From positions 1-40,920 of the IMG/VR virus record IMGVR_UViG_3300021086_000010: a stretch of 40,920 nt of DNA; one strand, given 5' to 3'. Every line of letters begins with the position of its first letter. Within the stretch, counting starts at the first letter, position 1. This DNA is from a virus. Lineage: Duplodnaviria; Caudoviricetes. The notes under the pieces were generated by a model that was not told where the DNA came from, did no database searches, and worked only from the letters and a program-made list of their open reading frames with translations. The position numbers were made by a program, and so were the translations under genes. Positions 1 to 40,920 of this stretch are shown here, one piece after another.

Positions 1-57
1 CCCGACCCCGACCCCGCCCACGACCCCGCCCACGACCTCGACCCCGCCCTCGACCAC
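1..57. repeat. Degenerate hexamer tandem repeat (CGACCN/CGCCCN), left part
   Basis: cccgaccccgaccccgcccacgaccccgcccacgacctcgacc...; the same repeat type forms the right end of the window. Confidence 0.9.
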
Positions 58-92
58 CGTTGGTATCGATTAGTCCTGGTGTTGAGATTCAC
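1..92 (-). CDS. 5' part of an Arg/Ser/Trp/Gly dipeptide-repeat peptide that spans the window junction (continues at 40920-40803)
   Basis: GTG at 92-90 overlaps the upstream TGA (GTGA). Reads MNLNTRTNRYQRWSRAGSRSWAGSWAGSGS and stays open to the window edge. Not in the ORF track. Confidence 0.75.
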   Translation of the reverse strand, partial: MNLNTRTNRYQRWSRAGSRSWAGSWAGSGS

Positions 93-346
93 TTGAGTAG
101 CCCATAACTTTCCACGGCCGACATGACCACGTACCAAACGCCAGGAAGTGGTTGAGCGTCTTTCCATTGCTTGTCGGAAAAGGCGCCAGTTTCGAAGACT
201 ACCGCCGCATTGTCCAGTTTGGCGAAGCGGTCGTTGACCCCGACCAACTTGCCCGTGTAGATATAATTGGCGCAGAATAGAGTGACCCGCTCACCAAGCA
301 GGTTCTCTAGTCCTTCGCCAGCTACTTCCTCGACTAATTTCCGCAT
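89..346 (-). CDS. Small beta-rich protein, putative Sm/LSm-like fold (85 aa)
   Basis: RBS GAGGGGAG before ATG 346. LENLLGERVTLF...YTGKLVGVNDRFAKLDNA resembles the Sm1 motif (helix, then V-x-V...G-x-L-x-G-x-D...L-x-N/D-A). Confidence 0.65.
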   Translation of the reverse strand: MRKLVEEVAGEGLENLLGERVTLFCANYIYTGKLVGVNDRFAKLDNAAVVFETGAFSDKQWKDAQPLPGVWYVVMSAVESYGLLK

Positions 347-420
347 GAGTGGATTCTCCCCTCTTTGGAGCATGAGCGCTCCAGCCTACGCCCCCAAAGA
401 GGCGCAGGGTGCAACGTTCA
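347..420 (-). promoter_or_regulatory. Two-hairpin early intergenic element (copy upstream of the Sm-like gene)
   Basis: Minus strand: TGAACGTTGC, hairpin CCTGCGCCTC/GGGGCGTAGG, hairpin GGAGCG-CTCA-TGCTCC, RBS, ATG. Confidence 0.7.
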
Positions 421-592
421 TTTCTCGGGAAACCGTAGGTTGTGGCCCACCCATCCGATAATACTCCGCCCATTCCTGACGGTAGGCAATATCGTCAGAT
501 TGGCAATTCGACTTCCGATCCACCAAGCGTTGGATGATTTCTAGGACAGGTTGTATTTCCGGTTCAGTGAGCCTGGGTGCTTTGCGTGACAT
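386..592 (-). CDS. Hypothetical protein
   Basis: GGAGGGTACC RBS directly upstream of ATG 592; co-oriented within the early operon. Confidence 0.7.
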   Translation of the reverse strand: MSRKAPRLTEPEIQPVLEIIQRLVDRKSNCQSDDIAYRQEWAEYYRMGGPQPTVSREMNVAPCASLGA

Positions 593-605
593 GGTACCCT
601 CCGTT

Positions 606-983
606 CTAGGCGACGATCGCCAGCCGTTCCCCGCCGAGCGAAGAATCGGCAGTGATCCAGCTGCCGGGAATGGCCTGAATCGAGACGCACAGCCGACGGC
701 AGTGCCCCCCTTCCCGATTCACTTGGGCGCAGAGATCGCCTACTGCGGTCCTGGCGATCTGCTCGCAAGAAAGGAAATTGGGGATATTGCGATATTTCCT
801 AGCGAAATAGTTGGGAATGGTGTTGTTGTCCAAGAGATACCCGTTGGAATTGAGATCCTCCGGGCGTCCCTCGACCTTCACCCGATAATGCAATACCGTC
901 ATTCCCCGATTGCCGCACTGATTCTTATTGGTGCGGGTATGGTGGACGCTGAACGTTCCTTCCCGTTCCAGCGCGATTAACAT
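606..983 (-). CDS. Divergent QueD/PTPS-like (T-fold) protein, 125 aa
   Basis: GGAGGGTACACCC-ATG at 983 (the 226-aa track ORF is over-extended). FSVHH..C..HYRVKVEG..DLNSNGYLLD..SCEQIA parallels the QueD pattern FSAAH..C..HGHxYxVEVxG..LDxxGMVxDF..PTxENIA. Confidence 0.55.
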   Translation of the reverse strand: MLIALEREGTFSVHHTRTNKNQCGNRGMTVLHYRVKVEGRPEDLNSNGYLLDNNTIPNYFARKYRNIPNFLSCEQIARTAVGDLCAQVNREGGHCRRLCVSIQAIPGSWITADSSLGGERLAIVA

Positions 984-1054
984 GGGTGTACCCTCCGGAG
1001 CTTGAAGCCGCTCCCCACGACATCCGAACAACGTCGGATGCCGGTGGCAATGGC
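984..1054 (-). promoter_or_regulatory. Two-hairpin early intergenic element
   Basis: TTGC, hairpin CGGCATCCGA/TCGGATGTCG, hairpin GGAGC..GCTCC, then GGAGGGTAC RBS. Confidence 0.7.
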
Positions 1055-1279
1055 TTACGGTGCGCGCCCGCTTGGGAGCGCAGCTTTCGGGAACCCTGGG
1101 CAGGCGCATCGGGCCGCGAGGGCCACGCAGCGGTTTGTTCGTGTCAGCGAGCCGGGCTGCGGTAAGGTGTGGCGGGAGAGCTGGTGTCTGCAGTCTGGAC
1201 AACGCGGATTCGAGTCGATTGGCTCGACCCCAGTGATCGTTTGCGGACTGCCTATGCATCCAGGGATTATCGTCTTCAT
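1055..1279 (-). CDS. Small Cys/His-rich (Zn-binding) hypothetical protein
   Basis: CPDCRH..RH..C..CAC pattern; GAGGG RBS upstream; stop immediately precedes the hairpin element. Confidence 0.7.
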   Translation of the reverse strand: MKTIIPGCIGSPQTITGVEPIDSNPRCPDCRHQLSRHTLPQPGSLTRTNRCVALAARCACPGFPKAALPSGRAP

Positions 1280-1282
1280 TGT

Positions 1283-1483
1283 TCACCCTCGATCGTCGGG
1301 ATAGTGACTATAGGCGTGATTCAGGAGGTATAAGCCATTTCCTCCGGATAGTGAGCCCTGCGTATTTTTGCGGATCTTCCAGGCTGCGGTACACTTCTGG
1401 CAGTGGAAAATGAATGATCCGCGCAGGCTGGTGATCGTAAACCACTTCGCGAGTGCTTGTAAGTCTTCTGGCAATTGTGCCAT
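1283..1483 (-). CDS. Small Zn-finger-like hypothetical protein
   Basis: ATG 1483 lies 1 nt after the upstream stop; CQKC...HAYSH pattern. Confidence 0.7.
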   Translation of the reverse strand: MAQLPEDLQALAKWFTITSLRGSFIFHCQKCTAAWKIRKNTQGSLSGGNGLYLLNHAYSHYPDDRG

Positions 1484-1484
1484 C

Positions 1485-1934
1485 TTACCCCCGATCGTCG
1501 GAATAGTGCTGGACGGGAATGTAGTTGTCTGGAGCGGATTCCTTGGCCCTGAGCCGTTCGGATGGAGAGGCATTGGCCAAGTTGCCGGTCAATTTGATCG
1601 GAGCGGTGGAGGTATTAATTCCGGCCGGCACTTCCACTTGCTTGATCCGAGCCGGAACCGGCGGGGGAGGCCTGGTCGCCATTACCGCTCCTCGAGCAAC
1701 CGCCCGAGCGATCTTGGCCGACCGCTCCTCCACGCAGAACAGGCAGAATGCCCGGTCCTTGCTCGCTGCGTCATAAGCCCGCGAGGCAACTGCTCGTAGG
1801 ACGAGTGACGCATTGCGTTCCCGGAGAGTTGCCAGCACTCCTAGATAATGCGATAAATGACGCGCATGGTCATGGGGAGCTATGGCGCCTCCCCGGAAAG
1901 CGTTGGATTGACGCAGTGTGGTAGAAAACCTCAT
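1485..1934 (-). CDS. Hypothetical protein
   Basis: GGAGGGTACACAC-ATG at 1934, downstream of the 68-bp repeat. Confidence 0.65.
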   Translation of the reverse strand: MRFSTTLRQSNAFRGGAIAPHDHARHLSHYLGVLATLRERNASLVLRAVASRAYDAASKDRAFCLFCVEERSAKIARAVARGAVMATRPPPPVPARIKQVEVPAGINTSTAPIKLTGNLANASPSERLRAKESAPDNYIPVQHYSDDRG

Positions 1935-1939
1935 GTGTG

Positions 1940-2007
1940 TACCCTCCTGCTGGAGCATGAGCGCTCCGGGATGCCCACGACTCACGTGGGACACCCGCAA
2001 CGTTCAG
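1940..2007 (-). repeat. 68-bp exact direct repeat, copy 1 (two-hairpin element; copy 2 at 40739-40806)
   Basis: taccctcctgctggagcatgagcgctccgggatgcccacgactcacgtgggacacccgcaacgttcag is identical at both sites. Confidence 0.95.
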
Positions 2008-2201
2008 CGCACCTTGGCGATCTTGCCGGCTTTCATGGTGATATTGGCAAACCACTTGCGCTGATATGGTCCAGGCCCGACTACGGTCAATTCGCCGTCG
2101 TGGCGGTATTCGGGACCGAACATGCTAGTCTCTTCGTAGCGTAGTCTTTGCCCGATTGCGGCCTTTAGGTCTTTCTTGGTCGGATAGTTTGCTGCGAGCA
2201 T
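2004..2201 (-). CDS. Small basic phage hypothetical protein; first gene of the leftward early operon
   Basis: AGGAGGGTACACAC-ATG; compact 65-aa globular-looking sequence. Confidence 0.8.
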   Translation of the reverse strand: MLAANYPTKKDLKAAIGQRLRYEETSMFGPEYRHDGELTVVGPGPYQRKWFANITMKAGKIAKVR

Positions 2202-2700
2202 GTGTGTACCCTCCTAACAGACGCATTGCGTTACAACGCGTCCGGCACGAGGGGAGACGATCCAGCGCCTACGTAAGCGCCTGGCGTGCGCTACCACGCA
2301 CACACTTGGACCGTCTCATCGTGCGGCCCGTAGGTCGATAGAGGGCTTTTCGGAGGCGCTTGACTGGCCATCGGCACCGGGCCGCGCAACCGCACGGCTT
2401 ACGCACCCTTGACACCAGCGGCACTCAGGGAGGGTTTCCCGAGCACCTGGCTACCTCCGCACGGCGCGCTGAACTTCCCAACGCCTCGCTCATCCCGTCC
2501 GGACGCGCCACGCTTGCTCACGCCCGTCCAAGTAGAGCTGCCGCTTCCCACTACCACAGTCCTACGGGCTACGTCCGGGGAGAGGGTCTCGACCCTCGAC
2601 TGCCCGGCCCGACAGCATACACCCTCGCGAGACTACCAGAACCCGGTAAGAATTACCGATTGACTACCCTCACACTATCAACTCCAGGATCCATGCTGCG
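2202..2700 (-). ncRNA. Candidate long structured leader / ncRNA
   Basis: No minus-strand ORF of 60 aa or more; many nested helices, including GCCCGTAGG/CCTACGGGC (2562-2570 with 2326-2334); lies between a promoter and the first gene. Confidence 0.5.
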
Positions 2701-2706
2701 AGGGAG

Positions 2707-2735
2707 ACTGTACTCTCCCGGAGGGGAGCTGTCAA
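2707..2735 (-). promoter_or_regulatory. Sigma70-type promoter driving the leftward early operon
   Basis: TTGACA (2735-2730), 17-nt spacer, TACAGT (2712-2707). Confidence 0.7.
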
Positions 2736-2787
2736 GTCCGGGGTTATCACTCCGGCTTATCACACCCATTGTCAATCATTATCGCAC

Positions 2788-2897
2788 GAGTATCACATAC
2801 TCAGTATCGGTACAGTCGTACTGTACACTGAGTGTACGGTACTCACGGTACGATACTCAGTATCCTACACCAGGGCTCGGCTACTCAGTACCGTACA
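2788..2897. repeat. Array of four quasi-palindromes YACT-S-AGTR with a 28-bp period
   Basis: tactcagta 2798, cactgagtg 2826, tactcagta 2854, tactcagta 2882. Confidence 0.8.
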
Positions 2898-3043
2898 CCG
2901 GGAGGGGGATACTCGGTAGACCCCGGTTCCGGTGATCCCGGAAAGCATGCTCCGCTTGGACCGCTTTCCACGGTGAGCGGAGCGAGGATCACTCCATGAC
3001 GGAGGTCTACACTGACATCATAACGCATCGCATTAGAGGTATC

Positions 3044-3331
3044 CTACTCCTTCCGGAGAGGATCCCCATCAGCATTCTGACGCAATGCGTCTCGGAGTTG
3101 TAGAGCCTGTTGGAGAGCGGAGATCACTTCGGGAAGGTCTTGGTCACGGACCCGAGCGCCCTGCTTGGTAGGCCGGAAGGTACCGTGGACCTTCTGGTAG
3201 ACGCGGAGGTGGGTACCCCACCGACCACGGAAGGAGTTACGGACTACTCGGAGCTCACTGGCGCCGGCCGCTCCCTCAACGATGAGGAGAGGCCAGGAAC
3301 CGAGCACCAAGTCGGAAGAATCTTCCTCCAT
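3044..3331 (-). CDS. PC4/YdbC-like ssDNA-binding protein
   Basis: ELRVVRNSFRG...HLRVYQ...FRPTKQGARV...L.E.I.AL matches the PC4 family pattern (F.G...DIR.Y.....PTKKGI); GAGGAGG RBS. Confidence 0.8.
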   Translation of the reverse strand: MEEDSSDLVLGSWPLLIVEGAAGASELRVVRNSFRGRWGTHLRVYQKVHGTFRPTKQGARVRDQDLPEVISALQQALQLRDALRQNADGDPLRKE

Positions 3332-3478
3332 GGGGTACCTCCTCGGGGAGGCGTAGCTCCCCGTGTACTACTCAGGGCTCCCGCCCTGTTTCTTCCCCCT
3401 GTTGGGGGAAGATTGAAACCCCCTTACTGGGGGCTCCGTCAATACCGTATTCTACGTACTTAGGCTACGCCAATGAAT

Positions 3479-3796
3479 TCACGGTGTTTTAACCTCATTT
3501 TTCTTCTCTGGGAGGAAGAGACGTTGGAAGCCAACGTCCGGGGAGTAGCGAAAGCAGGGGATCCCGTGAGCAGCGAGAGCCTTCATGCAGCGGGTCTGAG
3601 TGGAGCGCAGATTGAACGCTTGGTAGGGTTTCACCTCCACGCAGATGAGTCGCTCATCCTTGAAGGCCATGAAATCTGGCCATCCCCGCTTGGAGGGAGT
3701 AAACCCTTTTGCGAGCAACGCATCCCAGCATCTAGCTTCTGCAGGATTAGCTGGACAACGGAATGCGGGAACCCTGACTGCCTTATGGTTGGCCAT
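3479..3796 (-). CDS. VRR-NUC-like PD-(D/E)XK nuclease
   Basis: RGWPDF...ICVEVK....LRSTQ motif. Confidence 0.75.
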   Translation of the reverse strand: MANHKAVRVPAFRCPANPAEARCWDALLAKGFTPSKRGWPDFMAFKDERLICVEVKPYQAFNLRSTQTRCMKALAAHGIPCFRYSPDVGFQRLFLPEKKNEVKTP

Positions 3797-4213
3797 TTAG
3801 ACTCCCGAAGGTGATCTGGCCTGCCGTTCCTGGTCAGCCGACACTTCTTTGGCAGTCTCCTGGCTGCGTCCCTGGTCACTCCGAACCGTTCCACGATCTG
3901 CCACACCTCCAGCGGGTCCTTGCGCAGCACTTGCATCACCCTCCGGAAGACCCTCTCCAACTCCTTTCGCCAGGCACTGATCAGGTACTCTTCTCCGTCC
4001 GTAGATATGCCAGTATTGACGCTCTCTTAGACACTTCACCGATCCGCAGAGGATCGGTATCCGGCCTTTGTGCTCCTGCGACCAGATCGCCTGGCACCCC
4101 CAGCAGACGGTCACTAACAAGCCCAGCTTACGTTCAGCCGCGATCCAGGCGTTGAGATAGAAATGGCTCAGGCCGGATGGAGCAAAAGTGCGCTTTGCCC
4201 AAGGAGAAGGCAT
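3797..4213 (-). CDS. Hypothetical protein with CxxC/CxxxxC (frame of the 3' half uncertain)
   Basis: TGATG coupling at 4213 and TAAATG coupling at 3797/3796; CWGC and CGSVKC. Confidence 0.55.
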   Translation of the reverse strand: MPSPWAKRTFAPSGLSHFYLNAWIAAERKLGLLVTVCWGCQAIWSQEHKGRIPILCGSVKCLRERQYWHIYGRRRVPDQCLAKGVGEGLPEGDASAAQGPAGGVADRGTVRSDQGRSQETAKEVSADQERQARSPSGV

Positions 4214-4485
4214 CAGGATGGATCCTCCTCTTCGATTCGGACGATTCCGTCCGGACCATGCTCCAGCGCATGCTGGAGTTCCTGGGCGGCCGCCGCCGCC
4301 AGGCGGATCAGCCCCAGGGTGCATGTCTGGCAGAGATCCATTACGAATCCGCTCATCTGCGCAGCTAGGCAGATCGTCTCTCCACGGAGTACTTCAGCGC
4401 ACTGAATCACCCGCTGCCGGTCATGCAGATCCTTGGTCAGCTGGGGGATCGATCCAGGATCCCGAGAGACTACTTTTCGCTTCAT
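4213..4485 (-). CDS. Hypothetical protein
   Basis: GGAGG RBS before ATG 4485; stop overlaps the next start. Confidence 0.65.
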   Translation of the reverse strand: MKRKVVSRDPGSIPQLTKDLHDRQRVIQCAEVLRGETICLAAQMSGFVMDLCQTCTLGLIRLAAAAAQELQHALEHGPDGIVRIEEEDPS

Positions 4486-4656
4486 TGGCCCCTCCCATGC
4501 ATCATGTGGATAACTTTACCGCGTTCAGCCCAGAATTATACTCTGCGCTAAGCCCTGCGTCAATTCGCCACGTAGGGTATATTGAATACCGGAAGCAGTG
4601 GGAGCGGAAAATACACCCCCTGCATTAAAGGTAGAGGCTTTCGCGGAGGTGTAATT

Positions 4657-4854
4657 CTGTCGTCCACTTCTCCTTCTCAGGCCGGGCTGATGAATATTGC
4701 TGCTCACACCGCCGGTGGCTACGGAGGAGTGCCGCAAGCGGTGGGCGCTGAGTTTCATGCCGCTGACAAGGGCACCGGCATCCTGAAGCGGGGTAAGGAT
4801 ATTGCCCACATGAGCAAGGCCTTACGGCGTAAAGGTAGCGGAACTGGTGGATGA
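4657..4854 (+). CDS. Small phage protein (65 aa), probable CTG start
   Basis: GGAGG-7nt-CTG gives (M)SSTSPSQAGLMNIAAHTAGGYGGVPQAVGAEFHAADK, resembling a phage family I recall starting MPSxSxxQARLMxAAAH...VPQSVGKEF..ADK. Confidence 0.65.
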   Translation: MSSTSPSQAGLMNIAAHTAGGYGGVPQAVGAEFHAADKGTGILKRGKDIAHMSKALRRKGSGTGG

Positions 4855-4862
4855 TGAAAAAC

Positions 4863-4917
4863 CCTTGCCTTGCCTCACCGTGCCGCGCCCCGCCTGGCCC
4901 GGCCATGCAGCGCCATG
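4863..4917. repeat. Eleven tandem degenerate pentamers (CCNNG-type)
   Basis: ccttg ccttg cctca ccgtg ccgcg ccccg cctgg cccgg ccatg cagcg ccatg. Confidence 0.85.
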
Positions 4918-4960
4918 TCAAGCAAATATTTTATCCTGCGGTGCTGAATAGGTCAAGTCA

Positions 4961-5668
4961 TTGATCCCAGCCCTGATCGCCGTGAGACATGGCGCCACGG
5001 CTTGGAACTCGGAGACCCTGGGCCAGGACGAACGTCTCCGGGGGTGGACGGATCTGCCGCTCACTCCCCGGGGAATGGCCGAAGGAAAGGCGCTAGCAGC
5101 CCATCTCTCTCCCTTGCCCATCAGAGACGTATATACCTCCGACCTGAAACGAGCTACCGCAGTAGCCTTAAGCGTCGCCCAGCAGAATGTCGGCCGTCCG
5201 GCGGTCAGCATGGCTATGGCCCTCCGTCCCTGGAACGTCGGCCAGTGGGCTGGACAGCCGGTTAGACGTGTCTTGAAAACCATGCTCCAGTATCAAGGTG
5301 CTCTCCAAGATCGCCCTCCACCCGGCGGAGAGCCCTTCCGGGCTTTCCTCCAGCGTTTCCTTCACTTTGTCGGTCCCCGCTTCCAGCAGGCCATCGACCG
5401 GGGTCCGATTGCCCTGGTCTCCCATACCAGGAATCTCCGGGTGTTGGACGCCTGGATGAAAAAGGGCGGTCAGGGGACGGAGTTGGATAGCAAAATCATG
5501 CTGGATCGGGAGCACGTGGGGACCGGCTCGGGCTTGATGTGGCTGCACGACGGTAAAGCCTGGCAACGGCATGAATTGGGAAACACTTCTCGCAACGGCG
5601 CCGTCGGAGCAGAGAAGCAATACGATACTAGCAAAATGTCTCGGCAGTTGAGAGGAGCCGGCGGATGA
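4961..5668 (+). CDS. Histidine phosphatase (phosphoglycerate mutase family)
   Basis: VRHGAT.WN, RGWTDLPLTPRG, YTSDLKRA, PPGGE and LVSH motifs. Confidence 0.92.
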   Translation: MIPALIAVRHGATAWNSETLGQDERLRGWTDLPLTPRGMAEGKALAAHLSPLPIRDVYTSDLKRATAVALSVAQQNVGRPAVSMAMALRPWNVGQWAGQPVRRVLKTMLQYQGALQDRPPPGGEPFRAFLQRFLHFVGPRFQQAIDRGPIALVSHTRNLRVLDAWMKKGGQGTELDSKIMLDREHVGTGSGLMWLHDGKAWQRHELGNTSRNGAVGAEKQYDTSKMSRQLRGAGG

Positions 5669-6378
5669 AAGCAGAAATCGTCTCCTACGATGCCGGCAAG
5701 AATAACTCGGATCTGGAGCTTGCCCGGGGACGCATTCTCCGGGGTGGAAGTTGGAAGCAGCAGCGAGTCGTGGTGCTTATCCCCAGCGCTGCAATGATCT
5801 CGGCCAAGGTTGCCCTCAGTCACTGGAACGTCATGTTTCCTCCAAACCAAGCCGTTCATCGGATGCTGGCCCTGGGGCTGGAGGTGGGCGAGGCCTACAG
5901 TCAGTGTATCGAGATGATCCTCTCCCATCCGCAACTCTCCGGGTGGGAATACATCTTGACCATGGAACACGATAATATCCCTCCGCCGGATGGTCTCTTA
6001 CGACTGCTCGCTGATATGGAGACGCATCCGGAATTTTCCTGTATCGGCGGCATATATTTTACCAAGGGACCGGAGGGGGTCCCGCAACTCTGGGGCGACC
6101 CCACTGATCCGCAATTTAATTGCAGGCCTCAACCGCCCCGCCCCGGGATAAATGAAACATGCGGAGTCGGGATGGGCTTCAATCTCTGGCGCCTGTCCAT
6201 GTTCAAGGATAAGGCTCTTCGGCGGCCGTGGTTCAAAACGATAGCCTCAACCACCGAGGGAGTGGGTACTCAGGATCTTTATTTCTGGAGCGATGCGCGG
6301 ACCCATGGATATCGCTGTGCGGTTGATTGCGATGTTCGGGTGGGCCACCACGACCACGTAAACGACGTGACTTGGTGA
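5665..6378 (+). CDS. Glycosyltransferase, GT-A fold (GT2-like)
   Basis: YILTMEHDNIPPPD (DxD-like), GVGMGFNL, TQDLYFW, VDCDVRVGH; ATGA coupling. Confidence 0.8.
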   Translation: MKAEIVSYDAGKNNSDLELARGRILRGGSWKQQRVVVLIPSAAMISAKVALSHWNVMFPPNQAVHRMLALGLEVGEAYSQCIEMILSHPQLSGWEYILTMEHDNIPPPDGLLRLLADMETHPEFSCIGGIYFTKGPEGVPQLWGDPTDPQFNCRPQPPRPGINETCGVGMGFNLWRLSMFKDKALRRPWFKTIASTTEGVGTQDLYFWSDARTHGYRCAVDCDVRVGHHDHVNDVTW

Positions 6379-6384
6379 GATAAT

Positions 6385-7161
6385 ATGGCTCTATACGGAG
6401 CACGGGCTGTTGATTTTCCAGATACTTTCAAATCCGCTGCGCTCTCTCGGTTTGAGCCTTACCCATTTCTCACTACTGCGACTGCTTTCTCCTCGCATGC
6501 ACCAGCCACCTTCTTTTTCCATCCAGTGCTTCTGGCGGCTCCGGTTCAGATTGCCAATATCAACTTCTTCAAGTCGCTTAGCGTCTCGGCTCCCCAAGCC
6601 ACGTCTGCAGCTTCTACCGGCTCCGAGGGCTATTCTTACTCGCACGGGTTCACCCTCTTCACCAGACAGGATTCTTCAGCGAACTCTACTAATCTCTCCC
6701 AGATTAATACCGCCTCGGTGGGCCTTTCGGTCACGGTCGGGTATAGCTCTACCTCGCAAGTAATGGGGATGAGCTGGGTAACTGATACCACCGGAGGGAT
6801 TTCCAGCCTTTCCACTACCTCTAACGCGGCCAACTGGTCCAACTCTCTCTCTGGCCTCTTCCGGGTAGCTATCCCATTCCAGGCGGTACTCTCGGCTGGA
6901 GAGTACTTCTTTGCTCATGCTCACTCCTCGACTGCGGCGACCTCCAATAGCGCGGTTACCCTATTGTCTATCTCCAACCTGCATGTAGCCCCGCAGCTAA
7001 CCACCTTCATCAATCTGGGCGGGAGCGCTTCGGTTACCTCTGCTCAGATCGGGATCGGCCTAGGAGTAGCCTCGGCATTGACCACCAACGCCTCCATGGC
7101 TGGATCGGTCATCTCCGGCGGTACCGTCAATTTCTGGGTGCAGGAGATGTCGGCTCTGTAG
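6385..7161 (+). CDS. Ser/Thr/Ala-rich beta protein, probably virion-associated
   Basis: 258 aa, very S/T-rich with few charges; LSAGEYFFAH beta-sandwich-like segment. Confidence 0.65.
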   Translation: MALYGARAVDFPDTFKSAALSRFEPYPFLTTATAFSSHAPATFFFHPVLLAAPVQIANINFFKSLSVSAPQATSAASTGSEGYSYSHGFTLFTRQDSSANSTNLSQINTASVGLSVTVGYSSTSQVMGMSWVTDTTGGISSLSTTSNAANWSNSLSGLFRVAIPFQAVLSAGEYFFAHAHSSTAATSNSAVTLLSISNLHVAPQLTTFINLGGSASVTSAQIGIGLGVASALTTNASMAGSVISGGTVNFWVQEMSAL

Positions 7162-7168
7162 GGGATAA

Positions 7169-7558
7169 ATGATAACCCGGATCCCTCGTCTTGGCCGCTG
7201 TCCGCGCTGTGGTGCGCAGCTTATGCGCGATCGGAATGGTTATCGATGTCAGTCTGACGGCGACTACTTTCCGGGAGCCGTGAGCATTAATCCGGTGGCC
7301 GCTATTATCGTGCAGGCCTGTCGCGATCTGTCGCAATCGGACGCCGAATGGTTGGTCACGCGGGAATTGGAAGTTGTTTCCGTTTCTGCTCCTAACCCGG
7401 GAACGGCGCTGACGACAGCCGAAGCGCGGGCGATATGTGCTCTGGCTTGGGGCCATGGTGGACGAAAAGACGATCAAGATAGCGCTTTAGTGAAGCTTCG
7501 CCAACTTGCTGAGTCTGATGGGGTAAAATGGGAACGTGGTCTTTGGCTGCACTCGTGA
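7169..7558 (+). CDS. Hypothetical protein with N-terminal Zn ribbon
   Basis: CPRCG..L......YRC; lies in the operon. Confidence 0.65.
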   Translation: MITRIPRLGRCPRCGAQLMRDRNGYRCQSDGDYFPGAVSINPVAAIIVQACRDLSQSDAEWLVTRELEVVSVSAPNPGTALTTAEARAICALAWGHGGRKDDQDSALVKLRQLAESDGVKWERGLWLHS

Positions 7559-7691
7559 GTTTCGAGCATGAGGTTAATGGCATGAAGACCACGATCAGGG
7601 AAATCCATGTCCATCTCTGAACTAGAACTGGAAGTAGAACGCTACCGGAGGATGTTGCTGGATTCTCATTACGCGAAGAAGGAGATCCAAA

Positions 7692-7943
7692 ATGGAGAAT
7701 GGAGCACCCACTCCGATCAAGATGGCCACCGACCAGGCGGTGGTGGTGTTCTACTACGACCTGGCCATCCATCTCCTCTCGGGGATGCAGAATCAACTCC
7801 GGCTGTTCAAGCAAGACAGCCCAGCCAACCAGTTCCAGCGGGTAATGGAACTGCTGGCGGAGAAGCGCAACGGGTTCCTCAAGGAAACCCAGAATCGGAT
7901 ACAGATCGTTCAGGCGGCCCAGGCGCCACTTCGGTCCAACTAG
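7692..7943 (+). CDS. Hypothetical helical protein (83 aa)
   Basis: AAGGAG RBS before ATG 7692; more protein-like than the overlapping low-complexity frame. Confidence 0.7.
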   Translation: MENGAPTPIKMATDQAVVVFYYDLAIHLLSGMQNQLRLFKQDSPANQFQRVMELLAEKRNGFLKETQNRIQIVQAAQAPLRSN

Positions 7944-7966
7944 CCCCTTTCGTTCTGCAGCCTCCG

Positions 7967-8482
7967 TTGAAATTGGACTTGGGCTGCGGCAAGAATAAAA
8001 AGGAGAGCTTCCTCGGGGTAGACTGTCTCGACTTTCCCGGAGTAGACTATAAAGTCGATCTGGGGTCTGAGCGCTGGCCTTGGGAAGACTCCTCGGTTGA
8101 TGAAGCCCACTGCTCTCATATGCTAGAGCATCTGGTTCCTAAAGAGCGGATTCACTTCGCTAACGAGCTATGGAGGGTGCTCAAGCCGGACGGGAAGGCG
8201 TTGATCGTGGTGCCTCATTGGGCTTCCTGCCGGGCTTATGGAGACCTGACCCACCAGTGGCCGCCAGTCTCCGAATTCTGGCCACCTTACCTGCAGAAGA
8301 AATGGCGGGAGGAAAATGCTCCACACAACTCCGGATATGAGTGCAACTTTGATTGTCTACAACCCGGCTATTCGATGCATCCGGAACTCTTATATCGAAA
8401 TGATCACTTCCGTACTTTAGCTCTACAGTTCGGCAAAGAAGCAGCGTTGGATATGATCTTTACGCTGGTCTGTAGGAAGTAG
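7967..8482 (+). CDS. Class I SAM-dependent methyltransferase (type 11-like); start uncertain (frame open from 7607)
   Basis: KLDLGCG motif I, WPWEDSSVD, SHMLEHL, ELWRVLKPDG, DLTH. Confidence 0.88.
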   Translation: MKLDLGCGKNKKESFLGVDCLDFPGVDYKVDLGSERWPWEDSSVDEAHCSHMLEHLVPKERIHFANELWRVLKPDGKALIVVPHWASCRAYGDLTHQWPPVSEFWPPYLQKKWREENAPHNSGYECNFDCLQPGYSMHPELLYRNDHFRTLALQFGKEAALDMIFTLVCRK

Positions 8483-8491
8483 GGAGGAAAC

Positions 8492-8743
8492 ATGGCAAAG
8501 GGAAGAATCTGTGAGAAGCATGGCGAATGGTGCCCCGAGGGAGAGTGCCGTTGGTGTGAGCCTGTGGTTCCGATTCGGCCAGTAGTTCAGCAGGAAAAGG
8601 GTCCAGGGCTACTCCCGCCCGCTGCTCAACTTGGAGCCTATTATCCATCACCAGATGTACAGGTCTCAGGCTTGGTAATTGGTCCGTTTTCTTTGCAAAC
8701 GGCCCAGCGGATGATGACCGGCATGGTGACTTGGTACACCTGA
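8492..8743 (+). CDS. Hypothetical protein with N-terminal Cys/His cluster
   Basis: GGAGG RBS; CEKHG..C...CRWC. Confidence 0.7.
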   Translation: MAKGRICEKHGEWCPEGECRWCEPVVPIRPVVQQEKGPGLLPPAAQLGAYYPSPDVQVSGLVIGPFSLQTAQRMMTGMVTWYT

Positions 8744-9360
8744 TGCCTAACCACGGCCTTTCCCGCCATTCCCCTACTTATCGGAGGATGCTCAAGTTTG
8801 TCCGGGGAATCACCAGCGGGATGACCCAAATCGAGGCAGTGCTGGCGGCTGGCTATCGCCCCGGGAGTGGTCATGGGCATCCGGTCTGGGAGCGGAAATG
8901 CGCCCAGTGCTATCACCGAGCCCAGGAGAGAGGCCAGCGGCTCCGGCAGCATAAGATGGTAAAGAAACTGATGGACGATTTCCTCCGGCCGCTGGAACGA
9001 AGTGCGGTGGAAATCATGACCCGTACTACCGATATCGCCATGCGAGATCCAGTCAACGGCTTTCGTGGATCGGACGTGGTAGCGGCCCTTGCGCTTTCTG
9101 CAAAGATGAAGGGCTTGGTTAAGGACCGGGCGGAGATTACCGGAGCAAATGGCGAGCCACTTAGAATTGAATTCCCTCCCCTCCCGGTCTTTGACGATTC
9201 ACCAATGGTTCAAACCACGGCCATATCAGGCGAGGTTCATGCACTACCTCCTAGACGGGAGGGCGAACGGGAAGAGGGCCTTCTGGGTAGTACATCGCCG
9301 GGGAGGGAAGGATCTGACCGCATTGCACACCACCTGCCGGATGATGGTGGAGAAGCGTAA
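8743..9360 (+). CDS. terS: Terminase small subunit
   Basis: TGATG coupling; TQIEAVLAAGY HTH-like motif and DRAEITGANGEPL C-terminal motif; directly upstream of TerL. Confidence 0.75.
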   Translation: MPNHGLSRHSPTYRRMLKFVRGITSGMTQIEAVLAAGYRPGSGHGHPVWERKCAQCYHRAQERGQRLRQHKMVKKLMDDFLRPLERSAVEIMTRTTDIAMRDPVNGFRGSDVVAALALSAKMKGLVKDRAEITGANGEPLRIEFPPLPVFDDSPMVQTTAISGEVHALPPRREGEREEGLLGSTSPGREGSDRIAHHLPDDGGEA

Positions 9361-10558
9361 GGGAGCCTATTGGCATATTTATCCTACCTTTGCCCAGGCT
9401 CGGAAAGCTATCTGGGAAGGATTTACTGCCGACGGCAATCGAATCCTCGATCTGGTCTTTCCTCGGGAGATCGTCAAGAGCCGGAACGAAACCGAGATGA
9501 AGATCGAGCTTCGCAACGGAACCATCTGGCGGCTGATCGGCTCGGACAAGATCGAGGTGGTGGGAGCAGGGCCGGTGGGAGTAGTCTTCTCCGAGTATGC
9601 CATGGCCAATCCGTTAGCCTGGAACCTGATCGCTCCCATGTTGATGGAAAACAGCGGCTGGGCAGCGTTCATTACCACCCCAAGAGGCCACAACCACGCT
9701 TACGAACTCTACCAGTTGGCCAAGCAGAACCCTGCGGACTGGTTCTGCGAGTTGCAAACCCTCCGAGACACCAAGGCTTATGACCCAGAAAAGACCATCG
9801 CTTCCGAGCGGGCTTCCGGGCGTCCGGAGGCGCTCATCCGCCAAGAATATCTCTGCGATTGGTCTGCCGCCAACGTTGGAAGTGTTTGGGGCGATCTGTT
9901 GGAAGCACTCGAAAATCGAGGTGGAGTGGCTGATTTCGAGCACGAGAGAGATGGAGTATACACTTCTTGGGACCTCGGTCATACCGATGCCACCGCAATT
10001 TGGTTCTGGCGATTAAATGAGCATCGCTTGCCGGACATCATCGACCACTACGAGGCCATTGGAAAGCCGATGAGCCACTACTTCCAGGCGGTCGATTCCA
10101 AGGGCTATACTTATGTCAAGCACTGGCTCCCGCACGATGCCAAAGCCAAGACCCTGCAGACCGGATCATCCATCGTGGAGCAGGCCCTGGCCCACTGGGG
10201 TTATCAAGTGGAAATCGCTCCGCGCCTTTCACTATCGGACGGTATCCAAGCCGGCCGCTGGCTCCTCCAACAGCCGATCCGATTCCACTCCCGCTGCGAA
10301 ACCGGGCTCAAAGCCCTCAAGCACTACCACTATGACTACGATGAGGAAACCAAGGCTTTCTCGATGAGGCCAGATCACGATTGGTCCAGCCATTCCGCGG
10401 ATAGTTTTAGATATATGTCGGTGGTAGTCCAGCATAGTGAGAAAATGAGTCGGCCTACTCCTAAGGAGAGGGAGAAGACGCTTGATTATCAGAAACCGCT
10501 GCTTGGTCAGATTACCATGAACGAGTGGTGGAATATGCTGGAGATGAGTAGAGAGTAA
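9149..10558 (+). CDS. terL: Terminase large subunit
   Basis: PRPYQ Q-motif, HRRGGKD Walker A, VVFSE Walker B variant, ITTPRG, SWDLG..D, LPHDA, HDWSSHSADSFRY nuclease motif. Confidence 0.95.
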   Translation: MASHLELNSLPSRSLTIHQWFKPRPYQARFMHYLLDGRANGKRAFWVVHRRGGKDLTALHTTCRMMVEKRKGAYWHIYPTFAQARKAIWEGFTADGNRILDLVFPREIVKSRNETEMKIELRNGTIWRLIGSDKIEVVGAGPVGVVFSEYAMANPLAWNLIAPMLMENSGWAAFITTPRGHNHAYELYQLAKQNPADWFCELQTLRDTKAYDPEKTIASERASGRPEALIRQEYLCDWSAANVGSVWGDLLEALENRGGVADFEHERDGVYTSWDLGHTDATAIWFWRLNEHRLPDIIDHYEAIGKPMSHYFQAVDSKGYTYVKHWLPHDAKAKTLQTGSSIVEQALAHWGYQVEIAPRLSLSDGIQAGRWLLQQPIRFHSRCETGLKALKHYHYDYDEETKAFSMRPDHDWSSHSADSFRYMSVVVQHSEKMSRPTPKEREKTLDYQKPLLGQITMNEWWNMLEMSRE

Positions 10559-12612
10559 TGTCAAATCTCACCGAAACCGGAGTCATTGACTCCAAAAAGG
10601 ACTTTCAGCCAGAGAGTCCGGCTAAACTGCAGCGCAAGTGGCAGTTGGAAGTCAACTCTGCGCTCAAGGCCCGGAAGAAGTGGATGACGGTAGCGGAGAA
10701 GGCCGCCAAGCGCTATTTGGGCGACAGATCGGAGAATGAGACGGCCGATCTGAAAACCCGGGTCAACCTCTTTCACTCGAATATCAATATCGTCCGATCT
10801 ATTCTTTACGGGCAGATCCCCAAAGTTGATGTGAGCAAACGCTATCACGATCCGAATGATGAAGAGGCCCGGGTGGCTTCGGAGGCCCTGGAGCGTCACT
10901 TGAACACGGACATCGAGATGGGGGCGGAAGATTTTGAGGCGGAGCTCAAAGACGCCATCTGGGACTGGAAAGTCCCCGGGATGGGTCAGGTCCGGCTCCG
11001 TTACGAGGCCGGCTTCGAGACTGTTCCCAGGGTGGATGCCAAACTGCATGAGGATGGTCGGGAACTGGCTCCCGAGGTTCCCGAATACGAGCGGAAGGTC
11101 GAAGAAGAGATCCTCACTGAGTACGTTCACTGGCGAGACTTCATCTGGTCTCCTTGCCGACGTTGGAAGGAAGTCCGTTGGCTGGCTTTTCGGGCGGAAC
11201 TGACCAAGGACGAGGCCAACCAACGCTTCGCCCAGGCGATCGGGAAATCTGGGCCGCTCCCCATCACCGAGCGGAAGTGGACCGAAGACGGCGAGTCCAA
11301 CAAGGAGATGAAGGACGCCTGGAATCGGGTAGTGGTATGGGAAATCTGGAGCAAAGACGACCGGAAGGTTTACTGGTACTGCGAAGGGTATCCTATCATC
11401 CTGGACGTGAAGAAGGACTTCCTGAAGCTGAAGACCTTCTTCCCCTGTCCGCGGCCGCTCCTGGCCAACGCCACCAGTTCCCAGTTAATGCCCAAGCCGG
11501 ATCTGGAGATCGATCGGCATCTTTATGACGAGATCGACGATATTGCCGATCGGCTCCGCCAACTGGTCAAACGCTGCCGTGTAACCGGAGCTTACGATGG
11601 CGGCTTTCCTGAGCTGGGTCGGGTGCTGGAGGAAGCTCGGGAAGGCCAGCTGGTGGGGGTGAAAAACTGGAGCGCCTTTACTGAGAAGGGCGGGCTGCAG
11701 AACGCGATTCAGTTGGTGCCGATCGACGGGATCATCAAGGCGGTAGAGGTCCTCACTGTCAAGCTGGTGGAGAAGATCCAGCTGCTGGACCAAGTGATTG
11801 GCCTGTCGGATATCATCCGTGGAGAGCAAGCCCATGCCCAGGAAACAGCCACTACCTCTCGACTCAAAGCTGGATTTGCTTCTACCCGTCTACAGACAGA
11901 TCAAGACGAAGTGGCCAGATTTACCACTGATCTGCAGAAGCTTAGAGCGGAGATTATTGCGAAACACTTCGACGAACGGACTATCATTGATCGAAGTAAC
12001 CTCCTTCGGGCCGAAGTCGATTCGGCCACCCGGCAGCCGAACATTCCGCTCATCCAGGCGGCGGTGAAATTGATCAAGGACAACTTCTGGGACTTCCGCA
12101 TCGTGGTCAAGGCTGACTCCATCGCCATGCGCGACTACGCTAGTTTGATGCAAGATCGTTCGGCCTCTATCCAGACCCTCTCCATGCTCTTCCAGCAGGC
12201 GATGCCCATGGTGCAGCTCTTCCCTCAATCAGCTCCGTTCGTGCTGGAAGTGGGCAAGTGGCTCTTGGCGGCTACCAAGGGTGCCCAGCAGATCGAAGGC
12301 CAGTTCGATCGGTTGGTCTCCCAGATCGAAGTGGCCTTGCAGAATCCGCCACCTCAGAAGGAAGACCCCAAGTTGGAAGCAGCCCGCATCAAGGCTCAGG
12401 CAGAAGGCCAGAAGGCGCAAATGGGTGTGGTGCAGACCCAGATGGACGCCAAGGCCCACCAGGCCAAAACGGCAGTGGATATGCAAAAGAGCCAGATGGA
12501 TATGCAGCAAAGCGTATTGGAACATCGCCTAGACCTGGAAAAGATCGCTGCCGAAGCCGCTCATCAGACCTTACAGCCGTTCCCCTCTAACAGTCCAAAA
12601 GGAAAACAATAA
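10558..12612 (+). CDS. Portal protein (P22-like podovirus type)
   Basis: 684 aa after TerL; EYVHWRDF, VWEIW, FFPCPRP, GLSDIIRG..ETAT; C-terminal coiled coil. Confidence 0.9.
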   Translation: MSNLTETGVIDSKKDFQPESPAKLQRKWQLEVNSALKARKKWMTVAEKAAKRYLGDRSENETADLKTRVNLFHSNINIVRSILYGQIPKVDVSKRYHDPNDEEARVASEALERHLNTDIEMGAEDFEAELKDAIWDWKVPGMGQVRLRYEAGFETVPRVDAKLHEDGRELAPEVPEYERKVEEEILTEYVHWRDFIWSPCRRWKEVRWLAFRAELTKDEANQRFAQAIGKSGPLPITERKWTEDGESNKEMKDAWNRVVVWEIWSKDDRKVYWYCEGYPIILDVKKDFLKLKTFFPCPRPLLANATSSQLMPKPDLEIDRHLYDEIDDIADRLRQLVKRCRVTGAYDGGFPELGRVLEEAREGQLVGVKNWSAFTEKGGLQNAIQLVPIDGIIKAVEVLTVKLVEKIQLLDQVIGLSDIIRGEQAHAQETATTSRLKAGFASTRLQTDQDEVARFTTDLQKLRAEIIAKHFDERTIIDRSNLLRAEVDSATRQPNIPLIQAAVKLIKDNFWDFRIVVKADSIAMRDYASLMQDRSASIQTLSMLFQQAMPMVQLFPQSAPFVLEVGKWLLAATKGAQQIEGQFDRLVSQIEVALQNPPPQKEDPKLEAARIKAQAEGQKAQMGVVQTQMDAKAHQAKTAVDMQKSQMDMQQSVLEHRLDLEKIAAEAAHQTLQPFPSNSPKGKQ

Positions 12613-12978
12613 ATGCCAGTACTTATCACCGGTAACAAAGGTCATCCGATGACCAATCAGAATAACGCTGCCCCCAAGGTCAAGCACAAGAACGACGGGA
12701 TCATGCCCAGCAAAGGCGGTGGAAGCGTAACTCGCCGGCAGGCTGCTACCCACGGAACGCAGTACAAGTCTACCGAGAGTAAGACTACCCATAGTGACGG
12801 AACCCCGATGGAGACGAAAAGCCATACCGAGGCGATGAGCGGAGCTGAATCTGGCGCCTCGGCAAAGGGCGGTCCCAAACACGGGAAGAGCTTCTATGGG
12901 AAGCTGACAACTGCCACTTCTGAAATGTCTCAGGCGATTCGCCGGAAGCAGAAGCATGCGAGCTATGGCGGATATTGA
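12613..12978 (+). CDS. Basic low-complexity hypothetical protein
   Basis: AAGGA RBS, TAAATG coupling to the portal gene. Confidence 0.65.
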   Translation: MPVLITGNKGHPMTNQNNAAPKVKHKNDGIMPSKGGGSVTRRQAATHGTQYKSTESKTTHSDGTPMETKSHTEAMSGAESGASAKGGPKHGKSFYGKLTTATSEMSQAIRRKQKHASYGGY

Positions 12979-13129
12979 GACGATCTGGCCTTGGAGTTGC
13001 TGGATCTGCGGTAAACGAGGTTGGACGGCCTCTCCGGACCCCTTCACTCCCCACAACCGGACTTTCCGGCACCGGTTGATAGCCCTCTTGCGGGGGAAGT
13101 GGGGTAGCCGAGGATTTACCTCCCGATGA
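12965..13129 (+). CDS. Small Zn-finger-like protein (54 aa), below the ORF-track cutoff
   Basis: MADIETIWPWSCWICGKRG...PHNRTFRH...; fills the gap, ATGA overlap with 13126. Confidence 0.6.
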   Translation: MADIETIWPWSCWICGKRGWTASPDPFTPHNRTFRHRLIALLRGKWGSRGFTSR

Positions 13130-13479
13130 GAGCTGTTTACGTCCATCGCCCCGACCATCCCAAAGCCGATCAGTGGGGCATGGTGGATATTCGAGAGCTA
13201 GGAGATGAGCCTTCTGCCTTGGCAATTAATGCGCCAGTGCTCGCAGGTAGGTTCTATGAGAATACCAAGGCTACCGACGGAAGTGATATCGGCAGTCGGA
13301 CCAAGCACCGAGAATATATGAAGCGCACCGGATTGACTGTGGCCTCGGATTATACCAAGACCTGGGAGAAAGCCGCCGAGCAGCGGGAACGTCTGCGCAG
13401 AGGCGAAAAGGGGTGCTTGCCCAGCCCTACCCGGCGGGAAGCACTAGCCCGCAAACTCTACCAGTTGGATAAGCCCTAG
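13126..13479 (+). CDS. Phage head-region hypothetical protein
   Basis: DGSDIGSRTKHREYMKRTGL motif, which I recognise from genes between portal and scaffold. Confidence 0.8.
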   Translation: MRAVYVHRPDHPKADQWGMVDIRELGDEPSALAINAPVLAGRFYENTKATDGSDIGSRTKHREYMKRTGLTVASDYTKTWEKAAEQRERLRRGEKGCLPSPTRREALARKLYQLDKP

Positions 13480-13487
13480 AGGATAAT

Positions 13488-13757
13488 ATGAAGCGCAGAG
13501 GATTTCTCAGGGGTCTTTTTGGCGCCACAGCGGCGCTGCCGGCCGTGGCTTTATTGGCCAAGACTGCCGCAGTCGAGTTGGAACCTCCGCAGGAGGAGAC
13601 GTTGAAATGGCTCCAATATTGGGCGACGAAGGGACGATGGCGAGCTGGCATCAAAAAGGGAAAGCTCCCAGACTCATCTAGGCGTAAGGCCCTAAATGAG
13701 GCTTGGTCCAAGAAATATGACGCGGCGATAATTGCTGCTGCGGAAGGGAAGTTGTAA
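13488..13757 (+). CDS. Small protein with twin-arginine (Tat-like) N-terminus
   Basis: MKRRGFLRGLFGATAALPAVA; GAGG RBS. Confidence 0.7.
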   Translation: MKRRGFLRGLFGATAALPAVALLAKTAAVELEPPQEETLKWLQYWATKGRWRAGIKKGKLPDSSRRKALNEAWSKKYDAAIIAAAEGKL

Positions 13758-14858
13758 ATGCCAGGACTTAGGGATATTTTGGAGGACAAATATGAAGAAC
13801 TCGCAGGCGAAGATTCATCGGATGTGGGGGCAACCCCAGAAGCCAATGACCAAGGCCCAAGCGAAACGCCTGCAACGCCTGATGAACGAGGCATGGGTGA
13901 AACTGGTGAGGGCGAACGCCAAAGAGACGATCAGGGACGATTCGTAACCCAAGAAACGAAACTCGGGCAGGAGCGGACTCCTCCTCCGAGCCGCCCGGGC
14001 CAGGGTGCGGTGGCCGGGGCCGGGATCCCTCACCCCGCTCCGGTCGCCCCGCCCGCTTTTCCCCGAGCTCCGCAGTCTTGGAAGCCGGGGATCCGAGAGA
14101 AGTGGGCTGGACTTCCTCAAGAAGTTCAGGCGGAAGTGGTTCGGAGGGAACGGGAGATTGCTCAGGCCCTCCAGCAACGAGCCGAAGCGGAAAAGGGGGT
14201 TACCGGATGGCAAGAGATGATTCGTCCATACGAAGCCCAAATCCGCCAGCAAGGGGTAGAGCCTACCGCTTATGTTGGGGATTTGCTCAAGACCGCCCAC
14301 GCCCTAACCTATTCCGCGCCGCAGCAGAAGGCCGATCTGCTGGCCAATATCGTGATGCAGTTCGGAATCACTCCCCAAGACCTGGATCGAGCCCTGGTGG
14401 CCCGTCTGCAGGGAGGTGCCGGGGTCCAACCACAAGTCCAGCAACAGCCACTCCGCGATCCCCGGCTGGATGAATTTTTCCAGAAGATGCAGCAGGAGAG
14501 CGCGGCCGAGGCCGATGAGAGCGCTACCTCATTCGCCGAAGGACATGAATTCTTCGAGGATGTAGCTACTGATATGGCCGACATCTTGGACGTGTGGGCC
14601 AAGCAAGGAAAGAAGCGTGTCTCGGAGGAGGATCTGGAGCGTGCTTACAGCATCGCTTGCAATAATAACCAAGACATTGTAAGTACGTTGGAGCAGCGCA
14701 AGGCTGCCGAATCCGCTCGGACCCAGCAGCAGGCCACCGAGCGGGCAAGGATGGCAGCTTCTAGCGTTGGTAGTAGCCCGGCAGCCGGTGGACAGGCCCA
14801 GCCGAAGGGCAATCTCAGGCAAGTGCTCGAAGCTCGGTATGACGAGCTTGATCAGTAG
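13758..14858 (+). CDS. Capsid scaffolding protein
   Basis: Acidic N-terminus, RDDQGRF, APQSW....EKWAGLP..VQAEV.RRE, coiled coils; directly before the capsid gene. Confidence 0.85.
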   Translation: MPGLRDILEDKYEELAGEDSSDVGATPEANDQGPSETPATPDERGMGETGEGERQRDDQGRFVTQETKLGQERTPPPSRPGQGAVAGAGIPHPAPVAPPAFPRAPQSWKPGIREKWAGLPQEVQAEVVRREREIAQALQQRAEAEKGVTGWQEMIRPYEAQIRQQGVEPTAYVGDLLKTAHALTYSAPQQKADLLANIVMQFGITPQDLDRALVARLQGGAGVQPQVQQQPLRDPRLDEFFQKMQQESAAEADESATSFAEGHEFFEDVATDMADILDVWAKQGKKRVSEEDLERAYSIACNNNQDIVSTLEQRKAAESARTQQQATERARMAASSVGSSPAAGGQAQPKGNLRQVLEARYDELDQ

Positions 14859-14958
14859 TCCGGCGAGAGGCATCTAGCCCCACTCCCGACAAAGTGGCGA
14901 ATCGGATGGTCCGATTCACGCGCAAATCCACCTTGTTTTCCAAGGGACTGGTGTATCT

Positions 14959-15957
14959 GTGGCTTTCGCCAACACGAGCGTCACCGATCTAATTGCCACC
15001 GCGATTGAATCGCGGACTGGCGAGCTCGCAAATAACGTAGAATCCAATAACATCCTACTGGCAGTCTTGCGCAAGAACGGGCGAATTAAGCCTGTCTCTG
15101 GCGGTACTCAGATTTTCCAGGAGCTTTCGTTCCAGCAGAATGCGAACGGGGGCTGGTACTCTGGAGCTGACGTACTTCCGGTGGGCGCGCAGGACGTAAT
15201 CTCCGCAGCGGCCTTCCCCTACAAGCAGTATGCCGTTGCGGTCATCGTGACCGGCTTGGAACTCCTCATTAATGCCGGTAAAGAACGGACCATCGACTTG
15301 GTAGAGGCTCGGCTGGAAGTAGCCGAGGCTACCATGGCCAATGATATCAACGTCGGGCTGTATTCTGATGGGACCAGCTCGGGCGGAAAGCAGATTACCG
15401 GTACTCTGGCGACCTGCCCCACCACCGCCAAAGCTTCGCAGACGGATACCTACGGGGGTATCTCGGCGTCCACCTTCACCTTCTGGACCTCCTCGACCAC
15501 CACCGGCCAGGACATTTCCACGGCCGCCAAGGTGCAGACGGTGATGAACACTCAGTGGGCTACTCAGGTCCGCGGAGCTGACCGGCCAGACTGCATCGTC
15601 ATGGACCAGCTCTACTGGGCTGATTTCATGGCGTCTTTGCAGGTCATCCAGCGCTTTACCGACCCGGGTAAGGCAGAGCTGGGCTTCCCCTCCATCAAGT
15701 TCATTACCGCCGATGTCTTTTTGGATCCCACCACCGGCATCGGACTTGGAGGCGGCGCAACCACCAAGACGGCCTACTTCTTCAATACCAAGTACTTGCA
15801 TTTCAGGCCTCATCGGGATCGCAACTTCGTTCCCATTTCCCCCAACAAGCGCTACGCCCTGAACCAGGACGTGGAGGCCCAGATCCTCGGCTGGGCTGGT
15901 AACTTGACCTGCTCTGGCCGTCAGTTCCAGGGCCGTTCAATCGCTACCACCACCTAA
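14959..15957 (+). CDS. Major capsid protein (HK97 fold)
   Basis: 332 aa after the scaffold; SGG..I...L.F..N....YSGAD.L, LYSDGT..GGKQITG, YFFNTKYL.FRPH, WAGNLTCS. Confidence 0.9.
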   Translation: MAFANTSVTDLIATAIESRTGELANNVESNNILLAVLRKNGRIKPVSGGTQIFQELSFQQNANGGWYSGADVLPVGAQDVISAAAFPYKQYAVAVIVTGLELLINAGKERTIDLVEARLEVAEATMANDINVGLYSDGTSSGGKQITGTLATCPTTAKASQTDTYGGISASTFTFWTSSTTTGQDISTAAKVQTVMNTQWATQVRGADRPDCIVMDQLYWADFMASLQVIQRFTDPGKAELGFPSIKFITADVFLDPTTGIGLGGGATTKTAYFFNTKYLHFRPHRDRNFVPISPNKRYALNQDVEAQILGWAGNLTCSGRQFQGRSIATTT

Positions 15958-15974
15958 GGAGAAAGGAGAAAACA

Positions 15975-16496
15975 ATGGCATCTTCTTATCAGTTCATCGA
16001 GCCTGGGGCTGGGTTCCCTGGCGTTTCGGCGACTGGCACTGTCCAGCTGATGCGCTTAGGGTTGGTGGCTGGAGCGCATGACGCTTCCTTCGGATATGCG
16101 GAATTCATGTATGTCCGTGGAGCTGCAGCTTCAGCTCCAACTGCCGGCGATGGCTGCTTGGTGGTTGGTAGCTTTGGAGCGCAACAGTTGGTCTCTGGGA
16201 ACACTGGTTCCCGAGGGCCGGTGGGGCTTGCTCCGGCGGCTCTGTCGAATACCAATGTCTTCGGCTGGGTCCAAGTCATGGGTGTAGCCGATTACGTGAA
16301 CATGGGTACTCAGGGCACCGGTGCGGTGGCACTTCCGATAGTGGTAGGAACCACTGCAGGACGCCTGCAGACTACCGCTGGCGCTACCGGGTTCCTCATC
16401 AATGGGCTCTACATCTCGCAGTACAGCACTACCGCCAACTCGAACAGCGGAGTCCTGTTCGCTTATTGGCCGGTATACGACGCGCGTAATCAGTAA
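15975..16496 (+). CDS. Capsid decoration/cement protein
   Basis: G.AEFMYV and FGWVQV.G motifs; strong RBS; follows the MCP gene. Confidence 0.75.
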   Translation: MASSYQFIEPGAGFPGVSATGTVQLMRLGLVAGAHDASFGYAEFMYVRGAAASAPTAGDGCLVVGSFGAQQLVSGNTGSRGPVGLAPAALSNTNVFGWVQVMGVADYVNMGTQGTGAVALPIVVGTTAGRLQTTAGATGFLINGLYISQYSTTANSNSGVLFAYWPVYDARNQ

Positions 16497-16508
16497 GGAA
16501 GGTAACCA

Positions 16509-16547
16509 GAAGGCCCGCTCTCGACGATGGGGGCGGGCCTTCGTTTA
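16509..16547 (+). terminator. Probable intrinsic terminator/attenuator after the head genes
   Basis: GAAGGCCCGCTCT-CGACGAT-GGGGCGGGCCTTC followed by GTTTA (weak U-tract). Confidence 0.55.
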
Positions 16548-16556
16548 GGAGGCATT

Positions 16557-17348
16557 ATGTATCCAGAGATCGATCCGACTGCCCATATCCAGCGAACGGT
16601 GGACAGTGGTAAGGGGGGAGCTTTTAGCCTGAATATGGATACCAGCCAGGATAATGTTCTGGCCATCCGTTTCTTCATCGACACCCGGAAGAACAACCAA
16701 GAATCCAAGAAGCAAGGCCGCTTGGTCTGCGATGACGTGGAGATGGTGGAAATCCGCATTCCGGGCGGCTCGGACATTATCCGCCGGGAGGTGGGGGACG
16801 AAGATCGGGAGCGATTCACCAAGCAGTACCAGGCTTTCCGGGCGGGGATGAGCCAAGATAAGGCTTCCGGAACCCCTCTAGCCGAATGGCCGCTGATGAC
16901 TCGGGCTCAGGTCGAGGAGGCGGGCTACTTCGGGGTTCGGACGGTAGAAGCCATGGCACACATTCAGGACTCCCACATCATGCGGATGGGGCCTGGCTGG
17001 AAGGACATTCGGACCAAGGCGCTCAATTGGCTACAGCAGGCCAAAGACGGAGCCTTGCTAAGCAGGCTCCAGGATGAGCTGGGAGAGCGAGACAGGCGCA
17101 TCGACGCCCTGGAGAAGATGCTCCAGACCCAAGGGAAGGAAATCGAGGCCGCCAGGGCCGCCGGAGGCGCTTTAAGCCCCCTTCCTGTGGTCGGTCCGGA
17201 TTCGCTGGTCACCGAGCTAGCCAAGCAAGTAGCGGCCCTTCAGTTGGCTTCGGCTGCAACTAACCAAGGCCAGCAGTCCCTACCCAAGAAGCGTGGCTGG
17301 CCGAAGGGAAAGCCCCGTAAGCCGATTCTTCCGCCTGCAGAGCCATAA
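16557..17348 (+). CDS. Conserved podovirus head-tail region protein
   Basis: AGGAGG RBS; EMVEIRIPG, RF..QY.AF, GTPLAEWP, VRTVEAMA; coiled coil and basic tail. Confidence 0.8.
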   Translation: MYPEIDPTAHIQRTVDSGKGGAFSLNMDTSQDNVLAIRFFIDTRKNNQESKKQGRLVCDDVEMVEIRIPGGSDIIRREVGDEDRERFTKQYQAFRAGMSQDKASGTPLAEWPLMTRAQVEEAGYFGVRTVEAMAHIQDSHIMRMGPGWKDIRTKALNWLQQAKDGALLSRLQDELGERDRRIDALEKMLQTQGKEIEAARAAGGALSPLPVVGPDSLVTELAKQVAALQLASAATNQGQQSLPKKRGWPKGKPRKPILPPAEP

Positions 17349-18317
17349 GTGCCCAAGACTGCCGTCATCGTTACCCCCGCAGCTGGTGATGGGGTCACTG
17401 TTGCCTTCACTCTGGCTTCCGGAGTGGTCAACGAGGACGTGTACGTTGACCGTATCCACCAGAAGCCGACCACCGACTATTCGATTGCCACTACTACCCT
17501 TACCTTCGTCGTTGCTCCCCCGGCCGCAGCGCTCATCGAGATTTATGGCGATCCGGTGGGGGTACTGGCGGCCGCTGGCCGGGTAGCCAGCCAAACCGGA
17601 TTCGCTACCGCTAAGACCATTATCAATCGAACGGCAATTCAGTGTGGATTGGCTGCGGTGGCTGACCCGGTAGCTTCTACCGATACCAACTTTATCCAGC
17701 TGGTTGAGCTATTAAACATGGTGGGTGGAGAGCTTCTCCAAGAGCACGAGTGGACCCAGCAGATCGTGGAGACCACCATCTCCACCGCTAACGCTGCTAC
17801 TCAGTACGCCCTCCCGGTCGATTGGGACCGGATGCTCAACCAGACCCACTGGAATCGAAGCACCCGATTCGTGATGATCGGCCCGCTGTCTGGGCAGGAA
17901 GTGCAGTATCTCAAGGCCCGCCTGGCCGGGGTGCTGGTCCAAGTAGCTTACCGCATTCAAGGGAATGTGATTACTTTCCCGGTGGCTCCGGCAAATAGCC
18001 AGGTTCTTGCCTACGAGTATATCTCCAATCTCTGGGTCTGGCAGGCAGGCCAAGCCAGCCCCAACCAGAGTTCCATCCTAGCCTCGACTGACATTGTTTT
18101 GTACGATCCGGAGTTGGCTATCTCCTGGCTGCGCCATGCTTTCCGGGAAGCGAAGGGCTTTGACACTACCGCCGAGCGGGAACGCCGGCAGACTCTTCTG
18201 GAAGCGGTTATCGCTAAGAACGTGGGCTCCAAGATTCTCGATCTGGGCGGAATCGGCTTCAACGCCGATCACCTGATCGACGCGGCCAATCTTCCGATTA
18301 CAGGTTACGGGCAGTGA
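17349..18317 (+). CDS. Tail tubular protein A / head-tail adaptor with N-terminal extension
   Basis: YALPVDW.R....T.WNR, YEYIS..W, P.TGYG C-terminus; synteny. Confidence 0.8.
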   Translation: MPKTAVIVTPAAGDGVTVAFTLASGVVNEDVYVDRIHQKPTTDYSIATTTLTFVVAPPAAALIEIYGDPVGVLAAAGRVASQTGFATAKTIINRTAIQCGLAAVADPVASTDTNFIQLVELLNMVGGELLQEHEWTQQIVETTISTANAATQYALPVDWDRMLNQTHWNRSTRFVMIGPLSGQEVQYLKARLAGVLVQVAYRIQGNVITFPVAPANSQVLAYEYISNLWVWQAGQASPNQSSILASTDIVLYDPELAISWLRHAFREAKGFDTTAERERRQTLLEAVIAKNVGSKILDLGGIGFNADHLIDAANLPITGYGQ

Positions 18318-19960
18318 CTCTCGCCGCTCGTCGCCATGGACGACCACAGCTGGCTAGGTTGACGCAAATCCCTGCGCCCACCGGGGGACTCAATCGGATT
18401 GATCCAGTAGCCGCCCTGCCTCCGGGAGACTGCACTCTCTTATCCAACCTGGTCGCCGCCGAGTTTGGCCTGCGGTCTCGGCTGGGGTTCCACGAGTGGG
18501 TGACCAATCTGACCGGGACTATTGATAATACGGTCCGGACCATCATGCCGTTTGGTGGGTCCAAACAGAATCACTCGACCGATAGGGTGTTTGCCACTAC
18601 TGACAAAGGCATCTGGGATGTCACTGCTTCCACCCAAGCCCCGGCCGCTCCGGCGGGGGTGACTGCCTTCGGAACGGTGAACGCAGATTCTGGTCGTGGC
18701 TCTTCGGTGGTGGCGGTAGATAATACTGGCGCTCATAACCTGATCTATTGCGACGAGGCCAATGGGTATTTCGTCTATCGCGAAGCCACTGCCGACTGGG
18801 TAAAGGTGGCCCAAGGGGCTGGGGCTACGCAGGTAGCCGCTCCCGCTGATCCGACTCAGTTCGTCCAAGTCTGTCTCTACGCCAGCCGCCTCTGGTTTGT
18901 GCAGAAGGATTCAACCAAAGCCTGGTATCTGGGCGTTTTCGGTGGTCCGGCCATCTACGGAACTGCCAATCAATTTGACTTCGGTCCTTACTTTCGAGGC
19001 GGTGGTACCCTGATCGGACTCTATAACTGGACCATCGACGGCGGCAGCGGGGTCATCAATCGGCTGGTAGCTGTTTCTACCAGCGGAGATATTGTCATCT
19101 TCCAGGGAATCGATCCGTCCCTAGCCGTCCAGTGGAGCCTGGTGGGCATCTGGAATGTTGGTAACATGCCGGCCGGACGGAACATTGCCACTACTTTTGG
19201 CGGGGACCTGCTGGTTCTCTCTACCATCGGAGTAATTCCTCTCTCCCGACTGGTGATCGGGAACCCGATCGTAGATCGAACGCAGTATGCCACCTACAAA
19301 ATCACCAACTTGTTCAACTTCCTGATGTATAGTTTCTCCGCCCAGAAGGGCTGGAGCATCCGACTCAATCCTCAAGACAACACGTTTATGATTACCGTGC
19401 CAGCGACCGGAGGCAAGACCCAGCTGGTGATGGCTTTGACCAACCGGAGCTGGACGCAATACACCGGGCTGGATATCAACTGCAACGAGATTCTCAATGG
19501 GGTGATGTACTTCGGCACCACCGATGGGCGAGTCTGCCAGCATACTGATTACATTGACGGTGTGCTACTCTCCAACCCCAACGCCTTTACCCCGATCACC
19601 TGTCAGTTGCTCACCGCTTTCCAGAGCCTCGGGACCCCTATCAAGAAAGTCCTGCAGATTATTCGCCCACGGTTTCTTGCTCAGGGCATCACACCGAACG
19701 TTGCCATAGCTGCCAAATATGACTTTGACCTATCCGTCCCGGCCGCTCCTACCGGACAGGCCTTGGCCAGCGGATCAGCCGTGTGGGATACTGCGGTATG
19801 GGACACGGCTCTCTGGCAAGCTGATTATGTAGCCTCGGAGAGCCTGGCCGGAGGTCAGGGAATGGGCGTCTATGCCGCGGTGGCGATCGCGTTTCAGGCG
19901 GTAGCCCGAACCATTCTGGTTGGTTTCGACTTATCAATAGAGAGCGGCGGCTTGATGTGA
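18314..19960 (+). CDS. Tail tubular protein B / nozzle (P22 gp10-like)
   Basis: PAPTGGLN..D, RLWFVQKDSTKAWYL, WTIDGGSG, WDTAVWDTALW; beta-propeller character. Confidence 0.85.
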   Translation: MTLAARRHGRPQLARLTQIPAPTGGLNRIDPVAALPPGDCTLLSNLVAAEFGLRSRLGFHEWVTNLTGTIDNTVRTIMPFGGSKQNHSTDRVFATTDKGIWDVTASTQAPAAPAGVTAFGTVNADSGRGSSVVAVDNTGAHNLIYCDEANGYFVYREATADWVKVAQGAGATQVAAPADPTQFVQVCLYASRLWFVQKDSTKAWYLGVFGGPAIYGTANQFDFGPYFRGGGTLIGLYNWTIDGGSGVINRLVAVSTSGDIVIFQGIDPSLAVQWSLVGIWNVGNMPAGRNIATTFGGDLLVLSTIGVIPLSRLVIGNPIVDRTQYATYKITNLFNFLMYSFSAQKGWSIRLNPQDNTFMITVPATGGKTQLVMALTNRSWTQYTGLDINCNEILNGVMYFGTTDGRVCQHTDYIDGVLLSNPNAFTPITCQLLTAFQSLGTPIKKVLQIIRPRFLAQGITPNVAIAAKYDFDLSVPAAPTGQALASGSAVWDTAVWDTALWQADYVASESLAGGQGMGVYAAVAIAFQAVARTILVGFDLSIESGGLM

Positions 19961-20364
19961 TTGAAGTCCGAGCAGCTTCACCAGAGCACTATCCTTGGAT
20001 CGCCCAGAAAGCCAACTTGGTGATTAGCAATGTATTTCGAGCACTGGAAGCGGTGAGTGGAGATCGGATCTTGGGGATGGTCGGCTACGATGCTTGGACA
20101 CCTAACTCTTGCGCCATGCACGTAGCTATCGAGGAGCCAATCGCTATCCGTAGACTGATTCACAAGGCCTTTGAGATCCCATTTGTCAGCTTCGGACGTG
20201 GAGTGATTTTCGGCTCGGTGCTTTCTACCAATCCCCGAGCCTTGGCGCTGGATCTGCACCTAGGCTTTCGGGAACTGGCCAGACTACGAGATGCCTGGAT
20301 GGTGGGTATTGACTTGATTCTCTTAGAGATGCGGCGGGAAGACTGCCGCTGGTTGAGGAAATAA
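19957..20364 (+). CDS. GNAT-like acetyltransferase of the tail module
   Basis: N..AL.L..HLGFRE...LRDA; typical position after the nozzle gene. Confidence 0.8.
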   Translation: MIEVRAASPEHYPWIAQKANLVISNVFRALEAVSGDRILGMVGYDAWTPNSCAMHVAIEEPIAIRRLIHKAFEIPFVSFGRGVIFGSVLSTNPRALALDLHLGFRELARLRDAWMVGIDLILLEMRREDCRWLRK

Positions 20365-21197
20365 TGGGCGGCATGCCGGGTGGTGGCAAGGGCGGTAATG
20401 CACCGAGCGCTCCCAATTTTACCCAAGCGGCTACCCCGACCCAGACCAACCCGTTCGGAGTAACTTCGCAGTGGACTCCTTCGGGACCGGGTGGCGCGGA
20501 CGAGGCTGGCTTCATGCAGCAGATGAACTCCCAAGGCGTGCCGGAGCCGATGCGGGCGCAGATGCTCGCTCAGTTCCGGGCTCAGCACGGGCTTGGTCAG
20601 ATGACCCAGACGAGCAGTTTTACTGGGCCGTTGAAGCAAGGGGTTGGTGAGATGGAGGGCCAGATCGCTTCTGCTTGGGGGAAGCCACTGGACACCGGGC
20701 AGCAGGCCCGAGATGCTGCTCAGCAAGCCATTTATGGCCGGGAGACCAGCCAACTTGATCCGCAGTGGCAGCAGCGAGAGTCGCAGTTCAACTCACAAAT
20801 GGCCGCCCAGGGTCTAACGCCTGGCGGTGAGGCTTATGATCGAGCTCGCGGTGACTTTGATCGAGCCCGTACAAATGCTTACCAGCAGGCCAGCTACGGC
20901 TCCATAATCGGCGGCGGGCAGGAAGGCCAGCGCCAGCAGCAGATGGATATCACCTCCCGAATGGCACCAGAGCAAGCCTTGGAGGGCTTGGCTGGGCTGA
21001 CCGGACAGTCCCAGAACCCGCTCCTGCCAGCAGCTATCGCGCAGTACCAAGGCGCCCTGCAGAATTACGGAATTCAACAGCAGGGCAAGAATTCTACCAT
21101 GGGTGGCCTGACTGGCCTCGGCGGTAACTTGGGGAGCGCCAGCATCCTCGGATCCAAGCTGGGTCCGAAGGCGGCTCCGGCGGCGGGGGCATCATAA
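20364..21197 (+). CDS. Internal virion / DNA ejection protein
   Basis: G/Q-rich; MGG..GGK..AP.AP, QTNPFG...W, QGLTPG.EAY; synteny. Confidence 0.75.
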   Translation: MGGMPGGGKGGNAPSAPNFTQAATPTQTNPFGVTSQWTPSGPGGADEAGFMQQMNSQGVPEPMRAQMLAQFRAQHGLGQMTQTSSFTGPLKQGVGEMEGQIASAWGKPLDTGQQARDAAQQAIYGRETSQLDPQWQQRESQFNSQMAAQGLTPGGEAYDRARGDFDRARTNAYQQASYGSIIGGGQEGQRQQQMDITSRMAPEQALEGLAGLTGQSQNPLLPAAIAQYQGALQNYGIQQQGKNSTMGGLTGLGGNLGSASILGSKLGPKAAPAAGAS

Positions 21198-21200
21198 TTT

Positions 21201-22685
21201 ATGGACCCCGAACTACTCCAACGACTCGCTGCGGCGGGGATGACCGAAGAGCAGCTGCGCATGCTGGCGCCGCAGCTCCATCTCGGTATGGGCATGCTAC
21301 AGCCGCAAGAGGCCCAAGGCCGGAACGTCGGCGGCACCTACGTCGCCTCGTCGCCGATCGAGCACCTCTCCAACGCTTTCCGGCAGATGGTGGGCGCCAA
21401 GCTGGCCGGAGGGGCTCTGGGCAGTGAGCGGGACCTTCTTGCCAAGAAGCAGCAGGCTATTCAGGACTGGCAGCAGGCGATGCAGACGGCTCAGCAGGGC
21501 GGCTCCGGGGGGACCTTGGGCACGGAAGGTGGCGGGATGGCCAGGCCGCCCGATCCGCGGGCTGCCCAGCAATTAATGATGGCCGGGGCTGCCAGTGGGG
21601 TTCCAGCCCTTCAGCGCGGAGCGCAGTTTGGGCTACAGGAGATGAACTACCAACGTCAATTGGAGATGATGCGCAGTCTGATGGGCTATCGCGGAGGCAG
21701 ACTAGAACAAAGCCAAGAGAGGATCGATCAAGCCGAACGTGGGCAAAGCCTCGGAACTGACATCTGGGGAAATAAGGTCATGGTTCCCAAGCTAGCGCCC
21801 AAGGGGGGGGCCCAGAGAGCCCCCTCGGCACTTCCGGGAGCGACCGGAGCCCTATCGCCAGACCTCTCCAATCAAGGGGCAGCGGCAATCCCGACGACTA
21901 CTCCGATGCAGGACGGAAACCCGCAAGACCCTCGTCTCGCCGCGCCGGGCGCCGCTCCACAATCCCCGCCGCAGGGCGGAGCAGGGGGCGAACCAGAGAG
22001 GGTTCCGGGACTCCCCAACACCATTCTCGATTCTCTGACAAAACAGTGGAAGATTACTGGCCAAGTTCCAGCGGTCCCTGGGCTCACCTCCGGCGCCCAT
22101 GGCCTCATTTTCAAGGCAATGAGTCAGCGTGCTGCCGAGCTTTATCCGGATATCGACTTTGCTAAGGATAAGGCAAAGTATGCCAGTAATGTAGATGCCC
22201 ATCGGGTCCTGACTACGCAGTATCGCAGCGTCAAGGCTTTTCAGGATACGGCTGAGCGCAATGCCGACGTAGCGGAGGGCATTCTCAAGAAGGTCGAAGA
22301 TACCGGGATTCCGCTGGCCAACGCTCCGGTTCGTTGGGTGATGAATAAACTGGCCGGCAGTCCTGCTCAGGCTCAGTTCGGTCTGGCCATGCAGATCGTT
22401 GGTAATGAATATTCCAAGATTGTCAGCGGTGGCACCATGGGACAGCGGCTGACTGACTCCCAGCGGCATGAGATCGGCAAGGAAGGATTTAGCCCAGACA
22501 TTACCGTGGGCCAGTTCCGCGGAATTCGGCAGGTACTTAGTCAAGACGCACAAAATCGAGTAGGTGCCTTGGAAACAGGAATGCGAGAGCTAGAAGGCGA
22601 AATGTCCGGAAAGCCGGCAGAAGTACCCAAGCCTCCCGGTAAGGCCAGACCTGATCTACGTCAGAAGTATGGACTCCCGCAATGA
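21201..22685 (+). CDS. Internal virion / DNA ejection protein
   Basis: 494 aa, A/G/Q-rich and helical; synteny. Confidence 0.7.
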   Translation: MDPELLQRLAAAGMTEEQLRMLAPQLHLGMGMLQPQEAQGRNVGGTYVASSPIEHLSNAFRQMVGAKLAGGALGSERDLLAKKQQAIQDWQQAMQTAQQGGSGGTLGTEGGGMARPPDPRAAQQLMMAGAASGVPALQRGAQFGLQEMNYQRQLEMMRSLMGYRGGRLEQSQERIDQAERGQSLGTDIWGNKVMVPKLAPKGGAQRAPSALPGATGALSPDLSNQGAAAIPTTTPMQDGNPQDPRLAAPGAAPQSPPQGGAGGEPERVPGLPNTILDSLTKQWKITGQVPAVPGLTSGAHGLIFKAMSQRAAELYPDIDFAKDKAKYASNVDAHRVLTTQYRSVKAFQDTAERNADVAEGILKKVEDTGIPLANAPVRWVMNKLAGSPAQAQFGLAMQIVGNEYSKIVSGGTMGQRLTDSQRHEIGKEGFSPDITVGQFRGIRQVLSQDAQNRVGALETGMRELEGEMSGKPAEVPKPPGKARPDLRQKYGLPQ

Positions 22686-23398
22686 CCGAAGAGGAGATGA
22701 TGAAGGACCTGGCAGAAGCTGATTCCGCCGGAGATACTGAGCTTGCCCAAGCCATCGCTACCCACATCAAGGCGACCCGAGCTCCAGCCAAACCGCCGGG
22801 ACTGCTGCAGCGGGCTGTCAGCAACTACCAGCAATTTTCGCGGGACGCAAAAGAAGAACAGCAACGTCGCAACCCGGGCGGTGGTTTACTCGACAAAGAT
22901 GCCGGAGATGTGACGAGTGGTATTTCCTCTTTTCTGTCAGGCCTTCCGGGAGCGCAGCCTGGTTCTGCTGAACAGGAGCAGCGTCTTGGTCAGTTCAGAC
23001 AAGAACATCCGATTCTTGGGCGAGCTCTGCCGATCGCCGGAGCCATGGGCAGTCCAGTTCCGGGGCCACTCAGGTATCAAATGGGTAATCCGTACCTAGG
23101 AATGAATCCTAAGTTGGCCTCGGTAGGACCGGCCTTGCCAGAGGCCATGCTTGCAGCGAAAGGACCGATCTCGGCAGCTCTGACCAGTGCAGGGGAAAAG
23201 CTGAGTAGTATGCCGATGCGAGAGCCGGATCTGCTCGACGTGATTCTCGCCTCGATGGGGAAGAAAGGAATGATCGCTGCGGGGGTTCGTAAATTTGCTC
23301 CGGCGGTGGGGGGAGCAGTTCTCAAGAAAGCCGGAGCCATGACGGATCCGGCCTTGCTCCGAGGCGCACTGCGCGGAGCTGGGCAAGAAGTCCAATAG
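22682..23398 (+). CDS. Internal virion / ejection protein
   Basis: L..AD.AGD.E.A..IA N-terminal motif; ATGA coupling. Confidence 0.65.
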   Translation: MTEEEMMKDLAEADSAGDTELAQAIATHIKATRAPAKPPGLLQRAVSNYQQFSRDAKEEQQRRNPGGGLLDKDAGDVTSGISSFLSGLPGAQPGSAEQEQRLGQFRQEHPILGRALPIAGAMGSPVPGPLRYQMGNPYLGMNPKLASVGPALPEAMLAAKGPISAALTSAGEKLSSMPMREPDLLDVILASMGKKGMIAAGVRKFAPAVGGAVLKKAGAMTDPALLRGALRGAGQEVQ

Positions 23399-23405
23399 GA
23401 AACCC

Positions 23406-24302
23406 ATGAAACATCTCCCATCGATCATCCTCGGCCTCTTGGCCGGGGCGTTCTTCTCTGCGGCCGGCGTGGCGATAGCTTCACGGAATGCGGCTGGCAC
23501 ATTCTCGCTTTTTACCCCGGGCAATCCGGTAGTCACTGCCACCACTATCTCTTCGGCTTGGGCGAACAACACATTAAACGACCTGGCCACGGAAATGACT
23601 GACTCTCTTTCCCGATCCGGCAAGGGTGCCATGCTGGCTAGCCTGCAGCTCTTCGACGGAACCGTCACGTCTCCGGGGCTCAATTTCGGATCGGCGGCGG
23701 GCTCGGGCCTGTATAAGATCGGCACCAACGACTTTGGATTTTCCGTCAACCAGGTAAAGAGTACGGAGTGGAAGACGACCGGATTCGCGGTCACGGCCGT
23801 GACCGGCGGCAGCGCAAGCGCGTGGGTTAGCTCCCCAAGCGCCACGCAGCAGGCGCGGTATATGCTTCAGGACCAGGGGACCGACAAGTTCGGGCTGGTG
23901 AAACAAACCGACAACTCAGCGCTGTTCTTCGATTTTGCGAACAGCCGTGCCATCTGGAGTGTGGCAACCGGCGCTACGGCTCCGATGACCATAGATGCCG
24001 GTGCGAAGATCGGCGCCAGCGGCACGGCGATTAGCGCAAGCTTCCGGGGCACCATGAGCATTACGCCCGGGACGGTTATTGCTGCCCAATGTGTAAGCCA
24101 GACCCTTACCCTTACCGGTGCTACCGCCGGATCTGATTGTCTTTTGACAGCACCGGACGCAGGCGGCACTTCTTCGGATTTCTTGATTCCGCGTTGTTTT
24201 GTCACTACCGACACATGTAACATGCGGCTATGCAACTCGAGCACCGGATCTGTTGTAGATAACACCGCCAGGACATACGCCTGCCGAGTATTTAATACTT
24301 AG
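23406..24302 (+). CDS. Tail fibre protein with N-terminal signal peptide and six-Cys C-terminal domain
   Basis: SRNAAGTFSL..PGNPVVTATTISSAWANNTLNDLATEMTDSLSRSG is a podoviral fibre anchor motif; DGTVTSPGLNF..SGLY repeat; preceded by a 25-aa hydrophobic leader. Confidence 0.8.
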   Translation: MKHLPSIILGLLAGAFFSAAGVAIASRNAAGTFSLFTPGNPVVTATTISSAWANNTLNDLATEMTDSLSRSGKGAMLASLQLFDGTVTSPGLNFGSAAGSGLYKIGTNDFGFSVNQVKSTEWKTTGFAVTAVTGGSASAWVSSPSATQQARYMLQDQGTDKFGLVKQTDNSALFFDFANSRAIWSVATGATAPMTIDAGAKIGASGTAISASFRGTMSITPGTVIAAQCVSQTLTLTGATAGSDCLLTAPDAGGTSSDFLIPRCFVTTDTCNMRLCNSSTGSVVDNTARTYACRVFNT

Positions 24303-24311
24303 TATCATACC

Positions 24312-24758
24312 TCAATGTGCAGCTATCAACGTAGTTGTCAATTTAAGCATCACGCCGCATCCGCTCGCGCTCCCCAGGCCCTGCGCCGTAAGGGTATTCC
24401 CGTTGAGCATTAAAATGCCAGAGAAATAGGTAAAGACTACAGCGGAACAGGCCGTAAACGCAATCGGTGGACATCTCAACTGGCCATCCCATTGAGCATG
24501 CTGGCCCGTACCGATAGCAACGACGGAACCGGATCCGTCGGGACATACGCCAAGAACAACAGCACGATCGCGAGATACGGAAATATCCAATCGCCCAATA
24601 TAGCTGGATGGTGGATTACCCTCAAATACAACGCTAGTCGGTCCAACCCATGTTCCGCCAAATCCCGGATCTAGGGGAGGTGGAGGTGGCGGTGGGACAC
24701 TGCCGGTGGGTGATCCGCCACAAGCAACACACAGCAACAATACGCTTAATGCACGCAT
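24312..24758 (-). CDS. Lipoprotein encoded antisense to the late operon (moron-like)
   Basis: MRALSVLLLCVA-C lipobox, poly-Pro linker, beta-rich domain with four more Cys. Confidence 0.8.
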   Translation of the reverse strand: MRALSVLLLCVACGGSPTGSVPPPPPPPLDPGFGGTWVGPTSVVFEGNPPSSYIGRLDISVSRDRAVVLGVCPDGSGSVVAIGTGQHAQWDGQLRCPPIAFTACSAVVFTYFSGILMLNGNTLTAQGLGSASGCGVMLKLTTTLIAAH

Positions 24759-24785
24759 GATTTTCCTCCTCGAAACATAGACAGA

Positions 24786-25091
24786 ATGCCTGCCGAGCCC
24801 TCAGTCATGGCCATGGTGCTGGCCGAGTTGACCCTCATCCGACAATCTATCACAGAAATGCGGACTGAAGTCAACGGTAAGCTGGGACTCCATGCCAGCG
24901 ACATTGCTCGATTGATCGAATGGCGGGAAACGCACGAGCAGATGGCCCAGGCAAATCGGGAGCTTATTCGACAGAACCAGGACACGATCAGCGAGATTCG
25001 AGGTGGGCTCCGGGCCATCCGATGGATCGGAGGAGCCATCGGAGCCATTTTGGCTGCGGTAGAGGCCTGGCTCCATCGGGGCAGGCCATGA
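24786..25091 (+). CDS. Coiled-coil protein with C-terminal TM segment (holin/XhlA-like)
   Basis: Heptad region followed by WIGGAIGAILAAV; start of the lysis region. Confidence 0.65.
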   Translation: MPAEPSVMAMVLAELTLIRQSITEMRTEVNGKLGLHASDIARLIEWRETHEQMAQANRELIRQNQDTISEIRGGLRAIRWIGGAIGAILAAVEAWLHRGRP

Positions 25092-25186
25092 AGTTGCTCC
25101 TCATCGCCCTAGGCTGCGGAGTGGCTGCTTACATCGGCTTCGTAATCTGGTTTGCCTGGCGCTTCTGGCGCAAGGAAAAGCGATGA
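25088..25186 (+). CDS. 32-aa single-TM peptide
   Basis: MKLLLIALGCGVAAYIGFVIWFAWRFWRKEKR; ATGA overlaps at both ends. Confidence 0.7.
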   Translation: MKLLLIALGCGVAAYIGFVIWFAWRFWRKEKR

Positions 25187-25407
25187 AGTGGTTTTGTTTG
25201 CTTCTCATGATGGGAGCGCAGTCCGAAGATCCGCCAGTCCCGCCCGACGCCGGGATTCATGAGATGTGTCGAGATCGAGCGCATAGGGCACATTGTGATT
25301 GTTATAGTCACTGCGGCGAACTTGATGACCCAGGGCCGCGCGATATGTGTAAACAGGGCTGCGAAGATGCCGAGCAACGGGAGATGGCCAGATGCGACGC
25401 CACGTAG
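25183..25407 (+). CDS. Small exported Cys-rich protein
   Basis: Short hydrophobic leader, PPVPPDAG linker, seven Cys in the mature part. Confidence 0.7.
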   Translation: MKWFCLLLMMGAQSEDPPVPPDAGIHEMCRDRAHRAHCDCYSHCGELDDPGPRDMCKQGCEDAEQREMARCDAT

Positions 25408-25416
25408 AGGTACAGC

Positions 25417-25848
25417 ATGAATGTGCCGCTTTTGATCAGCGAACTGAGCCGTGACGAGGGTATCCGTCTCAAGCCCTACACAGATAGCGTTGGTAAGATA
25501 ACCATCGGCATTGGCCGTAACCTCACCGATAAGGGTATCTCCCGGGAGGAGGCTTACCACTTGCTCAACAACGATATTGATGAGGTGATCGGGGAATTAG
25601 ATAAGCGACTTCCTTGGTGGCGCAGGCTGGATGATGTCCGGCAGCGAGTGCTAGCAAATATGGCTTTTAACCTAGGTATTACCAAGTTACTGACCTTCGA
25701 GCGGACCTTAGCCTCGATCATGTTGGGGAGTTTCGGAGATGCCGCTACCGAGATGTTGCAGAGCCAGTGGGCCAAAGAGGTAGGCCCCAGGGCGCAGCGG
25801 CTGGCCCAGATGATGCGAATCGGCCTTGCCCCAGAGGAGATGTCCTGA
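25417..25848 (+). CDS. Endolysin, T4-like lysozyme (GH24)
   Basis: DEGIRLKPYTDSVGKITIGIGRNL has the E-x8-D-x5-T triad; NMAFNLG, S.WA..VG.RA.RL. Confidence 0.95.
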   Translation: MNVPLLISELSRDEGIRLKPYTDSVGKITIGIGRNLTDKGISREEAYHLLNNDIDEVIGELDKRLPWWRRLDDVRQRVLANMAFNLGITKLLTFERTLASIMLGSFGDAATEMLQSQWAKEVGPRAQRLAQMMRIGLAPEEMS

Positions 25849-27791
25849 TGCGCAGAGAAACACTTCTGGGCGGTTTGGTAGCTGCTCTAATCGTGGCCGG
25901 CGGGGTGGTGGCGGTCAGCAGCGATCGGTATATTGGTCAGCAGAGCCGCTTTGCCGCCAGCGGGACTGGCGCTACTTCGCGTACCATCGAGAGCAAGCTC
26001 AGGGACAGCATAAGCGTCAAGGACTTTTCTGGATCTGATTTCTGCGCTCAATTAACTACCGCGATTGCCGCCGTTGGGGCTGGCGGCATCATTCACGCGG
26101 AATCCGTCATTGGTACTCAAGTGTGCGCCAGCAACTTAACGATCAACCAGAGTGGCTTGACAATCATATTGCCGTCCGCTCAAATCAATATCGGCGCTAA
26201 TCAGATCGTTGTGCCTGTCGGCACGTACAATGTGGCCATGATTGGGTCCGCTCCGTTTGGCAGCTATAATGCAGAAACGCAGACCGGCACATTTATCAAC
26301 TATACTGGCTCAGGGGTTGCCGTAGTGGTTGGGGATTCGACCGGAGATACCAACGGCTTTACTATACAGGATGTAACGATCAATATCAATACGGCTGGTT
26401 CCGCCGCTATTGGCCTACAGCTTAACCGCGCCGGAGAATGCAATCTGACTCGCCCTCGGGTGATCGGGTTGGCCACGGCGAATACGCAGAAGCTCATCGA
26501 CCTTGAAGGCTTCACCAATTTCACGGGCTGCAAGATTGATCAGCCGTGGTTGTCACATGGTTTAAACGCAATTTATTGGGGAGCGGCGGCTAACTCGACT
26601 TGGGTGATCGGTGGATATTACCTTGGCCTGAATAACGGTACCGGGACCGCGCTCAACTTCGCAGGGGCGGTGGGCAACCCGGCCGTGGGCAATGTCGTGA
26701 TTGGCGGCGACGTAGAACAATGGGGCACGGTGATGAATTTCGATTATGCTCGTGACACCCAGATTTACGGGCTGCGAACCGAGACTTCTACCAATCTTGC
26801 CACCGCGACCGCGAACTCCACTCGTAATCTGACATTTACAAATGGTATTACCCTGCCGATTACAGATAACGGCACCTACAACGGTTTTGCTACCGTATTG
26901 AGTCCGGTGATCAGCCAAACCAAGATCCAGATCCATAACAAGCAGGATGTACCCTCTAACCTCTGGGTGGGCGCTGGTCTGACGGCAGATCAAGACAGAT
27001 TCATCAGCTTTTTAGACAAGACCGAGAGTCCGCAATGGCGCTTCTGGGTAGACAACGCGAATGTCTGGAGCCTTCAGCATCAGACCGGTCTAATCAGGGA
27101 ACAGCTCGCATCGGGCAATTCTTTCTACAACGCGGAGGCTGGCGGCGGAATTCTTTTCAACAGCGGAACCAACACCGGAACCGGAGGAGTGCAATTCTGG
27201 AGTGGAGGTGCTTCGCCGACGAAAGTGGGAGCGGTCGATTCAATCGGCAGGTATCTGCTTGGCGTGGTACTTCAAGCTAATCTTGGCACTCCCGGCAATG
27301 GCACGATCGTCTACTGTTCCGACTGCACTATTGCGAATCCTTGTGCGGGCGGTGGTACTGGGGCGTTTGCACAAAGAATCAATGGCATATGGGTCTGTGA
27401 TGGCGGTCCAGCTTCCGCCGGATCCGAGCATGATTTCTGCGCTTACAATGCCGCCAACCTGGCTGGCGCTACCGCATTTGCCAGAAGTGTAGCTACCAAT
27501 GCATCTACGCTGACGGCAGATTCGACCATTACTCACGACATCGCCGGAGCCGGCACCGGGACCTTTGTCGCCAAACTGTGCAGCGATGGGACGACCTGTG
27601 GAGCAGGGAATGTTTATTTAACCTGCACGGCCGGAGCGAACTGCGCCACGGCAGCAGCTGGCCGAATTGATGCCTGTACAGTAACAAAAGCGGCGGTACC
27701 GGCCGCAACAACGCTGACTTGGAGCGTAGCGACAGCTTGCGGAACGACCGATCCGGGCATCAACGCCTGCGCTCACTTCACGACTCCCTAG
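25848..27791 (+). CDS. Tailspike/depolymerase-like beta-helix protein with N-terminal signal/TM segment and Cys-rich C-terminus
   Basis: TGATG coupling at 25848; GTGATSRTIESKLRDSISVKDF tailspike neck motif; N/G/T-rich beta-helix; 16 Cys. Confidence 0.8.
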   Translation: MRRETLLGGLVAALIVAGGVVAVSSDRYIGQQSRFAASGTGATSRTIESKLRDSISVKDFSGSDFCAQLTTAIAAVGAGGIIHAESVIGTQVCASNLTINQSGLTIILPSAQINIGANQIVVPVGTYNVAMIGSAPFGSYNAETQTGTFINYTGSGVAVVVGDSTGDTNGFTIQDVTININTAGSAAIGLQLNRAGECNLTRPRVIGLATANTQKLIDLEGFTNFTGCKIDQPWLSHGLNAIYWGAAANSTWVIGGYYLGLNNGTGTALNFAGAVGNPAVGNVVIGGDVEQWGTVMNFDYARDTQIYGLRTETSTNLATATANSTRNLTFTNGITLPITDNGTYNGFATVLSPVISQTKIQIHNKQDVPSNLWVGAGLTADQDRFISFLDKTESPQWRFWVDNANVWSLQHQTGLIREQLASGNSFYNAEAGGGILFNSGTNTGTGGVQFWSGGASPTKVGAVDSIGRYLLGVVLQANLGTPGNGTIVYCSDCTIANPCAGGGTGAFAQRINGIWVCDGGPASAGSEHDFCAYNAANLAGATAFARSVATNASTLTADSTITHDIAGAGTGTFVAKLCSDGTTCGAGNVYLTCTAGANCATAAAGRIDACTVTKAAVPAATTLTWSVATACGTTDPGINACAHFTTP

Positions 27792-27799
27792 GAGAGAAT

Positions 27800-28033
27800 A
27801 TGTGGCCACTTCTTAAGACCTTAGTTCATGAAGCGCTCTTCGATGCCGATCGGGCCAGACGCTGGCTGCGGGGGGCTACTTTCTGGCTGGGCGGAGCGGC
27901 AGTTACGGTGGCTGCAGCCGGATGGGAAGCAGCTTCCCATTGGACCCTACGTGACTGGCTGGGTAGACTGGCCTTGGCCTCAGTGGTGGGTCTGGGCGGG
28001 CTGATGAGCTCGCGGAGCGGAGAGCCGAAATGA
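27800..28033 (+). CDS. Holin candidate (two TM segments)
   Basis: GGAG RBS; 77 aa with two hydrophobic segments; adjacent to the spanin gene. Confidence 0.6.
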   Translation: MWPLLKTLVHEALFDADRARRWLRGATFWLGGAAVTVAAAGWEAASHWTLRDWLGRLALASVVGLGGLMSSRSGEPK

Positions 28034-28542
28034 AGTGGGCAATCCTACTACTCCTCTGCGCTTGCGCCAGTCATCGACAAGAGGCCAGCCAGGTTGACGA
28101 GAAGGCTCAAACCTGGGATACCCATACCTTCTCGGGTGACACGGAAGTCCACAGGACCCAAGAGCCCTCTAAAACCACGACTACAATAGAGGAATTTAAT
28201 CCCCTGGAGGAGTTTGCGGAGTCGAACGCTCTGGGCGATAGCACTGGGCCGGTGAAAACTCGTGTTACTAAGGTGCCCGCGCATCTCGTCAAGCGTACTA
28301 CGGTTGTGACCGAACGTGGCCAAGTGACCACCGAGACCTCCAAGAAGGCCGATTCCAGCGCCGCAGCCTCGTCCACAGCAACGCTGGCCGGGAAGGCGAC
28401 CTCCGAGTCATCCTCCCGGCCGAGTCTCGGATTTGGGGTCCTGGGCCTCTTAGTGGCGGGCGTGGGTGTTTGGCTGGTCCTGACTCGTGGCACCTGGCTG
28501 CCGAAGGCGCTGGGATTGGCCAGACGCTTGCTTGGTCTCTAA
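28030..28542 (+). CDS. Unimolecular spanin (u-spanin, T1 gp11-type architecture)
   Basis: MKWAILLLLCA-C lipobox with non-Asp +2 residue, Thr-rich beta periplasmic region, C-terminal TM (LGFGVLGLLVAGVGVWLVL) and basic tail. Confidence 0.8.
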   Translation: MKWAILLLLCACASHRQEASQVDEKAQTWDTHTFSGDTEVHRTQEPSKTTTTIEEFNPLEEFAESNALGDSTGPVKTRVTKVPAHLVKRTTVVTERGQVTTETSKKADSSAAASSTATLAGKATSESSSRPSLGFGVLGLLVAGVGVWLVLTRGTWLPKALGLARRLLGL

Positions 28543-28866
28543 CGCACCGAGTCGAATCTCCAGCTCCTCGATCTTACGCTCATGCGCTAAGAGCGTATGC
28601 GCAATAGTATTTCCCCAGATCTTGCGAAGATACTCGTTATTTGTACCGGGGCCTACCCACATTTGCTCCAAGGGCAGACAACACTCCGGAAGTGGCGGTG
28701 ATGGTGGCGGGGCAATGAGAATCGGCCTGCTGATGTGGGGCGGAGTTTTATCTGTTTGTACCGTGCGTATCAAATGGTAAGTCATCGTGACGATAGCACA
28801 ATATCCACCCATCACGAACAATGCCTTCTCCCAGATTGCCCAGCCGGTGAATATCTTGCGCATCAT
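28450..28866 (-). CDS. Membrane-anchored hypothetical protein
   Basis: N-terminal TM segment, Pro-rich linker, coiled coil; ATGA coupling to the upstream gene; 3' end overlaps the spanin gene. Confidence 0.65.
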   Translation of the reverse strand: MMRKIFTGWAIWEKALFVMGGYCAIVTMTYHLIRTVQTDKTPPHISRPILIAPPPSPPLPECCLPLEQMWVGPGTNNEYLRKIWGNTIAHTLLAHERKIEELEIRLGALETKQASGQSQRLRQPGATSQDQPNTHARH

Positions 28867-29444
28867 TGGAGTGGATAGGGGTTACGGATCGGGCGATATG
28901 TCTGCATTCCCGTAATTATGGCGATTTGATGGAATTGCTCCTCGTCATTCTCCAGAAGTAGTTTATTAGCCAAGAGCTCATCATGAATTGGCACTCTCCT
29001 ATAGGATACAGGAGTAGCCAATTGTTCGGGAGTGAGGCTAAGCCATTCATCCGACAAAAATCCATGATCTCTGCAGTAGTCTAGTAGCGTTCTCGGATCT
29101 GGCTCGACAGTCTGTACGCACAACGAATGGGTGACCGGAGCCATCTCCATTAACATAATGGACGTATTTATCTGTGTTTCCGCCGGGGGAGCTACCCGAT
29201 AAATCGTATGGTTCCCAGCCACAAACAGATACACTTGCCTCTTTCCTCGCACAAAGAATCGTGCCTTCATATCGAACATCTCCCGCTGCTCCTCCGAGAG
29301 AAACCTGCGGAGGAGGCGGAGAGCGCGCCCCTCCGCCAGATTCTCCGCGTAGATAGGATTACCCTCCCACCATGCGGGGGACAAGTACCACCTCCTGGGC
29401 GTTAGGATTGAAGTCTCTGGTGATTTTAGCTTGGCCGGTCTCAT
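28863..29444 (-). CDS. Partner of the ubiquitin-like protein (start uncertain)
   Basis: AEGRALRLLRRFLSEEQ...F.V.G...Y...LC...P..D.LLANKLLLENDEEQF..IA; directly downstream of the GG-ending ORF. Confidence 0.75.
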   Translation of the reverse strand: MRPAKLKSPETSILTPRRWYLSPAWWEGNPIYAENLAEGRALRLLRRFLSEEQREMFDMKARFFVRGKRQVYLFVAGNHTIYRVAPPAETQINTSIMLMEMAPVTHSLCVQTVEPDPRTLLDYCRDHGFLSDEWLSLTPEQLATPVSYRRVPIHDELLANKLLLENDEEQFHQIAIITGMQTYRPIRNPYPLQ

Positions 29445-29574
29445 CTACATCGTAGGCGAAATAGCCCTTCGAGCCGACCAACTCCTTGAACGTCTCCTCC
29501 GCCTCAGTGTACGCCTCGGGGGTGAAGTCTTTGGAGAAGTCTCCCGCTGCGGACAATACCGTCAGTTTAGACAC
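29359..29574 (-). CDS. Small protein ending in Gly-Gly, putative ubiquitin-like / beta-grasp (71 aa)
   Basis: AAGGAGG-GTG at 29574; ends EVVLVPRMVGG-stop, like MoaD/ThiS C-termini. Confidence 0.8.
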   Translation of the reverse strand: MSKLTVLSAAGDFSKDFTPEAYTEAEETFKELVGSKGYFAYDVDETGQAKITRDFNPNAQEVVLVPRMVGG

Positions 29575-29588
29575 GTTTCCTCCTTTGT

Positions 29589-30758
29589 TCACTCCTCATG
29601 CTCCTCTAATTCTTTGGCCTGAATCCGATGAACGTCTACCCTCTCATAGCGCCGCTCCGTGATCCCCCCCTTGCTCCGTAGAGCCCCCATGATTTCTCTC
29701 AAACCGGCGGCGATGGGTTTTCCACAGCTTTTTAACATTCTCCGAATTCCAGTCTGGGTAGCCTTCATTTCCACGGCGGAATCGGCGCCATCCCTCCCGT
29801 ACAATTCAGTCAAGAACTTGTGGGTCACTTCTCCGTCGAGGGCTTGGCGCTTAACGGTCATTGGCCCCAAGATCAAGCCATCGCCCAGGTCGATGGGGTT
29901 CTCCCGGGCAAAGCCATAGACGGCGTTCTTCACCCGGTTAGCGATCTCCAATACCTGAACGGTCCGCAAGTAAGCAGCCTTGGCCGTCTTCGGGGTAAGG
30001 AAGGTCATAATCTCCTTCTCCAGGGCCTGGCCATTCTGGCCCATCAGGACCGCCAGAGTACGCTGCTCCGGGCAGGCAGAGAAGGCCGGACAAAACTTAC
30101 AGTGGAGTCCGGTGGCAACAAGGGGGGAGCCACCTCCAGAAACCACTGCTACCGCCTTCTCCACCGCCCGAACGATGTCGGCGAGCTCCAAGGCAATGGC
30201 ATCCAGATGCCAGTTATCCAGAACGACCGATTCCGTGGTCACCCTGCCGGTCTCGCCGATCCGAATCACCTCTGCGATCGCCCGATCGGTCTCCATTATC
30301 CGAGCAGCGGCCAAAGCGTAGAAGCGGACCTGTAGGCAGTCGGCTACCGGGGGAACATGATGCCCCAAGCCTGTCTTCAAATCTCCCACGTAAGCATAAC
30401 GTACTCCATCGATAGTCCGAAGGCCCATGATATCCGGAGATCCGGCGATTTCGTCTGCTGCCAGTTGGCTGACCACCCGTCTGGCTAGTCCGGTTTTGAC
30501 GTTATAGGCGAGACCAGCTTCGTATTCGCCTTCGGGAATAGCTTCCAGATCAATCGAATCCAAGTATACACGATGCTCTTCCGGCGCCTTAAACGGCTCC
30601 TGCCGGGCGTTACGTAGAACATACGCATGAACGATATCTCCTCTCTCCGAGGCCGCCGTAACCCGCCGCGTCCAAGGCAAGGCATGGCTGGCCGGACAAT
30701 GCTTTACTCGATCCAAGTGAGACGCAGAGGGTAATACTCCTTTATCGCGTGGGACCAT
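29589..30758 (-). CDS. PD-(D/E)XK exonuclease (RecB/Cas4-like)
   Basis: PSAS....CP.S, G..VH, GSPD...DLKTG...Q...YA, HCKFCP....CP Fe-S motif; GGAGGGTA RBS before ATG 30758. Confidence 0.88.
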   Translation of the reverse strand: MVPRDKGVLPSASHLDRVKHCPASHALPWTRRVTAASERGDIVHAYVLRNARQEPFKAPEEHRVYLDSIDLEAIPEGEYEAGLAYNVKTGLARRVVSQLAADEIAGSPDIMGLRTIDGVRYAYVGDLKTGLGHHVPPVADCLQVRFYALAAARIMETDRAIAEVIRIGETGRVTTESVVLDNWHLDAIALELADIVRAVEKAVAVVSGGGSPLVATGLHCKFCPAFSACPEQRTLAVLMGQNGQALEKEIMTFLTPKTAKAAYLRTVQVLEIANRVKNAVYGFARENPIDLGDGLILGPMTVKRQALDGEVTHKFLTELYGRDGADSAVEMKATQTGIRRMLKSCGKPIAAGLREIMGALRSKGGITERRYERVDVHRIQAKELEEHEE

Positions 30759-30859
30759 CGTTACTACCCTCCTGCCTTCCAGGAAAACTCCCACCAAGCA
30801 CGGGCCGCGCCCGGTGGGCTACTTAGCCGGCCTGCTGCACTGTGCTTCGGCCCAGGGCC

Positions 30860-30893
30860 GCTGCTCCTGATAGGTCTGCGCAGCCTTGGCCCT
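30860..30893. repeat. 34-bp exact direct repeat of ERF coding sequence (other copy 32554-32587)
   Basis: gctgctcctgataggtctgcgcagccttggccct at both positions. Confidence 0.95.
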
Positions 30894-30964
30894 GGTCGCG
30901 GGAAGTGGAGTTGAACCACTAGGGCCTGGCTTATGAGGCCTGGCTGGAAACCGTTCCTCCCGCA
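30893..30964 (-). tRNA. tRNA-Met(CAT)-like, atypical cloverleaf with encoded CCA
   Basis: Acceptor TGCGGGA/TCCCGCG-A-CCA, T-arm AGTGG-TTCAACT-CCACT, anticodon loop CTCATAA, minimal D-arm GGAA-CGGT-TTCC. Confidence 0.8.
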
Positions 30965-31210
30965 AGATGACGCAAAGGGAAAGGGGTAAGGAATAAGCTC
31001 CGAAGGTGCCATAGGGTTGGAGAAAAGCCTTGCAGTCGCCGTTAATGACAGTCGCAAAACAGGCATACTCTCCTCGCTCCTACGGCCGGTTGGGAATATT
31101 TCACCCGGAGCCGGCTCACCGGCGTTGGTTACCCTTTCTCCCTCTGCGGGGACTTACCCGGTCTATCAACCCGGGCGAGCCCCAAACTGGTTTCAATTCC
31201 CATCTCTTCC
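30965..31210 (-). ncRNA. Candidate ~245-nt structured ncRNA
   Basis: Nested long-range helices: 31129-31147 with 30972-30989; 31102-31111 with 30997-31008; 31079-31085 with 31009-31015; 31068-31073 with 31019-31024. Confidence 0.65.
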
Positions 31211-31720
31211 CTATTCGAAGTAGCTCGCCTCCACATCAAGTTCGATTTCCTTTTGGTTGGCTCTGGCGATCGCCGAGCGGATCTCGGTAGCCCGCCGCAT
31301 CGCCGCGGTAGCCTCTTTGGCGATGTCAGCCGGCTTCATGGTCGGATGCGGCCACTCCTCGTCCTTTTTCCGGACGCCGGATGGCTCTCCACCCCACGTC
31401 CTTTGCCTCTCTCCGGCGCTCAGGGCGCCCTTCCACAAAGCCGTTTCCCGTTCGTAGACCCCCAAGGCCTTCACCCAGAAGCCTAAAGTCCGGCTCTCCG
31501 AGAGCGCCTCTGCCAATACCCGAGTATTGTATAATGACTGTAGGGCCTGCAAATGGGCAATAGAGAGCTCGGCCACCTGCAAGGCGGTAGCTTCCCGAGC
31601 AGGATTCTTCTGCTCGTCGGAGAAGGCCATCAGGGAATCCTTGAAGGTCTTCTCAGCCGCCTCCTTACGGACAGTCCAGATGGAAATCGCCTCGCGGATC
31701 TTGGTTCCCGTCAGTTTCAT
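31211..31720 (-). CDS. Long coiled-coil protein, DIP1984-like
   Basis: All-helical; LQ..Q..YN..V and EIRSAIARAN..EIEL patterns reminiscent of the DIP1984 family; GGAGG RBS. Confidence 0.6.
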   Translation of the reverse strand: MKLTGTKIREAISIWTVRKEAAEKTFKDSLMAFSDEQKNPAREATALQVAELSIAHLQALQSLYNTRVLAEALSESRTLGFWVKALGVYERETALWKGALSAGERQRTWGGEPSGVRKKDEEWPHPTMKPADIAKEATAAMRRATEIRSAIARANQKEIELDVEASYFE

Positions 31721-31731
31721 TTCATCCTCCC

Positions 31732-32085
31732 TTATGCGGCCGGATCCGATTCCGGCAAGCCAAGACTGAGCGCGATGGCCTTATCCATCACCGCCAGTAC
31801 CTCTTTTTTGGTGCGCCCAGGATCGTCATTCCATCCGGGTATATCATGGATGGTTCCGAACGGTAATGCCGCTCTGGCAACTATATTGCTAATTCGCACA
31901 TAGTCTAGCTTGGATTTGCTATCGTAGCCACCCAAAGCGACGTGTAATGCTCCGCCCACACAATAAGCCATACTGCCATCGGAGCATAATCGCCGTGCGG
32001 CACCTTGGCACCAGCCTTGTTCCAGCAGGGCGCGGGTATCGCAAAGCACCTTAATCGTAATGTCCACTTCGATCTGCTTGGTCAT
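31732..32085 (-). CDS. DUF6197-like phage protein
   Basis: GWCQG, YCVGGAL, WNDDPGRTKKEVLA..DKAI. Confidence 0.75.
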   Translation of the reverse strand: MTKQIEVDITIKVLCDTRALLEQGWCQGAARRLCSDGSMAYCVGGALHVALGGYDSKSKLDYVRISNIVARAALPFGTIHDIPGWNDDPGRTKKEVLAVMDKAIALSLGLPESDPAA

Positions 32086-32088
32086 AAA

Positions 32089-32451
32089 CTATGCCTCCGG
32101 AGTGCTGCCAGATGCGTAAGTAGAATTCGTGTAATTCACCGCCTGGCTCCAAGCCCACTTATCCAACACCAAGTGGATATAATCTGCCTCGGACAACTCG
32201 ATGTTCTCCTCGATGTTGGCCTTCACCATCTCAATGGCCCGATCATATTCCTCGGTCTTGTCTTGTGGGATGGCAATGAGAAAAGAGGTCTCGGGCATCT
32301 TATTCTTCCGGATTAACTCAATGTTCTTTTCGAAGCGCCGGAGAGTTGTCTTATAGAAGCCATCTAGAGCTTTCTCAAAAAGCCCCCGATGGGCAGTGCG
32401 ATTAGTGGCCAGCCTGTCCAGCAGCCATCCCTTCTTAACGGTCGCATTCAT
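32089..32451 (-). CDS. Conserved helical phage hypothetical protein
   Basis: LL..L..NR..H...F..A..G, P.D.T.EYDRAIEM, IELS...Y...VLD.W.W; GGAG RBS. Confidence 0.8.
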   Translation of the reverse strand: MNATVKKGWLLDRLATNRTAHRGLFEKALDGFYKTTLRRFEKNIELIRKNKMPETSFLIAIPQDKTEEYDRAIEMVKANIEENIELSEADYIHLVLDKWAWSQAVNYTNSTYASGSTPEA

Positions 32452-32452
32452 C

Positions 32453-33241
32453 TTATTCTCTCTTCTCCTGGACCTTGCGGCGCAGCTGCTCCGCCTCGGT
32501 CATCGTCAGCTGCTGTTTGCCGACTGCCAGATATAATTCCCTAGTTAGTTTCAGCTGCTCCTGATAGGTCTGCGCAGCCTTGGCCCTTTCTAGGAAACCG
32601 ATCTGATCAAACCTTCCCGGCGGAGGCACCGGAGGGAGGGAGGAGGGTACGGAACCCTCACCTCCATCCCCCGCCGAGAAGTCAAGAGGAGGCTGGCCGG
32701 ATTCACGAGGTACCTCGCTTCCGGCCGTACTCACTACCGAGTCCCGGGTACGTCCCCAAGGAATCTCGCTAGCGCTGGTCCGCGCGCCAGCCGCAGCCTC
32801 CAACTTGCTATTGCCATTCCGGCGGCGGAACGAAGCCGCTTCACCGTCGTCATCTTCGTCCGAGACAACTCCGACCATCGCTCCCAGCGCATAGCGGCGA
32901 CCGTAGGTGATGGCACTGCCGATGGCCTGGGGAGTGATCTCTGCTGCAGTGAGGGTCAAGCCCTCCTCGATCCACTGCCCACTGGCATGAGCGAGCAAAG
33001 TGAAAATGGTTACCCGATTGCCCTCGGCGATCACCGTCTGCACGATCGCCAGACCATTGTCGGAGAGGGGCACCCGGCAAACCTCCCAGACATCGGCCAA
33101 GGTAGAATAGTGGTACTGATAGGTCTTGCCGGTTCGCTGGGAAGCCACGTTGGCCACACTGGCCTTGGGAGCTACCTTGATCTTGGCCTGGGCCTTGGCC
33201 AAGGCGGCAGCGAGCTCGTTGATCTGCTCTGATCGGTTCAC
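32453..33241 (-). CDS. erf: ERF-family ssDNA annealing protein
   Basis: SEQINELAAALAKAQ, Y.Y.TL, LAHASGQWI, Q.IGSAITYGRRYAL..MVGV..DEDDDG. Confidence 0.93.
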   Translation of the reverse strand: MNRSEQINELAAALAKAQAKIKVAPKASVANVASQRTGKTYQYHYSTLADVWEVCRVPLSDNGLAIVQTVIAEGNRVTIFTLLAHASGQWIEEGLTLTAAEITPQAIGSAITYGRRYALGAMVGVVSDEDDDGEAASFRRRNGNSKLEAAAGARTSASEIPWGRTRDSVVSTAGSEVPRESGQPPLDFSAGDGGEGSVPSSLPPVPPPGRFDQIGFLERAKAAQTYQEQLKLTRELYLAVGKQQLTMTEAEQLRRKVQEKRE

Positions 33242-33294
33242 CTACCCTCCTATCCACTTGACCTTTTCTCTCTGATCAAGCACACCGTAGGGGT

Positions 33295-33323
33295 GTTATA
33301 CATGAAGCCAAGGAGGCTGTCAA
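33295..33323 (-). promoter_or_regulatory. Sigma70-type promoter for the recombination operon
   Basis: TTGACA (33323-33318), 17-nt spacer, TATAAC (33300-33295); shares CTTGACAGC with the promoter at 2735. Confidence 0.75.
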
Positions 33324-33431
33324 GATGCGCCTGTTCCGGAGAGTGAAGTGCTGGGTCTTACACGAAAAGTACAGAGTTTATCTGGTTGCCGCCGGACGCT
33401 CTATGCTGTTCTACTGCGAGAGGTGCAGAAG

Positions 33432-33656
33432 ATGATCTGGCTGATGGTGGCGTCCCTCTGGCTAGCTTTTGCATTGACTCTAATCCACTTCTGGTCAGCT
33501 ATGTTGACCTGGAAGCGGCGCTACCTGCGACTCCGAGCCACCTGCCGGATCTTCCTCCACGAGATGGAAAAGCATCCAGGCAGATCATGGGAATCAGAGC
33601 GCTGGGATGAGTTTGATCAAGCCATCAAAGACTCTGGTCCGCGCTCTCTTAACTGA
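33432..33656 (+). CDS. Membrane-anchored hypothetical protein
   Basis: GAGG RBS; N-terminal TM segment. Confidence 0.65.
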   Translation: MIWLMVASLWLAFALTLIHFWSAMLTWKRRYLRLRATCRIFLHEMEKHPGRSWESERWDEFDQAIKDSGPRSLN

Positions 33657-33669
33657 CAAGGAGAAGAAC

Positions 33670-33921
33670 ATGAACAAGTGGGAGAACCTTGAAGGCTTCA
33701 CCTACGAAATGGGGGTAGGCAAGCGCAAGAGCAGCAACAAGTGGTACGTCGTCTGCAAGGTGTTCAACCCCAATGGAGAAGTGGTGGATGAGAAGTTCCT
33801 CGATGATGGGGGCTACGACAGCCAGAAGAAGGCCCTGGAGCGCTGCGCTAAGGAATGTACCCGGATGGTAAAAGTCATGAACCAGAACGGAATCGAGACT
33901 AAAGTCTTGGAAGTGGTCTAA
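33670..33921 (+). CDS. Hypothetical protein
   Basis: AAGGAG RBS before ATG 33670; GC3-biased codons. Confidence 0.8.
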   Translation: MNKWENLEGFTYEMGVGKRKSSNKWYVVCKVFNPNGEVVDEKFLDDGGYDSQKKALERCAKECTRMVKVMNQNGIETKVLEVV

Positions 33922-33990
33922 GGAGGGGGTATATAGCATAACGGGACCAAGAAGAAGAGGCTTGGCAAGAAAGGACGAAGAGAGCAGAAG

Positions 33991-34218
33991 ATGAAAGCAG
34001 TACCCCTAGATCGTGATGAGCAAGGCAGAGCGATTTCGTGGCCGGTCTTCTGGCCAATGCGACCAACGGCCCAAGTACTCTACCTTGGTAACGTATCCGG
34101 CAAGTTCGCCACTTGTGGCTCGCTTGCAGCATCTTCATTATACCCGATCTCCGATCGACGCCGTCAAGTCCTTCCGCGTCATCCTCTGAGAAAGGCTGCT
34201 TTCCATGAAGAGATATGA
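33991..34218 (+). CDS. Hypothetical protein (start uncertain)
   Basis: Fills the operon gap and overlaps the next gene. Confidence 0.45.
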   Translation: MKAVPLDRDEQGRAISWPVFWPMRPTAQVLYLGNVSGKFATCGSLAASSLYPISDRRRQVLPRHPLRKAAFHEEI

Positions 34219-34399
34219 TCCGGCCATAAGGTGCAGTGCCCCCCGTCATCATGGGTGCTCGGACTGCGCGCATCGTTGTGACTTTCCTGCGGAATTTGAC
34301 GACGGCTTCTGTCGCTATCACGAAAGGACCAAGCCCGCTTGGAAACGGGCAGCGACTAAGCTGGTGGGAGCGCCAGCGAGATTCGAGTATCGTAAATGA
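34205..34399 (+). CDS. Small Cys/His-rich protein
   Basis: C..CSDCAHRC...FCRYH; ATGA coupling to rusA. Confidence 0.65.
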   Translation: MKRYDPAIRCSAPRHHGCSDCAHRCDFPAEFDDGFCRYHERTKPAWKRAATKLVGAPARFEYRK

Positions 34400-34806
34400 G
34401 AGACACCATGATTTCACTCACTTCCGAACCCGCCCGGGTCGCCTTCACCGTTCAGGCCACCCCCATCTCCACCAACATGGCCTATAGGCTAACCAAGGCC
34501 AAGATCGGAAACTTCGCTCGGATGTACTTGTCGGCGGCGGCGAAGTCCTTCAAGGAGATGGTTTCCTTGAAGGCGACGCTGGCGAGACCGAAGGGTTGGC
34601 CTCTCGATCGGCGTTATTTTGTTGGGGTAGACTTCTATTTCAGAGACAACCGTCCGGATTCAGATGGCCCGTTGAAACTGGTACTTGACGCGATGGAGGG
34701 CTGCCTGTACAAGAACGATCGGCAGGTTGACGAAGTTCGCTATCGGCGCTTTGTCGATGCTGCCTCTCCCCGAGTGGAGATTAGCGTTTTACTGAGGACA
34801 AAATGA
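34396..34806 (+). CDS. rusA: RusA-family Holliday junction resolvase
   Basis: PISTNMAY, RPDSDGPLKLVLDAMEG..YKNDRQV, PRVEI. Confidence 0.92.
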   Translation: MRDTMISLTSEPARVAFTVQATPISTNMAYRLTKAKIGNFARMYLSAAAKSFKEMVSLKATLARPKGWPLDRRYFVGVDFYFRDNRPDSDGPLKLVLDAMEGCLYKNDRQVDEVRYRRFVDAASPRVEISVLLRTK

Positions 34807-35102
34807 ACGAGATCGAGAGAAGCGTAAGGATGTTGACCGGGTTGGCGGCAGCGATTGAGGCAGTCCTATCCAGGCACAGGGTCGAGGGAACTCCTGAGGG
34901 CGGGATCGTCCACAAACGGGGCCTCAAGTCAACCCCTGGAGAGCAGAACACACTTTGCAGCGAGGGAGATGGAGAGCCTATTCTTTCCCGGAAACTCTGC
35001 CGGTATCACTACTACAAGGCACGTCGGGAAGGAATCAAGGAGAAAACCTGGAAGCCACGGAAGGGAGCCAAGCGAAATGGGGCTTCCACTCCCGCTACCT
35101 GA
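34803..35102 (+). CDS. Hypothetical protein with C..LC..HY motif
   Basis: ATGA coupling; RKLCRYHY. Confidence 0.7.
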   Translation: MNEIERSVRMLTGLAAAIEAVLSRHRVEGTPEGGIVHKRGLKSTPGEQNTLCSEGDGEPILSRKLCRYHYYKARREGIKEKTWKPRKGAKRNGASTPAT

Positions 35103-35595
35103 CGGTTTCGACCGGCAAGCCTCTGCCGATTTGGAGTGGTATTTTGTGGAATCTCGGGCGGAGCAGGCTGGCCTACGCAGTAACCAGGGAGCCATAGAGC
35201 GCGCCCTGGAAAGCGGTCTTCAGGTAGTTGGTCCCGACGGAGTAGCCCTACGGCCCAAACAGCTCCGGGCCATCCGTCGGGCCAGAATGATTGAACGGAG
35301 GCTGATGCAGGTGCCAGACGATCCCCTGACTATACTGGTCCTCGCCCACCGCGACGAGCACCGGCTGCGGGGGATCGGGCCTCGGGGAGTCTTGTACGCC
35401 CACCTCCCCGTTGCCAAGGCCTCCTACGAGGCCGCAGGAGCTCCGCTGACGCTTCTGGACTGGCTGGCCATGTTGGCGGCCAGGGCCACCCGGAAATCGC
35501 TCAGCAAGGCCGACAAGCGGCTTCTGCGGCAACTCCGGGATCAGGCCGAACGTCTGTATGGGAAGGCACTGGAGTATTTTGCTGCGGTGCGTTAG
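35077..35595 (+). CDS. Helical basic protein, possible transcription regulator (antiterminator-like position after rusA)
   Basis: GGAG RBS; ADLEWYF motif; function inferred from position only. Confidence 0.65.
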   Translation: MGLPLPLPDGFDRQASADLEWYFVESRAEQAGLRSNQGAIERALESGLQVVGPDGVALRPKQLRAIRRARMIERRLMQVPDDPLTILVLAHRDEHRLRGIGPRGVLYAHLPVAKASYEAAGAPLTLLDWLAMLAARATRKSLSKADKRLLRQLRDQAERLYGKALEYFAAVR

Positions 35596-35877
35596 ATGAT
35601 TAGACGCTCCATCCGCCAACGGCATAGAGACCAAGCTCAACTGCAGTCGCAGTACACCATCTCCGAGCTCTCCGAGATGAGCGGGCTTCCTACTGCCCGA
35701 CTCCGGGGCCTGCTGAAGCGCAAGCGGATGGTGTTAGATCGACAGGGAAAGCGGAATTATGTAGTGTACCTGCACATGCTGATCTCCAAGGCTCCGGAGC
35801 TGTGGCGGAGTATCTTGGAGAGAGAGCGGCTACGGAGGCAGCCTACTCCTCCCTCTCCCGATCTGGACGAGGAGTAA
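35596..35877 (+). CDS. HTH DNA-binding protein (MerR/excisionase-like)
   Basis: YTISELSEMSGLPTARLRGLLKR followed by wing strands. Confidence 0.8.
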   Translation: MIRRSIRQRHRDQAQLQSQYTISELSEMSGLPTARLRGLLKRKRMVLDRQGKRNYVVYLHMLISKAPELWRSILERERLRRQPTPPSPDLDEE

Positions 35878-36178
35878 TTCCTCGACACTGCTCACACTGA
35901 TACGTTTCCCCGGTACCTGGCAGAAAGACGGTCTGCATCTCCTCGATTGGCTTCTGCTGACCGCAGTTATCGCATTCGCGGGTGGCCATCAAGCTTGCTA
36001 GATCCGCATCTGGAATACCGGCTCCTTGCAGGTCATCCCATGAAATCAGCAGCGGATCGGCGCCATCATCGTCCTTGAATTCCACCCGGTAGGCGCAGAC
36101 TGCGTTTAGTTTGATTACCCGTTGAATGCGCGCCTCGCGGCCGAGCCGCTCCGCTACCAACTCCTCGAAAGTAGTCAT
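35843..36178 (-). CDS. Hypothetical protein with C-terminal Zn ribbon
   Basis: CDNCG...CEQC; GGAGG RBS, ATGA coupling. Confidence 0.7.
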   Translation of the reverse strand: MTTFEELVAERLGREARIQRVIKLNAVCAYRVEFKDDDGADPLLISWDDLQGAGIPDADLASLMATRECDNCGQQKPIEEMQTVFLPGTGETYQCEQCRGITPRPDREREE

Positions 36179-36477
36179 TTTGCCTCCTCTTGTTTCCCGG
36201 AAAGGTCCAGGGCGGCGAGAGCGGCGTCGACACTAAGCAGCGTCTCGCAAGAATCGTCACACTGCGCCCTGCCGATAAGATGATCTCGCACCTCTCTTAG
36301 CAGCTTCACCAGGTCAAATCCGGAGGAAGCGCGAGCGCACAGCCCTCGCGCGTAGGCGGCGGTCAAGTAAGTCTTGATGCACGATGGATCCTCAGCCAAC
36401 GCCTCGGCCCATTCCTCGGGCGTCATGTTCAGCCCGGCATCTGGATCATTGTTGAGTGCCTTCTTCTCGTTTTCCAT
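36175..36477 (-). CDS. Hypothetical protein
   Basis: GGAGG RBS before ATG 36477. Confidence 0.7.
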   Translation of the reverse strand: MENEKKALNNDPDAGLNMTPEEWAEALAEDPSCIKTYLTAAYARGLCARASSGFDLVKLLREVRDHLIGRAQCDDSCETLLSVDAALAALDLSGKQEEAK

Positions 36478-36692
36478 GCTAAATTCTTCCTCCATGTCGA
36501 GTGACCGTTTCCATCCGGATAGCCGGCCCTTCTTCGCTGACACCATCCCTCGCTGCCGCACCACTGCCATCTTCTCGTACATGGGCAGGAAGCGTAAGCC
36601 CTTTCCGGACGAAGCGGAGGCAATCTGGGTGATCGACTGCCTGTTCGGCGGCCGTTTGCTCTTCGTCTCTGACCTCGACCATCCGGGCTGGT

Positions 36693-37178
36693 TTATTGTG
36701 CAACAGCGGCCTTAGCCTTATGTCCCAGCCGAATCCGCTCTCCAGGGACCAAGTAAGTTCGCGGCTTAGGGGGGTGATTTCCTTTGCTTCGAGAAATAGG
36801 CTGCTTTCGCTTGCTCCGTGCTCCGAGGGTCTGGGAGGGTGGGGGAACGCTCAGTCGGTAGATGCCAGGAATAAACTTGCCGGTCTTGTCGAATTGGCGG
36901 AGCATGTCTCGGGTGATCCCGGCTGGAACGTAGCGCTCAGCCAGTCCATTGCGGATGGTGTAGCAGACTCCTCGGGAGATCAGCGCTCCATCCAGTTCCA
37001 TCTCCGTTTTGCAGGTTCGCGCGAGTGGGCACTGGTCCGGAGTGACCGAAGCTCCGTGAATGAAGCGCTGGGTAACGTCTAGATAAATCTCCCGCTCTGC
37101 ATCTTGGACCTTAGTGGCCTTTATGTGATACGAGCGAATCACGGCCAAGGCTTGCTGTTGACTTTGTTTGCTACTCAT
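36693..37178 (-). CDS. Hypothetical phage protein
   Basis: GAGGAG RBS; CPLAR.C and FDK.G.F.PG.Y.L..PP motifs; basic tail. Confidence 0.8.
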   Translation of the reverse strand: MSSKQSQQQALAVIRSYHIKATKVQDAEREIYLDVTQRFIHGASVTPDQCPLARTCKTEMELDGALISRGVCYTIRNGLAERYVPAGITRDMLRQFDKTGKFIPGIYRLSVPPPSQTLGARSKRKQPISRSKGNHPPKPRTYLVPGERIRLGHKAKAAVAQ

Positions 37179-38397
37179 ACTTCTCCTCTTCTTCGGTCAC
37201 CACTTGGCGCCGAATGATGATTCCGTTATCCTTCTGGTACAGACAGTAGGTAATTCCGGCCTGTTCCATTTGCAGTTTAAGCCACTTGCCGATCGGGGCC
37301 TGCTCTTTCTGCTCCGGCTTCTGCTGAAGTGCGTTGACCAAGTTTGCCGTCGGTTCTACGGACTGCCGCTTGCGCGGTCGGTAGCTCTTAGCGAGATACT
37401 TCCGATTCGCGTTTTTGATGATCGCCTTAGCCAGACTGGCGATGATTCTCTGGGCGTCCTCTCGGTTCCAGGTCAGGCGCCGGCCTTTGCCTACTTGAAT
37501 CTTGCCGGTGGGCTTGATTTCCAGTAGCTTGGCATGCGCCAAGACACTGGTGTTGGACCGTTTCGCTTCTTCTGCGATGTGCTGAGTAGTTACGATGTTC
37601 TGATCCATTCTCCTTTTCACCTCCTTTTCTTTCTTTTCCTTCTCATTATACCATTTCACCCATCGGGCAGTTGCTGCCAGTTGGGCACTCTCCTGCCGAG
37701 ACATCTTCCCCGGCGGTCTGGGGGCCTCTCCCCCAGACGCTCCCTCCGCGTCTGGCGCAGGGGCACCAGCTTCGGCTGGCGCGGAATTCTGGTTACCCGA
37801 AATCGGGACCGGGGAAATTGAAATAGGGGGGCCGGTCACTACCCCGGCAACCTCCGGCTTAAGTAGCCGGTGCTCGTGGAGCTCCTCCGCTAGCAGTGCG
37901 TCCACTGCTGCGCTTGGCGCGTGTGAGCTTCCCCCTAACTCTTGGTGTCCACCGGGATAGTTATCCCCAACGAAATGGGTGATCTGCACTGCCCGCTTCA
38001 ACTCGTCATTGTATGACTTTCGGGCGATCGCTTGCCGGAGGGTAAACTTCTCCGGCTTGACTGGCTTTCCAACTGAAGCGACGCCCGGTTCCCAGGGCTT
38101 ATCTCCACAGCCACCCAGTCGCTCAGGCCGATGATGGAGCGGTTCATTTCGTTCCCGCATGGCATCGGCCAGTTGCCCCCACTGCGCGATTGGGAGCCTG
38201 ACCCGGCCGCAAGCGCATCGCTCCCGAGCGAGTTTCTTGAACGGGGTGCGCATTCTTTCGGTGTATACAAGCGGTTCGCCAGCTGCATCCATTGCGTCAG
38301 TAAACGAGGTGCGATCCCAAACGCTCTCGCCGCCGGGTGTAGTGGTCTCGTCAATCTTGGAGTGAGGCTGCCATTGAGTCTTCTGTCCTTTCGTCAT
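37171..38397 (-). CDS. Multi-segment hypothetical protein; probable internal start at 37608 giving a 145-aa putative DNA-binding protein
   Basis: 408-aa open frame with ATGA coupling; internal AAGGAGGTGAAAAGGAGA-ATG. Confidence 0.7.
   Translation of the reverse strand: MTKGQKTQWQPHSKIDETTTPGGESVWDRTSFTDAMDAAGEPLVYTERMRTPFKKLARERCACGRVRLPIAQWGQLADAMRERNEPLHHRPERLGGCGDKPWEPGVASVGKPVKPEKFTLRQAIARKSYNDELKRAVQITHFVGDNYPGGHQELGGSSHAPSAAVDALLAEELHEHRLLKPEVAGVVTGPPISISPVPISGNQNSAPAEAGAPAPDAEGASGGEAPRPPGKMSRQESAQLAATARWVKWYNEKEKKEKEVKRRMDQNIVTTQHIAEEAKRSNTSVLAHAKLLEIKPTGKIQVGKGRRLTWNREDAQRIIASLAKAIIKNANRKYLAKSYRPRKRQSVEPTANLVNALQQKPEQKEQAPIGKWLKLQMEQAGITYCLYQKDNGIIIRRQVVTEEEEKYE
37645..37653 (-). promoter_or_regulatory. 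Extended -10 promoter inside the 408-aa ORF
   Basis: TGGTATAAT is a perfect TGnTATAAT, ~37 nt upstream of internal ATG 37608. Confidence 0.55.
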
Positions 38398-38684
38398 TGT
38401 GGCTCCCTCTGTCCGGTGAGCATCCGGATCCCCAGCTCAGCCGCCGCGATGATTCGCTCGATGATTGGCTGATACTCTGCGATCAATCTACCCTCTAAGG
38501 CCTGAGCATCCTCCCGGATCGCCTGTAAACAAAGCAAGACGTTATGCGTCAATTCCGCTACCTCGCTGAGGACGATCTGGCTGGTTTCGGTCTCGCCGGT
38601 TTCTATCTCTATCTCCCGAACCTCGGTGGTGGCCCCTTTCGATCTTGGCTGCGGCCCAGCGACATTGATCTTGACTCTGGCCAT
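38394..38684 (-). CDS. Hypothetical protein
   Basis: TAGATG coupling; lies in the operon. Confidence 0.7.
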   Translation of the reverse strand: MARVKINVAGPQPRSKGATTEVREIEIETGETETSQIVLSEVAELTHNVLLCLQAIREDAQALEGRLIAEYQPIIERIIAAAELGIRMLTGQREPQ

Positions 38685-39113
38685 CTATTGTTCTTTTACT
38701 TCGACCTTATCCCGCTTGTCAAGTCTCGCCGCCTCGGCGATCTGGGCCTTGAGCCACTTGACCATCAGCCGATAGCGCTTCTTCTTCGCCTCCGGCGCAT
38801 TGGACCTGCGCAGGAGCTTGTCGTTTTGTTCTTGAGCCTGGTGGAGTTCTCTAGGAGAGAGCCCCAACCGCTGCCAGGTCTGTTGGACAGTCCTCTGGAT
38901 AGATGGCCAGCCAAATAGAGCATCTTTCAGGGAGAAAACCTCGTATCCCACATCGTTCAGAGCGAGAGGGGCCAGCTTTTTCCGGAGAGCCTGCGACAGT
39001 GGTTTTCCCAAAACGCAGCCGCACTTGCCTCCGTCGTCTACATAGAAGCCAGAGGTAAGCTTGTGCTCGGTTTTAGGCAGAGCCTGCAACTTCTTGAGCA
39101 ATTTCTGGTACAT
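38685..39113 (-). CDS. Basic hypothetical protein
   Basis: GAGGAGG RBS before ATG 39113; CGCVLG motif. Confidence 0.75.
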   Translation of the reverse strand: MYQKLLKKLQALPKTEHKLTSGFYVDDGGKCGCVLGKPLSQALRKKLAPLALNDVGYEVFSLKDALFGWPSIQRTVQQTWQRLGLSPRELHQAQEQNDKLLRRSNAPEAKKKRYRLMVKWLKAQIAEAARLDKRDKVEVKEQ

Positions 39114-39190
39114 CGTTATCCTCCTCGGAGGTAACACCCTCCACCATGCGCCTCTTGAGAGTGGCGCAGGGTGGCAAGGTGCTGTTTATA
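39114..39190 (-). promoter_or_regulatory. Two-hairpin early intergenic element
   Basis: TTGC, CACCCTGCGCC/GGCGCATGGTG, GGAGG..CCTCC, GAGGAGG. Confidence 0.7.
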
Positions 39191-39213
39191 TCACGGGCTT
39201 TGAGCGTTGTCCA

Positions 39214-39693
39214 CTAGTTGGGATAGTCCTTGGGCTTGATCGGACTTTCGGGCACTCCTCCCTCTGGTTTCTTGCTGATTCTGACTGCCTGCACATTCAC
39301 GCCGGGTAAGCCCTTGAGCATCGTCAGTAGGTTGCGGATTTCCGCAGGCATATCTAGCGGGAATGTGTCGTCGTCTTTGGGTTCCGGCCGGTCCCGGAAA
39401 ACTCCGATGACCATCGGATTTGCCCGCATGGCTTCGAGTCCGGCCAAGGTCTCGTCCAGCCAGACGATCATGCAGATTAGGCAAGTACGCCGGTCGGCGC
39501 TCTCCTGATGTGGGCAGGGCTTGAACTTGAACAGGAAACTGGATGCTCTGACTGCCTCGCTGAACGAGGGAACCAGCTGCTGATGCCATTCGACCAACTT
39601 GCCGAATTTCGCTCTGGCCTCATTGCGCCGTTCGGGGGTTGACCCGAACATATTCCGCAGGGTGGCCTCGGCCAGTTCTTTGGGGTGGAACAT
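39214..39693 (-). CDS. Hypothetical protein with CPH...CxxC
   Basis: GGAGGAGGGTAC RBS before ATG 39693. Confidence 0.75.
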   Translation of the reverse strand: MFHPKELAEATLRNMFGSTPERRNEARAKFGKLVEWHQQLVPSFSEAVRASSFLFKFKPCPHQESADRRTCLICMIVWLDETLAGLEAMRANPMVIGVFRDRPEPKDDDTFPLDMPAEIRNLLTMLKGLPGVNVQAVRISKKPEGGVPESPIKPKDYPN

Positions 39694-39765
39694 TTTGAGT
39701 ACCCTCCTCCGGAGCATCATGCTCCAGACTGGCTACAAAGATGCAGCCAGTGTGCAGAATGATGT
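39694..39765 (-). promoter_or_regulatory. Two-hairpin early intergenic element
   Basis: CTGC, ACTGGCTGCA/TGTAGCCAGT, GGAGCA-TGA-TGCTCC, GGAGG. Confidence 0.7.
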
Positions 39766-39960
39766 TTAGATGTACTGACTTCGTGGGATACGGGGTGCGA
39801 GATAGCAGTCCTCTTCCCCGCATATGGAGCAAACCATCGGTTCTTTCTTGGTCCAGCGCCGGGCTGGCTTGCGCTTCTTCTTGGTGCCAGTGTCGGTCGC
39901 GGTATCCTCATCCGATTGGACGATCGTCTCCACTTCCGCTTCTTGGAATTGTGATTTCAT
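39766..39960 (-). CDS. Small hypothetical protein with CxxC
   Basis: GAGGG RBS; start overlaps the upstream stop; CSICG..DC. Confidence 0.65.
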   Translation of the reverse strand: MKSQFQEAEVETIVQSDEDTATDTGTKKKRKPARRWTKKEPMVCSICGEEDCYLAPRIPRSQYI

Positions 39961-40223
39961 AGTCCCTCTATTTTGCTCAAGGCGGCGAACTTTGAATCAT
40001 CGATCAGCTTTTCCAGCGACTCTTTCAATTTGGCCAGCCGTTCTTTTTCGGCCAAGGCCAGCCGATCGAATCGAACCAACCGCATGGTCTCCTCGCCCTT
40101 TCGCCGCTCCTCGACCAGCCGATTGATCAGAAGCTCGTGATCGTCGGGCAGATCGAGGAGAGAGAAGCGAATCTCAGTGGAGTCCGATTCGGACGACAGT
40201 TTCCTCTTCCTCGGTGTTGACAT
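39957..40223 (-). CDS. Coiled-coil hypothetical protein
   Basis: GAGGGTAC RBS. Confidence 0.7.
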   Translation of the reverse strand: MSTPRKRKLSSESDSTEIRFSLLDLPDDHELLINRLVEERRKGEETMRLVRFDRLALAEKERLAKLKESLEKLIDDSKFAALSKIEGL

Positions 40224-40266
40224 CCGGTACCCTCTTCTCGGTGTAGCCTAGGCAGTAAGCAGCGGA

Positions 40267-40464
40267 TTAGTCCCACTCGATCCTTCCATCATCGAAGATA
40301 GTTCCCCAACCCTGGCAGGGATCTTCGAACCGCCTGCCCTCTTCGGGCAAGCGAGCTCGCTTCCGCCGAGGCAACCGCTCTTCGGAAGAGCGCTCGAAGG
40401 ATTCCTGCTGCTCGTTGAAAATCGGATTGGTGATCTCGGGCATGGGAATCGACAAGTCTTTCAT
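40267..40464 (-). CDS. Hypothetical protein
   Basis: GAGAGGGTACCACA-ATG at 40464. Confidence 0.7.
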   Translation of the reverse strand: MKDLSIPMPEITNPIFNEQQESFERSSEERLPRRKRARLPEEGRRFEDPCQGWGTIFDDGRIEWD

Positions 40465-40549
40465 TGTGGTACCCTCTCCGGGCCTTTGGCTAGGTAAGGC
40501 GAGCCCGACCCTGCGCAAGACGAGTCATTCCTGCGCAGAGGCAAGTCGC
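40465..40549 (-). promoter_or_regulatory. Two-hairpin early intergenic element (divergent second stem)
   Basis: TTGC, CTCTGCGCAGGA/TCTTGCGCAGGG, GGGC..GCCC, RBS. Confidence 0.6.
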
Positions 40550-40732
40550 TTATCTGTGCTCCACCCGGCCGTCTTGGTGGACCCGAATGGTGTGTCCGCA
40601 GCCGGTATCGAAGTCGCGGAATGACGATTTGCCCGTCTCGGCGTTTTCGGCCAGCTTGCGCTTCAGGCAATTCGCGTAGGCCAATTCCTCGGCATCGAGC
40701 TCGACCGGAACGATTGGCTTCTTGGTATCCAT
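40550..40732 (-). CDS. Hypothetical protein
   Basis: GGAGGGTAGCACCA-ATG at 40732. Confidence 0.7.
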   Translation of the reverse strand: MDTKKPIVPVELDAEELAYANCLKRKLAENAETGKSSFRDFDTGCGHTIRVHQDGRVEHR

Positions 40733-40738
40733 TGGTGC

Positions 40739-40806
40739 TACCCTCCTGCTGGAGCATGAGCGCTCCGGGATGCCCACGACTCACGTGGGACACCCGCAAC
40801 GTTCAG
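40739..40806 (-). repeat. 68-bp exact direct repeat, copy 2
   Basis: Identical to 1940-2007. Confidence 0.95.
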
Positions 40807-40920
40807 ATTCTTACCCTCGACCGTGACCACGACCACGACCCCGCCCACGACCTCGACCCCGCCCACGACTCCGCTCCCAACCTCGACCCCGCCCATGACC
40901 ACGCCCACGACCTTGACCCC
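40803..40920 (-). CDS. 3' part of the junction-spanning RS/W-repeat peptide
   Basis: Reads GSRSWAWSWAGSRLGAESWAGSRSWAGSWSWSRSRVRI-TGA; in frame with 92..1 when the ends are joined. Confidence 0.75.
   Translation of the reverse strand, partial: GSRSWAWSWAGSRLGAESWAGSRSWAGSWSWSRSRVRI

Follow-up and report, generated by a model that had tools for sequence, protein, structure and literature searches.

A tail-fibre gene with a predicted signal peptide in an Mx8-like podovirus, and a possible assembly route through two compartments

The fibre locus and its genomic setting

The window, which is the whole 40.9-kb stretch of DNA analysed here, is a virus record with a CheckV completeness of 99%. Its genes run in the order terminase, portal, capsid, adaptor and nozzle-slot gene, followed by three ejection-slot genes and then by P0001 (Table 1), which thus stands where a podovirus has its tail fibre, after the adaptor, nozzle and ejection genes. 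An AGGA ribosome-binding site lies ahead of the P0001 ATG, the stop of the upstream gene is 7 bases away, and the gene holds the sole copy of its N-terminal anchor domain in the genome. The capsid protein was 54% identical to that of Myxococcus phage Mx8 and 56% to that of BUCT555, and this identity suggests that the window's phage and Mx8 belong to the same lineage, for which excerpts of PMC10386132 describe a classic podoviral structural module. The window is an Mx8-like podovirus genome, and P0001 occupies its tail-fibre slot.

Pfam and PHROG gave no match for P0001, and PDB sequence searches gave no meaningful match for P0001 or for the alignments A1 and A3; promoter and terminator scans of the window stayed at chance level. 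Among the 16 Mx8 and Mx9 proteins scanned, only p64 matched tail-fibre families, and Mx8 p75 was rejected as a second fibre, since it had no fibre family match and sits among early genes. A wrong frame at P0001 was also rejected, and an assembly artefact was ruled out because a contig from a separate soil study (X3) crosses the junction between the leader and the anchor with zero differences.

A search of 401 Myxococcota genomes matched 7, and the leader was present in 5 of 6, the seventh being a frameshifted copy. Leader-bearing relatives are also present in Corallococcus and in one more Myxococcota genome, which makes a myxobacterial host plausible for the window's phage. A frameshifted leader-bearing fibre gene was seen at 9209-9533 of L085, a Corallococcus genome, and no adjoining virion genes were matched there.

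Several other features of the window were recorded. Short C-rich repeats stand at both ends (1-100 and 40821-40920), and the ORFs at 1485-2000 and 40461-40799 have identical first 20 residues, which may reflect a terminal repeat or an assembly effect. Upstream of terminase, 4961-8482 encodes a histidine phosphatase, a glycosyltransferase-like protein, a 258-aa protein rich in Ser/Thr and free of Cys, and a methyltransferase, possibly a module for virion or DNA modification. At its N-terminus (17349-17600) the adaptor carries an additional domain of about 85 aa, to which a second spike might dock; similar extensions occur in the leader phages L087, L094, L128 and L133 and in the leaderless L086, and are absent from Mx8. 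Right after the fibre, on the minus strand, lies a moron-like gene (24312-24758) for a lipoprotein-like product that has 6 Cys and a poly-Pro linker and may be an exclusion protein, and 25183-25407 encodes a 74-aa lysis-cassette protein with a short hydrophobic start, 8 Cys and no family match.

Table 1 Features of the fibre locus, of the late genes around it and of their Mx8 and Mx9 counterparts
Feature	Position	Strand	Basis
Tail-fibre gene P0001, 298 aa	23406..24302	+	Genes upstream: capsid, adaptor, nozzle-slot, ejection-slot; homologues Mx8 p64, Mx9 p14
Signal peptide (predicted, Sec/SPase I), residues 1-25	23406..23480	+	n-, h- and c-regions visible in the sequence; pattern across the family; our own heuristics
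Conserved N-terminal domain, residues 26-76, putative virion anchor	23481..23633	+	Begins at residue 2 of 239 relatives that lack the leader; helix 50-70 (model)
Beta-rich shaft, residues 77-204	23634..24017	+	Both models show strands, in part at low confidence
Tip beta-sandwich, three predicted disulfides 229-276, 245-264, 271-293	24018..24299	+	pLDDT mostly >90; fold match; Cys covariation
Tail adaptor, likely fibre docking partner, without signal peptide	17349..18317	+	PF24175 SU10_adaptor, E 3.5e-05, below curated cut-off; phrog_6013
Endolysin without signal or SAR segment	25417..25848	+	PF00959, E 1.9e-11; N-terminal hydropathy 1.07
Second leader-bearing late protein P0120, 647 aa, 16 Cys, beta-helix tailspike-like	25848..27791	+	N-terminal hydropathy 2.81
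Candidate unimolecular spanin	28030..28542	+	Lipoprotein signal and C-terminal hydrophobic segment, sequence anatomy only
Mx8 p66, p67 and Mx9 p15, Cys-rich, leader-bearing, behind the fibre	L001 15389-16587; L002 6467-7192		

Two forms of one fibre family

The original prediction had cited a motif with which the anchor of podoviral fibres begins, and this motif proved to be real, as leaderless relatives of P0001 start with M-[SAP]-R-N. For the family survey, 348 anchor-bearing sequences were pooled and dereplicated at 70% to 300; contig-truncated copies, the window's own locus, the spurious L021, the frameshifted L085, L014 (no called start) and L011 (58-residue leader, no Cys) had been left out beforehand. 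Among these 300 relatives, 59 had a leader, 239 started at the anchor without one and 2 were unclear, and the share of the leader form is inflated because the search started from a leader-bearing query. The two classes are sharply separated. In a second set, which was ranked by the anchor alone, was not dereplicated and partly overlaps the first, 79 loci were found and the leader was present in 8 of the 77 usable ones. A deep profile search was swamped by the shaft repeat, so its matches served only as leaderless controls. On the anchor tree, in which only 18 of 145 branches were starred, 14 changes were needed, compared with 46.6 after shuffling.

The family is a mosaic, in which the N-terminal domain is constant and the fibre C-termini vary, with S74, collar and gp53-like domains among the leaderless relatives; the first shaft segment is a repeat common to many fibres. 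Conservation within the fibre is highest in the anchor, and from its position and the mosaicism we infer that the N-terminal domain of P0001 is the virion anchor. Solved structures gave no match to it in PDB sequence searches, and fold searches barely probed this domain. In 13 other leader-bearing loci the fibre slot was kept wherever flanks were present, and the core virion genes there carried no signal flag by our heuristic.

The leader as a predicted signal peptide

The signal-like leader that had been noted directly before the anchor was found again: it has 25 residues, among them a single Lys, reaches a hydropathy of 2.62 over 11 residues, bears A-I-A at -3 to -1, and is followed by S-R-N-A-A-G. 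All 59 leaders of the relatives had an 11-residue hydropathy of 2.13-3.35, and the first 8 residues were net positive in 56 of them. Their lengths ranged from 19 to 51 aa (more than 40 aa in 5/59), and their median identity to P0001 was 33%, compared with 66% for the anchors. Ala stood at -1 in 56/59 leaders (background 15%). Pro was never found at +1 (0/59), whereas 135 of the 225 fibres without a leader had it right after Met, or 53 of 131 once the repeat-rich clade from the deep profile search was removed, and the second set gave 0/8 and 38/69, respectively. Pro at +1 hinders export processing, as stated in excerpts of PMC10269814. Both small residues at -3 and -1 and the absence of Pro at +1, as in substrates of Sec and SPase I, were therefore observed, and a Tat signal was rejected, since the twin-arginine pattern occurred in 0/59 leaders. 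We consider it very likely from these family patterns that P0001 is exported through Sec and cleaved after Ala25, and the predicted cleavage would produce the same S-R-N start that the leaderless relatives have after Met removal.

The original prediction also stated that no alternative Met lies at the junction. This is so, but Val22, four residues ahead of the junction, is a GTG codon that had been overlooked, and our heuristic detects no ribosome-binding site for it. Six other leader loci had an in-frame start within 10 codons, and a conserved internal start was rejected because none is kept at the junction across the other leader-bearing loci. Such starts would be of use to a fibre with a dual fate, in which leaky export (Arg at +2) or internal initiation leaves a cytoplasmic share for the virions and the exported share acts as a decoy. 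The early mature region fits this idea as well, as its net charge is +1 in P0001, +1 in 42/59 relatives and +2 or more in 15/59, and excerpts of PMC10269814 describe a net negative region as favouring export, a tendency and not a rule, so that the positive charge is a point against efficient export. However, the internal starts vary in place, have no ribosome-binding site and are missing from Mx8 and Mx9, and a hydrophobic leader that stays uncut would be expected to keep the protein in the membrane. We therefore regard a dual fate as quite unlikely, and export with cleavage after Ala25 as the better account of the leader.

The cleavage site itself bears on a further alternative, in which the exported fibre would stay tethered to the membrane, where particles collect it or from which they leave with membrane fragments. 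In 2/59 relatives (P0017 and P0021) a lipobox replaces the type I site directly before the anchor, and in P0003, P0005, P0018, P0082 and L011 the leader is long and contains a further stretch ahead of the anchor. Against this, a type I site without Pro at +1 is found in 57/59, and Pro at +1 matters only if the leader is cut, so a tethered fibre seems improbable to us. P0017 and P0021 are, in their own right, predicted lipoprotein tail fibres.

Fold and cysteines of the tip

All six Cys of P0001 (229, 245, 264, 271, 276 and 293) fall within the last 70 residues, as had been described. The best fold match of the tip was the phi297 tailspike's C-terminal domain (4ru5; Z 8.9, rmsd 2.5, 87 aligned), so that P0001 has a receptor-binding type of tip at the level of fold, with a middling Z. 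Foldseek gave no match against PDB at E 0.001, and the tip was not found within longer proteins, which is weak evidence.

Across 22 tips, Cys 229 and 276 were present together in 14 and absent together in 8, Cys 271 and 293 were present together in 16 and absent together in 6, no tip had only one member of either pair, and Cys 245 and 264 were invariant. The leaderless fibre of L235 has the same tip type with no Cys, and a weaker tip homologue in L070 has no Cys at the six positions. From this covariation the pairs 229-276, 245-264 and 271-293 are, with high probability, disulfides. It could be argued that the leader is incidental and that the cysteines either serve as metal ligands or are oxidised by air once the fibre is released, since excerpts of PMC13576161 report disulfide-rich virions with no export described. 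But the 59 leaders have retained signal features despite their divergence, Cys disappear in twos, the leaderless tip is Cys-free, and metal sites would hardly shed their ligands in two independent pairs, which leaves this explanation with very little probability. Thus, export, cleavage at the proposed site and disulfide pairing, three of the steps in the original prediction, all gain support from patterns across the family.

Counted without regard to shared ancestry, a final 110-residue stretch with at least four Cys was found in 34/59 leader-bearing and in 3/239 leaderless fibres, and in 4/7 and 0/54 in the second set; among leader-bearing fibres with tips unlike that of P0001, this was the case in 16/40. 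Even Cys counts occurred in 48/53 leader-bearing and 46/150 leaderless fibres. The expected co-occurrence of leaders and Cys-rich tips was thus seen in the counts, but its independence from ancestry was not, as the tree gave only 2 supported independent pairs, too few to reach significance.

The reason that had been implied for export, namely that it serves disulfide formation, was weakened. The last 110 residues are free of Cys in 6/59 leader-bearing fibres and the whole mature chain in 3/59, two full-length prophage copies in Myxococcota genomes are Cys-free, and virion disulfides are known without export as well (excerpts of PMC13576161). Export would therefore not be solely for disulfides, and the tip cysteines look like a consequence of export and not its cause.

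Late genes and the route of the fibre to the virion

The fibre is not the only leader-bearing late protein. P0120 has Atlas look-alikes among pectate-lyase-like beta-helices (lead level), and in Mx8 and Mx9 the proteins p67 and p15 match the GDSL/SGNH family below its cut-off. Because the fibre, P0120, p66, p67 and p15 all bear leaders, no cytoplasmic candidate for host recognition was found in the window, Mx8 or Mx9. The Cys-rich 30-residue C-terminal module of the P0120 tip recurs in unrelated long proteins (P0121-P0132), many of them with signal-like starts.

An endolysin without an export signal needs a large-hole holin. The signal-less endolysin of the window therefore implies a large lesion, an opening where two compartments could mix; the candidate spanin had no family match. 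Fibres and tailspikes of P22 and T4 attach in vitro to finished particles. We propose that P0001 would be exported through Sec, cut after Ala25 and folded with three disulfides in the periplasm, where trimeric fibres would wait, while heads and tail hubs would be built fibreless in the cytoplasm; once the holin opens the inner membrane, the fibres would dock on the particles during lysis. The window, Mx8 and the provirus G004 have one anchor gene each and no leaderless copy, and joining at lysis is suggested because no leaderless copy was present in the genomes searched. On these grounds, assembly in two compartments with the fibre joining the virion at lysis is, in our judgement, somewhat favoured.

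The same export would also suit a fibre that remains in the envelope, where it would mask the receptor and so block superinfection or the loss of progeny on cell debris. Phages do export receptor-blocking proteins, T5 Llp being one of them. Export is well supported by the sequence patterns, and the Mx8 record labels five virion proteins without p64 among them, with the adaptor and nozzle genes likewise unlabelled. A decoy, however, needs the tip and not the anchor, whereas conservation is highest in the anchor, whose exact start is regenerated by cleavage, and no leaderless copy turned up in the window, Mx8 or G004. Receptor masking is unlikely for these reasons, and docking at lysis remains our preferred reading. 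If it is extended to the podovirus lineage that includes Mx8 and Mx9, head and tail hub would be cytoplasmic, all fibres and spikes for host recognition periplasmic and lysis the last assembly step, for which we see about even chances. Particles would then gain infectivity only once the inner membrane fails, and would rely for it on the host's Sec and Dsb systems and its signal peptidase.

Comparison with known systems

The closest relatives in culture are the fibres of the Myxococcus phages Mx8 (p64, AAK94399.1) and Mx9 (p14, WFG54121.1), which share the anchor with P0001 at about 46% identity over residues 1-122 and have a leader of 28 aa that ends in A-S-A before T-R-N, but carry a different tip with 2 Cys instead of 6. 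The records name these proteins p64 or putative tail fiber protein and do not mention export. Mx8 and Mx9 are P22-like podoviruses according to excerpts of the myxophage review PMC6070905, in which nothing on fibre export appears. Leaderless Mx8/Pr-type fibres, such as that of Stenotrophomonas phage BUCT555 (QQM14856.1), share the N-terminal domain and the gene slot but begin directly with the anchor, in many cases with Pro, and seldom have Cys-rich tips. The C-terminal beta-sandwiches of phi297 gp61, LKA1 gp49, KP32 gp38 and R-pyocin fibres resemble the P0001 tip with Z from 8.9 to 6.7, but at only about 10-16% identity, and as Z is middling, we take only the fold to be shared.

In the filamentous phage M13, the virion protein pIII binds the receptor, has a Sec signal and forms its disulfides in the periplasm, and in this respect it is the closest working analogy to P0001. 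Unlike P0001, it is membrane-anchored, is added during extrusion without lysis, and has an unrelated fold in an unrelated class of virus.

The tailed phages Milano and PD491P1 have disulfides in structural proteins like P0001, but no export is described in the portions of text available (PMC13576161; PMC10811340), where neither text contains "periplasm" and the one on Milano does not contain "signal peptide" either; there, virion disulfides are ascribed to host isomerases or air. Both terms are also absent from the main text, as far as available, of a 2026 myxophage survey (10.64898/2026.09.14.751636). No description of exported tail fibres of tailed phages was found in the literature covered, most of subscription journals and of older Mx8 work lying outside it. 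Thus, virion disulfides are already known, and what appears to be new is an exported-type variant of a podovirus tail fibre.

In the prevailing view, tailed phages assemble wholly in the cytoplasm, whereas here the only recognisable fibre gene has an export signal. The family offers leaderless controls and two cultured members with a harmless and genetically tractable host, and since Mx8 and Mx9 both carry the leader, the idea is testable now. If the fibre is not on the virion, it would still represent an undescribed exported fibre function. If it is, phage morphogenesis would gain an extra step that ties infectivity to the secretion and disulfide enzymes of the host, the evolution of disulfide-rich receptor-binding domains would find an explanation, and annotation by signal peptide would be misfiling real virion proteins.

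Follow-up and report, generated by a model that had tools for sequence, protein, structure and literature searches.

An apparently undescribed pairing of a DIP1984-fold protein gene with a structured RNA in phages, and a divergent example in a 41-kb virus record

Results

The DNA analysed here (the window) is a whole virus record of 40,920 bases. Its terminase, portal and head genes are of the podovirus type, and its sequence was found in soil metagenome runs, two of which cover most of the window and one of which may be where it came from. On the minus strand, the gene order at the locus is as follows: an ERF annealing protein gene (32453-33241, identified by family search), a PHROG 34511 gene of unknown function (32089..32451, E 7.8e-16), a DUF6197 gene (31732..32085, PF19698 E 1.6e-17), the gene of a 169-aa protein (31211..31720), about 450 non-coding bases and the gene of a PD-(D/E)XK exonuclease. 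The non-coding bases hold a predicted structured RNA followed by a degenerate tRNA-like element.

A repeat search located two exact 34-bp copies of ERF-gene sequence on the minus strand, one within the 3' portion of that gene (32554..32587) and the other at 30860..30893, where it begins with the last A of the CCA of the tRNA-like element. The 1694-bp block between these direct repeats, with the latter copy as its right edge, holds three genes (PHROG 34511, DUF6197 and the 169-aa gene), the RNA and the tRNA-like element. Because exact 34-bp direct repeats bound it, the sequence suggests insertion of the whole block in one piece. No block-free related phage was found, nor any relative of the exonuclease, and neither the family gene nor its neighbours occurred in distant ERF loci (0/71). 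The DNA sequencing runs contained no variants, and run X2 was identical across the region. Promoter and terminator scans of the window stayed at chance level; the terminator-like hairpin behind the tRNA-like element (30790..30818, minus strand) is weak, two such hairpins being found against 2.7 expected in shuffles. This 41-kb phage has no tRNA cluster.

Some further elements were recorded elsewhere in the window. An exact 68-bp repeat lies at 1940-2007 and 40739-40806; on the minus strand it contains a hairpin and a GGAGG ribosome-binding site, and it is probably a reused leader or promoter element. A related 21 nt occurs at 30755-30775 and at 40729-40749. Short tandem repeats with 12- and 18-base spacing run across the contig ends (3-69 and 40788-40920), and the record is probably circular. 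In positions 4961-8482, upstream of the terminase gene, inspection by eye picked out one ORF that is histidine-phosphatase-like by its RHG motif (PHROG 12933) and one that resembles a methyltransferase; the same stretch contains a glycosyltransferase-like gene.

The 169-aa open reading frame (31211-31720, minus strand) is present just as an earlier note on this DNA had placed it. That note also called the product DIP1984-like, which holds for the predicted fold and is not borne out by sequence searches: Pfam, NCBIfam and PDB sequence searches with the protein returned no match, PF20935 included. Its AlphaFold model (pLDDT 94.5) is helical and has one clear match among solved structures, 3kdq from Corynebacterium diphtheriae, which we take to be DIP1984 although the PDB title gives no gene name. 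With the predicted model, Foldseek gave TM scores of 0.66/0.72 at probability 1.0 and E 0.003; a Z-score of 12.8 was obtained with an rmsd of 4.1 over 149 residues, the next match having Z 8.7. No nuclease or Ro60 fold was among the structure matches listed. The predicted fold is thus shared with DIP1984/DUF6847 (PF20935) over 149 residues, whereas sequence identity is 18%, the profile score falls below the cut-off and most of the clade is viral. Profile comparison against a true DUF6847 member gave a match that was co-linear and weak (E 0.025), PF20935 matched only one of 142 clade members (E 0.003), and the nearest Atlas clusters are viral, some of them with 14-16% DUF6847 members. By its model the window protein shares the DIP1984 fold, yet it is not a member by profile, and we treat it as part of a distant clade with this fold.

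A full HMMER scan yielded 447 relatives at E<=0.001 (clusters at 50% identity), the best of which is 41% identical to the window protein; nearly all are 160-180 aa long. In an alignment of 142 members N65 never varies, and G5, F26, F33, P40, Q61, L79, K84, G87, R91, W96, R117 and N155 are conserved in at least 90%; the window protein retains all of these residues. It sits on a long branch of the tree with P0003 as its sister. The clade is represented in one of 301 bacterial genomes of one class. With a median pI of 8.5 in the clade and 7.9 for the window protein, these proteins are not strongly basic. Word-based protein search, tblastn against cultured phages and blastn found no relatives of the protein or the RNA. 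Likewise, scans of viral contigs with the protein alone, a clade-specific pattern or the tRNA-like motif brought up no loci of the closest clade, the pattern scan giving only two contigs already in the set.

Directly behind the stop codon, the earlier note had drawn an RNA of about 245 nt, shaped as a rod and reaching to the first base of a tRNA. A folded region is indeed present at 30965-31210 (-103.1 kcal/mol, z -3.68; 0/200 shuffles as good). Its proposed boundary did not survive the comparison with relatives, in which the stretch from stop to core is variable and the conserved unit corresponds to a predicted 178-nt core (30971-31148, minus strand, z -3.84). Nor is the core a plain rod. It is predicted as a closed three-helix junction, since the competing hairpin GCCGG-TGAG-CCGGC (p 0.94) outcompetes the proposed helix GCTCCG.GGTG/CACC..CGGAGC, which is not among the helices above p 0.15. 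Other helices were recovered with high pairing probability: CGCAGAGGGAGA/TTTCCCTTTGCG (p 0.97), GGGTAA/TTACCC (p 0.89), GCCGTAGG/CCTATGGC (p 0.99), GGAGAG/TTCTCC (p 0.92) and GCCT/AGGC (p 0.88).

An 18-bp helix of 12 + 6 base pairs (P1) closes the core; in it the purine-rich 5' strand (31129..31148) pairs with 30971-30989 (p 0.97 and 0.89 for its two parts). It is followed by P2, a 5-bp tetraloop hairpin (31110..31123, p 0.94), and P3, a long irregular hairpin (31008..31086, main segments p 0.88-0.99). The mostly single-stranded positions 30989..31007 carry three CU motifs 8 and 7 nt apart, which are candidate protein-binding boxes. All of these elements are on the minus strand, as is the 62-nt leader between stop codon and core (31149..31210, z -3.21). 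The leader hairpin of the earlier note reappears here within two predicted hairpins (31184-31199 and 31149-31183), with GGGGCT/AGTCCC at p 0.98 and GCCCGG/CCGGGT at p 0.94. The outer AGATG/CATCT helix is predicted too, as GAGATGG/TCATCTT (p 0.79), but it is short; the 5' end of the leader can pair with 30964-30970, the last pair taking in tRNA position 1, and the leader is not conserved in relatives. The idea that the RNA abuts tRNA position 1 applies to the 245-nt version only, and the core stops 6 nt short of it.

The window RNA had no Rfam match at the gathering threshold, and no tandem repeat was found at this locus. When the window was tiled, 3/228 tiles reached z <= -3.5 (20 shuffles per tile). 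The other 178-nt tiles folding like the core, 2161-2338, 3241-3418 and 33481-33658 (minus strand), have z -4.5, -4.4 and -3.7, from 20 shuffles each, and are candidate structured elements.

The tRNA of the earlier note turned out to be a 72-nt tRNA-like element (30893..30964, minus strand) that is degenerate and ARAGORN-negative. ARAGORN detected no tRNA in the window even at a relaxed score, and Rfam gave only tRNA-Sec for the element, with 22.4 bits against a cut-off of 47. Among 316 tRNAs of related loci its best match is Met-CAT. A 7-bp acceptor stem, a 7-nt CAU anticodon loop, a full T arm and the CCA are kept; the features of a canonical tRNA-Met that are missing are the 8/9 connector, a D loop of normal size (it has 4 nt) and a paired anticodon stem, which contains an A.A mismatch. 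The D arm is stacked straight onto the acceptor stem, and the cloverleaf is less stable than the minimum-energy fold by 1.3 kcal/mol. An acceptor stem of 7 bp is a determinant for RNase P (PMC4201824), and with the acceptor stem, T arm and 3' CCA present the element is, by sequence, a candidate RNase P substrate. It has probably lost decoding and retained what RNase P requires, and it would likely serve as a 3' processing signal.

For a comparison of gene surroundings, 89 loci were fetched from viral and metagenome contigs, with one from a Planctomycetota genome. Two subset alignments were used as queries because no part of the full alignment was sufficiently conserved to scan for loci, and the fetched loci are accordingly biased to the GGAGRxEKxW and TGYKLREA types, with ~24-39% identity to the window protein. 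After 21 loci had been dropped (duplicates, cut genes, less than 300 nt downstream) and then two further duplicates, 66 remained, a set that still contains near-duplicates.

A structured region followed the gene in 62/66 loci, detected either by a model match or by a long-range helix, and neither was seen in 4/66. In 54/66 loci the sequence just behind the stop could form a helix of 8 bp or more across 150-200 nt, compared with 14/96 other genes of the same loci and 33/134 shuffles. When spans of 120-290 nt were permitted, 50/59 helices still measured 159-191 nt; the median length of the family RNA is ~172 nt. The opposite strand (45/67) was uninformative as a control, pairing being mirrored there. 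A covariance model built from 18 RNAs matched 26/55 further loci at E<=1 (21 of them at E<0.05), and every match sat directly behind the gene on the same strand. In 42 distinct aligned RNAs, changes on both sides occurred in 11/12 pairs of P1 and in 5/5 of P2, and paired cells made up 80.5% versus 41-50% in slid controls, in an alignment that had been fitted to the structure. MAFFT on all cores aligned the middle poorly, and it is P1, P2 and the boxes alone that are established. In a bacterial chromosome (L090) with no tRNA nearby, the RNA also lies behind the gene (E 0.21), and in one contig (L071, 680-853 and 893-1062) two diverged tandem copies of the RNA follow a single gene. Rfam found only tRNA and tmRNA in 12 related loci.

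These figures bear on the simplest alternative, that the structure is a tRNA leader or spacer, or chance folding in GC-rich DNA, and has nothing to do with the protein. An 8-bp long-range helix arises in 25% of shuffles, and T4-like phages carry stable RNAs in tRNA clusters. Against this, no tRNA follows the RNA in 46/62 loci or in the L090 chromosome, and the RNA shows covariation and a fixed size. For the family this reading is largely refuted, and we regard it as most improbable. By sequence comparison, the gene and its RNA are shown to travel together, with a covarying end helix and a near-fixed size, and the family very probably makes a discrete RNA.

Conserved bases of the family comprise UU and GG around P2 and two CU-N5/6-CU boxes, one central and one adjoining the 3' strand of P1. 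The CU dinucleotide recurs at a lag of 7 nt (87 observed versus 36.1+-5.5 in shuffles; other lags flat), an excess that is weak in 13 closed domains outside the model-detected set (17 versus 11.9; 21/200 shuffles as high). What follows the RNA varies: a tRNA within 10 nt in 16/62 loci, a U-tract in 18, either of these in 31, and often a hairpin. RNase P release by a tRNA, inferred from sequence, would be one of several routes by which the RNA is ended, matching 16/62 relatives. The leader from stop to core is at most 20 nt in 33/54 loci, 21-50 nt in 18 and more than 50 nt in 3. No conserved -10 element or promoter motif was found upstream of the RNA in the family loci.

We also looked behind the genes of true DUF6847 members. 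A non-coding stretch follows such a gene in three plasmids and in five Planctomycetota genomes; R2, one of two RNA family models (R1 and R2) built here from relatives, gave no match on the five bacterial stretches tested. By eye, six loci (L093, L094, L097, L172, L173 and L174) share a bracket behind the DUF6847 gene, with GCGAG(C/U) close to the beginning of the stretch and (G/A)CUG(A/G) close to its end, and show compensatory changes in a 4-5-bp helix; they represent a second type of RNA in bacteria. In L095 and L096 an L097-type RNA follows a long hairpin. Folding is weak at the three plasmid DIP1984 loci (z -0.9 to -2.3). PF20935 is also above its cut-off in Deinococcus radiodurans. This laboratory species has published small-RNA data and is a model for Ro60-Y RNA.

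In C. diphtheriae itself, published transcriptome data (PMC5784534) describe DIP1984 as monocistronic, ending at 2033317, 410 nt before the start site of the next gene, and as well expressed (base mean ~2000). They place a transcript start at 2033300, 17 nt behind the DIP1984 stop, with the remark 'no ORF or ncRNA found', as one of 51 intergenic transcript starts (PMC5784534). Since primary 5' ends are enriched in that library, the start hints at a promoter more than at processing. This start is the sole experimental support for the RNA, and the gene is a distant relative of that in the window.

The transcript start is relevant to a second alternative, in which the RNA acts in cis as a 3' element of its mRNA: by binding the CU boxes of its own transcript, the protein would control the stability of that transcript or read-through into the downstream tRNAs, much as HutP or TRAP do at spaced triplets. 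Such an element would be expected where this RNA is found, always directly behind the gene on the same strand, mostly with a leader of 20 nt or less and with a tRNA, U-tract or hairpin next in line, and periodic CU motifs would suit it. A separate start behind DIP1984 does not fit, however, and neither does the second tandem copy in L071; the domain is closed and of fixed size, and no alternative terminator fold was seen. We consider this reading rather unlikely. Together with the occurrence in 62/66 loci and the covariation, the tandem copy and the separate start bear out the gene-linked structured RNA that the earlier note had proposed.

Less of that note's alternative interpretation, a type III toxin-antitoxin-like pair, could be kept. 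The systems of this type (ToxIN, CptIN, TenpIN) also consist of one small protein gene and one non-coding RNA locus, and they are defined by tandem antitoxin repeats upstream of the toxin gene, a terminator between the two and an endoribonuclease toxin (PMC5086642). The order here is reversed: a single RNA lies downstream, with no tandem repeats and no terminator-separated upstream array. No ToxN, CptN or TenpN family or fold was among the matches listed, and the match to 3kdq is not one to a nuclease. More generally, an RNA antitoxin might neutralise a protein that is toxic in another way, for example as a membrane-active helical oligomer; the module is self-contained, has two parts and is carried by phages and, as true DIP1984 genes, on 371 plasmid records, and some Acinetobacter members are labelled 'septicolysin'. 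This is a label only, and the 'septicolysin' papers are, as far as the accessible text goes, genome reports. With 3kdq as the only clear structural match and DIP1984 well expressed in C. diphtheriae, a toxin-antitoxin function appears quite improbable.

We then asked how well the window RNA fits the family. The best overlapping match of R1 is partial and has E 1.2, and R2 had no overlapping match at E<=5; other closed-domain subtypes with clear closure are likewise missed by R2. The traits that the window RNA has in common with the family are its position, its size, a purine/pyrimidine closing helix (purine fraction 0.83 in the first 12 nt of the P1 5' strand versus a family mean of 0.77), a 5-bp tetraloop hairpin at the family distance from the 5' end, and CU boxes adjoining the closing helix. 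A tRNA-like element 6 nt behind the core also fits the family layout. The UU and GG flanking P2, 93-95% conserved in the family, are absent. The CU stretch scores 10.0 with the matrix of the central family box, a value attained by 2.2% of shuffles, and is at chance level with that of the 3' box (34% of shuffles as good); its count of CU at lags 7 and 8, chosen after looking, is 5 versus 1.4 (p 0.006). We read the window RNA as a divergent subtype from these sequence traits, its homology not being supported by the model score.

The degenerate tRNA means that the cassette may be decaying, and a third alternative goes further in supposing that the family module is real and the window copy a relic, carried on a repeat-bounded block and giving no working particle. 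The long branch of the protein, the failure of both RNA models and the exact 34-bp repeats around the block agree with it. Against it stand an intact ORF with all invariant residues, a core that retains its 18-bp closing helix and a z of -3.84, the absence of differences over the region in run X2, and the clear closed-domain subtypes that R2 also misses. On this evidence a relic is unlikely, and we think it fairly probable that the RNA is still made in this phage.

Finally, we surveyed the neighbours of the family gene. A tRNA or tmRNA was found in the fetched flank of 47/66 loci (relaxed ARAGORN score). Among 148 neighbouring ORFs scanned, of 201 chosen and with no background control, we found translation genes (L7/L12, EF-Ts, CysRS, Pth2, a release factor), RNA-repair genes (RtcB, in 1 locus only, a Ro60 domain, kinase-like AAA_33 and two metallo-beta-lactamase folds), and also NAD-related genes, Tad4 and HNH nucleases. 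There was no fixed partner gene among them; the one constant element beside the family gene is the RNA. In one contig (L016) the RtcB gene (3332-4600) comes immediately after the RNA, and a tmRNA immediately precedes the family gene. In another (L009) a gene with a Ro60 vWA domain (55-1017) lies ~1.5 kb upstream of the family gene, and ORFs related to it occur at the start of L018 and L035.

Discussion

The protein gene and its RNA apparently form a real and undescribed pair, of which the window holds a divergent example and whose function we infer. In the accessible parts of the literature on DIP1984/DUF6847, no function or RNA partner was found; the candidate-RNA supplements of PMC10690425 and bioRxiv 10.64898/2026.10.21.760802 could hold the motif.

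Two known arrangements invite comparison. HutP and TRAP oligomers read spaced triplets on 5' leaders and operate terminator/antiterminator switches. The pair described here resembles them in its short motifs of fixed period in single-stranded RNA (CU at a lag of 7), and differs in that the element is 3' of the gene and the fold unrelated. The other is Ro60-Y RNA, in which a non-coding RNA likewise lies next to a protein gene and the paired ends of the RNA form the protein-binding stem; this system occurs in bacteria and phages and is tied to tRNA-processing enzymes (PMC4201824). Ro60, however, is a ring-shaped protein of another family, and the window protein has no Ro60 family match. Y RNAs have 80-130 nt and an internal tRNA-like domain, whereas the RNA here has ~175 nt and the tRNA lies outside it. 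No Ro60 gene was seen among the scanned ORFs of the window.

Our preferred reading is a processed RNA bound by its own protein. The gene and RNA would be co-transcribed, and a closed RNA of ~180 bases would then be excised from the transcript. Its 3' end would be set by an RNase P cut at the following tRNA, or elsewhere by a U-tract or terminator. Its 5' end would arise by trimming up to the closing helix, because the upstream sequences share no promoter motif. The single-stranded CU boxes would be read by the helical protein as an oligomer, with Asn, Gln, Trp, Lys and Arg residues that are invariant making the contacts. In the weakest step, the particle would act as a nuclease-resistant decoy or scaffold in a response of tRNA supply and RNA repair, much as Ro60-Y RNA. 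The balance favours binding of the RNA by the protein. A role in translation rescue or counter-defence is a tentative assignment, and it is the gene neighbourhood that suggests it. The whole, a processed RNA bound by its own protein with translation rescue or counter-defence as its suggested role, has in our estimate about an even chance of being right.

A wider conjecture, more apt to fail than to hold, is that proteins of the DIP1984 fold supply one half of a widespread and undescribed class of small ribonucleoproteins in phages and bacteria. Each clade would have its own closed RNA of 170-185 nt, which presents motifs with a seven-base period to the protein oligomer. In the tRNA islands of phages the particle would shield translation from RNA-cutting defences of the host, and the phage studied here would keep its crippled tRNA solely as a cutting signal for RNase P.

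Few classes of bacterial or phage ribonucleoproteins are known. If the pairing is true, it would provide a ligand for the fold of 3kdq, which is solved yet unexplained. It is spread over hundreds of phage lineages, this clade alone forming 447 clusters at 50% identity, and over many plasmids (371 records), some plasmid-borne members bearing an unsupported toxin label. Because protein and RNA are both small and candidate boxes for binding have been located, binding, processing and phenotype are directly testable. What the window contributes is a divergent subtype of the RNA, together with a degenerate tRNA that may survive as a processing signal.
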